Positions 1 to 64,000 of a stretch of DNA of 64,000 bases are shown one piece after another (positions within the stretch are counted from its first letter, which is position 1; each line of letters starts with the position of its first letter). Location of the stretch: IMG/VR virus record IMGVR_UViG_3300044632_001218; one strand, given 5' to 3'. The stretch is from a virus. The notes under the pieces were generated by a model. The model searched no databases. It was not told the DNA's origin and saw only the letters and a list, made by a program, of their open reading frames with translations. The position numbers and the translations under genes were made by a program.

Positions 1-1
1 T

Positions 2-691
2 GGTCCTGATGGAATTGAAGTTCATGAAGGTAATATTATAGGTGAAATGTTTACTTATATGGAAATAAGTAAAAGAGGTGGTGAAACTGATTTTGCAGGA
101 AACTCCTTAACCTTTGAGGCACAATTTAAAGCAGGAAAATATATTAAAAGATATTTTTGGGAGAGTAAAGTTTCAAGTGCTGCTGCTCATGCAACAGAAC
201 CAAGAGATAGAGTTCCTAATAATAAAGGAAAATATGTAAATGCTACTGCAAGAAATGGTGCTATTCCTGCTCCAAAAATGGCAGACCTTGTTAAAAAGTA
301 TACTGGGGAAGATATTAATTACAACATTCCTTTAAGTGGAAAATTTACAGATGCTCATTTGAAATATTGGCAAAAGTATTTTAAAGACATAGTTTCTGAT
401 AGAACCATTAAAAAAGATTTTGGTAAAGTTTCTGTTTTGGGAAGACAAGTTTCTCCAGAAGTTTTTATTGAATTAGCTTTTGAATTGGATAAGGTATCTC
501 CAAATCCATCTGGTAAAAACTTTGCAGTTAAGTTGAGAAGTAAGTTAAGAATTTTGAGATACATTAAAATGTTTATTGGAGCAAAAAGACAAGGAAAATT
601 AGCAGAACTTATTACTCATGCGTACTTCTTGTCATCAAAAATGAACATTAGTCAAGCAGACTTGTCTGGACCCTTTATCAAGGTCCAGTGA
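2..691 (+). CDS. hypothetical protein, 5'-truncated by the window
   Basis: Frame is open from position 2 to the TGA ending at 691; no family motif recognised. Confidence 0.6.
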   Translation, partial: GPDGIEVHEGNIIGEMFTYMEISKRGGETDFAGNSLTFEAQFKAGKYIKRYFWESKVSSAAAHATEPRDRVPNNKGKYVNATARNGAIPAPKMADLVKKYTGEDINYNIPLSGKFTDAHLKYWQKYFKDIVSDRTIKKDFGKVSVLGRQVSPEVFIELAFELDKVSPNPSGKNFAVKLRSKLRILRYIKMFIGAKRQGKLAELITHAYFLSSKMNISQADLSGPFIKVQ

Positions 692-722
692 TGTGCTATA
701 CTGGTAAAATACTGGAGACCTT

Positions 723-1490
723 ATGATTGACCTGAGAACTGGAGACTGTATTGAGTTGGCAAAACAACTTGATGACAACTCTATTGATTGCACTGTAACT
801 TCACCACCATACAACAAACAAAAGATTGGTGGTGGTTTGTTTCGTAAAATTGAATATGATAATTTTGATGATTCACTTCCAGAGGATGTTTATCAAGAGC
901 AACAGATTGAACTTCTGAATGTTCTTTTTGACAAAACCAAAGAGGGTGGTTCTTTATTTTACAATCATAAAGTCAGGTATCTTGAAGGTAATGCAACTTC
1001 TCCTTGGGCATGGTTGCCTAAAACTAAATGGCACATCAGAGAAGAGATTATCTGGAACAGAGGTAGTGGTCCAGAGATTTCTGGATACAGATTCACACAG
1101 ATTGATGAAAGAATCTACTGGTTGTGTAAAGGTGCTAAGCGTCCTAAACTTCCCAGAAGGTCTGTAAACTATGGAAGTGTTTGGAAGTTTGGACCTGAGA
1201 TGAAGAATCCTCATCCTGCACCATTTCCTATTGTTCTTCCACTTCGTTGCATCCAAGCAGTAATGGAATCTCCTGGTGTTATTCTTGATCCTTACAGTGG
1301 ATCAGGAACTACAGGTCTTGCTGCTACGCTTCTTGGTCATGATTACATTGGGTTTGATCTTTCTGATGATTATCATACTATGGCAAAAGAAAGAATCAAT
1401 AATCCATCCAGAAGAGACCTTGAAAGGTTTACCGAAGAGTGTGGTGTTGAGGTAAATACAGAAAGAGATATCTTTACCTTACTTTCCTGA
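723..1490 (+). CDS. orphan beta-class DNA amino-methyltransferase (N4-C/N6-A)
   Basis: N-terminal motif IV TSPPY, HPAPFP, and C-terminal motif I DPYSGSGTTG. Confidence 0.9.
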   Translation: MIDLRTGDCIELAKQLDDNSIDCTVTSPPYNKQKIGGGLFRKIEYDNFDDSLPEDVYQEQQIELLNVLFDKTKEGGSLFYNHKVRYLEGNATSPWAWLPKTKWHIREEIIWNRGSGPEISGYRFTQIDERIYWLCKGAKRPKLPRRSVNYGSVWKFGPEMKNPHPAPFPIVLPLRCIQAVMESPGVILDPYSGSGTTGLAATLLGHDYIGFDLSDDYHTMAKERINNPSRRDLERFTEECGVEVNTERDIFTLLS

Positions 1491-1714
1491 TGGAAGAATT
1501 TTTCGATGACTTAATTAGATTATACAAACAACACATAAGAATTACGCAACTAAAAAAGAAAACTATTGAAAATTTTTCCAGATTTTATGTAAGTTTTGTA
1601 GACCAAGACAAAAATCCAAAAGATAAGAAAGATAAATATTTACAAGTAAAACGACTTGGTTTGCAATATATTCAGCAAAACCAAGATTTGATATATAAAA
1701 AAATTAATAAATGA
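1490..1714 (+). CDS. hypothetical protein
   Basis: 74-aa ORF with start/stop overlaps on both sides. Confidence 0.65.
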   Translation: MEEFFDDLIRLYKQHIRITQLKKKTIENFSRFYVSFVDQDKNPKDKKDKYLQVKRLGLQYIQQNQDLIYKKINK

Positions 1715-3000
1715 AGAAGTTTTCTGAGTTTATAGTAGAAGCAAGAAGTTCCCAAGCAGCTCAAAAGGCACACAAGCTTGGGTTACAGGGTGATGGGCAC
1801 GGATATTGGATTGATAAACAACAGAAACGAGTAGCACAAACTGTCAAAGGACAACTGCAATTTATTTCTGGTAAGAAGAAAGGTAAGAGTGGTGAAGATG
1901 GTGATGGTGAAGAAGGTAAAGAACCATCAAGAGTATCAACAGGAAAGTTTAGAGGACAAAAACCTGGAAAGAAAAGACTAGGTGCTAAAGCACCACAACC
2001 AACTGCAAAAAGAGCACCAGCTCCAGCAGCAACACCAAGACCAAAGGCAACAGCACAGGAACCAACGCCAAAACCAAAAGAAACTATAAGAGATGAAGTA
2101 GTTACTGTTGTCTTTGGTAAGTTTAATCCTCCAACACAAGCACATAAAAGGGTATTGGAGTCTGCAAAGAAAACAGCATCTGGTGGAAATTTTTACGTTT
2201 TCCCAAGTAGAACACAAGATGGTAAAAAGAATCCATTAGACCCAGACACAAAGATTTCGTATATGAAGGAAATGTTCCCTGAGTATGCTGATAGTATTAT
2301 TGATAGTGATGAGTTTCAAACCATCTTTGATGTTCTTCAGTTCTTGAATCAAGAAGGATATACTGGAGTTAATATTGTTTGTGGGGCAGAAAGAGTTTCT
2401 GAGATTGATAATCTTGCTAATAAAAGTAATGGACAGTTGTATGATTACCAATCAATCAATGTAGTATCTTCTGGTTCAAAAGATGCTGAATCAGAAAGTG
2501 GATCATCTGATGTTGCAAGAAAAGCAGCAGCAGAAAAAGATTTTGAAACATTCAAGAAAGCACTTCCTTCAGGATTTAGCGGTGCTAAACAAATGTTCAC
2601 TGACCTTCAACAGTCTATGAATATCAAAGAAGGTTATAGACTTTGGGAAATTGCTCCTGAATATGATTGGAAAGGATTGAGAGAAAATTATGTCTTTGGG
2701 CATTTGTATCAAGTGGGCACAATAATTGAAAGTTGTAATACAGGGTTGATAGGAAAAGTTATAAGGTCTGGTGCTAATCATTTAATCTGTGTAACTGAAG
2801 ATGGAATTATGTTCAAGTCTTGGATAAAGGACGTTTGTGAGTATACAGAAGTCAAGATGGATAAGATGACAAGAGAACCAGGAAAACCAAATACTCTTGT
2901 AGGAACTGTAGGATATACAAAGTATGTTGCCTCTATGACTCCTGGAGCAACAGTGGATACTATAAATAAAAAAAGGAAAGAACTAACAAAAAGTAAATGA
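1711..3000 (+). CDS. HxGH-superfamily nucleotidyltransferase (cyanophage cytidyltransferase / NatA-like) with N-terminal extension
   Basis: VVFGKFNPPTQAH motif, VFPSRTQD, and IVCGAERV. The N-terminus MKKFSEFIVEA is followed by a K/P/A-rich linker. Confidence 0.8.
   Translation: MKKFSEFIVEARSSQAAQKAHKLGLQGDGHGYWIDKQQKRVAQTVKGQLQFISGKKKGKSGEDGDGEEGKEPSRVSTGKFRGQKPGKKRLGAKAPQPTAKRAPAPAATPRPKATAQEPTPKPKETIRDEVVTVVFGKFNPPTQAHKRVLESAKKTASGGNFYVFPSRTQDGKKNPLDPDTKISYMKEMFPEYADSIIDSDEFQTIFDVLQFLNQEGYTGVNIVCGAERVSEIDNLANKSNGQLYDYQSINVVSSGSKDAESESGSSDVARKAAAEKDFETFKKALPSGFSGAKQMFTDLQQSMNIKEGYRLWEIAPEYDWKGLRENYVFGHLYQVGTIIESCNTGLIGKVIRSGANHLICVTEDGIMFKSWIKDVCEYTEVKMDKMTREPGKPNTLVGTVGYTKYVASMTPGATVDTINKKRKELTKSK
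2961..2968 (+). promoter_or_regulatory. T4-type late promoter
   Basis: Exact TATAAATA 28 nt upstream of the ATG at 2997. Confidence 0.75.
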
Positions 3001-4250
3001 CTAACATTTGGACACAATCTTTTGAAGAAGTAAGGAAACCATTTTTTGAAATGGAAGACCCCTATACTTTGAGAGAAAAGAAAGAAAAAGAAGAGAAAGA
3101 AAATGGGCCAAAGCGTTGGTGGGATGATGATGGCGATGGTGTTGGATATGAGAAGGGGGAAGTAAAAGGTAAGTTTAAGAAGAAGAAAGTAAAGGAAGAA
3201 GTAGAAGAAGTTGGTGAAAATGTAAATTTACAAAGTCAATCATCAAAAAGAAAATCTTTAGGAAAATATAAGGGGAAATACGAAAGTCCAAAAGAATTTA
3301 GAAAAACTGAAATTGAAGATGCTCCATATCAATATAAAGGAAATTATAATGCCCATTTAAAGAAAGAAGAAGTAGAAGAAGTTGGTGAGGAGATGAAACC
3401 CCTTCCCAAAAACAAGATGTTTCGTAAGGCAGGAAATCTTGGTAGAGATATTGTTTCTCCCTCAACAGGAGATGAAGATCGCCAAAAGAAATATGGTCGT
3501 CAGAAGAAAATCATAAAACAACTTAATAAAGAAGAATATATTGATGAAGTAAATGATTCAAAAGAAACAAGGCTTGATGTAAGAAAGGGAATCAAAAACA
3601 AAGTTGAAATTAACCCCCAAATCAAAGAAGAACTTGAGACTTGGATTGGTGAACTTGTAGAAGAAGGTTATGACCTTTCTCAATTTACTTGGCAGGAAAT
3701 GTTTGAAATTTATGAATCTGCTGAGTTTATTGATGAGGGAACTGCTGGTATGCCAGCAGCAGGAGATGCTCAAACAGTAACAGTAGACCCTATTGCAGTA
3801 GCAAAAGTAAAGGCAGCAAAGGCAAAAGTGGCAAAGGAAAGAGCAGACCTTCAAGTTGCTCAGCAATCACAGAGACTGAAAGTTTCCACAAATGAGTCGT
3901 TTGACTCAATTGTTGAGTACCTTTCACAAAGACCTAATGCCTTTGAGAATCTTGAAGAGGGAGTATTTGACCCCAAAAAGTCTAAAATGAGACCTGCTTC
4001 AGAAAGATCAAAAAATGCAATGACTGATGCCCAAAGAAAGGCAGAAAAAAAAGAAGCACAAAGAACTGCAGAAATTCATAGTAAAGGTGAAACTGTTCTT
4101 GCTGGGTTAATGCCACAAGGTAAAAAAGGAAAAGTTAAAACTACTCCTACACCAAAAGCAGCAGCACCAGCATCAAATAGAAAAGTAAAAGGTCGCTATG
4201 ATAAACTTGCTGCTGCAGCAAATAAAGTTCTGAAAGATATTAAAAAATAA
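2997..4250 (+). CDS. highly charged mosaic protein, putative internal head protein
   Basis: Follows a late promoter; K/E-rich modules are separated by EE-rich linkers. Confidence 0.55.
   Translation: MTNIWTQSFEEVRKPFFEMEDPYTLREKKEKEEKENGPKRWWDDDGDGVGYEKGEVKGKFKKKKVKEEVEEVGENVNLQSQSSKRKSLGKYKGKYESPKEFRKTEIEDAPYQYKGNYNAHLKKEEVEEVGEEMKPLPKNKMFRKAGNLGRDIVSPSTGDEDRQKKYGRQKKIIKQLNKEEYIDEVNDSKETRLDVRKGIKNKVEINPQIKEELETWIGELVEEGYDLSQFTWQEMFEIYESAEFIDEGTAGMPAAGDAQTVTVDPIAVAKVKAAKAKVAKERADLQVAQQSQRLKVSTNESFDSIVEYLSQRPNAFENLEEGVFDPKKSKMRPASERSKNAMTDAQRKAEKKEAQRTAEIHSKGETVLAGLMPQGKKGKVKTTPTPKAAAPASNRKVKGRYDKLAAAANKVLKDIKK
3195..3388 (+). repeat. 23-bp perfect direct repeat pair inside a CDS
   Basis: GAAGAAGTAGAAGAAGTTGGTGA at 3195-3217 and 3366-3388 (peptide EEVEEVG). 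Confidence 0.9.
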
Positions 4251-4277
4251 ATAGTTACATAATTGCCAGGAGGTATT

Positions 4278-4463
4278 ATGACTTTAGCAGCTATTGGTGC
4301 TTGGTTTGCAGCAAATGAAGCTTTGGTTGCAACAGTGCTTCTCTTAATTTCAGAAGCACTTGGAGCAAATCCAAAACTCAAATCAAATGGAATTCTTTCA
4401 TTCATTCTTCTTCAATTGCAAAATCACTTGAAGAAAAAGGGTGCAACAGATTTAACTCCATAA
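4278..4463 (+). CDS. small membrane protein
   Basis: GGAGG at 4269-4273, ATG at 4278, two hydrophobic segments and a basic tail. Confidence 0.7.
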   Translation: MTLAAIGAWFAANEALVATVLLLISEALGANPKLKSNGILSFILLQLQNHLKKKGATDLTP

Positions 4464-4484
4464 TTTTTAATCAAATTTTAATAC

Positions 4485-4516
4485 AAAGGAGATCGATTAC
4501 TGAGGTCTCCTTTTTT
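4485..4516 (+). terminator. intrinsic terminator
   Basis: AAAGGAGA...TCTCCTTT stem followed by a T-tract. Confidence 0.75.
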
Positions 4517-4524
4517 TATAAATA
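4517..4524 (+). promoter_or_regulatory. T4-type late promoter
   Basis: Exact TATAAATA upstream of 4558. Confidence 0.8.
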
Positions 4525-4557
4525 CTCTTAGACAAAGAAATTTATTAGGTACAAAGA

Positions 4558-5319
4558 ATGGCACTCTGGGGAAATAACGACAACAAGGGTTCAGGTGGAA
4601 CAGTATCTTTAGATTATGCAGCCTTGGTTGTTACAGGTTCTGGAACTACTTTTGGACAAGTAGGTGCTGCTGCAACTGGAGACGTAATTAGATTTGGTTA
4701 TAGAGGTTCTGGTGGAACCTATTTTGGAGATGCAGTTATTGTTGGCATTGCAAGTACTACCCAATGTTCGATTGCATCAACTGCTGGTCTTAGTGGGGCT
4801 TCAATTGCTTCTACAAGTTTCTATATCAGTGAACTTCCAAAATACACTGTTCTTGATAGCACTTACAGTAACAAAATTGATGCTGCTGAATCTTTAGCAA
4901 CTTTATCAATCACAGGAACTGCAACTACAAATGCTGGTGTAGGAACTGCTATTATTCCAACCATTCCTCCAGTAGGATTGATTGTTGGGGACTTGCTGGT
5001 AAATGGTGGTAACAATATTACAATTTCTACTATTGATGCTACCACAATTAGTTTAGGATCAACTATTTCTGTTGGTATTGCTACTGGTGCTACCTTAACC
5101 TTCAAGAGATATGTTGATGGTTATGACAAGCAAGTTTATGGTATTTCAACAACCTCTTATGTTCCAGCAGCATATCAAGGATATACTCATGCTGGTTGGG
5201 TTGGTGTTACAACCTATGTTGATTGTCATGGCAGTCTGAGAGTCAAGAGTGAAGTCCTTGTTGCAATGTCTGGTATCCAAACAGGAACTGATGGCATTCT
5301 TTATCCAACATCAAAATAA
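4558..5319 (+). CDS. virion structural protein (G/T/A-rich)
   Basis: MALWG N-terminus and HAGWV...RVKSEVLVAM C-terminus recalled from cyanophage structural proteins; late promoter upstream. Confidence 0.6.
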   Translation: MALWGNNDNKGSGGTVSLDYAALVVTGSGTTFGQVGAAATGDVIRFGYRGSGGTYFGDAVIVGIASTTQCSIASTAGLSGASIASTSFYISELPKYTVLDSTYSNKIDAAESLATLSITGTATTNAGVGTAIIPTIPPVGLIVGDLLVNGGNNITISTIDATTISLGSTISVGIATGATLTFKRYVDGYDKQVYGISTTSYVPAAYQGYTHAGWVGVTTYVDCHGSLRVKSEVLVAMSGIQTGTDGILYPTSK

Positions 5320-5326
5320 TTAATCT

Positions 5327-5698
5327 ATGAAGTTTGATGAATTGAATGAGGACAATTACCTCCTGTTTGCCATTAAGTATTATGATAATCCTCAATCTAT
5401 AACTAAAGAGGATTTCTTTGAGGACTTAAGTAGATTTAAATATATCAAAAAGTTATTGAGAAGATATGTAAAATCAGGAGAGCTAAAAACTACTCTCCTG
5501 ATTAATCATTTTATTATTGTCTTCAATGTTTTTAATGATGCAGCACTCCCTCTTTTGTTCTTCAAAATAGAAAGAGAGTTATGGTCTTCTATGAAGACTT
5601 TTTTATTATATCTCAATAGAATACCTGAGTATCCAAAGTCATTTTTAGATGATATTCCTATTGACCAAACCTGTTTAAAAATATTGGAATCACTATAA
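5327..5698 (+). CDS. conserved T4-like hypothetical protein
   Basis: 123-aa ORF (FAIKYYDNPQ, LLINH), translationally coupled to the next ORF. Confidence 0.7.
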   Translation: MKFDELNEDNYLLFAIKYYDNPQSITKEDFFEDLSRFKYIKKLLRRYVKSGELKTTLLINHFIIVFNVFNDAALPLLFFKIERELWSSMKTFLLYLNRIPEYPKSFLDDIPIDQTCLKILESL

Positions 5699-5868
5699 TG
5701 AACAATTTTAAGTTGAATAAAATAATAAATATTATTAGAGAAGAAATGACTGCTACTGGAGGCAACCTTGCAGGATTGCCTCCTGATTTGCCTCCAGTTG
5801 ACTTGAGAAAAAGAAAATATAAAAGAATTCCATTCTTCTTCAGAGACGTTTTAAAGAAGAAAAAGTAG
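5698..5868 (+). CDS. small hypothetical protein (56 aa; not in ORF track)
   Basis: MNNFKLNK...GLPPDLPPVDLRKRK...; ATG overlaps the upstream stop and the ORF fills the gap. Confidence 0.6.
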   Translation: MNNFKLNKIINIIREEMTATGGNLAGLPPDLPPVDLRKRKYKRIPFFFRDVLKKKK

Positions 5869-5872
5869 ACAC

Positions 5873-6286
5873 ATGTTTAACAATAACACAGCTGCAGATA
5901 CTAAAATTGCTGTTTTAGAAGAACGTCTTTCCGCATATGAACTTATGATGAGAAAAATAGACGAAGCAATTCAACTAATGGGCAAAACCAGTCAAAACAT
6001 TAGCAAGATGCTTGCTGTTCATGAAGAAAGAATAGAACAGTGCAATAAAGCTGATGATATGATTACCAGAGTGTTAGATGAGATGAGGGACGAAAATAGA
6101 GAACAGCATGAATCAGTGTCACATAGAATAGAAAAGTTGGAAACTAAATTGGAAGATTTTGTAAAGTTTCGCTGGATAATTGTAGGAGCAGCTTTGATTA
6201 TGTCGTTTATGTTTTCTCAGTCAGAAATTGTTGTTGACTTCTTGACCCCAACCCACCAACCTGCTAAAATAGAAGGACAAAAATAA
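5873..6286 (+). CDS. coiled-coil protein with C-terminal transmembrane helix
   Basis: Heptad-like region followed by WIIVGAALIMSFMF. Confidence 0.65.
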   Translation: MFNNNTAADTKIAVLEERLSAYELMMRKIDEAIQLMGKTSQNISKMLAVHEERIEQCNKADDMITRVLDEMRDENREQHESVSHRIEKLETKLEDFVKFRWIIVGAALIMSFMFSQSEIVVDFLTPTHQPAKIEGQK

Positions 6287-6295
6287 TTTTTATGA

Positions 6296-7309
6296 ATGAG
6301 CTTTGTTGATTCCAAATACATTGGACTGATATCCCCAAGACTTCAAAAATTTAAACAAGTAAAAAATAATCTTTATAATTTTAGGTGTCCCTATTGTGGG
6401 GATTCCCAGAGGCATAAAAATAAAGCAAGAGGATATATTTACCAACTTAAAAATGACCACAATTATAAATGTCATAATTGTGGAATGTCTAAATCTTTTA
6501 CTAATTTTCTAAAGGATTTGGACACATCACTATATGACCAGTATGTGATGGAACGATATAAGAATGGTATTACTGGGAAAAATTCCAATACTCCTGAACC
6601 TCAGTTCAATTTTCAGGAACCAAAGTTTTCTAAAAAAGTTAAAAATTGTAAGGTAGATTTGCCAACAATAGCAGAACTAAATACTGAGCACCCAGCAAAA
6701 GTATACTTACATAAAAGAAAAATTCCAGAAAAATTTTTTGGAGAACTGTATTATTGTGAAAATTTTAAAGCATGGACAAATGAGCAAAAGTATACATTTG
6801 AAACTACAGACCATGATGAACCAAGAATCATTATCCCATTAATCAACAAAGGGACACTATTTGGGTTTCAAGGTCGTAGTCTAAACAAAAATTCTAAAAT
6901 TAAATATATTACTATAATTTTAGATGAGCACCATCCAAAAATTTATGGTCTTGATAAAATCAATTGGGATAAAACTGTTTATATAACAGAAGGTCCATTT
7001 GATAGTATGTTTATAGATAATGCCATTGCTATGGTTGGTGCTGATGTTGATAAAATGTTTTTTGTAACGAACTTTGAAACTAACTTTGTTATGATTTATG
7101 ATAATGAAAAAAGAAATAAACAGATTGTAGATAGGATTGAAAAGGCAATTAATACACATTTCCCTGTGGTTATTTGGCCATCAGATGTAAAGGAAAAGGA
7201 TATTAATGATATGGTTTTATCTGGACTTGATGTGGATAGTATGCTAAAATCAAATACTTATTCAGGTTTAGAAGCAAAAGCAAAACTTATTAGTTGGAAA
7301 AGAGTATGA
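6296..7309 (+). CDS. g61: DNA primase (T4 gp61-like)
   Basis: CPYC...CHNC zinc domain, TEGPFDS TOPRIM motif, DNE and KDIND acidic motifs. Confidence 0.95.
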   Translation: MSFVDSKYIGLISPRLQKFKQVKNNLYNFRCPYCGDSQRHKNKARGYIYQLKNDHNYKCHNCGMSKSFTNFLKDLDTSLYDQYVMERYKNGITGKNSNTPEPQFNFQEPKFSKKVKNCKVDLPTIAELNTEHPAKVYLHKRKIPEKFFGELYYCENFKAWTNEQKYTFETTDHDEPRIIIPLINKGTLFGFQGRSLNKNSKIKYITIILDEHHPKIYGLDKINWDKTVYITEGPFDSMFIDNAIAMVGADVDKMFFVTNFETNFVMIYDNEKRNKQIVDRIEKAINTHFPVVIWPSDVKEKDINDMVLSGLDVDSMLKSNTYSGLEAKAKLISWKRV

Positions 7310-9600
7310 GCAACGGGTTAAAGGTAACTAAAAGAAATGGTATTATTCAATCACTTGATTTGGATAAGATGCATTTGATGGTTGAAGAGTCATGTAAAGG
7401 TCTTGCAGGAGTATCTGCAAGTCAAGTTGAGATGCAATCTGGAATTCAGTTCTATGATGGTATCACCACAGCAGAAATTCAAGAAATCTTGATTCGCTCT
7501 GCATCAGATTTGATTGATTTGGACCATCCAAATTATCAGTTTGTTGCAGCACGTCTTCTTCTTTTTTCACTTAGAAAAAGTTTGTATGGTGGTATCAAAG
7601 ACTTCCCTCACCTTGAGGAGCACATTAACAATTGTGTAGCAAAGGGAGTTTATGATAGTGAAATTTTTATCAAATACTCTAAAGAAGAAATAGATAGAGT
7701 AAATGGATTTATTGACCATGATAGGGATATGCTTTTTACCTATGCAGGTCTTCGTCAGGTAGTAGATAAGTATCTGGTACAAGACAGAAGTCTTGGTAAG
7801 GTTTATGAGACTCCTCAGTTCATGTATATTATGATTGCTCTGACAATCTTTGCAGAGTATCCAAAAGAAACTCGTTTGGAATATGTTCGTAGGTACTACA
7901 ATGCAATCTCAAAGCACAAAATCAACATTCCTACACCAATCATGGCAGGTGTTAGAACCCCACTTCGCCAATTTGCAAGTTGCGTTCTTGTTGATGTTGA
8001 TGACACCCTTGACAGTATCTTCAGCAGTGATATGGCAATTGGTCGCTATGTTGCTCAAAGAGCAGGAATTGGTATCAATGCAGGTAGAATCAGGGGCATC
8101 AATTCTAAAATCAGAGGGGGAGAAGTTGCTCATACAGGGGTTGTCCCATTCCTCAAAAAGTTTGAAGCAACTGTCAGATGTTGCACTCAAAATGGCATCA
8201 GAGGTGGAAGTGCTACTGTCCACTTTCCAATCTGGCACCAAGAAATAGAAGATATTATTGTTCTCAAAAACAATAAAGGAACAGAAGATAATAGAGTTAG
8301 AAAATTAGATTATTCTATTCAGATTAGCAAACTGTTCTATGAAAGATTTATTCAAGATGCAGAAATTACATTATTCTCTCCACATGATGTTCCTGGACTG
8401 TATGATGCTTTTGGCACTGACAGATTTGATGAGTTATATGTAGGGTATGAACAAAATTCAAGCATTCCTAAAAAGACAGTAAAAGCACAAAGTTTGATTC
8501 TTGACCTCCTCAAGGAAAGGGCAGAAACTGGTCGTATTTACATTATGAATATTGACCATTGCAACTCTCACTCTTCCTTCAAGGATAAAATTGAGATGTC
8601 AAATCTTTGTCAAGAAATTACTCTTCCCACAGTTCCTCTTCATCACATTGATGACCCTGAAGGTGAAATTGCATTGTGTATTCTTTCTGCCATTAATGTG
8701 GGTAAAGTTAAAGATGATGAAGAGTTTGAGGAACTTTGTGATTTGTCAGTAAGAGGATTGGAAGAACTGATTGATTATCAGAACTATCCAGTAGAAGCAG
8801 CAGAGATTTCTACAAAGGCACGCAGGTCTCTTGGAGTAGGTTTTATTGGACTGGCACATTATCTTGCTAAACTTGGGTTTAACTATGATTCACAAGAGGC
8901 ATGGGACGCAGTTCATGGTCTTTCTGAATCATTCCAGTATTTCTTGTTAAAATCTTCCAACCAGATTGCTAAAGAGAAAGGTTCTTGTAAGTATTTTAGC
9001 AGGACCAAATATGCTGATGGTATTCTTCCAATTGATACTTATAAAAAAGATGTAGACGAAATTTCCTCTATTACCTACCAACATGATTGGGAAACTTTAC
9101 GTGCCGAGATTCAGGCACATGGACTTAGACATTCAACATTGTCAGCACAGATGCCTTCGGAGAGCAGTTCCGTTGTGTCAAATGCAACCAATGGAATCGA
9201 ACCACCTCGTGGATTCTTGTCTATTAAAAAGTCAAAGAAGGGACCTCTTAAGCAGATTGTCCCCCAGTATCAAACTCTTAAGAGCAATTACACTCTTCTG
9301 TGGGACATGTCTAGCAATAGTGGTTATATCAACATTGTTGCTCTTATGCAAAAATTCTTCGATCAAGCGATTAGTGGAAACTGGTCCTATAACCCAGAGA
9401 ATTATCAAGACAATGAAGTCCCTGTTAGCGTGATGGCTCAGGATTTCTTATCCACATATAAGTATGGATGGAAGACAAGTTATTATCAGAATACATATGA
9501 TAATAAGACTGATGAAATAAAGGATGAACCAGTTAATTTAGATACACTTATTCAAGAACTATTAGAAGGAGAGGAAGATTGTGAATCCTGTAAAATTTAG
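7306..9600 (+). CDS. nrdA: ribonucleotide reductase class Ia alpha subunit
   Basis: ATP cone, RQFASCVL, SNLCQEI, SNATNGIEP, C-terminal CESC. Confidence 0.97.
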   Translation: MSNGLKVTKRNGIIQSLDLDKMHLMVEESCKGLAGVSASQVEMQSGIQFYDGITTAEIQEILIRSASDLIDLDHPNYQFVAARLLLFSLRKSLYGGIKDFPHLEEHINNCVAKGVYDSEIFIKYSKEEIDRVNGFIDHDRDMLFTYAGLRQVVDKYLVQDRSLGKVYETPQFMYIMIALTIFAEYPKETRLEYVRRYYNAISKHKINIPTPIMAGVRTPLRQFASCVLVDVDDTLDSIFSSDMAIGRYVAQRAGIGINAGRIRGINSKIRGGEVAHTGVVPFLKKFEATVRCCTQNGIRGGSATVHFPIWHQEIEDIIVLKNNKGTEDNRVRKLDYSIQISKLFYERFIQDAEITLFSPHDVPGLYDAFGTDRFDELYVGYEQNSSIPKKTVKAQSLILDLLKERAETGRIYIMNIDHCNSHSSFKDKIEMSNLCQEITLPTVPLHHIDDPEGEIALCILSAINVGKVKDDEEFEELCDLSVRGLEELIDYQNYPVEAAEISTKARRSLGVGFIGLAHYLAKLGFNYDSQEAWDAVHGLSESFQYFLLKSSNQIAKEKGSCKYFSRTKYADGILPIDTYKKDVDEISSITYQHDWETLRAEIQAHGLRHSTLSAQMPSESSSVVSNATNGIEPPRGFLSIKKSKKGPLKQIVPQYQTLKSNYTLLWDMSSNSGYINIVALMQKFFDQAISGNWSYNPENYQDNEVPVSVMAQDFLSTYKYGWKTSYYQNTYDNKTDEIKDEPVNLDTLIQELLEGEEDCESCKI

Positions 9601-10765
9601 AGTTAATTCAGAAGAAAACAAAATGCCAGAAGGAATGACAGTATTTAATACAACACAAGTCAATACCAAAAAACAACCAATGTTTTTTGGAAACCCTTTG
9701 GGTGTTCAAAGATATGATCAATACAAATATCCTGTATTTGATAAATTAACTCAACAACAACTTGGATACTTCTGGAGACCAGAAGAAATTTCTCTTCAAA
9801 AAGATAGGGCAGATTATCATACTCTCAGACCAGAACAAAAACACATCTTCACATCAAATCTAAAGTATCAGATTCTTCTTGATTCAGTTCAAGGAAGAGG
9901 TCCTGGTATGGCATTTATTCCATACTGCTCTCTTCCTGAATTGGAGGCATGTATGACTGTATGGGAATTCATGGAAATGATTCACTCTAGGTCTTATACT
10001 TACATTATCAAAAATGTATACTCAGATCCATCAGAAGTTTTTGATACTATTCTAACCAACGACAAGATTTTGGAGAGGGCATCTTCAGTAACACAAGCTT
10101 ATGATGACTTTATTAATTCAGCACAAAAGTATGGAACTTCTAATGATTGGATATTTGCACAAGAAGGTGCAGGGTATGCTAAAGAAGAAAGAATTGAATT
10201 AAAAAGAAAACTTTACAGAGCAATTGCTAATGTCAACATTCTCGAAGGTATCAGGTTTTATGTCTCTTTCGCTTGCTCGTTTGCGTTTGGTGAACTCAAA
10301 CTTATGGAAGGATCAGCTAAAATTATCTCTCTTATCGCCAGAGATGAAAATCAGCATCTTGTCATTACTCAAAACATCATCAACAAGTGGCGTGAAGGAG
10401 ATGATTCAGAAATGCAACAAATTGCTAAAGAAGAAGAGGACTGGGTAATCAATGCATTCAAGACTTGTGTAGACCAAGAAAAAGCATGGGCACAATATTT
10501 GTTCAAGGATGGTTCTATGATTGGTCTTAATGATAAACTTCTCAACAATTATGTTGAGTGGATTGCTAATAGAAGAATGAGATCTATTGGTCTTAAGACA
10601 ATTTATGATATTGCTGCTAAAAATAATCCACTTCCCTGGACTGAGCACTGGATTTCCTCTAAAGGACTTCAAGTAGCACCACAAGAAACAGAAGTTGAAA
10701 GTTATGTGGTTGGAGGAATCAAACAAGACGTGAAGAAAGATACCTTTGCTGGATTCAAACTGTAG
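9581..10765 (+). CDS. nrdB: ribonucleotide reductase class Ia beta subunit
   Basis: FWRPEE, EMIHSRSY with the radical Tyr, EGIRF, DENQH, and VAPQETEVESY. Confidence 0.97.
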   Translation: MNPVKFRVNSEENKMPEGMTVFNTTQVNTKKQPMFFGNPLGVQRYDQYKYPVFDKLTQQQLGYFWRPEEISLQKDRADYHTLRPEQKHIFTSNLKYQILLDSVQGRGPGMAFIPYCSLPELEACMTVWEFMEMIHSRSYTYIIKNVYSDPSEVFDTILTNDKILERASSVTQAYDDFINSAQKYGTSNDWIFAQEGAGYAKEERIELKRKLYRAIANVNILEGIRFYVSFACSFAFGELKLMEGSAKIISLIARDENQHLVITQNIINKWREGDDSEMQQIAKEEEDWVINAFKTCVDQEKAWAQYLFKDGSMIGLNDKLLNNYVEWIANRRMRSIGLKTIYDIAAKNNPLPWTEHWISSKGLQVAPQETEVESYVVGGIKQDVKKDTFAGFKL

Positions 10766-10776
10766 CAGATTATACA
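10761..10776 (+). promoter_or_regulatory. NtcA-binding site
   Basis: TGTA-GCAGATTA-TACA is an exact TGTA-N8-TACA; it overlaps the nrdB stop. Confidence 0.65.
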
Positions 10777-10799
10777 AAATAAAATTATAAAATAATATA

Positions 10800-10853
10800 C
10801 GTTCATTTGCTATTTGCAAATAGCAAACGGAAGTAGGGAAACTGAAGGAACGC
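10800..10853 (+). ncRNA. glutamine riboswitch-like RNA (glnA / Downstream-peptide class)
   Basis: P1 CGTTC/GAACG, P2 TTTGCTATTTGCAAATAGCAAA hairpin, GGAAGTA...GAAG loop-E, and a GAAA-capped short stem; matches the remembered consensus. Confidence 0.8.
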
Positions 10854-10884
10854 ACCAATACCCATAAAGTAAAGGAGCAAACCT

Positions 10885-10965
10885 ATGGCGCTTATTTTAA
10901 TCAAACAAAAAATTATGAAAGAAAGAAGACTGTATGAAGCACAACTTCATATGGCAACTCGTTGA
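10885..10965 (+). CDS. 26-aa riboswitch-associated peptide MALILIKQKIMKERRLYEAQLHMATR (not in ORF track)
   Basis: AAAGGAG SD at 10871-10877, ATG at 10885, terminator directly downstream. Confidence 0.75.
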   Translation: MALILIKQKIMKERRLYEAQLHMATR

Positions 10966-10973
10966 AGATTTGA

Positions 10974-10999
10974 GAGGGTCCTTGTGACCCTCTTTTTTT
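10974..10999 (+). terminator. intrinsic terminator
   Basis: GAGGGTC-cttgt-GACCCTC followed by a T-tract. Confidence 0.85.
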
Positions 11000-11006
11000 A
11001 TAAATA
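10999..11006 (+). promoter_or_regulatory. T4-type late promoter
   Basis: Exact TATAAATA upstream of 11027. Confidence 0.8.
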
Positions 11007-11026
11007 CTTAAAAACTTGTATTAGAT

Positions 11027-11638
11027 ATGGCTGGATTAAACAACATCAGAGAAGCATATGACCAAGTTTATGCTCAAGTGGTTGAGAGAATGGACCCAGA
11101 AGAAAGAGAACTGAGAAGAGCAGAGGTTGCTGATAGAAAGGCAAGTAGAATGGACTCTAAGGTTGCTGCTAAGTATGCAGGGTCAGAAGCACAATCAGCA
11201 GCAAGAGCAGATAAGAAATCAAAAGGTAAGCACATTCATGGAATGGCAGATTCCTATGATGTTGAAGGAGACCTTGTAGATGAAGCTAGAAAACCATCTC
11301 AAATTGCAAAAATAAAGAAATTGAATGCTCTGATGAATCAGAGACATCAAGAGAATGAAAAGGCAAGAAAGGAGATGATAGGAACTCAGGCACACAAAGA
11401 TATGGTGAAAGCTGCCTCAAGACATTTTGAAGAAACTGAACTTTCAGAAAGAGAACTTGACCCAACAGAAACCAGAGAAAAAGAAAGACTTGTAAAAGGT
11501 CTCAAGAAGTCTGCTGGTGATTTTAAACAAAGATATGGGGCAAGAGCAAAATCAGTAATGTATGCTACTGCCACAAAGATGGCTAAAGACAGGATGGACA
11601 CATCCAAGTCAGACAGGAGATATGGTGTTGAGGGATGA
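11027..11638 (+). CDS. charged late protein, putative internal head protein
   Basis: Late promoter; K/R/E-rich; KERLVKGLKK...FKQRYG.RAKSVMYATATKMAK module. Confidence 0.55.
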   Translation: MAGLNNIREAYDQVYAQVVERMDPEERELRRAEVADRKASRMDSKVAAKYAGSEAQSAARADKKSKGKHIHGMADSYDVEGDLVDEARKPSQIAKIKKLNALMNQRHQENEKARKEMIGTQAHKDMVKAASRHFEETELSERELDPTETREKERLVKGLKKSAGDFKQRYGARAKSVMYATATKMAKDRMDTSKSDRRYGVEG

Positions 11639-12090
11639 AGTTTAACTTCCAATTTGGAAAGAAACAAAAAACAATATGGGACTATGCTTTTTGGAGCATA
11701 GTCCTTTTTTCTTTAGTCGCACTTTTATCATCAGTATTCAAAGTCAATGAAAAAACTATATGGATGTGGATAGACCAAATACAACGAGAATTAATTAGAA
11801 GAAATATATTACCTCAAGATAATCCAATACAAGATGAAATCCTTAACAATCCAGAACTTCTGAAAGAAAGAATCAAAGGTGATGTAGATGCTGCTCTAAG
11901 GGACTATGAGAGATGGGAGTCCTCCATCCCTCCCAGAATGACTAACAAGACCATTCTGGATGGTCTGAGGTCCCCAAGATTCTCTGACACTCAGAGGTTG
12001 GTCGTGAAGGATTCTATTTACTATGAGTGCCCTGAAGGAGTTATGGGTATCAGAGGAGCATGGGTTGACAAAGACCCTCAATGTGATTAA
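11635..12090 (+). CDS. membrane-anchored hypothetical protein
   Basis: N-terminal hydrophobic helix YAFWSIVLFSLVALLSSVF. Confidence 0.6.
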   Translation: MKFNFQFGKKQKTIWDYAFWSIVLFSLVALLSSVFKVNEKTIWMWIDQIQRELIRRNILPQDNPIQDEILNNPELLKERIKGDVDAALRDYERWESSIPPRMTNKTILDGLRSPRFSDTQRLVVKDSIYYECPEGVMGIRGAWVDKDPQCD

Positions 12091-12142
12091 AATCACTCTG
12101 TTAGGTTTGAAGGATAAATAATAGCTTATAGGATTTACTTAT

Positions 12143-12601
12143 ATGAGCTATGATAATCCTTGGAAATATCAAGGAAAGGTCTTTGAATCAGAAGATATTC
12201 AAGACAACTTTGGATTTGTTTATCTTATCACAAATAAAATAAATTCAAAACAATATATTGGCAGAAAGTATCTGTGGCAATTTAGAACGCCAAAAGGTAA
12301 GAAGAGAAAAGTAAAATCAGAATCTGATTGGAAGAATTATTATGGGTCTTGTCCAGAGCTTAAAGAAGATATTGTTAAGTATGGCAGAGAAAACTTTGTT
12401 AGAGTTATCTTGTCGTTACATAAAACACCAGGCAAAACTAATTATGAGGAGACGAGACAACTCTTTGTCAACAATGTCCTCACTGAATCCCTTGACAACG
12501 GAGACCCAGCATTCTACAATAGTAACATCCTGTCAAGATACTTCAGAAAAGATTATTATGAATTCGATGCAAATGCAGAAGATGTGTCAGAAACAAGTTG
12601 A
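12143..12601 (+). CDS. denA: GIY-YIG endonuclease II-like protein
   Basis: GFVY...YIGRK, WKNYYGSC, YEE...LF...VL...YN.NI pattern of the T4 EndoII family. Confidence 0.75.
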   Translation: MSYDNPWKYQGKVFESEDIQDNFGFVYLITNKINSKQYIGRKYLWQFRTPKGKKRKVKSESDWKNYYGSCPELKEDIVKYGRENFVRVILSLHKTPGKTNYEETRQLFVNNVLTESLDNGDPAFYNSNILSRYFRKDYYEFDANAEDVSETS

Positions 12602-12743
12602 TGCAGTAGTTGATAGAATGCATGAATTGTGTGCAAAAGGTCAGTATGAAGATGCTAATGCACTATATTCTGAAATTAGTGACTGGATTGGTAATGTAAA
12701 AGGTCATGAAGTAATGTCGCTTGACTATCTTAACGAAATGTGA
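12558..12743 (+). CDS. small hypothetical protein
   Basis: ATG at 12558 within the longer tracked ORF; overlaps the denA 3' end. Confidence 0.5.
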   Translation: MNSMQMQKMCQKQVDAVVDRMHELCAKGQYEDANALYSEISDWIGNVKGHEVMSLDYLNEM

Positions 12744-12800
12744 GATAATAAATAATCATTCATTATGATTCTTATTATGAGACTGTGATAATGATTTTAG

Positions 12801-12860
12801 AGCCCAGGAGATTCCCCCTTGAAAGAGGGGAAGTGCGGTTTCTCTATTGGGATGTAGAGT
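12801..12860 (+). ncRNA. unassigned structured 5' leader
   Basis: CCCAGGAGA pairs with TCTCTATTGGG and encloses a GAAA-tetraloop hairpin; GC-rich in an AT-rich gap. Confidence 0.45.
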
Positions 12861-12873
12861 TCAATTAAAACTA

Positions 12874-13512
12874 GTGCAAAATTTCTTTACAGTAGCCGTT
12901 CCTCTTATGGCAATGGTTACAACCACGGCAACACTGCCTTCAGTGTTTCCTCCTCCACCTGTGAGTGGTCTTCCACAATATTCAATTATTCAAGAGGAGC
13001 CTACATCAAAGACAGCAATTCGAAAGGTTGCTCCAGAAAAACCAAAAGAGAAAAGGTTAATTTGTAAAGGGTGTAATGAAAATGAAAATGTAGCTCTGGA
13101 ATATTTCCAGAACATTGGAATTAAAGACAAAAACGCCCTTGCTACTATCATGGGTAACATTCGTCAGGAATCAACTTTTGTTCCTAACATTTGTGAAGGT
13201 GGTAGCAAAACCAGTTGGAGTAACTGTGGACGCGGTTACGGACTGATTCAATGGACATCTGCTAATAGATATTATGGGTTGGGTGACTTTGCTAAAAAGT
13301 ATGGTGGTTCACCATCATCACTTCACACACAACTTCGTTATTTGAGGAATGAGGTTCAGTGGCAGGAGATTGAGGAGAAGATGAAAACTCCTGGAAAATC
13401 AATCAATCGTTACATGGACTATGCTTATAGTTGGATTGGATGGGGGCATCATGGTGCTCGTACATCTTATGCCCATGACTATGCTTCTCGTCTAATTCTG
13501 GCAGAAGTTTAA
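12874..13512 (+). CDS. lysozyme-like cell-wall hydrolase (phage tail lysozyme family) with signal peptide
   Basis: ALATIMGNIRQES, GYGLIQWT, QLRYL; GTG start, hydrophobic leader, then a Pro-rich linker. Confidence 0.7.
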   Translation: MQNFFTVAVPLMAMVTTTATLPSVFPPPPVSGLPQYSIIQEEPTSKTAIRKVAPEKPKEKRLICKGCNENENVALEYFQNIGIKDKNALATIMGNIRQESTFVPNICEGGSKTSWSNCGRGYGLIQWTSANRYYGLGDFAKKYGGSPSSLHTQLRYLRNEVQWQEIEEKMKTPGKSINRYMDYAYSWIGWGHHGARTSYAHDYASRLILAEV

Positions 13513-13518
13513 TCATAC

Positions 13519-13548
13519 TTGACAACTGAATATTAGGGAGGTTATAAT
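13519..13548 (+). promoter_or_regulatory. sigma70-type promoter for tRNA-Gly
   Basis: TTGACA-N18-TATAAT; the -10 lies in the loop of a GGGAGG/CCTCCC hairpin. Confidence 0.7.
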
Positions 13549-13560
13549 CCTCCCATACAT

Positions 13561-13631
13561 GCGGGTATAGTTTAGGGGTAAAATGCCATCCTTCCAAGTT
13601 GGAGTCACCAGTTCGAATCTGGTTACCCGCT
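13561..13631 (+). tRNA. tRNA-Gly(UCC)
   Basis: GCGGGTA/TACCCGC acceptor stem, anticodon loop CTTCCAA, GTTCGAAT T-loop; CCA not encoded. Confidence 0.95.
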
Positions 13632-13658
13632 TCCCTATATAAAAAAATATGAAGAACA

Positions 13659-13913
13659 ATGTTAAAAATCAGATGCAAAAATTGCAATATAGAATTAGAA
13701 TCTCACCCAACCAAAACTAAGTGTTGTGGGTGTGAGAATATGACCACAGTAAGAGGAGAAAACATTAGTGGTATTAATTTAAACCTTGTAGAAATCATAT
13801 ATTCAGAGTATAATAAGAAGAGCACTAATGCAGTGCTATCAAATCAAGACCTGGCATTTCAGGAAGAACGTAAAAATCGTAAAGTTAGAAAAATGGAGTT
13901 TGAAATTAGATGA
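13659..13913 (+). CDS. small zinc-ribbon hypothetical protein
   Basis: CKNC...CCGC. Confidence 0.7.
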   Translation: MLKIRCKNCNIELESHPTKTKCCGCENMTTVRGENISGINLNLVEIIYSEYNKKSTNAVLSNQDLAFQEERKNRKVRKMEFEIR

Positions 13914-14065
13914 GTTGGGAACCACCAAAGTTGTCAAAACCTGACATTGAGTTTATTACTTTGGCATTAGATGAATACATATATTATTCCAAACAAGATG
14001 GAATAGATGTAAAAGAAGCAGAGCAAATATGGTTAAGATTAAATGACCACCTGCAAAAATTCTAA
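13910..14065 (+). CDS. small hypothetical protein (51 aa; not in track)
   Basis: ATGA overlap with the upstream stop; MSWEPPKLSK...LQKF. Confidence 0.55.
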   Translation: MSWEPPKLSKPDIEFITLALDEYIYYSKQDGIDVKEAEQIWLRLNDHLQKF

Positions 14066-14221
14066 ATGGACGATCACACCTATAATAATTGGGTGAAAAT
14101 AAAAACAACATTTGAAGAATCTGGCAATACAAATAATATGTTTTATAGGAGGGCTTGTGAGATAATAAAAACTAAACACGACCCCCTTAAAAAGTTTCTT
14201 GAAGGGAGCAATGAAACCTGA
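14066..14221 (+). CDS. small hypothetical protein (51 aa; not in track)
   Basis: ATG directly after the previous TAA; MDDHTYNNWVKIK...FYRRACEI. Confidence 0.6.
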   Translation: MDDHTYNNWVKIKTTFEESGNTNNMFYRRACEIIKTKHDPLKKFLEGSNET

Positions 14222-14357
14222 AGAAGTTCAAAAGATGATTGATGCTGCTATTGACAAGCACAATAAAACTGCTACAATGATTAGTGCAAGCATTGGTTCA
14301 GTCTTGCTTTTCTTTTATGCTCATGGTGTAATCAGTATTATTGATAAAATGAAATGA
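14211..14357 (+). CDS. small membrane protein (48 aa; not in track)
   Basis: GGAG SD; C-terminal hydrophobic helix. Confidence 0.55.
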   Translation: MKPEEVQKMIDAAIDKHNKTATMISASIGSVLLFFYAHGVISIIDKMK

Positions 14358-14524
14358 ATACTTATACAGTGGAAGAATTTCAAAACAACTTTGACAATCT
14401 TATTGGCAGAGTTGAAAATGGCGAACACATTACAATTATTAATGAAGAAGGACAAACAGTAGTCATGATTCCTGCAGATGATGAATTAGTGAAAATACAC
14501 ACACAGCACAATGATGCTCCATAA
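14354..14524 (+). CDS. Phd/YefM antitoxin-like protein (56 aa; not in track)
   Basis: YTVEEFQNNFDNLIGRVENGEHITI...TVVMIP resembles the Phd/YefM beta-alpha-alpha-beta-beta pattern. Confidence 0.55.
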   Translation: MNTYTVEEFQNNFDNLIGRVENGEHITIINEEGQTVVMIPADDELVKIHTQHNDAP

Positions 14525-14531
14525 GTTTTGT

Positions 14532-14602
14532 GGGGGTATAGCTTAATGGTAGAGCGGCCTGCTTATAACGGGTTGGTCTGGGTTCAATTCCCAGTATCCC
14601 TA
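14532..14602 (+). tRNA. tRNA-Ile(UAU)
   Basis: Cloverleaf with anticodon stem GCCTG/CGGGT, loop CTTATAA, and T-arm CTGGG-TTCAATT-CCCAG. Confidence 0.88.
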
Positions 14603-14620
14603 TTGTCCCGGTTATGACAA

Positions 14621-14797
14621 AAAACTGAGCCCTGGTCGGGAAAGAACCCCCTTCAGTCATGGAGAGACTTTAAAAATCCTGGTGGAGTCATATGACCCTC
14701 ATTAGGTTTCCAATTTCCTCAAAGAATTGGTGGTGCGGATGGAGGATACTCCCGCCTGGTTTCCAATTTCCAGTTAAAGAATTGGTGGCGAGCCTGC
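14621..14797 (+). ncRNA. manA/wcaG-class cyanophage structured RNA
   Basis: tRNA-adjacent, GC-rich, multi-hairpin and upstream of a GDP-mannose gene; duplicated unit GGTTTCCAATTTCC..AAAGAATTGGTGG. Family assignment is from memory. Confidence 0.55.
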
Positions 14798-14810
14798 AAA
14801 AACGGAATTT

Positions 14811-14846
14811 AGAGGGGTTGCATAAACTCCTCTTTTTTTGTATAAT
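14811..14846 (+). promoter_or_regulatory. terminator hairpin overlapping a sigma70 promoter
   Basis: AGAGGGGTT/AACTCCTCT stem plus T-tract; TTGCAT(14818)-N17-TATAAT(14841). Confidence 0.75.
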
Positions 14847-14867
14847 AATATAAAAAGTATTTTGTAT

Positions 14868-15869
14868 ATGAAAGTTGCTTTAATCACTGGTATTACAGGA
14901 CAAGATGGATCTTATCTTGCTGAACTTCTTTTGGAAAAAGGATATGAAGTTCATGGAATTATTCGTAGAAGTTCTCTTATCAATACTGATAGAATTGATC
15001 ACATTTATTCCCAATTGAAACTTCATTATGGTGATTTGTCTGATGCTACTAATTTAATTAGAATTATCCAAGAAGTTCAACCTAATGAAATCTATAATCT
15101 TGGTGCTCAAAGTCATGTAAAAGTTTCTTTTGAAATGCCAGAGTTTACTGGACAAGTTGATGGACTTGGGACTCTTCGTATTCTTGAAGCAGTTAGATTG
15201 CTTAGATTGGAAAATAAAACTAGAATCTATCAGGCATCTACATCTGAACTATATGGATTAGTTCAAGAGATTCCTCAAAGAGAAACCACTCCATTTTATC
15301 CTCGTTCACCTTATGGTGTTGCTAAAATTTATGGATATTGGATTGTAAAAAACTATAGAGAATCTTATGGGATGCACGCAAGTTCAGGCATTTTGTTTAA
15401 TCATGAATCTCCAAGACGTGGTGAAACATTTGTGACTAGAAAAATTACTCTTGGTCTTTCTAATATTCAAAAAGGAAATCAAGATTGTCTTTATCTTGGC
15501 AATCTAAATGCTAAAAGGGATTGGGGACATGCTAAAGACTTTGTAGAAGCAATGTGGTTGATGCTCCAGCAGGATACTCCTGATGACTATGTGATTGCTA
15601 CTGGTAAACAATATTCAGTCAAACAGTTTGTAGAAGAATCTGCACCATACTTTGGAATGGATATTGTGTGGAGTGGTGAAGGTCTTGATGAAGTTGGTAT
15701 TGATAATAATAGTCAAAGGATAGTCATTAGAGTTGATCCTAAATATTTTAGACCTGCTGAAGTTGAAACTTTGTTAGGTGATGCCTCTAAGGCAAAGGAA
15801 CAATTAGGTTGGGAACCTAAAACTTCATTTACAGAATTGGTTGAGGATATGTGTAAAAATGGACTTTGA
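14868..15869 (+). CDS. gmd: GDP-mannose 4,6-dehydratase
   Basis: [50 protein letters not shown]. Confidence 0.97.
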
Positions 15870-16803
15870 TAGTAAAATTTTTGTAGCAGGACATAGAGGG
15901 CTTGTTGGTTCTGCGTTAGTTAGAAAACTTAGAGCACAAGGATATGAAAATATTCTTGCAGTTGGGAAAGATGTTGTAGATCTTACTGATGCTGAAGAAG
16001 TTAATTGTTTTTTTAAAGTAAAAAAACCAGAATATGTTTTTCTTGCTGCAGCAAAAGTAGGTGGGATTGGATATAATAAAGAATATCCTGCAGACTTCAT
16101 TAGGGAGAATCTTCAAATTCAAACTAATGTAATTGATGCTGCTCATAGATATGGATGCAAAAAACTTTTGTTTCTTGGATCTGCTTGCATTTATCCTAAA
16201 CATGCGCCAGTTCCTATTAAAGAAGAATATTTGATGACTGGTCCTCTTGAAGAAACTAACATTTCATATTCCTTAGCAAAGATTGCTGGGTATATGATGT
16301 GTAAAAAATATACAGAACAATATGGAATGGATACTGTTTCTGTAATGCCTAATAATCTTTATGGGATTAACGATAATTTTAATATTTCTCAGTGCCATGT
16401 AATTCCAAGTTTTATCAATAAGTTTATTACTGCAAAAGAAAAGAAACTATCATCAGTTACCTGTTTTGGTGATGGTAGTCCAACCAGAGAATTTTTATTT
16501 TCTGATGATCTTGCTGATGGACTGGTCTTTTTAATGAACAATTATAATGACCCAGAAATCATTAACATTGGTCCTGATAGAGAAGTGAGTATTAAAGAAC
16601 TCTCTGAACTTGTTGCTAAATTAGTTGGATATGAAGGGGAAATTATTTGGGATACCACAAAACCAAATGGAACTCCTAGACGTGCACTTGATAATTCTAA
16701 AATGAATTCTATTGGGTGGAAATCATCCACATCTCTTGAAGATGGATTGAAGACTACTATTGATTGGTTTTTTGAGAATAGGAGTAAGTATGCAAGGGTA
16801 TAG
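15859..16803 (+). CDS. fcl: GDP-L-fucose synthase family epimerase/reductase (Fcl/WcaG/ColC-like)
   Basis: [43 protein letters not shown]. Confidence 0.92.
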
Positions 16804-17950
16804 ATGGCCACTTATGAAAAACACTTTATCCTTTATGGATAGAGTTAAACTTGCAAAATTTGTTCTCACTTCTGACAAATTTACTCAAGGAAAAAAAGTT
16901 CAAGAGTTTGAGGATGCTTGGTCCAATTGGATTGGTTCTAAACACTCTTTATTTGTAACTTCTGGTAGCACTGCAAACTTTCTTTTAGTTGCTGCTGTGA
17001 TTGAAAAGTATGGATTGAAACCTGGAGATAAAGTTATTTTACCTGCATGTACATGGGTTACAAATATCAATCCCATTTTTCAATTAGGACTTACTCCAAT
17101 TTTTTGTGATATTAACCTTCAAAATTATAGTTTTGATATTGGTAATTTGGAAAGAATATCTGAACAACATCCAGATATTAAAATGGTATTTGTCACACAC
17201 CTTTTGGGTATTCCTGCTGACAACACCAAGTATCAAGAGATTTTCCCAAATGCAATTATTTTAGATGATGTTTGCGAATCTCATGGATGTACTGATTGGG
17301 ATGGCAATAAAGTTGGTTCTAAAAGTTTAGGAGCAACCTTTAGTTTTTACTTTGGACATCACATGTCTACTATTGAAGGTGGAATGATTTCCACTAATGA
17401 TAGTGAACTTTATGATCTAATGAAACTGAAAAGATCTCATGGTTTAGCAAGAGTGTCTGACAACTTTGATTCTTATATCAACAAAAATCCTGAAATTGAA
17501 AAGTCATTTTTATTTGTAACTGATGGATATAACTTTAGAAATACTGAACTTGCTGCAGTTCTTGGTCTATCCCAACTAAAACGACTTGATAAGTTTATTA
17601 AAATAAGAAGAGATAATTATTTTAAATTTCTTGGGGTAGTTTATGAAAATAAAAATTTTTATGCAATCCAACCAAGTTTAGGTAATAGTTGTTTTTGTTT
17701 ACCATTTATTTGTAAAACAAAAGAAATTAAACAAAATTTAATTAAACTTTTTGATAAGTATTCTATTGAATATAGACCTATAGTTGGTGGTAATCTTTTA
17801 AGACAACCATACCTCAATTACAATGTAGAGTGCTCAGAAGATATTTTGAATGTTGATATTGTCCACGAAAATGGAATATACATAGGTAACAGTCAATTTG
17901 TTTCTAGCAAAGAGATTGAAATTATTAAAAAAATTATTGGAGAATTGTAA
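16790..17950 (+). CDS. DegT/DnrJ-fold B6 enzyme, ColD-like GDP-4-keto-6-deoxymannose 3-dehydratase
   Basis: SGSTAN, CESHG, FSFYFGHHMSTIEGG (His in place of the Schiff-base Lys), RPIVGGN. Confidence 0.8.
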   Translation: MQGYRWPLMKNTLSFMDRVKLAKFVLTSDKFTQGKKVQEFEDAWSNWIGSKHSLFVTSGSTANFLLVAAVIEKYGLKPGDKVILPACTWVTNINPIFQLGLTPIFCDINLQNYSFDIGNLERISEQHPDIKMVFVTHLLGIPADNTKYQEIFPNAIILDDVCESHGCTDWDGNKVGSKSLGATFSFYFGHHMSTIEGGMISTNDSELYDLMKLKRSHGLARVSDNFDSYINKNPEIEKSFLFVTDGYNFRNTELAAVLGLSQLKRLDKFIKIRRDNYFKFLGVVYENKNFYAIQPSLGNSCFCLPFICKTKEIKQNLIKLFDKYSIEYRPIVGGNLLRQPYLNYNVECSEDILNVDIVHENGIYIGNSQFVSSKEIEIIKKIIGEL

Positions 17951-18291
17951 TGAATTTTGGGGAATTAATTGAACAGTGTATTAAAGAAACTGTTGATAGG
18001 GTTCTTTTTTCTGGGAAAGAAATTTCAGATATTGAATATGTAGAAACTGATAATCTTGGAGAAGTAGTTGAAAAACTTTCTATTCTTCACATTAGAACAT
18101 GGATGCTTGAAGATGCCATTCAAGAAGCAAAGACTGACTCAGAAATTGCAGAATTAAAAAGAAAGATTGATATTTGCTTTAAAGTAAAAAGGCCACGTTT
18201 GGTTCAAGCAATTAATCTTCTTGTAGATAATGCAATTGCTCAGAATAAGACTTTAAGAGAAGATTCTGTAAAATTATATAAGGGTGTCTAG
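17950..18291 (+). CDS. hypothetical protein in sugar operon
   Basis: Coupled ORF; ETDNLGEVVEKLSILHIR motif. Confidence 0.65.
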   Translation: MNFGELIEQCIKETVDRVLFSGKEISDIEYVETDNLGEVVEKLSILHIRTWMLEDAIQEAKTDSEIAELKRKIDICFKVKRPRLVQAINLLVDNAIAQNKTLREDSVKLYKGV

Positions 18292-18973
18292 TGTGGAGAA
18301 TAGATACATCTACCACCATCTTGGATTGGGGGATCATATTATTTGCAATGGAATGATTAGACATTTTTGCGAATTGTATGATCACATAACATTATTTTGC
18401 TATACTCACTATGCAAAAAATGTTAAGTATATGTTTAGAGATTTAAAAAATCTCATAATACTTGATTTTAAAACAGAACCAGAAGTTGTATCTTATATTA
18501 CTCAGAATAATCTGCAGAAAGATTTAATTAGAATAGGATTTGAAAACCTACATCAACACTTAACATACACTACTTTTGATAAAGCTTTTTATACATTAGC
18601 AGGATTGGATTTTGATATTAGATTTTCTAAATTTTATTTACAAAGAGATTATTCTAGAGAGGAAGAATTAGTAAAAACATTAAACCCAACTGGAGAACCA
18701 TATGCTTTTGTTCATGATGACCCAGATAGGGGATATAGTATTGACATAGATTGTGACTACAATATCATTAGGAATGATAAAAGATTTTTACTATTTGATT
18801 ACATTAGTTTATTGGAAAATGCAGAACAGATACATTTGATGCAATCTTCTTTTAAAGATATGATTAATTCTTTCAAAATGAATAAACCAAAAATATATCA
18901 GCATAATTATGTTAGAAACTATCCTAAATCAATACACTCAGTAGGATTAAATTACATAGAGGAAATTAATTGA
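18284..18973 (+). CDS. putative glycosyltransferase-like protein
   Basis: HHLGLGDHII N-terminal motif; operon context. Confidence 0.45.
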   Translation: MSSVENRYIYHHLGLGDHIICNGMIRHFCELYDHITLFCYTHYAKNVKYMFRDLKNLIILDFKTEPEVVSYITQNNLQKDLIRIGFENLHQHLTYTTFDKAFYTLAGLDFDIRFSKFYLQRDYSREEELVKTLNPTGEPYAFVHDDPDRGYSIDIDCDYNIIRNDKRFLLFDYISLLENAEQIHLMQSSFKDMINSFKMNKPKIYQHNYVRNYPKSIHSVGLNYIEEIN

Positions 18974-19653
18974 TGAAAATACTTTATTGCATTAAAACTA
19001 CAGAGAGGTATCAAAATAGAAGAGATTCTATTAAAGATACTTGGTTAAAAAACGTTGATGATTATCTTTTTTATTCAGACCATGAAGATTTGGATAATAG
19101 TATAATTAAAGTTTGTGAAGATTCTTCTTATGGTGGATTAGAAGAAAAGGGTGTAAATTTTTATAATCTGCTCAAAGACATAGAAATTCAAAGTGAAAAA
19201 AATGTTTTGGAGTATTATGATTGGTTATTTTTAGTAGATGATGATACTTTTGTTAATACTAAAAATTTAAATGATTTTGCTCAAGGTGCTGATGAGAGTA
19301 AAGGTTATGGGGAAATATTTACATATGAAACACATCCTGACAATCCTATGTTTAGTTCGCCATCATTTAAAAAATCATATAAATGGTACTCTGGTGGAGC
19401 TGGTTTGTTAGTCAGCACAAAGACTATTAAAAGTATAAATGAATTTATTAATTACAATACTAGACATGATGATGTTAGTATTGGTCTTACTTTTTTTAAT
19501 AATGGAGTTGAGTTAGTAGATTCTAATAATTTTAATTCACAACCTCCAGAATTCTGGGGAGAAACAGATTTGGATATAAAAAATAAAATTACATATCATC
19601 ACATAGATGAAAATAAAATGTTAGATCTTTATAAAGTTTTGCAAAATGACTGA
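18973..19653 (+). CDS. GT31/Fringe-like glycosyltransferase
   Basis: WLFLVDDDTFVN, SGGAG, DDVSIG, ITYHH. Confidence 0.75.
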   Translation: MKILYCIKTTERYQNRRDSIKDTWLKNVDDYLFYSDHEDLDNSIIKVCEDSSYGGLEEKGVNFYNLLKDIEIQSEKNVLEYYDWLFLVDDDTFVNTKNLNDFAQGADESKGYGEIFTYETHPDNPMFSSPSFKKSYKWYSGGAGLLVSTKTIKSINEFINYNTRHDDVSIGLTFFNNGVELVDSNNFNSQPPEFWGETDLDIKNKITYHHIDENKMLDLYKVLQND

Positions 19654-20521
19654 AGTTAAAAAAATATGTTTTTTTAATCATTACCATAATGGTGATTTGT
19701 TCAACAGCAAATCTTTTATAGAAGAAATTATTTCTAATATAAACTTAAAATATTACTATGCACATTCAAATCAATCTATAGTTCTTTCTGATTTAAATGC
19801 AGAATATTTAGAAATCCCAAACATTTCCCATTCTGAAAAATTTTTAATAGACAATGATATTTTGTACGTTAATACTTGGATAGGATGTTATTTTGATTCT
19901 AATAAACCTTTTAATGGAGAATGTACTTTAAGATTTTCTTATCAAATGTTTGGAGAAATATATGAATATCTTAATTCATTATTTTTGTCTGATTTGAAAT
20001 TAAAGTCCATTGAGGAATATTTTTCTTTTGTGGATTATTCTAAGTTTAATCTTTTGAATGTAGATGAGTTTGTAAATCAATTTCTTCAAAAGAAAATTTT
20101 ATTTTCTAATGGTCCATGTTTATCTGGACAATGTAATTACTATGGAGACATGTCAAGTATTATTGAAACATGTGCTAAAAAAAATGAAGATAAAATTTTT
20201 GTAGTAACGCACAAATTTAATACTGATGTTCAAAATATAAAATTTACAGATGATATTTTAAATTTAAATAGATGTGACTTAAATGAAATTTCTTATATTT
20301 CAACTTTTTGTGATATAATTATTGGTAGAAATTCTGGACCATTTTGTTTTTCTATGACAAAAGAAAATGTCTTAAATCCACAAAAAACATTTTATGCTTT
20401 TGGGAATAAAGAGACTGATTGTTTTTGTTATGGAGTTGATATTAATTGTGAATTTGTTTTTGAATACTTTGAAAGTTTGGAGCAAATTGAAGAAACCATT
20501 TTATCTTTAGTTAAAGTATGA
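19646..20521 (+). CDS. hypothetical, possibly GT-B-like glycosyltransferase
   Basis: HYHNGDLF N-terminus, IIGRNSGP; operon context. Confidence 0.45.
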   Translation: MTEVKKICFFNHYHNGDLFNSKSFIEEIISNINLKYYYAHSNQSIVLSDLNAEYLEIPNISHSEKFLIDNDILYVNTWIGCYFDSNKPFNGECTLRFSYQMFGEIYEYLNSLFLSDLKLKSIEEYFSFVDYSKFNLLNVDEFVNQFLQKKILFSNGPCLSGQCNYYGDMSSIIETCAKKNEDKIFVVTHKFNTDVQNIKFTDDILNLNRCDLNEISYISTFCDIIIGRNSGPFCFSMTKENVLNPQKTFYAFGNKETDCFCYGVDINCEFVFEYFESLEQIEETILSLVKV

Positions 20522-21225
20522 TTAGCATTGTTACTGGTACACTCAATAGGGGACCACTCCTTCAAAGATTGATAGAAAATACAGTTGAAGCAAACGAGAA
20601 ACTTGAACTAGTATTGGTTGATGGTGGAAGCACTGATGGGACCATTGAGTATATTAAAGAAGAAAATCATCCAAGAATTAAACTAATTGAAGTTGGGCAA
20701 AGAAGTCCTTATCCACACTTTATGAATCTTGGAATACAAAATGCATCACATGACATAGTTTGTCAGTGGAATGATGATGTTCTTTTATCTAATGATTGGG
20801 AAGAAATATTTCAAGAAATAGATGATGAGCATGATTTTTATTTGTTCAATTGGAAATATGGCAATGTTTCTGATATGACTGATGAAACTTGGTTATCTGG
20901 CGATGACCATCAGAATAATTGGTGTTTACTTAATAATAAACCTGATGGTGAGATTGTTATGAATTATGGATTATATAAAAAGAAAATCTTTAGAGAAGTT
21001 GGAATGTATAATTTTGAGTATAGATATTATTGCGCTGATGGTGATATGGCTGATAGGGCATATGAGTTTGGGTATAAAGTAAAAACACTGAAGAATATAA
21101 AAATTTGTTCTTTAATAGCAGATAAAGTAGCACAACATTTTTCTGGGGACCAAGAAATATACCAAAAGAATTTAAGTTTACATAAACAAAAAGTATTGCC
21201 AGATTCACTTGAGTTTTTATTATAA
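20518..21225 (+). CDS. GT2 glycosyltransferase
   Basis: LVDGGSTDGT, NLGI, WNDD, YCADGD. Confidence 0.85.
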   Translation: MISIVTGTLNRGPLLQRLIENTVEANEKLELVLVDGGSTDGTIEYIKEENHPRIKLIEVGQRSPYPHFMNLGIQNASHDIVCQWNDDVLLSNDWEEIFQEIDDEHDFYLFNWKYGNVSDMTDETWLSGDDHQNNWCLLNNKPDGEIVMNYGLYKKKIFREVGMYNFEYRYYCADGDMADRAYEFGYKVKTLKNIKICSLIADKVAQHFSGDQEIYQKNLSLHKQKVLPDSLEFLL

Positions 21226-22034
21226 TGGAAAAGTATAAAATTAATTTAGTAGGTGATTCCTTTACACATCTTACTGGTGGTAATAAAGGATATTCTGTGG
21301 CAGGAAAAGAATCTAAGTTTGTTCAATGGGTAAAAGATGATTCTCTTCCTGAAACAGTTTATGTTGATGCTTGGATCAATCAAGCATTTACTGATAAAAT
21401 TTCTGGAATTAAATATGCTTGGTTATTAGAGTCCAAGTGTGTAACACCAGACATTGTAGATGAGGTTAAATTCAATTATGAAGAATATTTTAAAGTATTC
21501 AAATATATTTTTACTCATAATAAAGAACTATTAAATCTTGATGATAGATTTAAGTGGTGTCCTGCTAATGGTTTTTGGATTAAAGAACCAAAGATTTATG
21601 AGAAAAGTAAAATGATCTCCATGATCTCATCCAATAAAAATTTTACAGAAGGTCATTTAAAAAGGTTAGAGTGGTTATCGAGGATTAGTGATCAGGTAGA
21701 TGTCTATGGTAGAGGATTTAATGAAATAGAATTCAAAGAAGAAGGTCTATGTGATTATATGTTTTCTGTTGTAATTGAAAATGGATTTTATGAGTCGTAC
21801 TTCACTGAGAAGATTCTTGATTGTTTCGCTACTGGTACTATTCCTGTTTATTTGGGATCTCCAGACATTAAAAACTATTTTAATGAAGATGGAATAATTT
21901 TCTTAACTGATGAATTTGACGTATCTGAAGAAATATATTATAGTAAAATGGATGCTATTAAAGATAATTTGAAAAGGATAGAAGAAATTGAAGTCCTTGA
22001 AGATTTTATCTACAAACAATATTTGGAGAAATAA
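21225..22034 (+). CDS. GT10 fucosyltransferase-like protein
   Basis: YMFSVVIEN...YFTEKILDCFATGTIPVYLG. Confidence 0.7.
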   Translation: MEKYKINLVGDSFTHLTGGNKGYSVAGKESKFVQWVKDDSLPETVYVDAWINQAFTDKISGIKYAWLLESKCVTPDIVDEVKFNYEEYFKVFKYIFTHNKELLNLDDRFKWCPANGFWIKEPKIYEKSKMISMISSNKNFTEGHLKRLEWLSRISDQVDVYGRGFNEIEFKEEGLCDYMFSVVIENGFYESYFTEKILDCFATGTIPVYLGSPDIKNYFNEDGIIFLTDEFDVSEEIYYSKMDAIKDNLKRIEEIEVLEDFIYKQYLEK

Positions 22035-22664
22035 ATGAGCACATTAGTTTATATTGGAACCAATGAAGGTGATGGACTAAAAGAATACATTAATCTGTAT
22101 GATAGTGTTTATGCATTTGAACCTGATCCTGAAATTTTTAATATTTTGAAAAATAGGTTTGCAGATTGTGAACACGTAACTTTTATTAATGCAGCTTGCT
22201 CAGAAACAGAAGGTGTTAAAACACTTTATGTAACTGAAAATAGACATTCAACTTCCCTATCAGAATTGTCTGAATTTTCTTTGACTAAAGGATTTTCTGG
22301 AGGTAAAGCATCATTTAAAACCTTTGATGTCAATACCATTAATCTTAATAATTTTCTTAGTGAAAATGGCATTGATCATATTGATACTTTGATTACTGAT
22401 TGTCAAGGGAGTGACCTTTCAATTCTTACTACAATTAAATCTTTTATTGATGATGGAAAAATTAGTGAGATCTTTTGCGAAACACATGCAAATTCTGTAG
22501 AACTTTATGAAGGTCTTTATAATCAGTATGATGGATTTAAGGAATTACTTTCTCATAATTATGAAGTAAAAGATTTCTATCTTGATGGAAAACTTATGTC
22601 TAAAGATGGAGAACCTTTTGTTGAGTGGGATACTCATTGGATTTTGAAAAATGATATCATTTAA
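22035..22664 (+). CDS. FkbM-family methyltransferase
   Basis: YIGTNEG, VYAFEPDP, IDTLITDCQGSD. Confidence 0.75.
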   Translation: MSTLVYIGTNEGDGLKEYINLYDSVYAFEPDPEIFNILKNRFADCEHVTFINAACSETEGVKTLYVTENRHSTSLSELSEFSLTKGFSGGKASFKTFDVNTINLNNFLSENGIDHIDTLITDCQGSDLSILTTIKSFIDDGKISEIFCETHANSVELYEGLYNQYDGFKELLSHNYEVKDFYLDGKLMSKDGEPFVEWDTHWILKNDII

Positions 22665-23451
22665 TCAATTAGGAAATTTAGGACGACTTGGAAATCAAAT
22701 GTTTCAGTATGCCTCTTTGAGAGGTATTGCTGCGAATAGGGGATTTGATTTTTGTATTCCACCAAAAAGTTATTTTGGTGTTGTTGACCCTAATGTAAAA
22801 AACTCTAATGTTGATATTCATAATACATTTAACATTTCTCATACACAAACTGAAGTAACACATTATAAATCTGTTGAAGAATCTTTATATGGATTTGATG
22901 AAGAACTTTTCAACAACTGCGAAGATGAAATAGATTTGGTTGGATACTTCCAGTCAGAGAAATACTTTAAACACATTGAAGAAGACATTAGAAAGGACTT
23001 TACATTTTCAAAAGAACTTGTAAAAAATTGTTCTGATTTTATTGATGAGATTGATTCTAATAGAGAAGTTATTTCATTGCATATCAGACGTGGTGATTAC
23101 TTAAGTTTGCAATCATTTCATCCTACGCCACCAATAGAGTATTATGAGGAAGCATTAAAACAACTTCCAAATTCTCCAGTTCTTATTTTTTCAGATGACC
23201 CTGAATGGTGTTTAAACCAACCTTTGTTTGAGTCTGATAGATTTTTAATTTCCGAATTAAATACTGCTGACTTTGATATGTGTATAATGACCATGTGTAA
23301 ATATCACATTATGGCTAACTCATCATTCTCTTGGTGGGCATCTTGGTTATCTAAAAGTGAAAATGTTATTGCTCCAAAGGTTTGGTTTGGACCTTCATTG
23401 TCCCATAAAGATACTTCTGATTTATATTGTGATGGGTGGATAAAACTATGA
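22651..23451 (+). CDS. GT11 alpha-1,2-fucosyl/colitosyltransferase
   Basis: GRLGNQMFQYA, GYFQSEKYF, HIRRGDY, FSDD, ANSSFSWW. Confidence 0.9.
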   Translation: MISFNQLGNLGRLGNQMFQYASLRGIAANRGFDFCIPPKSYFGVVDPNVKNSNVDIHNTFNISHTQTEVTHYKSVEESLYGFDEELFNNCEDEIDLVGYFQSEKYFKHIEEDIRKDFTFSKELVKNCSDFIDEIDSNREVISLHIRRGDYLSLQSFHPTPPIEYYEEALKQLPNSPVLIFSDDPEWCLNQPLFESDRFLISELNTADFDMCIMTMCKYHIMANSSFSWWASWLSKSENVIAPKVWFGPSLSHKDTSDLYCDGWIKL

Positions 23452-24098
23452 GAACTTTGAATGATTATTTTGACAAGATTTATTGTATTAATCTTGATGA
23501 TAGAAAAGATAGAATGGTAGATACTGTAAAGCAATTCCATAAACATAACCTTTGGGTGGAGAGAGTTCCTGGAATTAAAGGTTCAGATATGAACCTTGAT
23601 TTTCCTCCAGAAATTAAAGAAGGTGCAGTTGGATGTGCACTGTCTCAATTGTTTACACTTAAGTTAGCAAAGCAAGTTAATGCGAAAAAGTTTTTACTCC
23701 TTGAGGATGATATTGAATTTGATGAAGATTTAAATAGCAAGTTCAATAAGTATTATGCTGAAGTTCCAAATGATTGGGATATGTTGTATCTTGGTGGGCA
23801 GCATTTTCATGGAATGAATCTTACCCAAGTATCTGAACATATTTACAGATGTGAATATACTTTGGCAGCACATTCTGTTGCTTTTAAGTATACAGTTTAT
23901 GATAGGTTTATTAATAAACTTGTAGATATTACCAAACCCTGTGATGTTCATTATGCAGAATCTCATAAAGAAATTAATGCATATGTTATTGTTCCTCACT
24001 TAACATGGCAAAGAGAAAGTTATTCTGATATTGAAAAATTTAATGTAGATTATTCTTTCCTGAAGGATCATAGATATCCACAGTGGGGCAAGCCATGA
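23448..24098 (+). CDS. GT25 glycosyltransferase
   Basis: YCINLDDRKDR, GCALS, LLEDD, WDMLYLG. Confidence 0.8.
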   Translation: MRTLNDYFDKIYCINLDDRKDRMVDTVKQFHKHNLWVERVPGIKGSDMNLDFPPEIKEGAVGCALSQLFTLKLAKQVNAKKFLLLEDDIEFDEDLNSKFNKYYAEVPNDWDMLYLGGQHFHGMNLTQVSEHIYRCEYTLAAHSVAFKYTVYDRFINKLVDITKPCDVHYAESHKEINAYVIVPHLTWQRESYSDIEKFNVDYSFLKDHRYPQWGKP

Positions 24099-24829
24099 CT
24101 AAAGTATTATCATATTGTGTATATGGAGATGTTCCAAAATATACATTGGGTGCTATTAGAAATGCAGAAACTAAAGATGATTATTTTCCAGATTGGGAAA
24201 TGAGAATGTATCATGATGATTCTGTTCCTGTTGATATTTTGAAACAACTTGAAAAATTAAATGTAAATTTAATTGATATAACTAAAGAAATATCAGGCAT
24301 TTATTATCCAACAAAAGATGAATCAAAAACATATGGTATGTTTTGGAGATTTGTTCCTGCTGGAGATGACACTGTAGATTATTTTGTCTCAAGAGACACT
24401 GATTCAAGATTTTCTGAACGAGAAGTTTTAGCAGTTAATGAATGGATAGATTCTGAACAACCATTTCATATTATTAGGGAACATCCGTGGGGTCATACTT
24501 GGGTAATCAACGGTGGTATGTGGGGTTGTGAGGGGGGATTTATAGAAAACATAGACCAATCAATCAAGGACTATTTGCAGACAAGTAAATGGGCACATGA
24601 GCAAGCTGCAGATCAATGGTTTCTCAAAGAGTGTATATATCCTGTTGTAAAGGATTATGCGTTTATTACAGATGAGTTTATAAATTATGAAGGAAGATCT
24701 GTATCTATTAAAAGAGATAGAGCATTGGATGATTTTGCTTTTATTGGAGAACCATTTGATGAAAATGAAATCTACGATCAAAGTCATAGAGATTTAATAC
24801 AACAATACTATAATCAACTTAAAAGATGA
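24095..24829 (+). CDS. putative GT-A glycosyltransferase-like protein
   Basis: MFWRF, VSRDTDSR (DxD), GGMWG, DQWFL. Confidence 0.55.
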   Translation: MTKVLSYCVYGDVPKYTLGAIRNAETKDDYFPDWEMRMYHDDSVPVDILKQLEKLNVNLIDITKEISGIYYPTKDESKTYGMFWRFVPAGDDTVDYFVSRDTDSRFSEREVLAVNEWIDSEQPFHIIREHPWGHTWVINGGMWGCEGGFIENIDQSIKDYLQTSKWAHEQAADQWFLKECIYPVVKDYAFITDEFINYEGRSVSIKRDRALDDFAFIGEPFDENEIYDQSHRDLIQQYYNQLKR

Positions 24830-25704
24830 AAAGTTTAGTTACTGGGGGTGCTGGTTTTATTGGTTCCAATCTTGTCAACAGGTTGGTTGAAATAGGACAT
24901 GATGTTATTGTTTTGGATAGAGTGTATCCAAAAGTAAAAAATAAAAATGCACAATACTATCTTCAAGATTTGTCAGAAAGATATACAAAGTATCTTCACT
25001 TATTTGAAGGTGTAGACAATGTATTTCATTTAGCTTCAGAGGTTTCTATTCCATATTGTGTGGAGAAGCCAAATGAAAGTATGTCTAATAATGTATTATC
25101 TACTATGAACTCTTTGGAGTGTTCAAGAATTCATAATATTAAGAAGTTTATATTTTCCTCAACTTCTGCTGTTTATGGAAATACCTTGTTTATTCCAAGC
25201 ATAGAGACAAACCAAGTTCATTGTATGAATACATATTCAATATCAAAGTATACTGGTGAACAACTTTGTAAAATGTATTATGAGTTGTATGGTATCAAAA
25301 CAATAATCTTTAGATACTTTAATGTTTATGGTGAAGGTAATCCCAAAACAGGTCAATATGCTCCAGTAATGTCCATCTTTGAAAATCAAAAACGCAATAG
25401 TGAACCATTAACTATTATTGGAGATGGGTATCAGACAAGAGACTTCGTTCATGTGTCTGATGTAGTTTTGGCAAACATCCTTGCTTCACAAAGAGAGCTA
25501 AAAAATTATGGTGAAGTTTATAATGTAGGCACTGGAAAAGGTATAGAAATCAAAGAAATAGCAGACCTTATTTCACATTATCAAATGAGTATTCCAGAAC
25601 GTCCTGGAGAGGTATTGCATTCTAGAGCATCTATTGATAAAATTAAGAATGATTTGGGGTGGAATTACAGTATAAATGTTTTGGACTGGATTAAAAATAA
25701 ATGA
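24826..25704 (+). CDS. NAD-dependent nucleotide-sugar epimerase/dehydratase
   Basis: TGGAGFIGS, SSTSAVYG, YSISK, RYFNVYG, RDFVHV. Confidence 0.9.
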   Translation: MKSLVTGGAGFIGSNLVNRLVEIGHDVIVLDRVYPKVKNKNAQYYLQDLSERYTKYLHLFEGVDNVFHLASEVSIPYCVEKPNESMSNNVLSTMNSLECSRIHNIKKFIFSSTSAVYGNTLFIPSIETNQVHCMNTYSISKYTGEQLCKMYYELYGIKTIIFRYFNVYGEGNPKTGQYAPVMSIFENQKRNSEPLTIIGDGYQTRDFVHVSDVVLANILASQRELKNYGEVYNVGTGKGIEIKEIADLISHYQMSIPERPGEVLHSRASIDKIKNDLGWNYSINVLDWIKNK

Positions 25705-26483
25705 CTGATACATCTACAGTGAGAAAAAAACTTAAAGGGATGGGTCCAATTCTTTGGATTAATCTTGATACTGAAACTAACAGACAAGAACATATGACAA
25801 GTTTGTTAGATTTCTATGAGATTCCTCATACAAGGATTTCTGCCATTGATGCTAGGGGTGATAATGATGTTAGCGATCTTTTGGTAGGAAGATACCCAGA
25901 AATGATTACTCAAGGTGAACTTGGTTGTACAATGTCGCACCTAAAAGCAATTAAATATTTTTATGAAGAAACAGATTTAGATTACATTATTATATGTGAA
26001 GATGATATTGTGTTTGATACAGTCCCTTATTGGCCTTTCACTTGGAGTGGATTTATTTCTCATGCTCCATATGATTGGGATGTATTACAATGTGCAATTA
26101 CCAGCACTAAAAATTTGAGAGCAAATCTTCATCCAAGATTAATTAATGATTTTTGTGCAGCATTTTATATAATTACAAGACATCATGCAGCAAAGATTCT
26201 GAAGTTGCACGTAAGGGGTGATAAGTTTAGGTTGGACCAAAAATTGAAACCAAGAGCAACATCTGAAGAAATTATCTACAATACAGGCAGAACATATTCA
26301 ATGCCTTTGTTTACTTATAGATATGACTTTGACTCTGGTATTCATCAAGACCATATTGAAATTTTCCATAAAAATAATGTAGAGGGAGTTTTAAACTTTT
26401 GGAAAAGTAGATCTCCAGAAATGGGAACACAACAATTATTAGATTATGATTACTATGGTTTTTGGGAACCTTTGGTGGGTTGA
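25701..26483 (+). CDS. GT25 glycosyltransferase
   Basis: WINLD...RQEHM, GELGCTMSH, ICEDD. Confidence 0.8.
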   Translation: MTDTSTVRKKLKGMGPILWINLDTETNRQEHMTSLLDFYEIPHTRISAIDARGDNDVSDLLVGRYPEMITQGELGCTMSHLKAIKYFYEETDLDYIIICEDDIVFDTVPYWPFTWSGFISHAPYDWDVLQCAITSTKNLRANLHPRLINDFCAAFYIITRHHAAKILKLHVRGDKFRLDQKLKPRATSEEIIYNTGRTYSMPLFTYRYDFDSGIHQDHIEIFHKNNVEGVLNFWKSRSPEMGTQQLLDYDYYGFWEPLVG

Positions 26484-26513
26484 CAAAATAAAATTTTTAG
26501 GATAATATAAATA
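26480..26513 (+). promoter_or_regulatory. overlapping early (sigma70) and late promoters for the porin
   Basis: TTGACA(26480)-N17-TAATAT(26503) and TATAAATA at 26506-26513. Confidence 0.7.
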
Positions 26514-26576
26514 CGTACTTGAAATCTAATAGTTAGATTTCTTAACAATTGTAGTTTAGTACTAAAAAAAATTTTT

Positions 26577-28058
26577 ATGAATTTTCTCAAACAACTAATG
26601 CTCGTGCCTGTTGCACTGGGTCTTGTTGCTCCTGCTGTGAATGCTGCAGAACTCAATAATGAGGATGTCAACAAGTATGCCTCAGTACAACAAGTTACCA
26701 GCATTACACAATTCTCTGATATCCAACCCACTGATTGGGCTTATCAGGCACTTGGCAATCTTGTAGAACGTTATGGTTGTGTGGCAGGTTATCCTAATGG
26801 CACCTTTGTTGGTCGTCAGGCAATGACTCGCTTTGAAGCAGCTGCCCTTCTCAATGCTTGCTTGGATCGTGTAACTGAAACTACTGATGAACTCAAAAAA
26901 CTCCTTGCTGAGTTTGATGCAGAACTCACAGTGATTACTTCTCGTGTAGATGGTCTTGAAAGTAAAGTTGGGCAACTTCAAGCAACCCAATTTTCTACTA
27001 CAACCAAACTTAAGGGTGAAGCTAGCTTTGTTCTTGGTGGAGTTCCTGGTTTAAAAACAAATGATGGTGGAAACGTTGGCAACACCGCATTTAACTATGA
27101 CCTTCGTCTGAACTTTGATACTTCATTCACAGGTAAGGATTTGCTTCGTACTCGTATTCGTTCTGGTAACTTCAGCAGTGATCCTTTTGGTTCAAGTTCT
27201 TCTCTGTTCAAACTGGACAAGGCAGAAACTTATGAGAACCAAGCAGTCATTGATCGTCTTTACTATCAGTTCCCAGTTACTAACAGTGTAACTCTGACTG
27301 CTGGTCCTCTGGTTCGTAACACAGAGATGGCTTGGATTCCTTCTGCTTATAAGTCAGATATCCTTGACTTCTTCCAACTTGGTGGTGCCTCTGGTGTCTA
27401 TAACAAGGCAACTGGTGCTGGTTTTGGTGCTCAGTGGAAACAACCTACTCAAAAAGGTAAAGGTGGATTTCTTGTTAACCTGAACTATGTTGCTCAAAAT
27501 GGCGACAATAGTGATACTGGTGTGTTCAATGCAGATGGTGCTCTGAACTTTATGGGTCAAGTAGGTTATCGTGCTCCTCAGTGGGGTGCTGCTGTAGCTT
27601 ACAGGTATGGTACTGAAGGTTCTCGTGTTCGTACCTTCAACTCTCTTGGTGGTGGTTCTGCTGCCCTTGTGTCTGGTCAATCCAGCAACAGCATTGCTTT
27701 AAATGCTTACTGGCAACCACAAGATTCAGGTATTGTTCCCTCAGTTTCTGTGGGTTATGGATACAATGAAATTGATGGTACTGGTTCTAAAAAGGGTGCT
27801 ACCAATTCTGATTCCTGGTTCGTTGGGCTTCAGTGGTCTGATGTGTTTGCTAAGGGTAATTCTGCTGGAGTTGCTTTTGGTCAACCTGGAAATTCTGAGA
27901 ACATTAGTGATGATGCTCAAATGCTTGAAATTTTCTACAAGTATAGAGTGTCTGATAACATCAGCATCACTCCTGCTCTCTTCTACATCAGCAACAACCA
28001 AAGATTCCAAAATGAATCTGCTTGGGGTGGCGTAGTCCAGACAACCTTCAAGTTCTGA
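26577..28058 (+). CDS. cyanobacterial SLH-domain outer-membrane porin (Som/OprB-like)
   Basis: Signal peptide; FSDIQPTDWAYQAL...GCVAGYP...TRFEAAALL SLH; FSTTTKLKGE; C-terminal TTFKF. Confidence 0.92.
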   Translation: MNFLKQLMLVPVALGLVAPAVNAAELNNEDVNKYASVQQVTSITQFSDIQPTDWAYQALGNLVERYGCVAGYPNGTFVGRQAMTRFEAAALLNACLDRVTETTDELKKLLAEFDAELTVITSRVDGLESKVGQLQATQFSTTTKLKGEASFVLGGVPGLKTNDGGNVGNTAFNYDLRLNFDTSFTGKDLLRTRIRSGNFSSDPFGSSSSLFKLDKAETYENQAVIDRLYYQFPVTNSVTLTAGPLVRNTEMAWIPSAYKSDILDFFQLGGASGVYNKATGAGFGAQWKQPTQKGKGGFLVNLNYVAQNGDNSDTGVFNADGALNFMGQVGYRAPQWGAAVAYRYGTEGSRVRTFNSLGGGSAALVSGQSSNSIALNAYWQPQDSGIVPSVSVGYGYNEIDGTGSKKGATNSDSWFVGLQWSDVFAKGNSAGVAFGQPGNSENISDDAQMLEIFYKYRVSDNISITPALFYISNNQRFQNESAWGGVVQTTFKF

Positions 28059-28080
28059 TAATCACTCCCAAAATGAGTGA

Positions 28081-28107
28081 AAGCACCCCCCAAAGGGGTG
28101 CTTTTTT
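28081..28107 (+). terminator. intrinsic terminator
   Basis: AAGCACCCC-ccaaa-GGGGTGCTT followed by a T-tract. Confidence 0.85.
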
Positions 28108-28137
28108 CTTAACCAAATCTTAGTTGATTTTATATTT
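28108..28137 (+). promoter_or_regulatory. candidate Pho box (SphR/PhoB)
   Basis: CTTAACCA-AAT-CTTAGTTG direct repeats at 11-bp spacing, plus a weak third copy, upstream of pstS. Confidence 0.55.
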
Positions 28138-28174
28138 TCTTCAAATAGAATTATCTTGTAGTTATTCACTTTTT

Positions 28175-29140
28175 ATGAAACTCAAACATTTTATTGCTAT
28201 TAGTCTTGCTCTTGCACCTACTGCTGCATTTGCTGGAGTTGACCGTATCGCTGTTGCTGGTGCTACTTTCCCAGCAACTATCTATCAACGCTGGTTTGCT
28301 GCTCTTGCCAAGTCTGGTGGACCAAAAGTAAACTATCAGTCAGTTGGTTCTGGTGCTGGTCGTAAGGCATTTATTGACCAGACAGTAACCTTCGCAGCAA
28401 CTGATGATCCTATCTCTGATAAGGACAGAGCAAAGGTTTCTCGTGGTGTAGTTCAAATTCCTACCGTTGGTGGAACGATTGCTATTGCCTACAACAATCC
28501 TGCTTGTAAACTGAAACTCACCCAGAAGCAAGTAGTATCTGTCTTTATGGGTTCTATTAACAACTGGAAGGAACTTGGATGCCCTGCTGGTAAGATTTCT
28601 GTGGCACACCGTTCTGATGGTTCTGGAACCACTGCTGCCTTTACTGAATCACTTCAATCTTTCTCCAAAGAATGGACTCTTGGTGTTGGTAAGTCTGTAA
28701 ATTGGAAAGTTGGTGTTGGTGGTAAAGGTAATGAAGGCGTTGCCGGTGTTCTCCAAACTACTCCTGGTTCAATTGGTTATCTTAATCAATCTTTTGTGAA
28801 GGGTAATCTGAAAGCAGCGGCAGTTCAGAACAAGGTTGGTGAATTCGTTCTCCCCAATTATACTTCTGGCGCCAAAGCACTGAATGGTATTAAGTTGGAT
28901 AAAAATCTTGCCGGACAAAATCCCAATCCTTCTGCCAGTGGTGCTTATCCTATTGCCACTTTGACTTATGTTCTTGCCTATAAGACTGGTAATGGTCCTA
29001 AAGCAGCATCTATCAGACAGGCAATTAGTTATATGCTGAGCGATAAGGCACAGGCACTTGCTGATGATCTTGGATATGTTCCCCTTAAGGATGAAATCCA
29101 ATCACGAGCACAGGCTGCTGTGAAACTTATTGGTGAATGA
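28175..29140 (+). CDS. pstS: phosphate ABC transporter substrate-binding protein
   Basis: GATFP, YQSVGSGAG, HRSDGSGTT, GKGNEGV, GAYPI; signal peptide. Confidence 0.95.
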   Translation: MKLKHFIAISLALAPTAAFAGVDRIAVAGATFPATIYQRWFAALAKSGGPKVNYQSVGSGAGRKAFIDQTVTFAATDDPISDKDRAKVSRGVVQIPTVGGTIAIAYNNPACKLKLTQKQVVSVFMGSINNWKELGCPAGKISVAHRSDGSGTTAAFTESLQSFSKEWTLGVGKSVNWKVGVGGKGNEGVAGVLQTTPGSIGYLNQSFVKGNLKAAAVQNKVGEFVLPNYTSGAKALNGIKLDKNLAGQNPNPSASGAYPIATLTYVLAYKTGNGPKAASIRQAISYMLSDKAQALADDLGYVPLKDEIQSRAQAAVKLIGE

Positions 29141-29143
29141 TAA

Positions 29144-29159
29144 GTCAGTAAATCCTGAC
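29144..29159. promoter_or_regulatory. palindromic operator-like motif GTCAG-N6-CTGAC
   Basis: Perfect copy here; variants at 30197-30212, 32711-32726 and 42136-42151. Confidence 0.45.
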
Positions 29160-29182
29160 ATAATTAGGTATAAATGCTTACC

Positions 29183-29219
29183 AGAGGGGCTTGACCCCTC
29201 TTTCTTTTTGCTATATAAT
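29183..29219 (+). promoter_or_regulatory. terminator hairpin overlapping a sigma70 promoter
   Basis: AGAGGGG-cttga-CCCCTCT plus T-tract; TTGACC(29191)-N17-TATAAT(29214). Confidence 0.75.
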
Positions 29220-29246
29220 TCTGTAATAGTTCTTTACAAAACTCAA

Positions 29247-29456
29247 ATGACCGTAACAAAAAATGAATTTGGACAAATGAACATGTTCGCCAAAGAGCCT
29301 ACAATGTGGATGTCAGAAGAAGACATTGAGCGTTATGGATTTGAGCCTTATGCTGAGAAAGCGGAGAAATCAAATGGACGTTGGGCTATGGTCGGTTTTG
29401 TTAGTGGGATCATTTCTTATACTCTCACTGGCAACTTCTTCTTCGGTATCTTCTGA
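29247..29456 (+). CDS. hli: high-light inducible protein
   Basis: AEKSNGRWAMVGF chlorophyll-binding helix. Confidence 0.93.
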   Translation: MTVTKNEFGQMNMFAKEPTMWMSEEDIERYGFEPYAEKAEKSNGRWAMVGFVSGIISYTLTGNFFFGIF

Positions 29457-29542
29457 TGACTGAAATTCTTTGGACGTTAACCACAGTTGCTTTTTTTGTG
29501 ACTTTGGGTTATGCTGTAGAACAACTTGCTGAAACCTACTGA
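29456..29542 (+). CDS. 28-aa hydrophobic peptide (not in track)
   Basis: TGATG overlap with the hli stop; [28 protein letters not shown]. Confidence 0.5.
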
Positions 29543-29547
29543 TTTTT

Positions 29548-29841
29548 ATGGCAACTTACAAAGTAACACTTCAATCCCCTGATGGTACTGAGACAGTCAT
29601 TGACTGCCCTGATGATCAATATATTCTCGAATCTGCTGATGAGGCAGGTGTAGATCTTCCTTCATCCTGCCGTGCTGGTGCTTGCTCTGCTTGTGCTGGT
29701 AAACTGATTAGTGGTACAGTAGATAATTCTGAGCAATCCTTTCTTGATGATGAACAAATGGAAGAAGGTTGGATTCTCACTTGTGTGGCATATCCCACCA
29801 GTGACTGTGTAATTCTTACTGAACAGGAAGAAAACCTGTGA
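29548..29841 (+). CDS. petF: plant-type [2Fe-2S] ferredoxin
   Basis: [11 protein letters not shown]...LTCVAYP. Confidence 0.97.
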
Positions 29842-30050
29842 GTGCTAGTATGTTAGGGCAACTTGAACTTGCCCTTCAAGAACTCTCTGCTGCTGGGTGG
29901 AATCCAGACACACAATTGGAAGTCAAGATTGCAGGCACCCTAAAGAATGACAAGTTTATTGCCATCAAACCTATCAAAGAAAAACTGGTTTGTAATCCAA
30001 ACCCAGAACTTAAACAACATCACACTATTAAGGAGAAAAACAATGTTTAA
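29838..30050 (+). CDS. hypothetical protein
   Basis: GTG start overlapping the petF stop. Confidence 0.55.
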
Positions 30051-30153
30051 CGAAAAGTCTGAGCGTATTAATGGTTGGTTTGCAATGATTGGTATCGTTG
30101 CTGCTATGGGAACTTATGCTTTTACTGGGCAAATCATTCCTGGCATTTGGTGA
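30043..30153 (+). CDS. hli: high-light inducible protein (short, 36 aa)
   Basis: AAGGAG SD; SERINGWFAMIG...TGQIIPGIW. Confidence 0.92.
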   Translation: MFNEKSERINGWFAMIGIVAAMGTYAFTGQIIPGIW

Positions 30154-30240
30154 CTGAAGGTAACAAAAAAAAGTTCTTGAGTATGTAAAAACACCTGTCA
30201 GGAAAACCTCATTAGTTTGAAATAATAAGCAATAATAATT

Positions 30241-30277
30241 AACTCTATTTCTAAATATGGAAGTAGAGTTTTTTTTT
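30241..30277 (+). terminator. hairpin plus T-tract with a late-promoter-like loop
   Basis: AACTCTATTTC/GAAGTAGAGTT stem; the loop region contains CTAAATA. Confidence 0.55.
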
Positions 30278-30279
30278 AC

Positions 30280-30441
30280 ATGCCCAGAGGACAATTGACA
30301 AAAGATGAAATAAAGTGTTGGGTGTTAAAATTAAAACAAAAACTTTATAACGAAAATATTGGTTATACCTCTGACCCAAAAGCACTTGCAGATAGTTATC
30401 TGAATAAAGTTTTAGAAAAAATAGAGGAATGTCAAAGATGA
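30280..30441 (+). CDS. small hypothetical protein (53 aa; not in track)
   Basis: MPRGQLTKDEIKCWVLKLK...LNKVLEKIEE. Confidence 0.55.
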   Translation: MPRGQLTKDEIKCWVLKLKQKLYNENIGYTSDPKALADSYLNKVLEKIEECQR

Positions 30442-30532
30442 TGGAATGGTTTTTATCTTATTTTTTAATTGTTGTAGCAATTATTATAATAAAAACATCA
30501 TTATCTAAATAAAATACAGAATTGATAAAGCA

Positions 30533-31219
30533 ATGAAAGTAGATCTTCACAATTTTTTTCAATATTACGATCCAAAAAATCCAAAACATGTTGCTGCAGT
30601 AGAGCAACTTGAAGTTGATTTGAAAGACTCTCCACTCTTGGATGATACCTCAAACTGGGTGAAGATTTTCAGGACAAAAGTGGAACCAGTAGTTCCAGGA
30701 GTTCTCAATGTTCCTTACTACCCTCAAACGGATAATTACAGAGACGCTAATCGTACTTGTAATAGTTCTTCCTGTGCTATGTGTCTTGAGTATTTTAGTC
30801 CAGGAACACTAAAAGGACCAAAGGGTGATGATGCTTATGTTCAAAAAGTATTCGCAGTGGGCGATACAACTGATCATGCAGTTCAGACAAAAGTTCTCAG
30901 TTCTTATGGGATTAAGTCTGAGTTTAGGTATAATCTTTCATTTGCAGATCTTGATCGTGAGTTATCTGCTGGTAGACCCGTTGTTATTGGGGTACTCCAT
31001 CGTGGCACTTTATCTTCTCCTACTGGTGGGCACATGTGTGTAGTCATAGGAAAGAAAGGTGATTGTTATGTAGTAAATGATCCTTATGGTTCTTTGAATG
31101 ATGGGTACACAGGACCTGTTACAAATGGTAAGGGTGTAGTTTATAAGAAGACGGATCTTCAATATCGTTGGTTGGAGAAAGGGAAAGATAAAACTGGTTG
31201 GGGCAGAATCTTCAAATGA
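30533..31219 (+). CDS. C39-like papain-fold peptidase, probable endopeptidase/endolysin
   Basis: LNVPYYPQ, TCNSSSCAM (Cys), GGHMCVVIG (His), VNDPYG (Asp). Confidence 0.8.
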   Translation: MKVDLHNFFQYYDPKNPKHVAAVEQLEVDLKDSPLLDDTSNWVKIFRTKVEPVVPGVLNVPYYPQTDNYRDANRTCNSSSCAMCLEYFSPGTLKGPKGDDAYVQKVFAVGDTTDHAVQTKVLSSYGIKSEFRYNLSFADLDRELSAGRPVVIGVLHRGTLSSPTGGHMCVVIGKKGDCYVVNDPYGSLNDGYTGPVTNGKGVVYKKTDLQYRWLEKGKDKTGWGRIFK

Positions 31220-31833
31220 CTATAAAATTTATTGATGCAGTAAAGAATCATAAAGATCTTCCACATCAAAATAATGCTTGGCAGTTTCTTCAAGCATCAG
31301 TTCATAAAGAAATTCTAGATGAGTTTGCAAGAATTTATCGTAATCAACAGATCAATTTAACATTAGAGGGTCTCCCTGAACCTGGAGTTTTTCTCATCAA
31401 AGAGTTTGAAGGATGCCATCTTTCTGCATACTATGACCCCCTCACAGGAGGACTTCCGATCACAATAGGGTGGGGAAGCACCAGAAGAAAAGATGGATCC
31501 ATTTTTATGATTGGGAATCGTATTTCTCAAGAAGAAGCAGATGATCTTTTATACTTTCAATTGCGTCGTGAGTTTCTTCCAACACTTCAAAAAATTCCAT
31601 ATTGGAGGGAGATGAATGAAAATCAACAAGGCGCAATTCTTAGCTTTGCTTATAATCTTGGTGCTGATTTTTATGGAAGCCCTGACTTTAATACGATAAC
31701 TAAAGTCCTTAAGAATAAGGAGTGGGGTAAAGTTCCAGAGGCACTCAAACTCTATCGTAATCCTGGTAGTAAAGTAGAGAAAGGATTACTCAGAAGAAGA
31801 ACTGCCGAAGGTGCCCTCTGGTCTTCCAAGTAA
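31216..31833 (+). CDS. GH24 lysozyme (endolysin)
   Basis: LIKEFEG...YYD...TIGWG, AILSFAYNLG, GLLRRRTAE. Confidence 0.92.
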   Translation: MTIKFIDAVKNHKDLPHQNNAWQFLQASVHKEILDEFARIYRNQQINLTLEGLPEPGVFLIKEFEGCHLSAYYDPLTGGLPITIGWGSTRRKDGSIFMIGNRISQEEADDLLYFQLRREFLPTLQKIPYWREMNENQQGAILSFAYNLGADFYGSPDFNTITKVLKNKEWGKVPEALKLYRNPGSKVEKGLLRRRTAEGALWSSK

Positions 31834-31980
31834 CTTTCTACCACGCCTCCAAGTTCTACGAATTGCAGAACGAACTTCTGGTGGTTGTTGTTTAATTTTT
31901 ATATTTCTATTCTCATTAAAGAAACCATCATTAGTCAGTAATCTAATGAGGATGATTATCGGAAGAATTGTTTTCTTCAT
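31786..31980 (-). CDS. small basic hypothetical protein
   Basis: Hydrophobic N-terminus and Arg-rich C-terminus; 3' end overlaps the lysozyme gene. Confidence 0.4.
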   Translation of the reverse strand: MKKTILPIIILIRLLTNDGFFNENRNIKIKQQPPEVRSAIRRTWRRGRKLLGRPEGTFGSSSSE

Positions 31981-32063
31981 TATCCCAGATAAGAATTTTG
32001 TAGATACACCAAATAACTCCTATCAGACCAACACCTAACAATATATTTACACTCCAAACTACA

Positions 32064-32357
32064 TCACTCATTTTCCTTTTCTTCAGATTTTTTATTTAAG
32101 TTTGCTTTTAAAGCAATGATGGTTGCTAGAAGAGACATCAAAACTTGAATTGATTCTGATGTATTATCATCACATTTACTTGGAGGTTTTGCTCCACTTT
32201 TATCAAATGCTTTTACAAGATACAAGTAATGTAAACTAGACATCACTTTGAAATTACATATCACATAGTTAGTGAATGTCATTCCAACAATTGCTGTTGC
32301 TACAAAGGCAACTAACATAGGAACAATATTATCAAGTGTTGGATATTTAAATTTCAT
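32064..32357 (-). CDS. two-TM membrane protein (holin/antiholin candidate)
   Basis: TM1 IVPMLVAFVATAIVGMTF, Cys-containing loop, TM2 IQVLMSLLATIIAL, charged tail. Confidence 0.6.
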   Translation of the reverse strand: MKFKYPTLDNIVPMLVAFVATAIVGMTFTNYVICNFKVMSSLHYLYLVKAFDKSGAKPPSKCDDNTSESIQVLMSLLATIIALKANLNKKSEEKENE

Positions 32358-32545
32358 CTTCCCTCCTCTTTGTGAACCCAAGTCTTAAGTTCATTTAAAT
32401 ATTGTCTCAACATATCCGCTTTTTTTAAATGCCAAACATCACCACTCTTGAAGTACTCTTGAGTGTGATTATCTATTGCTTTGAGAATATGATGGATGGG
32501 AGAATTCCAAGGCTCACGCTTTGGAGTATTCCATTCTCTTGGCAT
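32354..32545 (-). CDS. hypothetical protein
   Basis: AGGA SD, coupled to the next ORF; MPREWNTP...IHHILKAID. Confidence 0.65.
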   Translation of the reverse strand: MPREWNTPKREPWNSPIHHILKAIDNHTQEYFKSGDVWHLKKADMLRQYLNELKTWVHKEEGR

Positions 32546-32551
32546 AAATCC

Positions 32552-32656
32552 TCACTTTTTCTTACCACCATTCTTTGCTTTCTTAGCAGTTGCATTGCCC
32601 TGATTCTGTTTAGAACCATTAGATCCTTTCTTACCTTTATTTGCAGATTTTGCCAT
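32552..32656 (-). CDS. 34-aa Lys/Gly-rich basic peptide (not in track)
   Basis: MAKSANKGKKGSNGSKQNQGNATAKKAKNGGKKK; ATAAATA motifs upstream on the minus strand. Confidence 0.6.
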   Translation of the reverse strand: MAKSANKGKKGSNGSKQNQGNATAKKAKNGGKKK

Positions 32657-32708
32657 AGTAGTGAGTTGGGCACTTATTTATTTATGGATAGACATGCATT
32701 TGGATAGC

Positions 32709-32737
32709 TTGACAGGATTTCCTGACAATGCTATAAT
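32709..32737 (+). promoter_or_regulatory. consensus sigma70 promoter for psbA
   Basis: TTGACA-N17-TATAAT with an extended TG; AATAAATA late-like motif immediately after. Confidence 0.85.
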
Positions 32738-32745
32738 AAATACAT

Positions 32746-32878
32746 GTTAAGGAATGAAATATTTCTTAACCTTCTCTAACCGAGATCATGAGAAGTAAAG
32801 CATCTCTCATACCCATGATGGAGGGTGTCATGGGAAATACTGTACCTGTTCAGTCCCCCTGAACCATACTTACCCTTT
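32746..32878 (+). ncRNA. PhotoRC-II-like structured psbA leader
   Basis: Hairpins GTTAAGGAA/TTTCTTAAC, GAGAT/ATCTC, CCCATGA/TCATGGG and GTTCAG/CTGAAC upstream of psbA. Family assignment is from memory. Confidence 0.6.
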
Positions 32879-32887
32879 AAATAAAAA

Positions 32888-33967
32888 ATGACTGCTACTA
32901 TTGCTTCACGTAATTCTACTAACCTCTGGCAAGAATTTTGCGAGTGGGTTACTTCAACAAACAATCGTCTTTATGTTGGTTGGTTTGGAGTCCTTATGAT
33001 TCCATGCCTTCTTGCTGCAACTACTTGCTTTATTGTTGCATTTGTAGGTGCTCCTCCTGTGGACATTGATGGTATTCGCGAACCAGTTGCTGGTTCTCTG
33101 ATGTATGGAAACAACATCATCTCTGGTGCCGTTGTTCCTTCTTCTAATGCTATTGGTCTTCACTTCTATCCTATCTGGGAAGCTGCTTCTCTGGATGAGT
33201 GGTTGTACAATGGTGGACCTTTCCAACTTGTTGTATTTCACTTCCTCATTGGCATTTATGCTTACATGGGTCGTGAATGGGAACTCTCTTATCGTTTGGG
33301 TATGCGTCCTTGGATCTGTGTTGCTTACTCAGCACCTGTTGCTGCTGCTTCTGCAGTTTTCCTGGTCTATCCTTTTGGTCAAGGTTCTTTCTCTGATGCT
33401 ATGCCCCTGGGCATTTCTGGTACTTTTAACTATATGCTTGTATTCCAGGCAGAACATAACATTCTGATGCACCCCTTCCACATGCTTGGAGTTGCTGGTG
33501 TCTTTGGTGGTTCATTGTTCTCTGCAATGCACGGTTCTCTGGTTACTTCTTCACTGGTTCGTGAGACCACTGAAACTGAATCACAGAATTATGGTTATAA
33601 GTTTGGACAAGAAGAAGAGACATACAATATTGTTGCTGCTCATGGATACTTTGGTCGTCTGATCTTCCAATATGCATCTTTTAATAATTCTCGTTCACTA
33701 CACTTCTTCCTTGCTGCTTGGCCTGTAGTTGGCATCTGGTTTACTGCTCTTGGTGTTAGCACTATGGCATTTAACCTCAATGGTTTCAACTTTAACCAGT
33801 CTATTGTTGATAGTCAGAATCGTGTGATCCCTACCTGGGCAGATGTGCTTAACCGTGCTGGTCTTGGTATGGAAGTGATGCATGAAAGAAATGCTCACAA
33901 CTTCCCTCTTGACCTTGCTGCTGCAGAGACAACTTCTGTTGCTCTGACTGCTCCAAGTATTGGTTGA
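32888..33967 (+). CDS. psbA: photosystem II D1 protein
   Basis: [37 protein letters not shown]; uninterrupted. Confidence 0.99.
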
Positions 33968-33990
33968 TATAAAACCTCAAAAAATAAATA

Positions 33991-34018
33991 AGGGAGTTCC
34001 ACAAGAACTCCTTTTTTT
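33991..34018 (+). terminator. intrinsic terminator
   Basis: GGGAGTTC-cacaa-GAACTCCT followed by a T-tract. Confidence 0.85.
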
Positions 34019-34080
34019 ATGCTTTTAATCCTCCTACTCTTTCAACTCTTCGGAGTATTCCTTTTCTTAATGTCCCTACT

Positions 34081-34209
34081 ATGATATCATCAGAAACTCC
34101 ACATAAACTTGCAGAAATTATTAGGGATACCTGGCCTAACCTTTACAGGAAACCACAACCCAAGTATAATAATCAAAAGACTTCAGAAGATGAACAAGTA
34201 CAACAGTGA
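34081..34209 (+). CDS. small hypothetical protein (42 aa; not in track)
   Basis: MISSETPHKLAEIIRDTWPNLYR... Confidence 0.5.
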   Translation: MISSETPHKLAEIIRDTWPNLYRKPQPKYNNQKTSEDEQVQQ

Positions 34210-34513
34210 AGATTATTTCTCAGTAAGAGAAAGAAGGACTGGAAGAAAGATTTGTGATTGTGGAGATTTTGAAGATGCAAGAATGATAATGTATATGGAT
34301 GCACCAAATCGTGAAATTGTAAAAAACAAAACACTCATGAGTCCAGTTGTTGATATTGAGATGCCAAAAGCACTCCCAACCTCAGAGATTGTTGTAAATA
34401 TGAATGGTGGAGTTGGTGGTTCCTGGAGAGTAGAAGAGGCAACAGGAAATGGACCTGGGGCTCCCCCTCAAATCAAACTTCCAGAAGGACAACAAGAACC
34501 TGTAATAGTATGA
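34190..34513 (+). CDS. hypothetical protein
   Basis: ATG at 34190; RKICDCG motif. Confidence 0.6.
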   Translation: MNKYNSEDYFSVRERRTGRKICDCGDFEDARMIMYMDAPNREIVKNKTLMSPVVDIEMPKALPTSEIVVNMNGGVGGSWRVEEATGNGPGAPPQIKLPEGQQEPVIV

Positions 34514-34719
34514 ATCATCGCAAATATAAGCAAGCAGAGAATGTAAGAAGACCAAGAAAGGAAAAATACAATCCTTATGCAAATGACCCATCAGATGCAA
34601 AGTGTCCTTATTGTGGTCAGGGTGGGAAGATTTGTTCCTATGTAAATAGTGTTAGTCGTGGTTGGGGCAGAGGTGCTTGTGCCACAAAACATAATAATAT
34701 TAAATTGGATGACCTATGA
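34510..34719 (+). CDS. small Cys-rich (zinc-finger-like) protein
   Basis: CPYC...C...C pattern. Confidence 0.55.
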   Translation: MNHRKYKQAENVRRPRKEKYNPYANDPSDAKCPYCGQGGKICSYVNSVSRGWGRGACATKHNNIKLDDL

Positions 34720-35468
34720 AGTTACTTCATGTAGTTTTTTCTACTAATAGAGTAGAATTTTTGAAAAAAACATTTGAAGCAAATAAAAAATTAGATTTTA
34801 GTGAATTGGATGTAGACCATTTATTCATTGATGATTATCCAAATGGACGGGATAATGAATCTTTAGCAGAGTTTGTAGTAGCAAATGGATATAATGAAAT
34901 TATTTTTCATGAAGAAAATCAAGGCATTACAAAAACTTGGCAAGAACTTTTCAATTTGGTTAGACAAAAAGATTATGATTATATCTTTCATCATGAAGAT
35001 GATGTTGAAGTAATGTGTCCATTAAAGATAATGGATTTGATTGAACTTCTTGAACAAGACAAGACCTTATCTCAAATACAATTGAAAAGAAATAATTGGT
35101 ATGATTTTGAAAAAGAAGAAATAGGTCCAAAAGATGATGATGTAATTTTTAAACACTATAGATATGAAAAGGCAACTCCATATTTTTGGATGCTGATGTC
35201 TTTATATCCTGCTTGGATTGCTAAAGAACCTATCTTTGAAGAGACAGGATTCAATCCATCAGAATCAGTAATTGCAAATTACTTATTGAATAAGTATAAT
35301 ATTGGAGCAGGATTGTTGAAAACTGCTGAAGGTGGTATAATGGTAAATCATATTGGCGAATACTTTCATGGACAAAGAGTTTCTGAAGGAGAACCTGGAT
35401 GGGATGGGTTTAAATATATTGATCCTAATGTAAAATATTGTTCTAAAACTGGTGTTATTTTGGGATGA
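34716..35468 (+). CDS. GT-A (GT2-like) glycosyltransferase
   Basis: FIDD, NQGITK, DYDYIFHHEDD, VNHIG. Confidence 0.65.
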   Translation: MKLLHVVFSTNRVEFLKKTFEANKKLDFSELDVDHLFIDDYPNGRDNESLAEFVVANGYNEIIFHEENQGITKTWQELFNLVRQKDYDYIFHHEDDVEVMCPLKIMDLIELLEQDKTLSQIQLKRNNWYDFEKEEIGPKDDDVIFKHYRYEKATPYFWMLMSLYPAWIAKEPIFEETGFNPSESVIANYLLNKYNIGAGLLKTAEGGIMVNHIGEYFHGQRVSEGEPGWDGFKYIDPNVKYCSKTGVILG

Positions 35469-36031
35469 ATGTAAATCTTATAGTTGCAGATAACTTTTAT
35501 AACAATCCTGATGATGTAAGAAACTTTGCATTATCACAGGAGTTTGCAGTAAGAGGAAACTATCCAGGATTGAGAACTAAATCATTTCTCAATGAAAGTA
35601 ATAGAGAAGTCATAGATGCTCTTGTCTCTCATGCCTCTGGAGGTGTGACTGATTGGTTACTTGATGAAAATGGCGATGGATATACAGGAGCATTTCAAAT
35701 TTGTACATCAATGGATCGTACATGGATTCACTCTGACTATAATAATATGTGGGCAGGAGTATGCTATCTAACGCCAAATGCTCCATTAAGTGCTGGTACT
35801 GCATTGTATAGGCACAAAAAAACTGGGGAGAGAGCATCTATAGACAACATTGATCATGGTGAGGATGGACATGATTATACAAAATGGGAAACTGTAGATA
35901 GGATAGGAAACATTTACAATAGATTAATTTTATATCCTGGTAAGTTATTTCACGCTTCTATAGATTATTTTGGAAGTAATCTTCAAGATGGTAGATTATT
36001 TCAAACATTTTTTTTCAATACAAGGTACTGA
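35465..36031 (+). CDS. 2OG-Fe(II) oxygenase-like protein (DUF6445-like), copy 1
   Basis: WIHSD (HxD), AGVCYLTP, NRLILY...FHAS (distal His), RLFQTFF (Arg). Confidence 0.75.
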   Translation: MNVNLIVADNFYNNPDDVRNFALSQEFAVRGNYPGLRTKSFLNESNREVIDALVSHASGGVTDWLLDENGDGYTGAFQICTSMDRTWIHSDYNNMWAGVCYLTPNAPLSAGTALYRHKKTGERASIDNIDHGEDGHDYTKWETVDRIGNIYNRLILYPGKLFHASIDYFGSNLQDGRLFQTFFFNTRY

Positions 36032-36033
36032 TA

Positions 36034-37065
36034 ATGTCATTAGCATATGTGATTGGTTCTGGAACTGCTGGTGCTACATCAGCAAGGATACTCAAAGATA
36101 ATGGATGGGACGTAGAGGTCTTTGAAACCAGAGAATATCTTTCTGGCAATTGTTATGACTATGTTGATGAAAAAACAGGATGTGTAATTCATGCACATGG
36201 ACCTCATGCTATCCATACAGATAATGATCGTGTTTGGGATTGGTTGAATCAATTTGCAGTTTTCAATAATTTTTCTGTTGAAGTATGGGCAAACACAAGT
36301 CTTGGAAAAATTCCTATTCCATATAATGACAACTCAGATAAAATTATTGGCAGAAGATTATCTGACACTGAAATTAAGGAATTAGTATTCAGAGATTATT
36401 CTGAAAAAATGTGGGGAGTTAAGTTAGAGGAACTTCCTATGGGCATTTTGAATAGACTTCCTATAAGAAAAAAAGGTTCTAATGGGTCTTTCACTCAACA
36501 AAAGTATCAAGGTCTACCTAAGAATGGATTTGTGGACATGTTCAAGAATATCTTTGATGATATTCCAGTTCATTTAAATGTATCAAAAGATGAATGGCGA
36601 ACACTCAAAGACAAATGTGACTTGTTAGTTTTTACTGGAAAGGTTGATAATTATTTTGATTATCAGTATGGAAAGTTATCTTATAGGTCATTGAACTTTG
36701 AACATGTCTATTGTCCTAAGACAGTGTATATCCAACTTAATGAATGCAACAGAAATAATGAATGGAATCGTGCTATTGACCACTCTTATTGGTATAATCA
36801 AGATGTTGAAACTACAGTAGTTACAAGAGAATATCCAGTAGAACATATTGAAGGATTGAATAATCCATATTATCCTATGATTTTTGGAAAGTATCTGGAA
36901 CAGTTTGAACAATATAAACCATTAATGCAAGCAGAAAAAAATACAATTTTTGTTGGAAGAACTGCTACTTACAAATACTTGACTATAGATCAGACTATAG
37001 CAAGAACAGCAAACAAACTCAAAAGAATGGGATTTGTTGATAGAATACTTACACCTGAATTATGA
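36034..37065 (+). CDS. glf: UDP-galactopyranose mutase
   Basis: GSGTAG FAD loop, GNCYD, HGPHAIHT, YSEKMWG, YQGLP, TREYP, PYYP, GRTATYKY. Confidence 0.88.
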   Translation: MSLAYVIGSGTAGATSARILKDNGWDVEVFETREYLSGNCYDYVDEKTGCVIHAHGPHAIHTDNDRVWDWLNQFAVFNNFSVEVWANTSLGKIPIPYNDNSDKIIGRRLSDTEIKELVFRDYSEKMWGVKLEELPMGILNRLPIRKKGSNGSFTQQKYQGLPKNGFVDMFKNIFDDIPVHLNVSKDEWRTLKDKCDLLVFTGKVDNYFDYQYGKLSYRSLNFEHVYCPKTVYIQLNECNRNNEWNRAIDHSYWYNQDVETTVVTREYPVEHIEGLNNPYYPMIFGKYLEQFEQYKPLMQAEKNTIFVGRTATYKYLTIDQTIARTANKLKRMGFVDRILTPEL

Positions 37066-38168
37066 TGAAAAATACGAAAATTTGTTTGAATATGATGGTT
37101 GGTAATGAATCTCATATCATTACTAGAGTTCTTGAGTCTTGCTATAATCACATTGACTATTGGGTTATCCAATGTAATGGCACTGATAATACGCAACAAA
37201 TTATAGAAAAGTTTTTTGAAGAAAAAAATATTCCAGGATATTGTTATAATGTTGAGTGGCAATATCCTGGTTGGAATAGTGATCATTTAATTCAAGAATG
37301 TTATGATGCAAATCACCAGTGTGATTGGTTGTTTAGAATTGATGCAGATGAAGAACTTTTAGTAGATGATGATTTTGATTGGAGTGTATTTGAAGATACC
37401 TCAATTCAATCTTGGGATGTTGTTGCTACCACTGGAGATTCATCCTGGTTAAGAAATAGAGTTTGGAATGCTAATTTTTCTTGGAGATTTAAGCACGATA
37501 AAAGACATGAGTGTATCATTCTTCCTGGATGTGGTCCAACAGGAGAAGAATTTCAAAGAGTTCTTTTGGACAAAGGGTTTAGGCATTTTATCAGAAGTGA
37601 AGGAGATACTTATACAAGTCCAACAAAATTTGTAGTAGATGCATTAGAACTTGAACAACAGCATGTATCTAAAGGTTCTTTATTGTCAGACCCTTATCAT
37701 TTCTTTTATATTGGAAAAAGTTATAGCGATTGTTATGGTGTAGATGGTCTTCCTTTGGGATATGAACATCAAAAAGAATATGCAAGAAGATGTATTTTTT
37801 ACTTTACTGAGTATATAAAAAACTTTTATAATGGTAATGAGAATGAAATGATATATTATTCTCAATATCTTATAGGTAGTGCTTATAGATTTTGTGGAGA
37901 GCATGATATAGCAATTGAAGAGTATATGAAATGCACCCCACTTTGTTTAAGTAGAAATGAACACTTTTGTGGCCTAATTGAATTGTATTTATATAAAGGT
38001 GAGTATGAAAATGCTTATGTCTATGCTTCTATGTTAATGCAAGAAGACAGAAAAAATCCTTTTCCAAGAATTGGATTTTTGATCCACAATCAATGTTATT
38101 ATGATACTGGAACATATGTAAAAGTATTGTTTGATCAAGCAAAAGAAAAGTTAGAATCTATTAGTTGA
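37062..38168 (+). CDS. GT2-like glycosyltransferase with C-terminal TPR-like helices
   Basis: CLNMMVGNESHIITRVLES, WLFRIDADE, FYIGKSY. Confidence 0.75.
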   Translation: MMKNTKICLNMMVGNESHIITRVLESCYNHIDYWVIQCNGTDNTQQIIEKFFEEKNIPGYCYNVEWQYPGWNSDHLIQECYDANHQCDWLFRIDADEELLVDDDFDWSVFEDTSIQSWDVVATTGDSSWLRNRVWNANFSWRFKHDKRHECIILPGCGPTGEEFQRVLLDKGFRHFIRSEGDTYTSPTKFVVDALELEQQHVSKGSLLSDPYHFFYIGKSYSDCYGVDGLPLGYEHQKEYARRCIFYFTEYIKNFYNGNENEMIYYSQYLIGSAYRFCGEHDIAIEEYMKCTPLCLSRNEHFCGLIELYLYKGEYENAYVYASMLMQEDRKNPFPRIGFLIHNQCYYDTGTYVKVLFDQAKEKLESIS

Positions 38169-38193
38169 CATTTTATTATGTGTAATGTATAGT
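38165..38193 (+). promoter_or_regulatory. sigma70-type promoter
   Basis: TTGACA-N17-TATAGT. Confidence 0.75.
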
Positions 38194-38210
38194 ATAAGTT
38201 AAAAGCTCCA

Positions 38211-38795
38211 ATGAAGTTTATCACAGTAAGTAATTTAAATCCTAACCCAGACAAAAGAATTTTTGTAGTAGATAATTTTTATTCTGACCCTTATGAGGTA
38301 AGAAATTATGCACTACAACAAGAATTTATAGAGGATTTGAGATATTATAAAGGTAAGAGAACAGAGGAAAAATTTTTTGTTCCTGGAACAAAAAAAGCAT
38401 TTGAAGAAATCATAGGTCAAAAAATAAATGTTTGGGATGAATATGGAATGAATGGGGTTTTTCAAACTTGTAATCCACAAGACCCATTAGTATATCATAC
38501 AGATCATCAACAATGGGCTGGTATGATATACTTAACACCAAATGCACCATTTCAAGCAGGAACATCTATGTATGCTCACAAAGAAACAAAAGCACGACAT
38601 GTTTCTGACCCTGAAATTGAATCTGCTTTTGATGGTGGATTTTATGATGGAACAAAGTTTGAACTTGTTGATTCTATTGGCAATGTTTTCAATAGGTTAG
38701 TTATTTTTAATGGCAAATGTATTCATTCTGCTTCACAATATTTTGGACAAACATTAGAAGATTCAAGATTATTTCACATGTTCTTTTTTGATTGA
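38211..38795 (+). CDS. 2OG-Fe(II) oxygenase-like protein (DUF6445-like), copy 2
   Basis: VYHTD, WAGMIYLTPNAP, NRLVIF...IHSAS, RLFHMFFFD; paralog of 35465. Confidence 0.75.
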   Translation: MKFITVSNLNPNPDKRIFVVDNFYSDPYEVRNYALQQEFIEDLRYYKGKRTEEKFFVPGTKKAFEEIIGQKINVWDEYGMNGVFQTCNPQDPLVYHTDHQQWAGMIYLTPNAPFQAGTSMYAHKETKARHVSDPEIESAFDGGFYDGTKFELVDSIGNVFNRLVIFNGKCIHSASQYFGQTLEDSRLFHMFFFD

Positions 38796-38796
38796 T

Positions 38797-40050
38797 ATGA
38801 ATTACAAGTTTAGTATTATTACACCAGAGCACAGAAAAGAAAACATTCCTTTTTTGATGGAACTTTATGAAACCATCAAACAACAAACATATACAAATTG
38901 GGAATGGATTATATACTTGAATGGTAATTGTAAAGCATCTCATCTTCCTCAAGAATTGAAAGATGACCAAAGAATTAAAGTTCGTAATGGAATCACACAT
39001 CCTAATGTTGGGTTTGTGAAAAACAGGGCATTTAGTTTGGGGTCAGGTGATATTCTTGTTGAGGTAGACCATGATGATTTACTTTCTGAGGATTGTTTAG
39101 AAGAACTTAATAACGCATTTCAAGACCAAGAAGTTGGATTTGTTTATAGCGAAGATCTTCTTTATGATATGAGAGGTGATGAATATAAGATTCCTTGGAA
39201 TCCTGAAAATGGATGGACTTATAAATGGATGAACTTCAGAGGGGAAGATTTTATTAAAATTGATATGTTTCCTGCAACAAGTCACAGCATTGGTATTATT
39301 TGGTATGCTCCTGACCATGTTCGTGCTTGGAGGAAAAAAGTATATGACCAAGTTGGAGGACACAATCCAGACTTGAATATTTGTGATGACCATGATTTAG
39401 TCATCAGAACATACTTACAAACTAAGTTCTGTTTTATTCCAAAAGTTCTTTATTATTATAGATGGTTGCCTGGAGGAGACAATACTCAACTTCAACGAAA
39501 TCAAGATATTCAAATTAAAACTTTTGAATTGTTTCATCAATATGGACAACAACTTGCAGAAAGAGATGCTGAACTAAATGGGTTGATGAAGGTTGATATT
39601 GGTGGAGGATTATTCCCAAGACCAGGATATACTACAATTGATCAGGAAGGTGCAGACATCACATGCGATTTGAATGATGGTATACCATTGCCAGATAATA
39701 GTGTTGGTGTTATCAATGCAAGTCATGTCATTGAGCATTTAAAAGACCCAATCAAAACTATGTCTGAAATTCATAGAGTTTTATGTGATGGAGGTTGGGC
39801 ATTTATTGAAGTTCCTTCTACTGATGGTAGAGGAGCATGGCAAGACCCAACACATGTAAGCTATTGGAATGAAAATAGTTTTTGGTATTACACAAGAGCA
39901 GATAAAGCACAATATATAAGAAACACCACAATTAGATTTCAAGAATTTAGACTTGAAACTACTTGGTGGGAAAACAATGTTGCAGTAACTACAGCATGGT
40001 TATGTGCCATAAAATCAGATAAAAAACGTCCACATCCAGTAAGAATCTAA
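38797..40050 (+). CDS. GT2 glycosyltransferase fused to a class I SAM-methyltransferase-like domain
   Basis: VEVDHDD, CDDHDL; C-terminal DIGGG, SHVIEHL, RVLCDGG, QDPTH. Confidence 0.8.
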   Translation: MNYKFSIITPEHRKENIPFLMELYETIKQQTYTNWEWIIYLNGNCKASHLPQELKDDQRIKVRNGITHPNVGFVKNRAFSLGSGDILVEVDHDDLLSEDCLEELNNAFQDQEVGFVYSEDLLYDMRGDEYKIPWNPENGWTYKWMNFRGEDFIKIDMFPATSHSIGIIWYAPDHVRAWRKKVYDQVGGHNPDLNICDDHDLVIRTYLQTKFCFIPKVLYYYRWLPGGDNTQLQRNQDIQIKTFELFHQYGQQLAERDAELNGLMKVDIGGGLFPRPGYTTIDQEGADITCDLNDGIPLPDNSVGVINASHVIEHLKDPIKTMSEIHRVLCDGGWAFIEVPSTDGRGAWQDPTHVSYWNENSFWYYTRADKAQYIRNTTIRFQEFRLETTWWENNVAVTTAWLCAIKSDKKRPHPVRI

Positions 40051-40054
40051 GGTT

Positions 40055-40303
40055 ATGAATTTTACAGTTTACAGCAAACATGGTTGCCCATATTGTACTA
40101 AAGTTATTCAAGTTTTGAATACTCTTAGTGTATCAAAGGGGTATTCAATAAGAGAGTATGTTCTTGGAACAAACTTTACAAAAGAAGAATTTTATAAAGA
40201 ATTTGGAGAAGGTTCAACATTCCCTCAAGTTATTTTTAATGATAAACATCTTGGGGGTTGTTCAGATACAGTCAAATACCTTAAAGAGAATAATTTGATT
40301 TGA
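40055..40303 (+). CDS. glutaredoxin
   Basis: CPYC, TFPQV, GGCSD. Confidence 0.92.
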   Translation: MNFTVYSKHGCPYCTKVIQVLNTLSVSKGYSIREYVLGTNFTKEEFYKEFGEGSTFPQVIFNDKHLGGCSDTVKYLKENNLI

Positions 40304-40482
40304 TGGACTCTATAAATAATGACAGTACTCTTCCTGTTAACAGGGGTATAGAGCTAGTCTTAAAAAGGAGGACTCCAAACAAAAAAACATTCTCAATATG
40401 TTTTGAAAGAGTGGTTATTTTTTTCAAACGAAAGATAACCATTTACTTTAATTTTTCCTTGAATGTAGGAAAACCAAAGTAA
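40303..40482 (+). CDS. hypothetical protein
   Basis: Coupled small ORF; contains an internal TATAAATA at 40311. Confidence 0.45.
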   Translation: MDSINNDSTLPVNRGIELVLKRRTPNKKTFSICFERVVIFFKRKITIYFNFSLNVGKPK

Positions 40483-40497
40483 TTTAGGAGAAACACT

Positions 40498-40722
40498 ATG
40501 TTAGCAATAACCCTTGTCTTTACTGTATTATTTGTAATAATGGCAATTGTTTTAGGTGGTTTAGTTGGTTGGACATTAAATCAATATGTCTCACAAAAAC
40601 AACCATATACTTATCATCCAGAAATGTTTGATGAAAATGGTGATGTATTAGCAGACGACCTTATAGCATTTAGATTTGAAGGTACAGAAAATATGGAAGA
40701 GGAAGAAGAAACAGAAGATTAA
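40498..40722 (+). CDS. membrane-anchored hypothetical protein
   Basis: AGGAG SD; N-terminal TM; HPEMFDENG; acidic tail. Confidence 0.7.
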   Translation: MLAITLVFTVLFVIMAIVLGGLVGWTLNQYVSQKQPYTYHPEMFDENGDVLADDLIAFRFEGTENMEEEEETED

Positions 40723-40725
40723 TTA

Positions 40726-41172
40726 ATGGAGTTGAAAATGAAGTTGCCACCAGACCAGTTGTTATCTGAGATTATTCAAAAGGTATCAAATTGTAAAACA
40801 AGAGACGAGAAAATAGAAATTCTTCGTCATTATGATTCCCCTGCTTTGAGAGCTATTTTAATTTGGAACTTTGACCAAAGAGTTCAATCTGCTCTCCCAG
40901 AAGGTGAAGTCCCATACACCCCAAATGATGCTCCAATTGGAACAGAGCATACAAGACTTGTTCAGGAATGGAGAAAGTTTAACTATTTTGTAAAAGGAGT
41001 AACTAATACTCCTCAAGCAAAAAGAGAAACTATGTTTATTCAAATGTTAGAATCTCTTCAAGAAGTTGAGGCAGAATTAATATGTCTTGTAAAAGATAAG
41101 CAATTGCATAAAAGGTATAAAGTTACTAAAGTAGTAGTTCAAGAAGCATTTCCTGATATTGTTTGGGGATAA
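40726..41172 (+). CDS. conserved T4-like hypothetical protein
   Basis: LLSEIIQKVS...LPEGEVPY...KRETMFIQMLE. Confidence 0.7.
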   Translation: MELKMKLPPDQLLSEIIQKVSNCKTRDEKIEILRHYDSPALRAILIWNFDQRVQSALPEGEVPYTPNDAPIGTEHTRLVQEWRKFNYFVKGVTNTPQAKRETMFIQMLESLQEVEAELICLVKDKQLHKRYKVTKVVVQEAFPDIVWG

Positions 41173-41173
41173 A

Positions 41174-41428
41174 GTGAAAAGTAAAATTAGAGTTATAAAA
41201 GAAAATTGTGATTTATCTGCAGCAAAAGATAAATCACTTCCTTTAGATTCTTACATTGTTGAATATGACAATGGTGATGGAGTTTGTATTGATATATCAC
41301 AAGGATTGCGAGTAGATATTTTTGACCATTATTATGATAGATATGGAAATGTTATTTCTATGAAATGGACTGATGGAAGGGTAAATCCAAAACTTTATAG
41401 CGAGCAACAAAAGAAAAAGAAAAAATAA
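41174..41428 (+). CDS. hypothetical protein
   Basis: Likely GTG start at 41174; GRVNPKLY. Confidence 0.6.
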   Translation: MKSKIRVIKENCDLSAAKDKSLPLDSYIVEYDNGDGVCIDISQGLRVDIFDHYYDRYGNVISMKWTDGRVNPKLYSEQQKKKKK

Positions 41429-41755
41429 ATGGGAAAACATTATCTACTAAATCTGTATGGTTGTTCGTTTGTTCTTCTGGATGATGAGCGCTGTCTTATA
41501 GACCTATTGGAAAATGCAGCAGCAGCAAGTGGAGCAACAGTGGTTCAGACTGTATCTAAAAAGTTTGAACCACAAGGAGTAACTGTACTCTGTTTGTTGT
41601 CTGAAAGTCACATCAGCATTCATACTTGGCCTGAAGAAGGAAAGGCTGCAGTAGATGTGTATACTTGTGGGGATTGTAATCCTAAGATTGGATGTGATAT
41701 TATTATACAGCAGCTCTATGCACAAACCCACACTCTTAGTTACATTGAAAGGTAA
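41429..41755 (+). CDS. speD: pyruvoyl-dependent S-adenosylmethionine decarboxylase proenzyme
   Basis: GKH, FEPQGVT, LSESHISIHTWPE self-cleavage motif, DVYTCG. Confidence 0.93.
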   Translation: MGKHYLLNLYGCSFVLLDDERCLIDLLENAAAASGATVVQTVSKKFEPQGVTVLCLLSESHISIHTWPEEGKAAVDVYTCGDCNPKIGCDIIIQQLYAQTHTLSYIER

Positions 41756-41785
41756 ATGCTAAATAACCCTATATGGAGACTACAT

Positions 41786-42106
41786 ATGCTCTCTACCCAG
41801 TATAGACTACGCTTAGAGGCAATTTGTGCAAAGATTGTACAACATGAAGAAGTAAGTCTAGAAGATATGATCTGGGCAGAAAAACTTTCAAGAGTTAATA
41901 GAACTGCAACAACAATGTTGAGGCAAGCAAGAAGGAAAGCAGAGAATCCTGATATGCAGGAGGGTGATTTGGACGACTTCCTCAATCAATTAGATATTGG
42001 TGGATTAGGTAACGAAAGATTTGGTGTCAATAGATTTAATAATGTAGATGATATTGTAGATTTCTTCAAAGAAGATAAACCAGAAGATTGGAGACAAAGA
42101 GACTAA
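41786..42106 (+). CDS. hypothetical protein
   Basis: MLSTQYRLRLEAIC...DMIWAEKL. Confidence 0.7.
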   Translation: MLSTQYRLRLEAICAKIVQHEEVSLEDMIWAEKLSRVNRTATTMLRQARRKAENPDMQEGDLDDFLNQLDIGGLGNERFGVNRFNNVDDIVDFFKEDKPEDWRQRD

Positions 42107-42237
42107 ACTGTATAAGTAAGTAGGCATAAATTTTTGTTAAGGAATCCTGACAAATACCATACATAATGTTAGAATTATGAGGTCATACAAATGAAAGAAA
42201 TTCTTTGTGATGATATTCTTTGTGCGTGGAGGTCATT

Positions 42238-42414
42238 ATGCACAATCTTATTTCTTACAATCAACTTGCATCTTGGAATCATTTAGAAAATACAATTAGT
42301 AAATTTACTGAGGAAAACGAATTGATGAATGATTACTTTAATTGTTTAATTGAGTGTGATAATAATCAACAACAATGTAAAAAAATCTGTAGAGAGATAT
42401 TAAAACAATTGTAA
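42238..42414 (+). CDS. small protein with a C-terminal Cys cluster
   Basis: GGAGG SD; YFNCLIECDNNQQQCKKIC. Confidence 0.7.
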   Translation: MHNLISYNQLASWNHLENTISKFTEENELMNDYFNCLIECDNNQQQCKKICREILKQL

Positions 42415-42422
42415 TGATGGTT

Positions 42423-42458
42423 GGGGGAGTTGCTCTCCCCCTTTTTTTATGTTAGAAT
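42423..42458 (+). promoter_or_regulatory. terminator hairpin overlapping a sigma70 promoter
   Basis: GGGGGAG-ttgct-CTCCCCC plus T7; TTGCTC(42430)-N17-TAGAAT(42453) with an extended TG. Confidence 0.7.
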
Positions 42459-42477
42459 ACCTGAAAAGAATTAACTT

Positions 42478-42636
42478 ATGAACAAAGAAAGAGTAAAATT
42501 AATAGTCAAAAATATGGAACTATTAATTGATTCACTTAAAAAAGAATTAAATGAAACTGAAACTGAAGATGTAGGAGAACAAATCATAACTACAATTCCT
42601 TATGTAGAAGATTATGATGAGGTATTTTCTGGATGA
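42478..42636 (+). CDS. small acidic hypothetical protein (52 aa; not in track)
   Basis: MNKERVKLIVKNMELL...EDYDEVF. Confidence 0.6.
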   Translation: MNKERVKLIVKNMELLIDSLKKELNETETEDVGEQIITTIPYVEDYDEVFSG

Positions 42637-42812
42637 GACTTAAAAAAATGTTAAAGTTGCTCAAAGAAGCAACAAAAAATAATGGGTCAATCTATACTCA
42701 AGCAGAATTAAATTATATGAATAATCAACTTGAAGTGATTGAAAGCGAATTAAAAAAATTAGAACATAGAGACTATAAAGGATTTGGAAAAAAGTATGAA
42801 ACCAATAGTTAA
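42633..42812 (+). CDS. small hypothetical protein (59 aa; not in track)
   Basis: ATGA overlap; MRLKKMLKLL...YKGFGK. Confidence 0.6.
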   Translation: MRLKKMLKLLKEATKNNGSIYTQAELNYMNNQLEVIESELKKLEHRDYKGFGKKYETNS

Positions 42813-43437
42813 ATTTGTTAGTGTAACTCCAGATGCAGAAAAGGCTATGGCATATATTGCCAGAGTTTCTAATCCATCAAATCAGGATAATGACAATTAT
42901 GCAGGTCTTCTGAAGTATTGTATTAAGCACCAACACTGGTCTGTGTTTGAGCAGTCACACATGTCCCTTGAGATTGAAACTACAAGGGGAATTGCTGCAC
43001 AGATTTTGAGGCATAGGAGTTTTACATTCCAAGAGTTTTCTCAAAGGTATGCTGATACAAATCTTCTTTCTGAACATATTCCTATCCCAGATTTGCGTAG
43101 GCAAGACACAAAGAATCGTCAAAACTCAATTGATGACATCTCTGAGTATGTAAAATTAAAACTTCAAGGAGAAATTTCAGGGCATTTTATTGCATCTAAA
43201 AATCTTTATAATCGTCTTTTGGAAGCAGGAGTTGCTAAAGAATGTGCAAGGTTTGTTCTACCTCTTGCAACACCAACAAGAATTTACATGACTGGTTCTT
43301 GTAGGAGTTGGGTACATTACATTCAACTTAGAGAAAAGAATGGGACTCAAAAAGAACATATGGATATTGCTCTTGAGTGTAAGAAAATATTCATTGAACA
43401 ATTCCCATCAGTATCAGAAGCTCTTGAATGGGTCTAA
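42796..43437 (+). CDS. thyX: flavin-dependent thymidylate synthase
   Basis: HWSVFE, QILRHRSFTFQEFSQRY, ARFVLP, TQKEH. Confidence 0.95.
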   Translation: MKPIVKFVSVTPDAEKAMAYIARVSNPSNQDNDNYAGLLKYCIKHQHWSVFEQSHMSLEIETTRGIAAQILRHRSFTFQEFSQRYADTNLLSEHIPIPDLRRQDTKNRQNSIDDISEYVKLKLQGEISGHFIASKNLYNRLLEAGVAKECARFVLPLATPTRIYMTGSCRSWVHYIQLREKNGTQKEHMDIALECKKIFIEQFPSVSEALEWV

Positions 43438-43462
43438 ATAAATTATCTTGAATTTGTAACTT

Positions 43463-43705
43463 ATGGCATTATATCCCATTATCCATGTAGAAACTGGTGA
43501 AAAAAAAGTAGTTGAAATGAGTGTTCATGACATTATGGAATGGTATAAAGACAATCCTGAATGGAAAAGGGATTGGTCTGAAGGATGTGCAACTCCAGGA
43601 GAGGTTGGTGATTGGCGTAACAAGTTAATCAGCAAGAGACCTGGATGGAATGACGTTCTCGAAAAGGCATCAAAAGCACCTGGATCACGAGTAAAAAAAA
43701 TCTAA
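43463..43705 (+). CDS. conserved hypothetical protein
   Basis: Typical position between thyX and phoH. Confidence 0.7.
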   Translation: MALYPIIHVETGEKKVVEMSVHDIMEWYKDNPEWKRDWSEGCATPGEVGDWRNKLISKRPGWNDVLEKASKAPGSRVKKI

Positions 43706-44466
43706 TGGCAAGAAACAGAAGAAGAAACACAGGAGATTCTCCTATTGGTATTGGCACTACAGCAAGAAACAGGAAAAAGAAAAAACCAATTAGTGCAGAA
43801 AGTTTAGTTGATATTCAACCATTAACTGCAAATCAAAAGATACTTTTTGAGTCTTACAAACAAGATAAGCACTTGTTTGTTTATGGTTGTGCTGGAACTG
43901 GTAAAACATTTTGTGCATTATATTTGGCACTCAAGGATGTTCTTGATGAATTAACACCATATGATAAAATTGTTATTGTAAGGTCACTTGTGTCTACAAG
44001 GGAAATTGGGTTTCTTCCTGGAGACCATGAAGACAAATCAAGTCTTTATCAGATTCCATACAAGAATATGGTAAAGTATATGTTTGAACTCTCAAGTGAT
44101 TCTGAGTTTGAAATGCTTTATGGCAATCTTAAGTCTCAAGAAACAGTTACTTTTTGGAGCACATCATTCATTAGAGGAACTACTTTAGACAACTCTATTA
44201 TCATTGTAGATGAAAGTCAGAACCTTAATTTCCACGAGCTTGATTCTATTATCACTCGTGTTGGTGATAACTCAAGGATTGTATTTTGTGGTGATGCTAC
44301 ACAATCTGATTTAACTAGAAATAACGAAAAGGATGGTATCCTAAACTTTATGAAAATTATTCAAAGAATGCCTGAGTTTGAATCAATTGAGTTTGGTGTA
44401 GAAGATATTGTCAGGTCTGGATTAGTCAAGTCTTACATTGTGAATAAAATGGCAGCTGGATTTTAA
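43705..44466 (+). CDS. phoH: PhoH-family ATPase
   Basis: GCAGTGKT, GFLPG, IRGTT, DESQN, GDATQSD, IVRSGLV. Confidence 0.95.
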   Translation: MARNRRRNTGDSPIGIGTTARNRKKKKPISAESLVDIQPLTANQKILFESYKQDKHLFVYGCAGTGKTFCALYLALKDVLDELTPYDKIVIVRSLVSTREIGFLPGDHEDKSSLYQIPYKNMVKYMFELSSDSEFEMLYGNLKSQETVTFWSTSFIRGTTLDNSIIIVDESQNLNFHELDSIITRVGDNSRIVFCGDATQSDLTRNNEKDGILNFMKIIQRMPEFESIEFGVEDIVRSGLVKSYIVNKMAAGF

Positions 44467-45143
44467 TGTTTAGACATATTGATATGAATCTTCCCAAGTT
44501 AGAAAGGGAAGAAATTGATGGGGTAAGATATTATAAACTACCTGGAGAGGATAAACTTTCCAGGTTAGTTTCTATTACATCAGTTACAAGTTTTCATAAT
44601 AGACATATTTTTGAAAACTGGCGAAAGAAAGTTGGAGAAGAAGAAGCAAACAGAATTAATAAGAAAGCAACAAGTCGTGGTACTGATTTGCACTCTTTAG
44701 TAGAAAATTATCTTCTTAATGAACATCTTCCAGAAGTTCAACCAATTTCAAATTTTCTATTCAAAATTGCTAAGGAAAAACTTGGCAACATAAATAACAT
44801 TCATGCTCTTGAAAGTTCTCTTTATAGCAAACAGTTAGGCATTGCAGGAACTGTAGATTGTATTGCTGAATATAATGGTGAACTGGCAGTCATAGATTTC
44901 AAGACATCTAAAAAACCAAAACCAAAAAATTGGGTTGAACATTATTTTGTTCAGTGTGCTGCATATGCTTGTATGTTTTATGAAATTACAGGCATCCCAG
45001 TTAAGAAACTGGTCATCTTAATGGCATGTGAAGATGGGGATTGCGTTGTCTATGAAGAGTATGATAAAATGAAGTATATTAGGTTACTAAATGATTACAT
45101 TAGAGAATTTGTTCAATCTAAACTACAAGAATATGGAAGATAA
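44466..45143 (+). CDS. PD-(D/E)xK exonuclease (T4-like exonuclease A)
   Basis: RGTDLH, AGTVDC, IDFKTS, QCAAYA. Confidence 0.85.
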   Translation: MFRHIDMNLPKLEREEIDGVRYYKLPGEDKLSRLVSITSVTSFHNRHIFENWRKKVGEEEANRINKKATSRGTDLHSLVENYLLNEHLPEVQPISNFLFKIAKEKLGNINNIHALESSLYSKQLGIAGTVDCIAEYNGELAVIDFKTSKKPKPKNWVEHYFVQCAAYACMFYEITGIPVKKLVILMACEDGDCVVYEEYDKMKYIRLLNDYIREFVQSKLQEYGR

Positions 45144-45390
45144 ATTAAAAGACGCATTAGAACTAAAGTTCCTATGTCCAGCAAAGTTTTCTCAAATCAT
45201 AGAAGAACTTGTGAAGACAAACGAAGAAATGAATTACATAGATGCTATAGTTCATTACTGCGAAGAGAATGGATTGGAAGTAGATTCTGTATCTAAACTT
45301 ATTAGCAAACCACTAAAAGAAAAAATTAAGTGTGATGCTATCAACTTAAACTTTTTGAAAAGAACATCCAGAGCTAAACTTTTGATATGA
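45133..45390 (+). CDS. g33: late-transcription coactivator gp33
   Basis: YIDAIVHYCEENGLEVDSVSKLISKPLKEKI. Confidence 0.85.
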   Translation: MEDKLKDALELKFLCPAKFSQIIEELVKTNEEMNYIDAIVHYCEENGLEVDSVSKLISKPLKEKIKCDAINLNFLKRTSRAKLLI

Positions 45391-45977
45391 CCTCCTTTGA
45401 TGCTTATAAAACTTACCTTGCACTGAAGAACCACTTTAGTAAACCAAAGTATGACTACTTCAAATATGCAGGTAAGTCCAGAGCATCAGTAGAAACATTT
45501 AACAAACGTAAAGATAAGTATTGGTTTGAGAGAATTAGTAGACAAAAAAATGACCAGGAAATAAAAGATTTCTTTGTTGCTAATTTTGTGAAAAGTGATA
45601 ATCCACAGTCAATGTGGATTGGGCAATTGATGCGTGAAGGTGAGGACTGTTATAAGGAATGGTCTAAAAGACAACAAAGTTTGTCTTACATTTTTAAACA
45701 AGAGTCAGAAGATTTGTTGTCATCAGGAACCATAGATGAGATTCTTGATGCCTCAAGGCAACATCCAATCATTCTTAAAATGTTCCTGAGCGGGAAAATT
45801 AGTATAGAAACACTAGTGGTTTGGGATAAAATTTTCCTGTTCAGGAACAATTTTGATAAGCAACTTTTGGACCCTGTGTGGGAGATAGTGTCTTTAAAGA
45901 TACAGAAGTATTCTTTGTTTCTAAATATCAGTATACAGGATTACAAAAAAATGTTGAGAAACATTGTAGAGGGGTAA
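45387..45977 (+). CDS. g59: helicase loader gp59
   Basis: YLALKNHF...YDYFKY...RKDKYWF, ISIETL. Confidence 0.88.
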   Translation: MTSFDAYKTYLALKNHFSKPKYDYFKYAGKSRASVETFNKRKDKYWFERISRQKNDQEIKDFFVANFVKSDNPQSMWIGQLMREGEDCYKEWSKRQQSLSYIFKQESEDLLSSGTIDEILDASRQHPIILKMFLSGKISIETLVVWDKIFLFRNNFDKQLLDPVWEIVSLKIQKYSLFLNISIQDYKKMLRNIVEG

Positions 45978-45978
45978 T

Positions 45979-46314
45979 ATGGCCTTCTTTGATTCAGAAA
46001 TAGTTCAGAACGAATTAAAAACTATAGAAAATCTTCAAAGGCATTTGACCAGAGGAGTTTTGAGACTACCAATAATGTCAAAGGCAGAAAAGCTTGAGCA
46101 TGTAAATTTGTTATCTGAACTATTAGAGAAACAAAAAATCCTGTATACCAGATTGTCATTGTCAGATGACCCTCAAGCCATAGAAAAAAAGAATGAAATT
46201 ATTGAATCATCTAAACTTTTAGGTTATGGCAACCCTTCAAATATGAATCTGGTTTTTGAAAATATGCAAAAGGTTATTGCCAGACTCAAGAAAGAAGCAG
46301 AGGTTGACAAGTAA
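45979..46314 (+). CDS. conserved hypothetical protein
   Basis: FFDSEIVQ...LYTRLSLSDDP. Confidence 0.7.
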   Translation: MAFFDSEIVQNELKTIENLQRHLTRGVLRLPIMSKAEKLEHVNLLSELLEKQKILYTRLSLSDDPQAIEKKNEIIESSKLLGYGNPSNMNLVFENMQKVIARLKKEAEVDK

Positions 46315-46380
46315 CCTTTGTTTTGTTATGATGTCTGTGGATAACTAATCCAATCAATCCAACTAATCCGAGGTAATCTA
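46304..46380 (+). promoter_or_regulatory. g32 sigma70 promoter and AATCC-repeat leader
   Basis: TTGACA-N17-TATGAT; then CTAATCC AATCAATCC AACTAATCC before the GAGG SD. Confidence 0.65.
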
Positions 46381-47295
46381 ATGTCTTTTTCGGACCTTAA
46401 GAAAAAATCAAGTCTTGGTTCACTCACTTCTAAACTGGTTCAAGAAGTTGAGAAAATGAATTCAAGCAGTGGTTCTACAGATGAACGTCTGTGGCGACCT
46501 GAAGTGGATAAAGCAGGCAATGGGTTTGCTGTTATTCGTTTTCTTCCTGCACCATTGGGTGAGGAACTTCCTTGGGCAAAGGTTTATACCCATGCCTTTC
46601 AAGGTTCTGGTGGATGGTTTATTGACAACTGTCTGACCACACTGAATCAAAACTGTCCTGTATGTGAGGCAAACAGGGAACTGTGGAACACAGGAAGTAA
46701 AGCAAATCAAGATATTGTTCGTGATCGTAAGCGCAAACTGTCTTACTATTCCAACATCTATGTTGTTCAGGACAAAACACATCCTGAAAATGAAGGAAAG
46801 GTATTCCTTTATAAGTTTGGCAAAAAAATCTTTGATAAGATTACTGCAGCAATGCAACCAGAGTTTGATGATGAAACTCCCATTGACCCATTTGATTTTT
46901 GGAAAGGTGCTAATTTCAAACTGAAAATCACCAAGAAAGATGGGTATTGGAACTATGACAAGTCAGAGTTTGGTAGTTCAGAACCACTCTTTGATGATGA
47001 TGATGTTATGGAAGCAGTCTGGAAAAAGACTTATTCTCTTGCTGAATTTACTGATGCAGAGAAGATGAAAACCTATGAACAGTTGAACACTCGTCTGAAA
47101 GCTGTTCTTGGTAAGAAACCAGTTCAACAAGATGAATCATTTGATGATGAAGATGATGAACGTGGTCCTGTTCCTACTAATGAAGAACTACTGCAGGGAA
47201 AATCTGGTGGAACTCGCTCACAAAAGAGTTCTGTATCTTCTAATGAAGATGATGATGACACCCTTGCATACTTTGCCAGGTTGGCTGAAGAGTGA
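46381..47295 (+). CDS. g32: single-stranded DNA-binding protein gp32
   Basis: GNGFAVIRFLP, NCLTT...CPVC zinc site, GKKIFDK, acidic tail ending YFARLAEE. Confidence 0.95.
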   Translation: MSFSDLKKKSSLGSLTSKLVQEVEKMNSSSGSTDERLWRPEVDKAGNGFAVIRFLPAPLGEELPWAKVYTHAFQGSGGWFIDNCLTTLNQNCPVCEANRELWNTGSKANQDIVRDRKRKLSYYSNIYVVQDKTHPENEGKVFLYKFGKKIFDKITAAMQPEFDDETPIDPFDFWKGANFKLKITKKDGYWNYDKSEFGSSEPLFDDDDVMEAVWKKTYSLAEFTDAEKMKTYEQLNTRLKAVLGKKPVQQDESFDDEDDERGPVPTNEELLQGKSGGTRSQKSSVSSNEDDDDTLAYFARLAEE

Positions 47296-47958
47296 TTATC
47301 TTGGGGAGAGGACTCTTAAGTTCTCTCCCTTTTTAGTGTTGTCATTAATATATTGAGAAGAGAATCCATAAGACATAATAGTTCTTAAATCATCAAGAGC
47401 AGCTTGTAAGAATCTTGGTCTTAAAAGATAAATGTTTCTCTTCTTATCATTCTGTGCAATCTCATACTCATAGATACTGACAAGTTTAACTGGAGTTTCT
47501 GTAATGGTTAAGTTTGTTCTTTCATCATAGTAAGTTACAGAAAAATTAGAATCCACAATTTTGCCTGCAGGAACAATCAGTCTTCCTCTTGAATCAGACA
47601 AAGGAGTTGTTTCATAATGATGTGGTGATGCTAACTCTGCTTCTGTATATTTTCTTTCTAAGTAATCAGTAAACTCTGAATCAGACAGTGGCCATTCAGT
47701 TCTTACATTTAGGATATTGTTGGAGATTAAAACTAACCAATCATAGGTAGGACTTCCATAAGTTTTTTCTGCTACTTGTTCTGGTCGCTCTTCACCAATA
47801 ATTTTATACTTGGTGAACACAGTTGCAGACTGGAAAAAGTCATCACGAATCTTTGCTCTACGAAAAAGATTTTTGACTCTTGCATAATCATATGAAGAGT
47901 TTCTGTTTGGATTTTGTGACTGATAAAGTAAGTCTGATACTTCTCTGAAATACGTCAT
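47296..47958 (-). CDS. g53: baseplate wedge subunit gp53
   Basis: ERPEQVAEK.YG...DWLVL..NNI...EWP, HHYET. Confidence 0.85.
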   Translation of the reverse strand: MTYFREVSDLLYQSQNPNRNSSYDYARVKNLFRRAKIRDDFFQSATVFTKYKIIGEERPEQVAEKTYGSPTYDWLVLISNNILNVRTEWPLSDSEFTDYLERKYTEAELASPHHYETTPLSDSRGRLIVPAGKIVDSNFSVTYYDERTNLTITETPVKLVSIYEYEIAQNDKKRNIYLLRPRFLQAALDDLRTIMSYGFSSQYINDNTKKGENLRVLSPR

Positions 47959-49616
47959 TATCTTCCTCCTGGATTTATTCCTGGTAGACCTATTCCTGGT
48001 AAACCGTTTGCTAGATCATTTGGCAGTCCTATTCCAGAAGAAGGTGTTGGGGATTCTGAAGACCCAGTAATTTTATATTCAGACCCTTCAGGACCTATGC
48101 TGTTTTCTGCTCCATCACCTTCTGCATCATATTCATCATTATAAACTGGAGTAAGTTCTGTAAATGCAAGTTGCATTACTGTTGCTATTGGTTGAGATCC
48201 ATTTGGTCCATCATAGGCAGCATAAAATCCATCAGGAGTATAGTTGACTGTACAAGATACTAATGCACAAGTTTTTATTCTTCCAATACCCTCAATATCT
48301 TTATCTGCTCCAGTTACAAATTTTAATTTAAAAACATTTGGAGTTCCAAGATATATTGATTTTTCTGCTACTGTGCTTCTTCTTGGAGCCATTCCTTTTT
48401 TGAAGAATTTTACAATACTTCTAATATTTCTTGCTTCATCTGCACTTCTTGGCGTCATTTTAAAACTAAATCCAAACTGTCTTAGTTTTGGACCATTAAA
48501 TAAAAGTTCTAAGTTTGGATTAATAGCAACTCCAGTAACTCTGTTTAAATATGCTTCTGGGTCTACGTTTATTCCTCCAAGTTTTATTAAAGATGCTGCA
48601 GCATTTGTAGTTAAAAATTGATTCAACCTGTTTTTAGTTTGACCACTAAATAAAGTTTCTCCAAGTCCTCTAACTGCATCTATTGATTCTCCAGGATTAG
48701 CAGTGGCAAGTCCTTGAGCAGCACGAGCAGCAGGATTCATTAAAGCTGCAGCAATAGTTGATAGGGAACTTTCTCCCCATGCAGTTTGGTTTGTTTCTGA
48801 AATATCATTAGGCATAGGTAATACAACCATACCTAAAGATTTTGTTAATTGAGAATCTCTATTTCCCAATAATTCAGATATTTGATTTATATTTGTATTG
48901 GCAGCAGTGATACCAGAAGGGACATATTCAATTTGAGTTATCATAATTCTATCTTGTCCATTATCAATAGATGTGGGATATTTTAAAAATGATTCTTTTA
49001 AAGCTCCAAATGTATTTGTTGTATCAAAGTTTTCTAATTGACTTCCTAATCCAGTAAGTGCTTGTGGATCTATGTTTGCATTTGGATTTTCTGAATTTGG
49101 TCCAGTAGCAATTGGATTTTGATCTAAATTGGGGTCAGTTGGTGTTGATGTTTGTAATGATGATGCAAGTTGAGGTGCTAGTCCAGATCTAGTATTAACT
49201 GCAGCATTAATAACTTGGTTTTGAACTGCTTCATAGTAAGGACTTCCAGGAGTGTTTAATGATGCTATAGCAGCAGCACCTAAAATAGGATCTCCAACTT
49301 TTGCGCCAGGAGGAAGGGAATTTTCTGATCTATAATTAAGTGTTCTAAATGTTTTCCCACCATCATTACTATAAGCTGCTATAGAATATCCTCCAGGGTC
49401 AAAATTGGATGTACTTGTAGGAGTTCCTCCACCAAAAGTATTTCCAGCACTATCTCTTCCTCCTGGAATTGCAGAATAATATACATAAATTTCGCTTGAA
49501 GTCACAGTTCCTGAAGAATCTTCTTCGTATTTTACAATTGTTCTAGTTGGCAAATTAACTCCATTTACAGTTGGAGTTGTTTGTTCTCCATATAAAAATT
49601 TTACTGTATCAGCCAT
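47958..49616 (-). CDS. g48: baseplate tail-tube cap gp48-like protein
   Basis: LPMPN.I, NPNLELLFNGPKLRQFGFSFKM.PRS..EA, NYTPDG, LAFTE. Confidence 0.8.
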   Translation of the reverse strand: MADTVKFLYGEQTTPTVNGVNLPTRTIVKYEEDSSGTVTSSEIYVYYSAIPGGRDSAGNTFGGGTPTSTSNFDPGGYSIAAYSNDGGKTFRTLNYRSENSLPPGAKVGDPILGAAAIASLNTPGSPYYEAVQNQVINAAVNTRSGLAPQLASSLQTSTPTDPNLDQNPIATGPNSENPNANIDPQALTGLGSQLENFDTTNTFGALKESFLKYPTSIDNGQDRIMITQIEYVPSGITAANTNINQISELLGNRDSQLTKSLGMVVLPMPNDISETNQTAWGESSLSTIAAALMNPAARAAQGLATANPGESIDAVRGLGETLFSGQTKNRLNQFLTTNAAASLIKLGGINVDPEAYLNRVTGVAINPNLELLFNGPKLRQFGFSFKMTPRSADEARNIRSIVKFFKKGMAPRRSTVAEKSIYLGTPNVFKLKFVTGADKDIEGIGRIKTCALVSCTVNYTPDGFYAAYDGPNGSQPIATVMQLAFTELTPVYNDEYDAEGDGAENSIGPEGSEYKITGSSESPTPSSGIGLPNDLANGLPGIGLPGINPGGR

Positions 49617-49618
49617 TC

Positions 49619-50158
49619 TTATCTACCCCACACCTTGTCTGAACGGATTGGTATCTCTACCCCACCCAAGTCCCTTACAAATTCTTCTACTGGTAATAGA
49701 CACATAGTTTGCCATTCTTGTTGTGCTAATATCAAGTAAGGGCTTCTTACCTCTGATAATAAGTATTTATGTGCTCCTTTACGAAACTTTGGGATTCTAT
49801 CTTCCATTAAACTCATCACAAGACCCATTCTTTGTTCAGGAGAATAGTAATGTAAGTTCACTGCAAAGAATGACCTTGCATCCATTTCTAAAACAAATGC
49901 TAAAGGATACTTATCATAAAAGGGAAGGTCTCTTCTTGTCTTTGCTTTATACTTATAAAGCATTAAGTTGAATAGCAAAGGAAATGATGTGCTTCTATTT
50001 TGGTCTCGCTCCAAAACATCTCCAACTTCATCTGCCCTTTCTTCTGTTATAATATTTTCAGGACTTTTATCAAATACTTTTTCTCTATACCATTCTCTTG
50101 GTTGACTTCTTCCTCCAGTCTCTTCTTGGATTTCTTCGAAGATAGTTTTATAAGCCAT
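49619..50158 (-). CDS. g2: DNA end protector gp2-like protein
   Basis: YKYKAK...LPFYDKYPL, NLHY, HKYL, LPVEEF. Confidence 0.8.
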   Translation of the reverse strand: MAYKTIFEEIQEETGGRSQPREWYREKVFDKSPENIITEERADEVGDVLERDQNRSTSFPLLFNLMLYKYKAKTRRDLPFYDKYPLAFVLEMDARSFFAVNLHYYSPEQRMGLVMSLMEDRIPKFRKGAHKYLLSEVRSPYLILAQQEWQTMCLLPVEEFVRDLGGVEIPIRSDKVWGR

Positions 50159-50592
50159 TATACCCCCAAGTGGTCTTCAGTCAATATTTGAAACTCCCAT
50201 CTTCTATCCTCACAAAATTCTTTTGCTGCTTTCCATTTTGCTTGGTTCTTAGCAAACTCTTTTATTTCATACATTTGCTTTTGTGACACACGCTTTTGTG
50301 CTTTAGGTCCTTCAACTTGTCTTTTTGGTTTTATTTCAATCAAACTTTCTTTGATATTACCTTTACTATCTTTGTATTTTATAAAAAAGTCAGGAAAATA
50401 TCTATGTACTCTTCTATCTATTGGTGACAAATAAGGAATCCAAATTTCTTCTGATGCCCACTTCATTATATTTTCATTCAAATCACAGTAGGTCATAAAC
50501 TTTCTTTCCCACAATGACCTGTAGACAATATTGTTTGGGTCTCCTATGTATTTTTGTGGATAAGAAGGTTTGTATATTCCTTTATAACTCAT
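50158..50592 (-). CDS. g4: head completion nuclease gp4
   Basis: YRSLWER, WASEE, YFPDF, IEIKP, NQAKW.AA. Confidence 0.9.
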   Translation of the reverse strand: MSYKGIYKPSYPQKYIGDPNNIVYRSLWERKFMTYCDLNENIMKWASEEIWIPYLSPIDRRVHRYFPDFFIKYKDSKGNIKESLIEIKPKRQVEGPKAQKRVSQKQMYEIKEFAKNQAKWKAAKEFCEDRRWEFQILTEDHLGV

Positions 50593-50623
50593 ACATATAA
50601 TATAGGCACTTCAAAGTATTTAG

Positions 50624-51400
50624 ATGGCAGTAGATTACACTAAGTTGTATTATAAAACTGATGATATATTAAAGAAATTTAAACCTTCTTTATCTAATTA
50701 TTTTAATGTGCATGTAAGTGCTGACTATGATGGTATCAACCAATCTTTTGAAAAGGATATAGATTTTTTGGCATATGAGGCAGTTCTTCCAGGAACTTCA
50801 TATGAAACCACGCAAGTATTTGGAGACAGACAAGGAATCACAGAAACATTTGCAAATAAAAGAGTTTATCCTCCTGTAGATATAAGTTTTTATATTGATA
50901 ATAACTATAATATTTTAAGATTTTTTGAAAGTTGGATGGGATATATTAGTCCAAATTCAGGGGTTCCTTATGAGTCATATCAAAAGTTTAATTATCCTCA
51001 AAATAATGGATTAAGTGGATATAAAAAAGAAGTTATTATAACTAAATTTGAAAGAAATTTTAGAACCCCTGACCAAAGATTAGTTGAGAATGGAGTATAT
51101 GATGTTCCTGATAGTAACTGCACTTATATTTTAAGAAATGCTTATCCAACTAATGTAATTGCAGTTCCAGTTTCATATGAAGGCGCAAATATATTAAGAA
51201 CAACAGTAACATTTAATTATGATATTTACAGATTTGAAAAGTCTGATGGAAAACCAATAAATGGTGATGGTGGAAATTCAAGTGCTCAACCTGGAGGAGA
51301 TTCTGGAGCAACATTGGGGGAATTAAATAGACAAGTTAGATTGATTAATGAAAATATTCCTATCACTGGATTAAATCCTAACCCAAGAGATGTGGGATAA
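50624..51400 (+). CDS. tail-tube-fold protein (gp54/gp19-like)
   Basis: AVLPG.S, FYID, FESW, AYPTN...V.VSY, TVTFNY; sits before g26. Confidence 0.65.
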   Translation: MAVDYTKLYYKTDDILKKFKPSLSNYFNVHVSADYDGINQSFEKDIDFLAYEAVLPGTSYETTQVFGDRQGITETFANKRVYPPVDISFYIDNNYNILRFFESWMGYISPNSGVPYESYQKFNYPQNNGLSGYKKEVIITKFERNFRTPDQRLVENGVYDVPDSNCTYILRNAYPTNVIAVPVSYEGANILRTTVTFNYDIYRFEKSDGKPINGDGGNSSAQPGGDSGATLGELNRQVRLINENIPITGLNPNPRDVG

Positions 51401-51429
51401 ATAACTAAACCTGAATTTTATATTTTAAT

Positions 51430-52161
51430 ATGCCTTTACCTACAGTTGCAACTCCAACCTATGAGTTGACATTACCATCAAACAAAAAGACTATTAAGTA
51501 CAGACCTTTCTTAGTCAAGGAAGAAAAGATTCTTATCTTGGCTATGGAAAGTGGTAATTCAAAAGATATTACTAATGCAGTTAAGAATACATTGAAAGAT
51601 TGTATTTTAACCAGAGGCATTAAGATTGATTCTCTTCCAAGTTTTGATATTGAGTATCTGTTTTTAAATATTAGAGCAAAGTCAGTTGGAGAATCAGTAG
51701 AATTAATCATCACCTGTCCAGATGATAATGAAACACGTGTAGATGTTACTGTTAATATTGATGAGATTGAAGTTGTAATTCCAGAAAATCATACATCTGA
51801 AATTAAAGTTGATGATAGTATTACAGTTAAGATGAAGTATCCATCACTTCAAGAGTTTATTGATAATAATTTTGATTTCTCTGGACAAACTGGAAGTAAA
51901 GAAACTATTGACAAATCATTTGATATTGTTGCATCTTGTGTGGATATGGTTTATACCAAAGATGAATCTTGGTCTGCTGCTGATGTTACTAAGAAAGAAT
52001 TGATTGAATGGTTACAGACATTTGATTCAAATCAATTCAAAGGTATTGAAGAGTTCTTTGATACTATGCCTAAACTTTCTCACACATTAACAGTTAAGAA
52101 TCCAAACACTGGCGTTGAGAATGAAATTGTATTGGAGGGACTCTCAAGTTTTTTCGGATAG
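51430..52161 (+). CDS. g26: baseplate hub assembly protein gp26
   Basis: YRPFLVKEEKIL, FDIEYLFLNIRAKSVGE, CPDD, FFDTMPKL, EGLSSFF. Confidence 0.9.
   Translation: MPLPTVATPTYELTLPSNKKTIKYRPFLVKEEKILILAMESGNSKDITNAVKNTLKDCILTRGIKIDSLPSFDIEYLFLNIRAKSVGESVELIITCPDDNETRVDVTVNIDEIEVVIPENHTSEIKVDDSITVKMKYPSLQEFIDNNFDFSGQTGSKETIDKSFDIVASCVDMVYTKDESWSAADVTKKELIEWLQTFDSNQFKGIEEFFDTMPKLSHTLTVKNPNTGVENEIVLEGLSSFFG
52134..52155 (+). other. candidate -1 programmed frameshift signal
   Basis: GGAGG (52134-52138), a 10-nt spacer, then the heptamer T TTT TTC (52149-52155) in the gp26 frame. Confidence 0.6.
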
Positions 52162-52337
52162 TCCTTAGTCATGAAGATTTGGAGTCTTATTATAGAGTTA
52201 ATTTTGCCTTGATGCAGTATCATAAATACTCTTTGACTGAGATTGAAAATATGATGCCGTGGGAACGTGAAATCTACTTAACTCTTTTAGAAAATCATAT
52301 CAAAGAAGAAGAAGAAAAAGCATCAAGAGTAAAATAA
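52161..52337 (+). CDS. g51: baseplate hub assembly catalyst gp51 (-1 frame of g26; first ATG only at 52212; not in track)
   Basis: SHEDLESYYRVNFALMQYHKYSLTEIENMMPWEREIY... Confidence 0.8.
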   Translation, partial: VLSHEDLESYYRVNFALMQYHKYSLTEIENMMPWEREIYLTLLENHIKEEEEKASRVK

Positions 52338-54056
52338 ATGACTCCAGGAGATTTTGGATTTAAAGATAGAGTATCTAGATTTATTTCAGGAGCAAGTTCC
52401 AGAAGTAAATTTGGATTCTCTGCTACGCCAAAACTCACAAGAATTGCTGGGATGTTTCCAAAAAGACAAGTCCCTCAACAAATTGTATCTGGGTCTTCTG
52501 AACAAACAGATCCAGAAATTGGAGCGCCAAAAAGAGTTATTTCTTCTTTAGGAAGATTGACTTTAGACCTTGAGATTGTCAACAATAATCTTGATAGAAT
52601 TGCATCAATTATTCTTCAAGATTATAAAGAAACTCAAGATACAAATAAAAAAGAAATAGAAGATTTTAGAAAAAGAGTTGCAAATAGAGGTAGATTATTT
52701 GGTAAGAAAGAGTTAGGAGATAAGAAATCTGATGTTCTTGGTGCAGTTAAAAAATATGTAGGGTCATTCTTTAGTGGTGCTGGAGGTGCTATCAGAGCAC
52801 TCTCTATGTTTAATTTGATGCAGGGGATTTTATCTGGAGACCCATCTAAAATTATTGGACCACTTCTTGGAATAGGATTAACATATCTTCCTGCTATTGG
52901 TGCTGGAATTGCTGGTGCAGTAGCAACATCTTTGGTTGGGAAGTTATTTGGAGGTGGGGCAGCAACAAGAGCAGCAGCATCAGCAGCTCCTGCAGCAGCT
53001 GGAGCAGGGGGAGCACTTGGAAGATTGGGTAAATTTGGTGGAAGAGCTGCACTTGTTGGTGGAGGAATTGCATTAGCAAGTAGTATCTTCAATAGACCAC
53101 AAGAAGATCAATCACAACAAAGATTAGAAGAACTTACACAACAACAAAAAGCATCAGTAGAACCTGGAAATTTAGTTCCAATTCCACAAGATGATTTGAG
53201 GAGATTCGAAAAATTAAACAAAAAATTTGAAGCAGCACTTGACTTTTTATTAGGCAAACAAAAAGAACAAGACAGGCAACCTCAAAAAACAGGTGGGAGA
53301 GGAGGTGGAGGAGGTGGGGGTGCTCCTCCCCCTCCTGGTCAAATTATGTCAGGACCTGCCCCTGGAGAAATTAATGCTTTGATGTCAGCAATTTCTGGAG
53401 CAGAAGGTGGATTAGAATCAGTTAATAAAATAGGTCCTATGCCTGGTTTGTCTCAAATGACTATTGATGAAGCCATATCAAAAGTTGAATCATTCAGAGC
53501 ACAAGGTAAAACCTCAGGGGCTATGGGCAACATGCAGCAAATGTCTTATTACTTGAGAGAAAGAGCTATAGCAGCAGGGTTAGATCCATCAACAGCATTG
53601 TATAATCAAGAAAATCAATACAAAATTAATAGAGCATATCTTGCCGGTCTTTTTTCTGGAGGAGAACAGGAAATAGTTAATTTAATTAGGTCAGGTAAAA
53701 TCAATGAAGTAGTGAATAAATTAAAAGGAGTTTGGCCATCTCTTCCTGGAGGATCTCAAGAAAATGTTCATACATCAGATTTTTATAGAAGATTTCAAAC
53801 TTTCTTAGGGCAAATATCATCTCCTGGAACTGTAACACCACCAATAAGTCCTGTTGCACCAGCACCAAGATCTGCAGCAACTGCTGCTCCAAGAGCACCA
53901 CAAACACAAGTTACAGTTCTTCCTTTACCAACTCAACAACAATCTTCCCAAGCATCTGCAGTTTCTGGAGGAAATGATACTGTTCCATCAATAGATACTA
54001 CTTATCCTGAAAACTTCTTGGCTTTGTATTCTAAACTAATCTATCAGATTGTTTGA
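52338..54056 (+). CDS. tape-measure-like protein A with a lysozyme-like domain
   Basis: Helical N-terminus, G/A-rich hydrophobic region, then ISGAEGG...SGAMG.MQ...NQENQ...WPSLP, and a Pro-rich tail. Confidence 0.65.
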   Translation: MTPGDFGFKDRVSRFISGASSRSKFGFSATPKLTRIAGMFPKRQVPQQIVSGSSEQTDPEIGAPKRVISSLGRLTLDLEIVNNNLDRIASIILQDYKETQDTNKKEIEDFRKRVANRGRLFGKKELGDKKSDVLGAVKKYVGSFFSGAGGAIRALSMFNLMQGILSGDPSKIIGPLLGIGLTYLPAIGAGIAGAVATSLVGKLFGGGAATRAAASAAPAAAGAGGALGRLGKFGGRAALVGGGIALASSIFNRPQEDQSQQRLEELTQQQKASVEPGNLVPIPQDDLRRFEKLNKKFEAALDFLLGKQKEQDRQPQKTGGRGGGGGGGAPPPPGQIMSGPAPGEINALMSAISGAEGGLESVNKIGPMPGLSQMTIDEAISKVESFRAQGKTSGAMGNMQQMSYYLRERAIAAGLDPSTALYNQENQYKINRAYLAGLFSGGEQEIVNLIRSGKINEVVNKLKGVWPSLPGGSQENVHTSDFYRRFQTFLGQISSPGTVTPPISPVAPAPRSAATAAPRAPQTQVTVLPLPTQQQSSQASAVSGGNDTVPSIDTTYPENFLALYSKLIYQIV

Positions 54057-54059
54057 TAA

Positions 54060-56045
54060 ATGGACCCAACATTACTTCTTAACAGACCAGTTGTAAAACC
54101 AAGAATAGTAGCAAAGATTACGAAGTTTAATAATCTTGTTGAGGTTTCTACTGAAGCTAGAAAGTCTTCTACTAAACTTAGAAAGGTTTTTGAAAAGGGA
54201 AGTTACCAAAAGAAAACCCAACTTTCAGTATTAAACAGATATAAAAAACGATTAGAAACTATTCAGAAACAAAATGATAGATCATTTCGTAAAAAACAAA
54301 GAGTAAAAGTTAAGTTACCAGACATTAAAAAGTATGTTGGAAACTTTTTTACGCCAGGATCTGCTGATGATCCTCTCAAAGCAATAGGAGCACTTGCAGC
54401 ATTTAAAGCAGTTCAAAAAGGTTCTAAAGGTGATTGGGGTGGGGCATTAGCTTCTGGTTTAGTTGCAGCAGGATTAACTCTTGGACCTTCACTGTTGGGA
54501 TTTGGTGCTGGTGCTTTGATGGGTAGAGGGGGAAGAGGAGGAGGTGTTGGTCCTGAAGTAGGAGTTACTCCTCCCAAACCATTAAAACCAGGGTCTATAA
54601 GTAGATTAAATGCATCACAAGCAAGATTCATTCAAGGTAGTGCAAATATTGGTGATAGGGCAAGATTAATTCGTAGAGGAACTATTTCTCCTACAGGGGC
54701 ATTTTCTCGTGGTGGTCCAGAGCAAATGGCAAAGTATGGGGCAGACACCTCAAAAGTTGGAAAAGCATTTGGTAGATTTGGTAAAGCAATTATTCCAGGC
54801 GTTGGTGCTGCAGTTGGGGCTATTGATGCAGGATTGAGAACAAGTGAAGGTGATTACACAGGAGCTAAAATAGCAGGAACATCAGCAACTTTAGATGCAC
54901 TTGCTGCTGCATCTGCTGCTACTGGAATTGGATTGCCAGTTGCTGGATTACTTTCTATTGCATCATTTGCATTAGATGTAACTAATCTTGTTCGTGATTT
55001 AAGTGGCTCAAGTGAAAAAGAAGCACTGGCAAATAAATCTCAGCAAAATAGGTTAAAACAACAAACAGAAAAACAAAAACAAGCAGTTGAGGGTAAGAAG
55101 GAAGAAGGTGGAGCACTTACCTTTAGAAAAACTTTGAATGGTTATGAAAAGGCAGTTAATAAATTTGAAGAATTTGTTAAAGGATTTAAAGGTGGTATGG
55201 GAATGGGTGGGGAACAGTCTGGAGTTATTGAAACTGGAAATAGAGGATTAACTACTGGTGAATCCCTTCAAGATTTAGAAGCAACTGGAGGAGAAGTTCC
55301 AGGAAGACCAGATTCTGCTTATGGCCCAAGAGGAGGAAGACTACACAAGGGGAACGATTATAATAGATCAGTTGGCACTCCAATCAGTATCATACAACCA
55401 GGAACTGTAACTGTTGCAGATATGAATTATGACCCCAGTGGATGGGGAGCAGTAGTTGAGATTAGACATCAAGATGGGTCTATAAGTAGGTATGCACACC
55501 TAAGTCAAATAAATGTTGCAGCAGGAACTCAAGTTTCTCCTGGACAAGTAATAGGAAAAGTTGGTGGTGCTCCTGGTGCTCCAGGATCTGGAAACTCTAC
55601 AGGAGCGCATTTGCATTTTGAATATGAAAATGGTTCAGGAAGAATTGATCCAACTGCAATAGCACCAAGAATTTTTAGATTTGGTGGCGATGTAAGAGTT
55701 AAGCAACAATCAACACAACCACAACCTCCTGGTTCCAGACCAAGCACTGCAGCACAATTGAGAGCAATTGGACAATCTGATGCTGCTTCACTATTAGAAA
55801 GACAACAACCTCCTGCTCCACGTAGACCTCCTTCAATTACACCTCCACCACGAACACCAAGACCTGTTGGAAGTTTTCTTCCATATCAACAAGGAAGTCA
55901 ACAACAAGTCACGGCATTTTATCCTGTGTCACAACCACAACAACAACCTATGCCATCTGAAGATGTTCCTATGATGATGACAGGTCCATCAGAGCAACAG
56001 TTGTTAAATAGTTTCTATAAGAGAGTCCTTCTTAATACTGTATAG
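54060..56045 (+). CDS. tape-measure-like protein B with an M23 peptidase domain
   Basis: HKGND (HxxxD), YAHLS, GQVIG, STGAHLHFE (HxH). Confidence 0.8.
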   Translation: MDPTLLLNRPVVKPRIVAKITKFNNLVEVSTEARKSSTKLRKVFEKGSYQKKTQLSVLNRYKKRLETIQKQNDRSFRKKQRVKVKLPDIKKYVGNFFTPGSADDPLKAIGALAAFKAVQKGSKGDWGGALASGLVAAGLTLGPSLLGFGAGALMGRGGRGGGVGPEVGVTPPKPLKPGSISRLNASQARFIQGSANIGDRARLIRRGTISPTGAFSRGGPEQMAKYGADTSKVGKAFGRFGKAIIPGVGAAVGAIDAGLRTSEGDYTGAKIAGTSATLDALAAASAATGIGLPVAGLLSIASFALDVTNLVRDLSGSSEKEALANKSQQNRLKQQTEKQKQAVEGKKEEGGALTFRKTLNGYEKAVNKFEEFVKGFKGGMGMGGEQSGVIETGNRGLTTGESLQDLEATGGEVPGRPDSAYGPRGGRLHKGNDYNRSVGTPISIIQPGTVTVADMNYDPSGWGAVVEIRHQDGSISRYAHLSQINVAAGTQVSPGQVIGKVGGAPGAPGSGNSTGAHLHFEYENGSGRIDPTAIAPRIFRFGGDVRVKQQSTQPQPPGSRPSTAAQLRAIGQSDAASLLERQQPPAPRRPPSITPPPRTPRPVGSFLPYQQGSQQQVTAFYPVSQPQQQPMPSEDVPMMMTGPSEQQLLNSFYKRVLLNTV

Positions 56046-56046
56046 C

Positions 56047-57408
56047 ATGGAAGATACAAGTTCATATTTTAATTGGAAACTTAGAGAGTTTTTGATTGAG
56101 TCACAGGATGATACTAAGTTTTATAATATGACTCCTTATGTGAGTGCTGTTCAATATTATGAAGACTTGTTTTCGCCATCTATTTTTCTTACAGTATTAC
56201 TTGTAGACACTGATGGTAAGTTATCTTCGTTGATTGATGGAAGAACATCAGGACAAAATGGACTTAAAGGTGGAGAGAGAGTTAGATTAATTATAGATCA
56301 AACTGCTACAGGGGAATCTATTTCTTTAAAGGAAGATAGTAATAAGACTAACTATTACATTTACAAAATCTATGCTTCAACTACAGAGTATACAAGAGAA
56401 GCATTTATTGTAGAGTTATGTCCTGCTGAAGTTTTTCAGAATGAAACTTCAAGAGTGGTTAGAAAGTATAAAGGTAATATTGGCAATAGTGTAAATCAAA
56501 TTTTAAAAGATGTATTAAAAACTAATAATTATGATCAAAATAACATAGAACAAACTCAAAATGATTATGTCTTTTATGGAAATACAAAAAGACCTTTTAC
56601 TGTTGTAACTTGGTTGTGTCCTAAATCTATACCAGGAAAAAATAAGTCCAGTCCAACTGAAGGGACTGCAGGATTTCTTTTTTATCAAAATAAAAATGGA
56701 TTTAATTTTAAAAGTTTAGATTCTTTAATCAGTGGATATGTGTTGGGGACAACAAATACAAAACCATATGTGACATACAGATACAATCCAGTTGGAAATC
56801 CTGCAAGTTATGATTCTAATTTTTTAATTCAGAACACTCCAACTTTTGAAAAGAACGTAAATATTATGGAAAACTTGAGGATAGGAATGTATGCAAGTAA
56901 AAGTTACTTCTTTGATATTAATTCAAGAAAATTTTATGAATATGATTACTCTTTAAACAGTAGTTATGATTTGATGGAGCATACATCAGGGTCAAATAAA
57001 AAACCTCAAGTTCCTTTAGACCTCGATAAAAATCCATCAAGAGTTATGGTAAGAACTTTAGATAATTTTAATGCAGACCCAGCAATACTTGAAGATTCTA
57101 ATACTGCTGCAATAAATAATCCTAATGAAGATAAAACTACTTTATATCAGGCAGCTTCATTGGCAAGATACAATCTTGCATTTTCTCAAAAGTTAAATAT
57201 AACAATCCCCTTAAATTTAAAATTGACTGTTGGTGATTTAATTAAGTTAGAATTTCCAGAAATTAAAGTTGGAACTGATAAAGTTAGAGATGATAATAAA
57301 TCTGGATTCTATTTGATTAAAGAATTATCCCATGTATTTTCGCAAAATAAAGGATACACTGGACTTAAGTTAATTAGGGATTCTTATGGAGTCAAACAAA
57401 ATGTCTAA
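56047..57408 (+). CDS. baseplate hub protein (gp27-like position)
   Basis: YYEDLFSPSI, GGERV, GFLFYQ...GFNFKSLD, G.YLIKELSH.F. Confidence 0.6.
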   Translation: MEDTSSYFNWKLREFLIESQDDTKFYNMTPYVSAVQYYEDLFSPSIFLTVLLVDTDGKLSSLIDGRTSGQNGLKGGERVRLIIDQTATGESISLKEDSNKTNYYIYKIYASTTEYTREAFIVELCPAEVFQNETSRVVRKYKGNIGNSVNQILKDVLKTNNYDQNNIEQTQNDYVFYGNTKRPFTVVTWLCPKSIPGKNKSSPTEGTAGFLFYQNKNGFNFKSLDSLISGYVLGTTNTKPYVTYRYNPVGNPASYDSNFLIQNTPTFEKNVNIMENLRIGMYASKSYFFDINSRKFYEYDYSLNSSYDLMEHTSGSNKKPQVPLDLDKNPSRVMVRTLDNFNADPAILEDSNTAAINNPNEDKTTLYQAASLARYNLAFSQKLNITIPLNLKLTVGDLIKLEFPEIKVGTDKVRDDNKSGFYLIKELSHVFSQNKGYTGLKLIRDSYGVKQNV

Positions 57409-57613
57409 CATCAACGATCATATCCAAAAAGACATAGATGAACTAAGTAATCCTATGCTTTCATCTCAAAGACGTAGACACGTAGAAGAAGAGTTAGAGT
57501 CTTTGAAGAAGTATCATGTTAATCATCCAGAAGATGATCATGACCCAACTTCTTTGGAATTATTTTGTGATGAAAATCCAGATGCTTTAGAATGTAAGGT
57601 ATACGACTTATGA
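57401..57613 (+). CDS. cp12: CP12 Calvin-cycle inhibitor
   Basis: EEELESL...DPTSLELFCDENPDALECKVYD with the C-terminal Cys pair. Confidence 0.88.
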   Translation: MSNINDHIQKDIDELSNPMLSSQRRRHVEEELESLKKYHVNHPEDDHDPTSLELFCDENPDALECKVYDL

Positions 57614-59646
57614 TGCTTGAGCAATCCCTAATTAGTCCCAACTTTTTAGGTAAAGAATCCTTTAGATGGTTCATTGGTAAAGTTACAGACTATGGAAAAA
57701 TTCAAGACTCTAACATTGGTGGAGGATATAAAGCCAAAGTTAGAATTATGGGTTATCACCCAGATCTTCAAAGTGTCATACATGATGATGAACTTCCTTG
57801 GGCACATGTTCTTGTTCCATTGAATATGGGATGTGGAAATGGTGGAAATACTGGTGGGACAATTCCCAATGGAGGAGAAACAGTTATAGGTTTTTTTCTG
57901 GATGGTGATAATGCTCAACAACCAGTTATCATAGGAGGTTTATTTTCTGGATATGATGTAGACCATACAAATACTTTTGAACAAGGAACAGATAAATTTA
58001 ATACATTTCAAAGAAAAACTTCTGCTTTTAATGAAAATAATGTAAATTCAAAGACTGGAAGTGCAACAAATCCAAATACTAAAGCCACTAATGTTCCAGA
58101 TCCAAGTAATCAAGTAGTAACAGAAGATGGGTCAGTAAATACAACAGGATCAGATAAAACTGATATTGGAGGTAAAGCAGGAACAGTAGTTGTTTCTAAT
58201 GTTCAAACCTGTGATAGATCAGATAGTACGTTTGGAAAAATAGTAAAAGCACTTAAACAATTTTTATTAACAGCACAACAAATTACAAATGGTTTTATCA
58301 ATCCAGCTTTAAATGCAATAAGTAATATACCAGCACTTGTTGGACAAGTGACAATTGTATTGACTGATTTGTTTAGTAGATTTATTTTAAGAGCAAAAAA
58401 TTTAGTCTTAGGTCAAATTTATGCTCAACTGGAACAAATTATAGGTAGATTATTACCAAAGGATATTAAACTTTTCAAACAACTCGCCACTGATAAAGTA
58501 GTTGATGCTATTCAGTGTGCATTTTTGAAAACAATTAAACAACTTGCAGAATTTTTTACTGAATTTTTATTGCAACTTGCAGACTCTGCAATTAGTGTTC
58601 CTCTTTGTGCAGTAGAAGCATTGGTTGGCAGCACATTATCTTCAGTAACATCGACAATTAATGATACAATAGGTCCTGCAATACAAGAATTTACCACAGA
58701 AGTTGGTGGTGTTATTGGGTCTATTAATGGATACATTTCTCAAGCATTATCTTATCTTGATGCAACAGTTAATTTTCTTACTTGTGATAGTGTTGAGTGT
58801 AAGGTGGTATATGATTATTCTCTTTCCGTAGGATGGATTCCACCAGAATCTGTATCAGATTTTCAAAATGCTTTAAATTACCCATCTAATGCTATTGCTA
58901 ATGCATCTCAGTCTGCCACTAATTTAATAAATGGACTTGGTGGTGATGCAGCAACAATTCCTCCAGAATTGTCTGGTTCAATTCCATTAGATTGTAACAT
59001 AGCAGCACTTGATTGTGGTCCACCAGAAATAATCTTCTTTGGTGGAGGTGGTTCTGAAGCTGCTGGAGAAGCAATTATTGATTCATTCAATCAACTTATT
59101 GGCGTTAACATCATCAATCCAGGTTCTGGATATTCCCAAGCACCATATGTTTCCATTCAAGATGCTTGTAATAATGGATTAGGTGCTCAAGCAACTGCAA
59201 CAGTTGGATCTGGTGGAACAATAACTCAAGTAATAGTTACTAATCCTGGTTCAGGATACTTAGGACCAATAAAGACAGATAAAGATCCTTGTGATGTAAA
59301 TCCAGTCACATCATCTGGGTCTGAAGTTGTTGGATCTATTGTTGGGGTTGCTATTATTAGAAATGGAATTGGATATAAACCAACAGATGTAATCACAAAC
59401 ATTACTTGTAGTAGTGATGTTGAGATTTATCCAGTAGTAGATGATAGAGGAAGAATTATAGATGTTAATATTGTAAATCCAGGTACTGCAATTAGGGTTC
59501 TTCCAGAACTTTCAATAAATACTGAGAGTGGTGAAGGGGCAATCTTGAAACCAATATTATCATTCAAACCAATTGAACCTGTGACTTCAGAAACTAATAG
59601 AGAAAAGGTTCAAAGAGTAATCCTTTGTGCAGAAAATCATGGCTGA
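57610..59646 (+). CDS. g5: baseplate central spike gp5-like protein (OB fold plus beta-repeats, no lysozyme motif seen)
   Basis: FRWFIG, KVRIMGYH, LPWA, VIGFFLDGDNAQQPVIIG; C-terminal NPGSGY repeats. Confidence 0.8.
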   Translation: MMLEQSLISPNFLGKESFRWFIGKVTDYGKIQDSNIGGGYKAKVRIMGYHPDLQSVIHDDELPWAHVLVPLNMGCGNGGNTGGTIPNGGETVIGFFLDGDNAQQPVIIGGLFSGYDVDHTNTFEQGTDKFNTFQRKTSAFNENNVNSKTGSATNPNTKATNVPDPSNQVVTEDGSVNTTGSDKTDIGGKAGTVVVSNVQTCDRSDSTFGKIVKALKQFLLTAQQITNGFINPALNAISNIPALVGQVTIVLTDLFSRFILRAKNLVLGQIYAQLEQIIGRLLPKDIKLFKQLATDKVVDAIQCAFLKTIKQLAEFFTEFLLQLADSAISVPLCAVEALVGSTLSSVTSTINDTIGPAIQEFTTEVGGVIGSINGYISQALSYLDATVNFLTCDSVECKVVYDYSLSVGWIPPESVSDFQNALNYPSNAIANASQSATNLINGLGGDAATIPPELSGSIPLDCNIAALDCGPPEIIFFGGGGSEAAGEAIIDSFNQLIGVNIINPGSGYSQAPYVSIQDACNNGLGAQATATVGSGGTITQVIVTNPGSGYLGPIKTDKDPCDVNPVTSSGSEVVGSIVGVAIIRNGIGYKPTDVITNITCSSDVEIYPVVDDRGRIIDVNIVNPGTAIRVLPELSINTESGEGAILKPILSFKPIEPVTSETNREKVQRVILCAENHG

Positions 59647-60205
59647 TTATCAACATCCTTCAGGATATGTAATTAATAATGCTGATTATGGAAGTATTTT
59701 TATAGGTGAGGACAAAGGGACTCAAAGAACAAGGCAAATAGAACTTCATTCTGCATCTAATGCAGCACTAAAACTTTTTAGTGATGGTGGATTTCAAATA
59801 CAAAGTCAAAAAAGTGGGACTTCTGGTTCAAATAAGGAAGATTCTATTGTCAGTAGATCTGATGATGGATTGTTTATTAATGCTGATAGCAATATTCACA
59901 TATCTGCTGGTCCTACAGGAGCTATAACACTTGCTGCAAGAGAAATAAGGTTTGAATCAACTGCACATGATGAAACTTTTGTCATTAGAGCAACTAAAAA
60001 TTTACAATTGCAAGCAGATAATATAAAAATTGATGGTGGAACTGTTGCAATTGGTGCAAAAGTTAAAATGTTACTTCGTTCTCCTGGACCAATCTATATA
60101 AATTCAAGTGCAGGAGTTTCCATTGTGGAACCAAAGTTATCATTATGCCCTAAAAATCTTTTGCAAGTTGTTCAAACTTTAGCTACTAATGTATTTGGAT
60201 ATTAA
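59639..60205 (+). CDS. beta-rich spike-associated protein (gp5 C-terminal-like)
   Basis: HPSG near the start; short I.I.A beta-repeats; follows g5. Confidence 0.5.
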   Translation: MADYQHPSGYVINNADYGSIFIGEDKGTQRTRQIELHSASNAALKLFSDGGFQIQSQKSGTSGSNKEDSIVSRSDDGLFINADSNIHISAGPTGAITLAAREIRFESTAHDETFVIRATKNLQLQADNIKIDGGTVAIGAKVKMLLRSPGPIYINSSAGVSIVEPKLSLCPKNLLQVVQTLATNVFGY

Positions 60206-60207
60206 AC

Positions 60208-60867
60208 ATGGCAAACATTAATACCATAGAAACTGAATCAATTCAGGTTGGGACAGCTCTTGCTCCTGCTATTGCTGCTGTAGATATTTGGCCATCTTTA
60301 GATCCAACTGTGCCATTTTCACAACAAGTTAATGGTATTAATAATTTTGTAGCACTGACAAATCAAATTGGTTTGTATAATGGTATAGGACTACAATCTA
60401 TTACTGGTCTTAGTAATTTGCTTGGATTTAAAACTGGTGTTGGTGGGCAAGCAAATGCAGAACCAAAACAAGACAATGCAACTCCTACTGCAAAGCATAG
60501 TTCTCCAAATGGCAATCTTCTTGGAAGTTGGAAGTTAAATGGAGTACCTATACAAACAGTATCAGACATTAAATTTAAAGTAAATATAAAACCTCTTCAA
60601 AATTCTTTAGATAAAGTTTTGAAGTTGCAAGGTATGGAATATGATAGGACTGATTATGAAAAGCACGAATATGGATTAATTGCACAACAAGTAGAACAAG
60701 TAATTCCAGAACTTGTAGATGAAAATTCAGAAAAAACTAAATTAGTTCATTATCAAAACTTAACTGCTGTTCTTGTAGAGGCGATTAAAGAACAACAAGA
60801 ACAGATCAATTCCCTCAAGCAGACAGTTCAGGAACTGTCCACCAAACTTGCAGAGTGCTGCTCTTGA
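60208..60867 (+). CDS. spike/fibre protein with an intramolecular chaperone (peptidase S74-like) domain
   Basis: SDIKFKVNI, GLIAQQVEQVIPELV, VHYQNL.AVLVEAIKEQQ coiled coil. Confidence 0.85.
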   Translation: MANINTIETESIQVGTALAPAIAAVDIWPSLDPTVPFSQQVNGINNFVALTNQIGLYNGIGLQSITGLSNLLGFKTGVGGQANAEPKQDNATPTAKHSSPNGNLLGSWKLNGVPIQTVSDIKFKVNIKPLQNSLDKVLKLQGMEYDRTDYEKHEYGLIAQQVEQVIPELVDENSEKTKLVHYQNLTAVLVEAIKEQQEQINSLKQTVQELSTKLAECCS

Positions 60868-60903
60868 TGCTATGATGGATAGGTAAGCAACCCCTGTAAT
60901 CAA

Positions 60904-61074
60904 ATGCAAATCAACCGTGACCAACTGGATGAACTGAAAGGACTTCAAGAAGATACTGCTGCCCATTTCACTGATGGCAATCTTGTAAGTGGTGAAACCT
61001 ATTGGACTTGCGTTGAAGCATTTGCCCAAGCAAAACTGGCAGAACTTCGTGGTGAGTTGGTTTATGAGGGTTGA
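60904..61074 (+). CDS. small hypothetical protein (56 aa; not in track)
   Basis: TTGCAG-N17-TATGAT promoter at 60848-60876; MQINRDQLDEL...SGETYWTCVEAF. Confidence 0.6.
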   Translation: MQINRDQLDELKGLQEDTAAHFTDGNLVSGETYWTCVEAFAQAKLAELRGELVYEG

Positions 61075-61099
61075 CTTGGTGGTGGCAGTGTGGTATAAT
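61071..61099 (+). promoter_or_regulatory. sigma70 promoter for tRNA-Leu
   Basis: TTGACT-N17-TATAAT with an extended TG. Confidence 0.8.
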
Positions 61100-61146
61100 A
61101 TCAAGGTGTGAAGGAAGTGCTGGAGAGGATTCTTTCTCTCCACTTT

Positions 61147-61230
61147 GGGAGCATGGCGTAATTGGTAGCCGCACCAGACTTAAAATCTGTTGGTCTTAAG
61201 ACCGTGGGAGTTCGACCCTCCCTGCTCCTA
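61147..61230 (+). tRNA. tRNA-Leu(UAA), intron-less
   Basis: GGGAGCA/TGCTCCT acceptor, loop CTTAAAA, long variable arm GGTC-TTAA-GACC, GTTCGAC T-loop. Confidence 0.93.
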
Positions 61231-61266
61231 TTTCAAAATTGACTTTTTATTTCAAAAATCCCCTCG

Positions 61267-61302
61267 AAAAAACTCCAGGCAAAAATTGCCTGTAGGGTTT
61301 TT
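61267..61302. terminator. probable bidirectional terminator
   Basis: AAAACTC-CAGGCAA/TTGCCTG-GGGTTTT hairpin between convergent genes. Confidence 0.55.
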
Positions 61303-62623
61303 ACAACCATTCATCATTTGCAGGGTCTTGGAAGAAACTTAATAAAGCATTATTGACTGCAATAGATTGATTCAGTTGTGCAGTTGATTCATTGTAAGCA
61401 TAATTCTGTAATTCATATCCAGATTTTCCTGCTTTTAATATATTTACTTTTGTGATTAAATTATTTCTTTGTGTTCTTAAAGTTGTAATTTGTGAATTTA
61501 GGTTTGAAATAGATGTAGCATAACCAGTACAAGTTCCTGAATCGCAAGATAATCCAATACAAGTTCCAATTGGGTCTATGTAGATGCCAATAGACACTGA
61601 ATCTACATAAGTTTCTGTTCCAAGACCAGCAGTATCTCCTGGAGTACCTACATATACAATTGGTGTAGTTATGTAATTTGAACCTGGATTTACAACAGTA
61701 ATGGATTGAAGTCTTCCATTACTATCAATTGTAGATGTTGCAGTTGCAGTAGTTCCAAATCCAACAGAGGATAGTGTAACAGTTGGAGTAAATGTATAAC
61801 CATATCCAGGATTAGTTACTTCAAATCCAGTTACTACGCCAACAGATACATATGCAGTTGCAGTTGCTGTGGTTCCTATTCCAGGTCCTATTACGGTTGG
61901 AGGTTGAATAGAAACTGAAGGTGCTTGAGTGTAACCATATCCTGCATTAGATACATTTATTGCAGTTACTATTCCAGGAGCACCAGTGGTTGCAACACCA
62001 ACAGCAGATTGTATTAGTGGTGAGGCAATAGTTACTGATGGTGCAGAAACATAACCTTTTCCAGCATTGACTACAGAAATTGATGTAACTCTTCCATTTG
62101 ATACTAATGCAGTAGCAGATTGGGAATCCGAAGATGCAACACTGACTAATGTTCCATTGATAGTTTCAAATGGATTGGGGGAAAGATATGTGTATCCTCT
62201 GTATCTTAAGGTATCTTTATAAACTACAACTATGTCTTCTGGGAGAATCCCACTAAACAAATCACTTCTTCCAGAAAATAAAAGGAATAATACTGTAGCA
62301 AAACTATAAAAAAGAAACGACAAAGGGTCTACGCCACAACCAATAAGGTTTGCTTCTTGTCCAAGAGACAACAACTGTAATTGTAATGTATTAATTTGAT
62401 TATTGATTTCTACAATTTTATCATCTAATTTTTCAATAGGGGTGTCATAGTTTGCTATAACTTCATTAACGCCCCAAATTTTGATTTGTTCTGTAGTACC
62501 AATTCCAGTTTTTATATTATATCCACCTTGAACTAAAGCAACCTGAGATAATTGTTGTGAATCTAAAGAATTTTTTTGGTTATATAATTCAATAAGTGCC
62601 TCAGTTTGTGTGCTAATTGCCAT
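61301..62623 (-). CDS. putative structural protein with terminal coiled coils and four beta-repeat modules
   Basis: Four copies of ATA...G.V..I.V.N.G.GY...P.V; heptads at both ends. Confidence 0.7.
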   Translation of the reverse strand: MAISTQTEALIELYNQKNSLDSQQLSQVALVQGGYNIKTGIGTTEQIKIWGVNEVIANYDTPIEKLDDKIVEINNQINTLQLQLLSLGQEANLIGCGVDPLSFLFYSFATVLFLLFSGRSDLFSGILPEDIVVVYKDTLRYRGYTYLSPNPFETINGTLVSVASSDSQSATALVSNGRVTSISVVNAGKGYVSAPSVTIASPLIQSAVGVATTGAPGIVTAINVSNAGYGYTQAPSVSIQPPTVIGPGIGTTATATAYVSVGVVTGFEVTNPGYGYTFTPTVTLSSVGFGTTATATSTIDSNGRLQSITVVNPGSNYITTPIVYVGTPGDTAGLGTETYVDSVSIGIYIDPIGTCIGLSCDSGTCTGYATSISNLNSQITTLRTQRNNLITKVNILKAGKSGYELQNYAYNESTAQLNQSIAVNNALLSFFQDPANDEWL

Positions 62624-62647
62624 TATTCAATCAATTATGAGTAATCC

Positions 62648-62663
62648 TATTTATTGATAAATA
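62648..62663. promoter_or_regulatory. back-to-back divergent late promoters
   Basis: TATTTAT-TG-ATAAATA inverted repeat between divergent structural genes. Confidence 0.6.
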
Positions 62664-62697
62664 AGACAAGAGAAGTATAACAACAGGATAATCTGCA

Positions 62698-64000
62698 ATG
62701 CCCTTAGCGAGATTAGAGAACTTTCTTAAAAATCTTAATGGTAATACATTATATGTTGACCCCAATGAATTAGATTCAACTGATTCTATTGAAAATAGAG
62801 GTAACTCAAGATTACGCCCATTTAAAACTATTCAAAGGGCACTCTTAGAGGCAGCAAGATTTTCTTATGTTGCTGGGTCAAATAATGATTTGTTTGACCA
62901 AACCACAATCATCATTTCTCCAGGTACTCATTACATTGATAATAGACCTGGATATTATGTTGATGCAAGCAATATTTTAAAAGATGTTAATAATTCAACT
63001 GTAACTATTTCTGAATTTAATATCTTAAGTAATTTTGATGCTACTGACCCAACTAATGAACTTTATATTTACAATAGCGTAAATGGTGGTGTAATTTTAC
63101 CAAAAGGAACTTCTTTAGTAGCAACTGATTTAAGAAAAACAAAAATTAGACCATTATTTGTTCCAGATCCAGGAAATAGTGGTATAGAAAAAACATCAAT
63201 CTTTAGATTGACTGGTTCTTGTTATTTCTTTGGATTTAGTATTTTTGATGGCGATCCACTGGGTAAAGTTTATAATACTTATGCAACAAACACAGTAACT
63301 CCTGCATTTTCCCACCACAAATTAACTGCATTTGAGTATGCTGATGGTGTCAATGATGTAGTTAAGAACAGTACAAATCTTGGTCGTACTGACCTTGAAA
63401 TGTATTATTATAAACTTTCACTGGGATTTGGTCAGCAATCAGGACGAAATGTCATTGATGGATATGCTAACTTCCAACCTAATATTGATGAATATAGAAT
63501 TGTTGGTGAACTTGGTGTAGGTTCTATTAATATTAATCCAGTAGCAGGTTCAGTAAAATCTGGTGATGGCGTAACTGGAACCAATGTTATTACTGTAGTT
63601 ACTGAAACAGAGCACGGATTGACTCCATTGTCTCCTATTTTGATTTCTGGCGTTGGAATAGCAGAGGGAAGTCCAACAACAACTGAATACAATGGCAACT
63701 TTATTGTTGCTCAAGTCATAGATTCAAAAACATTTACTTACTTAACTCAAGCAATTCCAACTGCAACTTTAAATCCAAGTTCTGATGGTGCAGCAGTTAA
63801 AGTTATTTCCGACACAACCACTTCATCATCACCATACATCTTCAACTGTAGTTTGAAGTCAGTTTATGGTATGAGTGGACTTCATGCTGATGGTTCTAAG
63901 GCAACTGGATTTAGGTCAATGGTGACTGCCCAGTTCACTGGAATTTCACTGCAAAAAGATGATAGGGCATTTGTAAAGTATGATGATGTTACTGGTGGAT
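62698..64000 (+). CDS. large virion structural protein, 3'-truncated by the window (not in track)
   Basis: MPLSELENFLKN..GNTLYVDPN.LD.TDS..N.GNS...PFKTIQRALLEAARFSY N-terminus recalled from cyanophage structural proteins; I saw no stop before the window end. Confidence 0.75.
   Translation, partial: MPLARLENFLKNLNGNTLYVDPNELDSTDSIENRGNSRLRPFKTIQRALLEAARFSYVAGSNNDLFDQTTIIISPGTHYIDNRPGYYVDASNILKDVNNSTVTISEFNILSNFDATDPTNELYIYNSVNGGVILPKGTSLVATDLRKTKIRPLFVPDPGNSGIEKTSIFRLTGSCYFFGFSIFDGDPLGKVYNTYATNTVTPAFSHHKLTAFEYADGVNDVVKNSTNLGRTDLEMYYYKLSLGFGQQSGRNVIDGYANFQPNIDEYRIVGELGVGSININPVAGSVKSGDGVTGTNVITVVTETEHGLTPLSPILISGVGIAEGSPTTTEYNGNFIVAQVIDSKTFTYLTQAIPTATLNPSSDGAAVKVISDTTTSSSPYIFNCSLKSVYGMSGLHADGSKATGFRSMVTAQFTGISLQKDDRAFVKYDDVTGG

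Follow-up and report, generated by a model that had tools for sequence, protein, structure and literature searches.

Host nitrogen status affects the outcome of cyanophage infection, and we know of no phage-encoded sensor of that status that has been characterised. Could a phage carry one? The question is raised by positions 10761-10999 of the window, by which we mean the whole 64,000-nucleotide stretch of the virus record IMGVR_UViG_3300044632_001218 that was analysed. Here an NtcA-type box, a candidate promoter, a glutamine aptamer and a small open reading frame (ORF) stand in a row. Our preferred reading, to which we give a probability of roughly 0.65, is that they form an autonomous, host-derived nitrogen-status cassette in a T4-like cyanophage, in which NtcA repression and glutamine-activated translation would together restrict a peptide to nitrogen-replete conditions. 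As such, the cassette is a compact and testable candidate sensor, which would take in 2-oxoglutarate through NtcA and glutamine through RNA and act through one tiny effector.

Organization of the locus

The features are given below in window coordinates, with the basis of each call.

10761-10776, no strand assigned: predicted NtcA-type palindrome TGTA-N8-TACA, overlapping the nrdB stop codon (10763-10765); from the sequence
10762-10775: core GTA-N8-TAC of the predicted NtcA box; from the sequence
10788-10793, + strand: candidate -10 hexamer TAAAAT; from the sequence (relatives have a -10-like element at this offset)
10798-10856, + strand: predicted type-1 glutamine riboswitch aptamer (glnA RNA, RF01739); from the covariance model
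10857-10884, + strand: linker between aptamer and ORF, with a strong Shine-Dalgarno (SD) sequence AAGGAG (10872-10877) 7 nt 5' of the ATG; from the sequence
10885-10965, + strand: 26-codon ORF for a basic, predicted single-helix peptide (the 'B' module); from the ORF list
10972-10999, + strand: intrinsic terminator closing the unit (stem 10972-10994, then a T run); from a consensus scan
10999-11006: separate TATAAATA for the next gene, 3' of the terminator; from the sequence

All of the elements named in the original prediction are present where it had placed them, among them the exact palindrome, the TAAAAT candidate, the strong SD and the terminator, whose stem and T run fold at -15.4 kcal/mol with a z-score of -4.07 (-4.1 when rounded). 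That these elements, from box to terminator, make up one predicted unit holds up well on comparison: the box keeps its offset, the aptamer covaries, purifying selection appears to act on the ORF, and the terminator too is conserved.

A predicted type-1 glutamine riboswitch

The shape of the RNA had suggested a glutamine riboswitch, and a covariance search with the Rfam glnA model bears this out: RF01739 matches 10798-10856 over the full model (positions 1-53 of 53) with 53.5 bits and an E-value of 6e-9, against a gathering score of 35 bits. The Downstream-peptide RNA model (RF01704), which had also been brought into the prediction, has no match in the window at E-values up to 0.1. Both conserved cores, CGGAAGUA and GAAGGAACGC, are present in the window aptamer. 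Across 60 phage aptamers, that of the window included, P1 is invariant, and five of the six P1a/P2 pairs keep pairing through double changes, each with such changes in 5-24 sequences; at the sixth (columns 12/33) there are 26 double changes, but 16 sequences have the pair broken or gapped. The covariance search identifies the RNA at 10798-10856 as a type-1 glutamine riboswitch, for which glutamine binding is predicted.

In Synechocystis, glutamine turns on the translation of gifB (PMC6212724). A consensus scan finds no terminator between aptamer and ORF in the phage cassette. Other phage glutamine riboswitches show covarying pairing of the sequence after P1 with the SD (anti-SD pairing); this leader does not have it, its longest such stem being 2 nt, and the minimum free energy (MFE) fold of the leader is no better than that of shuffled sequences (z -1.15). 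For these two reasons, the glutamine-ON direction is proposed for the cassette by analogy only. In the MFE fold the aptamer core pairs with the first codons, a pairing that we rejected as not conserved and no better than in shuffles.

A probably host-derived helical peptide

The original prediction had taken the 26-residue product as a possible minimal variant of DUF4278. This part did not hold: the peptide has no Pfam match even at an E-value of 10, and the YRG motif of DUF4278 (PF14105) is absent. In relatives in which the peptide is fused to a YRG module, the N-terminal hairpin is the only part that matches DUF4278, and the match falls short of the cut-off (E 0.06-0.07). We take the peptide instead as a single-helix module in its own right, which adjoins or is fused to YRG modules and has host homologues of its own. 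Its proposed helical character is supported by an AlphaFold2 model of a fused relative, in which residues 13-42 are predicted to form one helix (mean pLDDT 88.9), and the family alignment shows a conserved core, R-L-x-x-A-Q-L. Searches of Pfam, NCBIfam, PDB sequences and the ESM Atlas returned no named relatives. The family phrog_545, which is without functional annotation, matches the window 26-mer alone weakly (residues 3-25, E 0.0037, 18.2 bits) and a 43-residue fused relative better (E 3.5e-7).

In phages the peptide is found by itself, in translational coupling with YRG peptides or as a fusion with them, so that its partner is often a YRG (DUF4278-like) module. In one or another of these forms the B helix is the usual payload of the cassette, present in 102 of the 116 cassette loci among the matches listed. 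An isolate, Synechococcus phage DSL-LC02, carries the cassette with the B helix and is the only match of a blastn search with the cassette. The nearest isolate, DSL-LC03, does not have the cassette, and the nearest record available for comparison, a 13-kb fragment, does not have the aptamer. A tblastn search of 50,697 phage records with the peptide and the fused form gave no match, possibly owing to the low-complexity filter. Similarity that reaches into the box in P-SSM4-like phages proved to be the 3' end of nrdB only; P-SSM4 has neither box nor aptamer there.

Homologues are also encoded by cyanobacteria, in 14 of a sample of 401 Cyanobacteriia genomes, all of them 1.7-3.7 Mb in size, with per-genome E-values down to 6e-8. 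The phage and host families align with an hhalign probability of 96.9%, and a Glutamine-II RNA (RF01704) lies directly upstream in all 12 of the host loci examined (37.7-54.6 bits), which supports the relationship independently through gene context. The alignments thus indicate that the phage peptide is homologous to one class of picocyanobacterial Downstream-peptide ORFs. Published work on Downstream-peptide RNAs covers the DUF4278 class and gives other ORFs as having 'no Pfam match' (PMC2864571; PMC6212724). The phages share the effector family with Prochlorococcus and Synechococcus, which have many peptides under glutamine-riboswitch control, and the 26-residue phage version may be near a minimal active fragment, which would make synthesis, pull-downs and enzyme assays easy.

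Possible targets of the peptide

In our preferred reading, the peptide would be the phage version of a family of small picocyanobacterial proteins, also kept behind glutamine riboswitches in the hosts, and it would most likely dock as a single amphipathic helix onto a host protein of nitrogen metabolism. Glutamine synthetase (GS) is one candidate, and a role for the peptide there is pure conjecture.

An alternative would make the peptide a functional analogue of the GS inactivating factors IF7 and IF17, with the helix inhibiting host GS at high glutamine and the YRG module stabilising it, as DUF4278 does in IF17. The dual control would be the same as that of gifB. Cyanobacteria have YRG-only proteins, IF7-like-only proteins and fusions of the two behind glutamine riboswitches, and phages and picocyanobacteria have a parallel set of YRG-only, helix-only, coupled and fused forms; moreover, full-length IF7 and IF17 are absent from marine picocyanobacteria (PMC6212724; PMC6316151). 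However, we reject homology of the peptide to IF7/IF17, since hhalign gives a probability of only 0.3% for the phage family against 23 IF7-like regions of cyanobacterial loci and of 0.7% for the host family against the IF7-like region, the part that binds GS. The arginine triad spacing of IF7-like proteins (13 and 7 residues) is absent from the peptide, and PDB, Pfam and NCBIfam provide no link. The cited review also states that earlier work excluded IF-type regulation of GS in streamlined marine picocyanobacteria. Functional analogy to these factors is therefore possible but, in our judgement, doubtful.

We also raise, as a tentative idea, that the B helix and not YRG/DUF4278 could be the real effector of the glutamine-riboswitch small-protein genes of picocyanobacteria and phages. 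It would then represent a new class of glutamine-gated inhibitor, directed at a central enzyme or regulator of nitrogen metabolism (GS, PII, PipX or NtcA), through which a phage could impose a 'nitrogen-replete' state on its host. If true, this would account for the role of the type-2 riboswitch genes that are so numerous in Prochlorococcus and Synechococcus, as well as for the tuning of nitrogen assimilation in lineages without IF7/IF17.

Promoter geometry and the proposed direction of NtcA control

Transcription from TAAAAT is predicted to start at about 10799-10800, which is the 5' end of the aptamer. With this start, which is a predicted one only, the centre of the box falls near -30.5, close to the sites near -28.5 at which NtcA represses gifA promoters (PMC6316151); gifA and gifB are both repressed by NtcA (PMC6212724). 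Because a box at -30.5 overlaps the position that RNA polymerase must occupy, we infer that NtcA activated by 2-oxoglutarate would repress the cassette during nitrogen shortage. When nitrogen is plentiful, glutamine would bind the aptamer and permit translation, as experiments have demonstrated for gifB of Synechocystis. Production of the peptide would then require both signals, in the manner of an AND gate, and would be confined to infected cells that are replete with nitrogen. Such nitrogen-replete logic was proposed in the original prediction; it agrees with the gifA/gifB precedent, but the anti-SD pairing of other phage glutamine riboswitches does not recur here, and the geometry depends on a predicted start.

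No -35 hexamer is recognisable in the window. A sister group has a full TTGACT-N17-TATAAT promoter that ends 8 nt before the aptamer, and in many relatives the -10-like element is TA-N-ATA, which resembles TA-N3-T less than it does the T4 late motif. With the -35 missing and the -10-like element ambiguous, it is uncertain to which class the promoter belongs and what a protein bound at -30 would do. We favour a sigma70-type -10 in the window, its relatives being ambiguous, because the cassette has TATAAAAT and a perfect TATAAATA stands after the terminator, for the next gene; for this reason a late-promoter reading of the cassette was rejected. There is no terminator upstream, so read-through from nrdB could bypass the box.

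It has also to be considered that NtcA might bind this box as an activator. Transcription would then be a response to nitrogen stress, and the riboswitch would delay translation until glutamine recovers. The window promoter is without a -35 hexamer, as activator-dependent promoters are, and in T4 middle promoters an activator box lies near -30. Sullivan et al. (2010) took the NtcA sites of cyanomyoviruses as promoters that exploit the host response to nitrogen stress (PMC3037559). However, canonical activation by NtcA needs about 22 nt between the site and the -10 (centre near -41.5), and the gap here is about 12 nt. A start shifted to fit this class-II geometry would fall inside P1 and delete that stem from the aptamer, and we reject the geometry on that ground. 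The sites at -28.5 in gifA promoters are repressive (PMC6316151), and NtcA represses the host genes that share this riboswitch logic (PMC6212724). Activation is, in our view, unlikely, and we retain repression by NtcA as the preferred direction of control.

Conservation of the predicted NtcA box

Within the window, the exact 16-mer TGTA-N8-TACA is found once against 1.65 expected, which is chance level, and the core GTA-N8-TAC is enriched (17 found, 8.8 +/- 2.9 expected). We consider the box to be more than a chance occurrence because it is kept at a fixed offset in related loci. Among the matches listed, 72 of 90 related cyanophage loci have an exact GTA-N8-TAC 24-25 nt 5' of the aptamer, with 29 distinct versions of its spacer; since related loci are phylogenetically non-independent, this and the other counts of boxes and loci overstate the number of independent events. 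Match scores are bimodal: of 75 distinct upstream sequences, 57 score 6/6 and none scores 5/6. A pattern scan of viral contigs in general shows, again among the matches listed, a box at 24-25 nt in 16 of 19 cyanophage-type leaders, compared with 0 of 98 other leaders (Fisher 5e-17). Cyanobacterial riboswitch loci, mostly with gifB-type ORFs, have the box adjoining the aptamer, 9-19 nt upstream, and it is found in 4 of 12 loci of the peptide's host homologues.

These patterns bear on whether GTA-N8-TAC is instead bound by another factor, or is phage sequence conserved near the promoter, with nitrogen sensed by the riboswitch only. The chance frequency of the exact box within the window is consistent with this, as is conservation of the flanks (A-rich upstream; TAC and then AAAA). 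Against it, the inner eight bases differ among loci and the six specified ones are perfectly conserved, the box is confined to cyanophage-type leaders among the viral-contig matches listed, and the same motif flanks the aptamer at cyanobacterial loci as well as at those of the host homologues. We regard such an origin of the motif as quite improbable and favour a predicted NtcA site.

Coding status of the 26-codon ORF

Eight distinct DNA versions of the window subtype give a pN/pS of 0.26 for the ORF, with 12/4/16 variable columns by codon position, and pN/pS is 0.16-0.27 across all four peptide subtypes. A terminator lies 3' of the ORF in 29 of 39 B-first loci and 14 of 16 fusion loci among the matches listed; homologous loci have a hairpin and T run with differing stem sequences. 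The pN/pS of 0.26 and the conserved terminator that follows argue that the ORF is a real gene, the translation of which is predicted. That so short a frame (26 codons, unannotated and without a family match in Pfam or NCBIfam) is a leader or incidental to a functional RNA product is scarcely credible, as most variation lies at third positions, the SD is strong and correctly spaced, and the peptide is kept where no intact aptamer is detected directly upstream, behind a different riboswitch class in hosts and in fusion with YRG modules.

Comparison with known systems

The individual parts of the cassette, and glutamine riboswitches in phages, are already known; the phage arrangement is unstudied. 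Glutamine riboswitches were reported earlier in T4-like cyanophages, the pelagiphage Mosig and the methylophage Melnitz (PMC9964418, PMC9602691, PMC9004378). These too are phage-borne aptamers of the glnA type, and the papers list the RNA or tie it to a tmRNA; their searchable text contains no description of an NtcA box, a promoter-to-terminator unit or a peptide payload.

Cyanomyovirus genomes have 1-16 NtcA sites each (Sullivan et al. 2010, PMC3037559), with frequent GTA-N8-TAC, and the window is likewise enriched in this core. Those sites were taken as activating promoters and were not linked to a riboswitch, whereas the box of the cassette is one helical turn too near the -10 for class-II activation.

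Picocyanobacterial Downstream-peptide genes likewise have short ORFs right behind a glutamine aptamer, some with an NtcA box. Their aptamer is of type 2 (RF01704) and that of the phage cassette is of type 1 (RF01739), a type that Klahn et al. (2018) did not find in marine picocyanobacteria (PMC6212724). The phage peptide consists of the helix only (26 residues), compared with 33-64 residues in hosts.

A further parallel is the gifB (IF17) leader of Synechocystis sp. PCC 6803. The payload there is IF17, whereas that of the phage cassette is neither DUF4278 nor IF7-like. The distance from box to aptamer is 24-25 nt in the phage cassette and 9-19 nt in cyanobacterial loci, and the anti-SD pairing proposed for gifB (PMC6212724) is not evident in the phage. 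The two nevertheless share an RF01739 aptamer, an NtcA-type box just upstream and a small-protein payload, and the logic expected of both is the same: off when nitrogen is short and on with glutamine.

The cassette and its genomic setting

[quoted passage not shown] No second RF01739 aptamer was found in the 64 kb window, even at E 0.1. Glutamine riboswitches have already been recorded in T4-like cyanophages and other marine phages (PMC9964418, PMC9602691, PMC9004378), as have NtcA sites in cyanomyoviruses (PMC3037559). Klahn et al. 2018 (PMC6212724) do not mention phages, and our literature search found no paper joining box, aptamer and window peptide in a phage. The regulatory interpretation of the cassette is well supported by the comparisons below.

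Features of the cassette and its neighbours, in window positions
7294-9600, nrdA, preceding the cassette (ORF list)
9581-10765, nrdB, preceding the cassette (ORF list)
10761-10776, TGTA-N8-TACA box, overlapping the nrdB stop codon
10788-10793, TAAAAT, -10 candidate (sequence)
10798-10856, glutamine riboswitch, RF01739 (53.5 bits, gathering score 35, full model)
10872-10877, Shine-Dalgarno (SD) AAGGAG, with ATG 7 nt further on
10885-10965, 26-codon ORF (ORF list)
10972-10994, intrinsic terminator followed by a T run (-15.4 kcal/mol, z -4.1)
11027-11638, 203-aa ORF, next gene after the cassette (phrog_12788, function not annotated)
12143-12601, 152-aa ORF, probable GIY-YIG-type homing endonuclease (phrog_447, labelled NAD synthetase, E 2e-62, and several homing-endonuclease PHROGs)

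The RNA search of the window places wcaG and PhotoRC-II RNAs, as well as tRNAs, beyond the cassette. In Synechococcus phage DSL-LC03, the closest isolate in the phage collection (~81% identity over parts of the region), nrdB is followed by different small ORFs, and no glutamine aptamer is present. Two peptide-carrying viral contigs (L286:4993-5029 and L323:3484-3520) contain matches to the RF01334 CRISPR direct repeat at 31.8-35.8 bits, below the gathering score of 48.

Conservation of the NtcA-type box

Taken alone, the exact 16-mer TGTA-N8-TACA occurs in the window at chance level (1 observed, 1.65 expected); the looser GTA-N8-TAC is about twofold enriched across the whole window (17 observed versus 8.8 ± 2.9 expected, with 17 reached in 1 of 100 shuffles). 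A scan of viral contigs for the aptamer-core pattern returned at least 120 loci, 117 with enough upstream sequence. Among these 117 matches listed, GTA-N8-TAC precedes the CGTTCA of the aptamer by 24 or 25 nt in 16 cases, and by any other given distance about once. All 16 boxed leaders end in the window's own GTAAAGGAGC Shine-Dalgarno, and the box is present in 16 of 19 such leaders versus 0 of 98 others (Fisher 5e-17, among the matches listed). A second scan, aimed at the window-type leader, gave at least 117 loci, 90 with enough upstream DNA; among the matches listed, the exact box stands at 24-25 nt in 72 of these 90 and at 44-47 nt in 8. Its inner eight bases occur in 29 versions. All six specified bases are intact in 57 of 75 distinct upstream sequences, five of six are never seen, and the flanking context varies, being the end of nrdB, as in the window, or elsewhere. 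Half-sites that are perfect where present, a spacer that varies freely and confinement to cyanophage-type leaders make up the pattern predicted for the bound site of a palindromic regulator, despite the shared ancestry of the loci, whose counts are not independent events. A scan of cyanobacterial genomes for this aptamer core gave 126 matches. In 34 of them GTA-N8-TAC precedes the aptamer by 9-19 nt, and the ORF that follows is mostly of gifB type.

Promoter and position of the box

Relatives have a common plan from box to aptamer: TAC-AAAA, then a variable stretch of ~8 bases, then a -10-like element with 5-7 bases after it. The window element, TAAAAT, is a good TA-N3-T, and the predicted start is at the first aptamer nucleotides, which would centre the box near -30.5. 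A sister group supports a start at the aptamer 5' end, since its complete TTGACT-N17-TATAAT promoter, which lies downstream of the box, ends 8 nt short of the aptamer. NtcA activates from sites centred near -41.5, a geometry that would require a start inside P1 of the aptamer, which makes activation from the window box unlikely. In gifA promoters, NtcA sites at -28.5 are repressive (PMC6316151), and gifA and gifB are both NtcA-repressed (PMC6212724).

In many relatives, the -10-like element reads TA-N-ATA and resembles a T4 late core, so that promoters of the family may be of either the sigma70 or the late class. A perfect T4-type late promoter motif, TATAAATA, lies at 10999-11006, directly after the terminator and ~20 nt before the 203-aa ORF. 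L243 and L260, the two contigs most closely related here, both retain its ATAAATA core. Genuine late promoters of the phage therefore differ in appearance from the -10 of the cassette. Eight loci of one peptide subtype (L014, L106, L264, L268, L269, L278, L300 and L338) have an NtcA-type box 44-47 nt upstream of the aptamer; between the two, most have an entire sigma70-type promoter, for instance TTGACT-N17-TATAAT or TAGGAT, whose -10 is embedded in an inverted repeat with compensatory changes.

Riboswitch and expression platform

Sixty phage aptamers, including that of the window, form P1, P1a and P2 as expected, with no sequence variation in P1. Double changes that preserve pairing, in 5-24 sequences per pair, occur at both pairs of P2 and at three of the four in P1a. 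The remaining pair of P1a (alignment columns 12/33) shows 26 double changes, yet is broken or gapped in 16 sequences. At 10809-10824, the P1a hairpin forms a perfect palindrome of 16 nt (GCTATTTG/CAAATAGC). Many related loci preserve the sequence of the inner part, TATTTGC(A/G)AATA, and show compensatory changes in the outer pairs; this inner conservation exceeds the need of a plain hairpin.

Leaders of other phage families pair the 3' part of the SD with the C that follows P1 and 4-6 further nucleotides, and this pairing covaries (CACCU/GGGUG, CAUCU/GGAUG, CACUU/AAGUG); the model proposed for gifB has a comparable anti-SD pairing. It is absent from the window leader, where the longest such stem is 2 nt and the minimum free energy fold is no better than shuffles. 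We therefore infer glutamine-ON translation of the cassette from the family and not from the window sequence. Glutamine riboswitches at the 98 loci with leaders of other than cyanophage type (L003-L122, among the matches listed), all of which lack an NtcA box, lead several further families of short basic peptides. Among these are peptides of 28-38 aa that have an aromatic W/Y-C motif, 64-65 aa peptides with a G-x-G-T-S-G-Y core, and families of 49 aa and 50 aa that end in N-P-F-Y-P and D-P-R-L-Q, respectively. Leaders of these families contain a covarying anti-SD helix.

A helical peptide family distinct from DUF4278

The substitution pattern marks the 26-codon ORF as a gene. In the window subtype, pN/pS is 0.26 over eight distinct DNA versions and variable columns fall 12/4/16 by codon position; three sister subtypes give pN/pS of 0.16-0.27. 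Beyond the stop, relatives diverge except for a hairpin and T run, the stems differing with pairing kept. Three relatives retain the ORF with no intact aptamer detected directly upstream. In the Synechococcus phage isolate DSL-LC02 (OR032571.1; L342:1260-1760), the NtcA box is followed by an RF01739 aptamer (35.6 bits) that overlaps a second CGTTCA at its 3' end. Next come an annotated ORF of 50 codons, the 3' half of an aptamer, a 45-aa peptide with the DUF4278-like YRG module, and a helix peptide, unannotated, with its start overlapping the YRG-peptide stop. This arrangement looks like a nested riboswitch layout.

The original prediction suggested that the peptide may be a minimal DUF4278 variant; this assignment is wrong: the peptide has no Pfam or NCBIfam match and lacks the YRG motif. 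Alignment A1 instead joins the window subtype, with a gap-free core, to three further phage subtypes and to a 43-residue fusion, which aligns over its C-terminal half and has a single YRG motif as its N-terminus. AlphaFold2 models this fusion as a beta hairpin (residues 3-12) and one long helix (13-42; mean pLDDT 88.9). Among the matches listed, a terminator follows helix-first ORFs in 29 of 39 loci and fusion ORFs in 14 of 16; after YRG-first ORFs it comes next in 0 of 40 (cassette subfamily), and a helix ORF does so in 37 of 51, often with an overlapping start. Since 102 of 116 cassette loci contain the helix (among the matches listed), no other payload is as constant, and a YRG module need not be present. 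Its PHROGs counterpart, phrog_545, has no annotated function; a profile search of 5.8 billion proteins gave 545 clusters, the named ones all "hypothetical", and the longest contig is 251 kb among the 120 clusters listed.

An IF7-like identity is rejected. Against 23 IF7-like regions from cyanobacterial riboswitch loci, the phage-family and host-family profiles give probabilities of 0.3% and 0.7%, the arginine spacing of the IF7-like region is absent from the peptide, and no solved structure matches it. Sequence comparison places the peptide in a separate helix family that phages share with hosts.

Host homologues and comparison with known systems

A six-frame search with A1 matched 14 of 401 evenly sampled Cyanobacteriia genomes, each 1.7-3.7 Mb and inferred to be picocyanobacterial. 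The host ORFs encode 33-64 residues with the helix at the start; one has two YRG motifs after it. A Glutamine-II (Downstream-peptide, RF01704) riboswitch, at 37.7-54.6 bits and ending 15-20 nt before the ORF, is present in 12 of 12 fetched host loci, which independently confirms the match because riboswitch context was not used in the search. GTA-N8-TAC lies just upstream in 4 of the 12. Given this context and a phage-host profile-profile probability of 96.9%, the phage gene is a copy, in kind, of one host Downstream-peptide class. It is led by a type-1 aptamer, a kind for which Klahn et al. found no instance in marine picocyanobacteria (PMC6212724).

At nine cyanobacterial loci (L126, L139, L144, L147, L166, L177, L210, L214 and L217), type-1 glutamine riboswitches lead directly into 50-55 aa ORFs consisting of the IF7-like motif alone, the YRG/DUF4278 part being absent. 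The architectures of the IF7-like and helix systems suggest a parallel, but no more than that: in cyanobacteria the YRG and IF7-like modules occur singly or fused, and in phages and picocyanobacteria the YRG and helix modules occur singly, coupled or fused.

Follow-up and report, generated by a model that had tools for sequence, protein, structure and literature searches.

A probable −1 frameshift from gp26 into a gp51-like reading frame in a freshwater T4-like cyanophage

The region described here lies in a 64,000-nucleotide stretch of DNA from a freshwater T4-like cyanophage (IMG/VR record IMGVR_UViG_3300044632_001218), the whole of which we call the window. In this region a gp26 gene is overlapped at its 3′ end by a −1 frame that encodes a gp51-like domain, and the two lie between a tail-tube-like gene and two genes for long tail proteins. 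The features are as follows.

50624-51400, + strand: tail-tube-like gene, 258 aa (PF23849 Phage_TTP_2, E 7e-14; phrog_45 'tail tube', E 9e-34)
51430-52161, + strand: gp26 open reading frame, the putative short chaperone form (TAC-N); 243 aa, 27.4 kDa, TAG at 52159-52161
52134-52138, + strand: Shine-Dalgarno (SD)-like GGAGG, a possible frameshift stimulator, exactly 10 nt 5′ of the heptamer
52149-52155, + strand: slippery heptamer T_TTT_TTC (U_UUU_UUC) in X_XXY_YYZ phase, the proposed −1 shift site
52155-52337, + strand: −1 frame extension, a gp51-like C-terminal domain; 60 codons plus TAA (52335-52337)
52338-54056, + strand: gene directly following, Gly/Ala-rich product of 572 aa, possibly a tape measure or tail lysin; its start abuts the extension stop
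54060-56045, + strand: another long tail protein (661 aa), in which an M23 peptidase domain was found (PF01551, E 6.5e-22)

Since the product of the reading frame at 51430-52161 is a full-length member of both PF12322 (T4_baseplate) and phrog_150 ('baseplate hub'), we assigned this gene to gp26. A Pfam profile search gave 253.6 bits to PF12322 against a gathering cut-off of 24.5, with residues 8-242 covering profile positions 1-218 of 219, and a PHROG search matched phrog_150 over positions 5-232 (E 1e-81). No chaperone (TAC) family appeared among the Pfam matches at E 10 for either gp26 or the extension. The gene ends AGT TTT TTC GGA TAG, and all coordinates given in the original prediction for the 243-aa gp26 and this 3′ end agreed with the sequence, as did the position and phase of a T TTT TTC heptamer directly before the stop, the end of the −1 reading frame at 52337 and the ATG of the next gene at 52338. 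This anatomy is established.

Open from position 52125, the −1 frame gives FF-RIVLSHEDLESYYRVNFALMQYHKY... and ends at the TAA at 52335-52337; from the slip point it encodes 60 residues, beginning RIVLSHEDLESYYR. A +1 reading does not fit, since 52155 is 0 mod 3 and the gp26 frame 1 mod 3. This extension matched phrog_634 ('baseplate hub assembly catalyst'; E 2e-28) and also positions 234-282 of 282 in phrog_150, the final 49 of that gp26 profile. It further aligned with residues 201-245 of T4 gp51 (E 5e-7), bearing out the earlier reading of this frame as gp51. The predicted fusion (the long form, TAC-NC) would comprise gp26 residues 1-242 and the extension (302 aa, 34.8 kDa), with NPNTGVENEIVLEGLSSFFR and IVLSHEDLESYYR as predicted peptides.

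The tail-tube-like gene adjoins gp26 on the upstream side and is annotated in relatives as the gp19.2 tail tube monomer or the gp54 tube initiator; a tube-like gene holds the same position in phiM12, phi-ST2, ZPAH1 and RHph_I1_18. Downstream, the 572-aa protein has a possible muramidase-like C-terminal part and a weak phrog_90 match, with the atlas pointing to tail-tip lysozymes. The gene at 52338 had been predicted to be tape-measure-like, a call to which only position, size and composition point: BLASTP found no significant similarity between T4 gp29 and the 572-aa protein, and this protein had no Pfam or NCBIfam match (NCBIfam gave zero matches for the tail genes). BLASTP likewise found no significant similarity between the 572-aa and 661-aa proteins, and the PHROG matches of the latter include tape measure families, through its M23 part. 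A tape-measure role for these two proteins is putative. The annotated tape measure of Rhizobium phage relatives lies two genes downstream, and the order of a tube-like gene, gp26/51 and long Gly-rich tail proteins is conserved.

The heptamer alone is not rarer than chance and means little, since the window contains 39 copies of TTTTTTC where ~50 are expected. Among relatives, 248 loci with enough flanking sequence, drawn from IMG/VR and GenBank phages, gave 198 unique junctions. This set reaches down to ~25-30% protein identity to the window's gp26 and spans Kyanoviridae, phiM12-like phages, Schizotequatrovirus, Emmerichvirinae and many uncultured phages. T_TTT_TTY was found in phase in 197/198 unique junctions (T_TTT_TTC in 186 and T_TTT_TTT in 11), mostly two codons before the gp26 stop, and T4 was the sole exception in this set. 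In an alignment of 195 gp26 genes, the first junction Phe codon was TTT throughout (195/195), the second was TTC in 184 and TTT in 11, and the third-position base preceding them was always T, whereas seven other conserved gp26 Phe columns were mixtures of TTT and TTC (e.g. 101/91, 78/105 and 117/52). On the evidence of these sequences, the junction Phe codons are frozen at synonymous sites, and the heptamer predicted from one genome is one that its relatives have kept. The 59 unique junctions of the clade to which the window belongs share an invariant block of ten nucleotides, AG TTTTTTC G. A tree built from gp26 sequences with the junction columns excluded placed no heptamer losses. Vibrio phages D509 and K474 carry decayed heptamers (A_CTT_TTC and G_CTT_TTT) beside ATG/GTG codons, and Rhizobium phage RHph_I1_18 retains T_TTT_TTA eleven codons ahead of the stop. 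By sequence comparison, the conservation of the heptamer and its phase in relatives is established far beyond chance, and it is the decisive evidence at this locus.

The −1 frame was open for 56-73 codons in all heptamer-bearing junctions (197/197), and the comparison with relatives found zero stops between the heptamer and the gp51 body. In the window's clade, variation 5′ of the invariant block was concentrated at 0-frame third positions; directly 3′ of the heptamer, mean entropy was 0.88 at −1-frame third positions vs 0.41 and 0.23 at the other two codon positions. Because third-position variation changes frame exactly at this point, purifying selection on the −1 reading starts at the heptamer, and this switch precedes any start codon. 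Such comparative evidence supports the two products originally predicted, a gp26 of 243 aa and a putative fusion of about 302 aa.

We then considered the start codons available to a separate gp51. The gp51 stretch has no ATG upstream of 52212, as the original prediction held; its statement that TTG 52179 was the only TTG there failed, a second in-frame TTG lying at 52209, immediately 5′ of ATG 52212. TTG 52179 is a Leu codon, and in relatives it appears as TTA, TTG, CTT, CTA and CTG. Conservation at the protein level extends through the 19 residues ahead of Met 52212, whose codons vary synonymously and which can be aligned with T4 gp51. There was no ATG within seven codons of the slip in 89/197 junctions (~45%) and no ATG, GTG or TTG among the first nine codons in 61/197. 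An ATG stood 1-3 codons past the slip site in 108/197 relatives (~55%), and one stood in the short open −1 stretch 5′ of the heptamer in just 4/197. Where some lineages have this Met, others have Leu, Ile or Phe, as at an internal hydrophobic position, and the gp26 tree required at least 14 gains or losses of a nearby ATG and at least 22 of any start. As an ATG lies just past the gp26 stop in 55% of lineages, a free 6-7 kDa gp51 peptide may also arise in these. The −1 reading frame of the window overlaps the end of gp26, has no conserved start and is open in relatives, which is what marks a pair of the lambda G/GT type. All 13 GenBank records compared give two separate genes or no gp51, with a joined CDS in 0/13, and in S-CAM4, S-PRM1, vB_VmeM-32 and ZPAH1 the region is left unannotated for want of a start.

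Upstream of the heptamer, GAGG or GGAGG at the 10-nt spacing was present in 134/197 unique relatives, and the Glu codon at this element was GAG in 79%, vs 27% elsewhere in gp26. The gp26 tree requires at least 16 changes in this element, and GGAGG was retained by just 28/59 junctions of the window's clade. The SD-like element of the original prediction is present at 10 nt and is over-represented among relatives without being invariant; because of these repeated changes it is not essential, and we regard it as a plausible but dispensable enhancer. Downstream of the heptamer, the window's hairpin was not significant (z-score −0.48). The window's clade had a median best hairpin of −5.5 kcal/mol and an alifold consensus of −1.5, with no conserved 3′ stem-loop, and no consensus RNA structure 3′ of the heptamer emerged across 75 diverse junctions. 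Outside this clade, 62% of junctions had a hairpin of −10 kcal/mol or stronger. P-SSM2-like phages have an 11-bp stem 5 nt past the heptamer, which is indistinguishable from coding constraint since it is invariant and so shows zero covariation. The presence of a hairpin did not track the presence of an ATG.

Structural models were obtained for both parts. The AF2 model of gp26 (pLDDT 87.4, pTM 0.80) was compared with 48,161 chains in an exhaustive VIA-align search, in which the matching region of gp26 was residues 1-95. The best matches to this N-domain were three small proteins, 3fgx (Z 8.1), 2ob9 (Z 7.4) and 3klu (Z 7.2), and unrelated rows had Z 4.4 or less. Of these, 2ob9 is the HK97 tail assembly chaperone (rmsd 4.1 Å, 85/104 residues aligned) and 3klu is B. 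subtilis YqbN, a tail chaperone of the XkdN type. Moderate as the Z values are, the top matches agree, and this supports a tail-assembly-chaperone-like fold for the modelled gp26 N-domain. A Foldseek comparison of gp26 with the PDB gave nothing at E 1e-3 or better, its most probable row being again HK97 chaperone 2ob9 with a probability of just 0.28, and a profile search of PDB sequences gave zero matches. The 60-residue extension was modelled as three helices (pLDDT 82.8). Helix 1 of the model (residues 9-23) is mostly N-terminal to Met 52212, so a peptide begun at 52212 would be without it. Together, the predicted chaperone-like N-domain fold and the T4 gp51 homology support the view, put forward in the original prediction, of a chaperone pair like lambda G/GT.

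The homology to T4 gp51 is established and extends beyond the extension. In T4, genes 26 and 51 are separate and divergently transcribed, and T4 gp26 ends TTC TTT GAG TTA CTA TAA, without a slip site. T4 gp51 (249 aa) has PF12322 over residues 1-201 and then a C-terminal tail; T4 gp51 spans phrog_150 positions 13-280, and T4 gp26 spans 14-235. At the join, ...DVF-KLLVNPDE... of T4 gp51 faces ...SFF-RIVLSHED... of the predicted fusion. Given these phrog_150 spans and the gp51 alignment, the predicted 302-aa fusion is a colinear homologue of T4 gp51, and T4 gp51 is the colinear and naturally fused form. Both phages have PF12322, phrog_150 and phrog_634 and a short and a long form (the latter predicted in the window) with a common N-domain and the same C-terminal extension; T4 differs in having two genes, each with its own start, whereas the window has one gene and a start-less −1 reading frame. 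Because it has one gene and a −1 reading frame with no ATG before 52212, the window belongs to a frameshifting branch of the gp26/gp51 family. The slip is not indispensable to the family, as T4 uses two genes and D509 and K474 are without the canonical heptamer.

We think it quite likely, from the sequence, that the locus encodes a tail (baseplate-hub) assembly chaperone pair from one gene via a −1 ribosomal slip. We infer that the slip is ribosomal, how efficient it would be, what the SD-like element would do and which partners the products would bind. The majority of ribosomes would translate gp26 to the TAG at 52159 and yield the short form, TAC-N, of 243 aa. In a minority, the tRNA-Phe on UUU in the P site and the tRNA-Phe on UUC in the A site of U_UUU_UUC, the same tRNA in both sites, would slip back by one base and re-pair on UUU UUU, so that reading would continue as CGG AUA GUC... 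in the −1 frame to the TAA at 52335. The product of the slip would be the 302-aa TAC-NC, gp26 residues 1-242 joined to the 60-residue helical gp51-like domain. By analogy with E. coli dnaX, GGAGG may pair with the 3′ end of 16S rRNA and raise the slip rate. If the analogy with lambda G/GT and T4 gp26/gp51 holds, the two forms would act as chaperones of the tape-measure or hub protein when the tail is initiated, and neither would be present in the virion.

The same fusion could instead be made by transcriptional slippage, with RNA polymerase adding an extra U in the T6 run of some mRNAs. A conserved element that is a homopolymer run, brought to six by the conserved preceding third-position T and reaching 7-8 in 11/197 relatives, would suit such an event, as would the lack of downstream RNA structure in the window's clade. 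Appreciable slippage by bacterial RNA polymerase, however, requires runs of about 8-9 or more. As the run is just 6 nt in 186/197 junctions and the last codon is TTC in 94%, in preference to the run-lengthening TTT, transcriptional slippage is disfavoured, and the SD-like enrichment at the dnaX spacing makes sense only for a ribosomal event. We consider polymerase slippage improbable. It is quite improbable, too, that no fusion is made and that gp51 is a separate small protein begun at TTG 52179, TTG 52209, ATG 52212 or some non-canonical codon, possibly by ribosomes that reinitiate once gp26 has been terminated, with the T run reflecting mere Phe-Phe and AT-rich codon usage. The missing joined CDS in GenBank would agree with a separate protein, and so would the ATG that many junctions carry 1-3 codons after the slip site, an arrangement by which D509 and K474 seem to work. 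But most of predicted helix 1 lies within the 19 conserved residues before Met 52212, a usable start is missing from 61/197 lineages, relatives do not keep TTG 52179 as TTG, and the position of the 'start' Met behaves as an internal one. Nor can codon bias yield 195/195 TTT followed by 184/195 TTC beside mixed Phe columns.

Independent initiation of gp51 may nonetheless coexist with the slip in lineages bearing an ATG, and in Vibrio phages D509 and K474 it has apparently taken the place of the slip. A further reading, in which the junction is a product of chance, of a recent frameshift mutation or of a sequencing error in a once-fused gene, is hardly credible, common as TTTTTTC is in the window: phase, heptamer and open −1 frame recur in 197 independent unique junctions, and these comparative data, extending to ~25-30% protein identity, refute it.

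The ribosomal slip proposed here has parallels in known systems. Levin, Hendrix and Casjens in 1993 and Xu, Hendrix and Duda in 2004 are said to have described lambda gpG/gpGT and a conserved −1 frameshift of chaperone genes. The window resembles lambda G/GT in having an overlapping pair of reading frames that follows a tube-protein gene and precedes the genes for long tail proteins, an X_XXY_YYZ heptamer near the end of the first frame and a long form with an extra C-terminal domain, and the predicted N-domain fold of its gp26 resembles that of the HK97 and YqbN chaperones. The window's gp26 differs from lambda gpG, to which it has no detectable sequence similarity, in its heptamer (U_UUU_UUC, against G_GGA_AAG in lambda) and in being about twice the size of gpG, with an extra C-terminal half; moreover, the T4 counterparts act on the baseplate hub, and the window's downstream tape measure is putative. 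In E. coli dnaX the shift takes place on A_AAA_AAG, which has an internal Shine-Dalgarno 10 nt to its 5′ side and is followed by a stem-loop. The window shares with it an SD-like GGAGG exactly 10 nt 5′ of the heptamer, with GAGG enriched at a synonymous site, but the window's clade is without a conserved 3′ stem-loop, its SD-like element is not invariant, the heptamer and tRNAs are others, and the dnaX shift truncates the protein where the window's shift would extend it. In phage T7 gene 10A/10B, a −1 frameshift takes place on G_GUU_UUC. Here too an A-site tRNA-Phe moves from UUC to UUU in a U-rich run of a phage structural gene, giving a minor form with a C-terminal extension; in T7, however, the protein is the capsid protein and the P-site codon is an imperfect slip partner.

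In T4-like phages, gp26/gp51 were reportedly recognised as the tail assembly chaperones by Vladimirov, Gautam and Davidson (Virology 2022, 566:9-15; PMID 34826709). As this kind of system was already published, the original prediction was wrong to suppose that it was not described for T4-like phages, and the locus is an unannotated further case of a known chaperone pair, an instance and not a principle. A review of the T4 tail gives gp26 and gp51 as hub assembly chaperones (PMC3004832). According to the PRFect paper (PMC10885494), which cites this work, some T4-like phages have one short chaperone gene and one longer fused gene in place of frameshifting, and the paper on phage Adele (PMC12846349) cites it for −1 slip signals made of poly-T in T4-like TAC-N genes. 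Searches of the open-access literature gave no further relevant paper on frameshifting in gp26/gp51 or in tail assembly chaperones of cyanophages. Should the 2022 paper treat essentially the two-gene solution of T4, the conserved U_UUU_UUY site would be a documented new variant, although we find this doubtful. Such a variant, if real, would take in U_UUU_UUY in almost all non-Tevenvirinae T4-like phages, gp51 domains that are start-less in ~45%, SD-like synonymous enrichment at the dnaX spacing and a freshwater clade without RNA structure, and the frameshifted arrangement would then be ancestral and the separate gene 51 of T4 derived.

The main import of the locus is for annotation, since records of T4-like cyanophages, Vibrio phages and Aeromonas phages treat the region in one of two ways. 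In some of these records a nearby ATG is taken as the start of a 'gp51 / baseplate hub assembly catalyst' of 50-60 aa, and in others, which have no ATG there, the region is left blank. Reading the region as one frameshifted gene would give the correct product, predicted at 302 aa. The frameshift reading would also bring the T4 superfamily under the rule of long-tailed phages, that of a short and a long tail assembly chaperone.

In the window, the tube-like gene is preceded upstream by two divergently oriented genes:

49619-50592, minus strand: a gp4-like head completion gene and a gp2-like DNA end protector gene

The gp4-like, gp2-like, tube-like order recurs in P-SSM2, S-PM2, S-CAM4, phiM12 and KVP40-like phages, which makes this junction a widely conserved module boundary. 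Downstream of the gp51 extension, the two long proteins encoded at 52338-56045 (572 and 661 aa) showed no significant similarity to each other by BLASTP, and neither resembles T4 gp29. All they have in common is a short motif at the N-terminus, (V/I)KKYVG(S/N)FF, and hydrophobic regions rich in Gly and Ala that come after it.

None of the 13 GenBank records examined carries a joined (ribosomal slippage) CDS, and in S-CAM4, S-PRM1, vB_VmeM-32 and ZPAH1 the 160-215 nt 'intergenic' gap 3' of gp26 is the gp51 domain in an open -1 frame. In P-SSM2 and its relatives, the junction also carries a hairpin:

L003:2215-2250 (P-SSM2 locus): 11-bp hairpin, also found in 38 unique P-SSM2-like junctions

This hairpin begins 5 nt downstream of the heptamer, encloses the annotated gp51 ATG and has a folding energy near -19 kcal/mol, with z-scores as low as -6. 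No covariation was detected across the 38 unique junctions, because the hairpin sequence is invariant in this clade. The hairpin could be a frameshift stimulator, a block on the gp51 ATG, or both.

The slip site differs in the following phages:

L258:1480-1540 (Rhizobium phage RHph_I1_18): slip site T_TTT_TTA
L260:1430-1700 (Vibrio phage D509) and L261:1480-1710 (Vibrio phage K474): distant gp26 relatives

The RHph_I1_18 site lies 11 codons upstream of the gp26 stop, versus the usual two, so distance to the stop is not part of the slip signal. In D509 and K474 the canonical heptamer is gone (A_CTT_TTC and G_CTT_TTT, respectively) and ATG/GTG codons directly follow the gp26 stop in the -1 frame, so in this lineage the gp51 domain may now be initiated separately instead.
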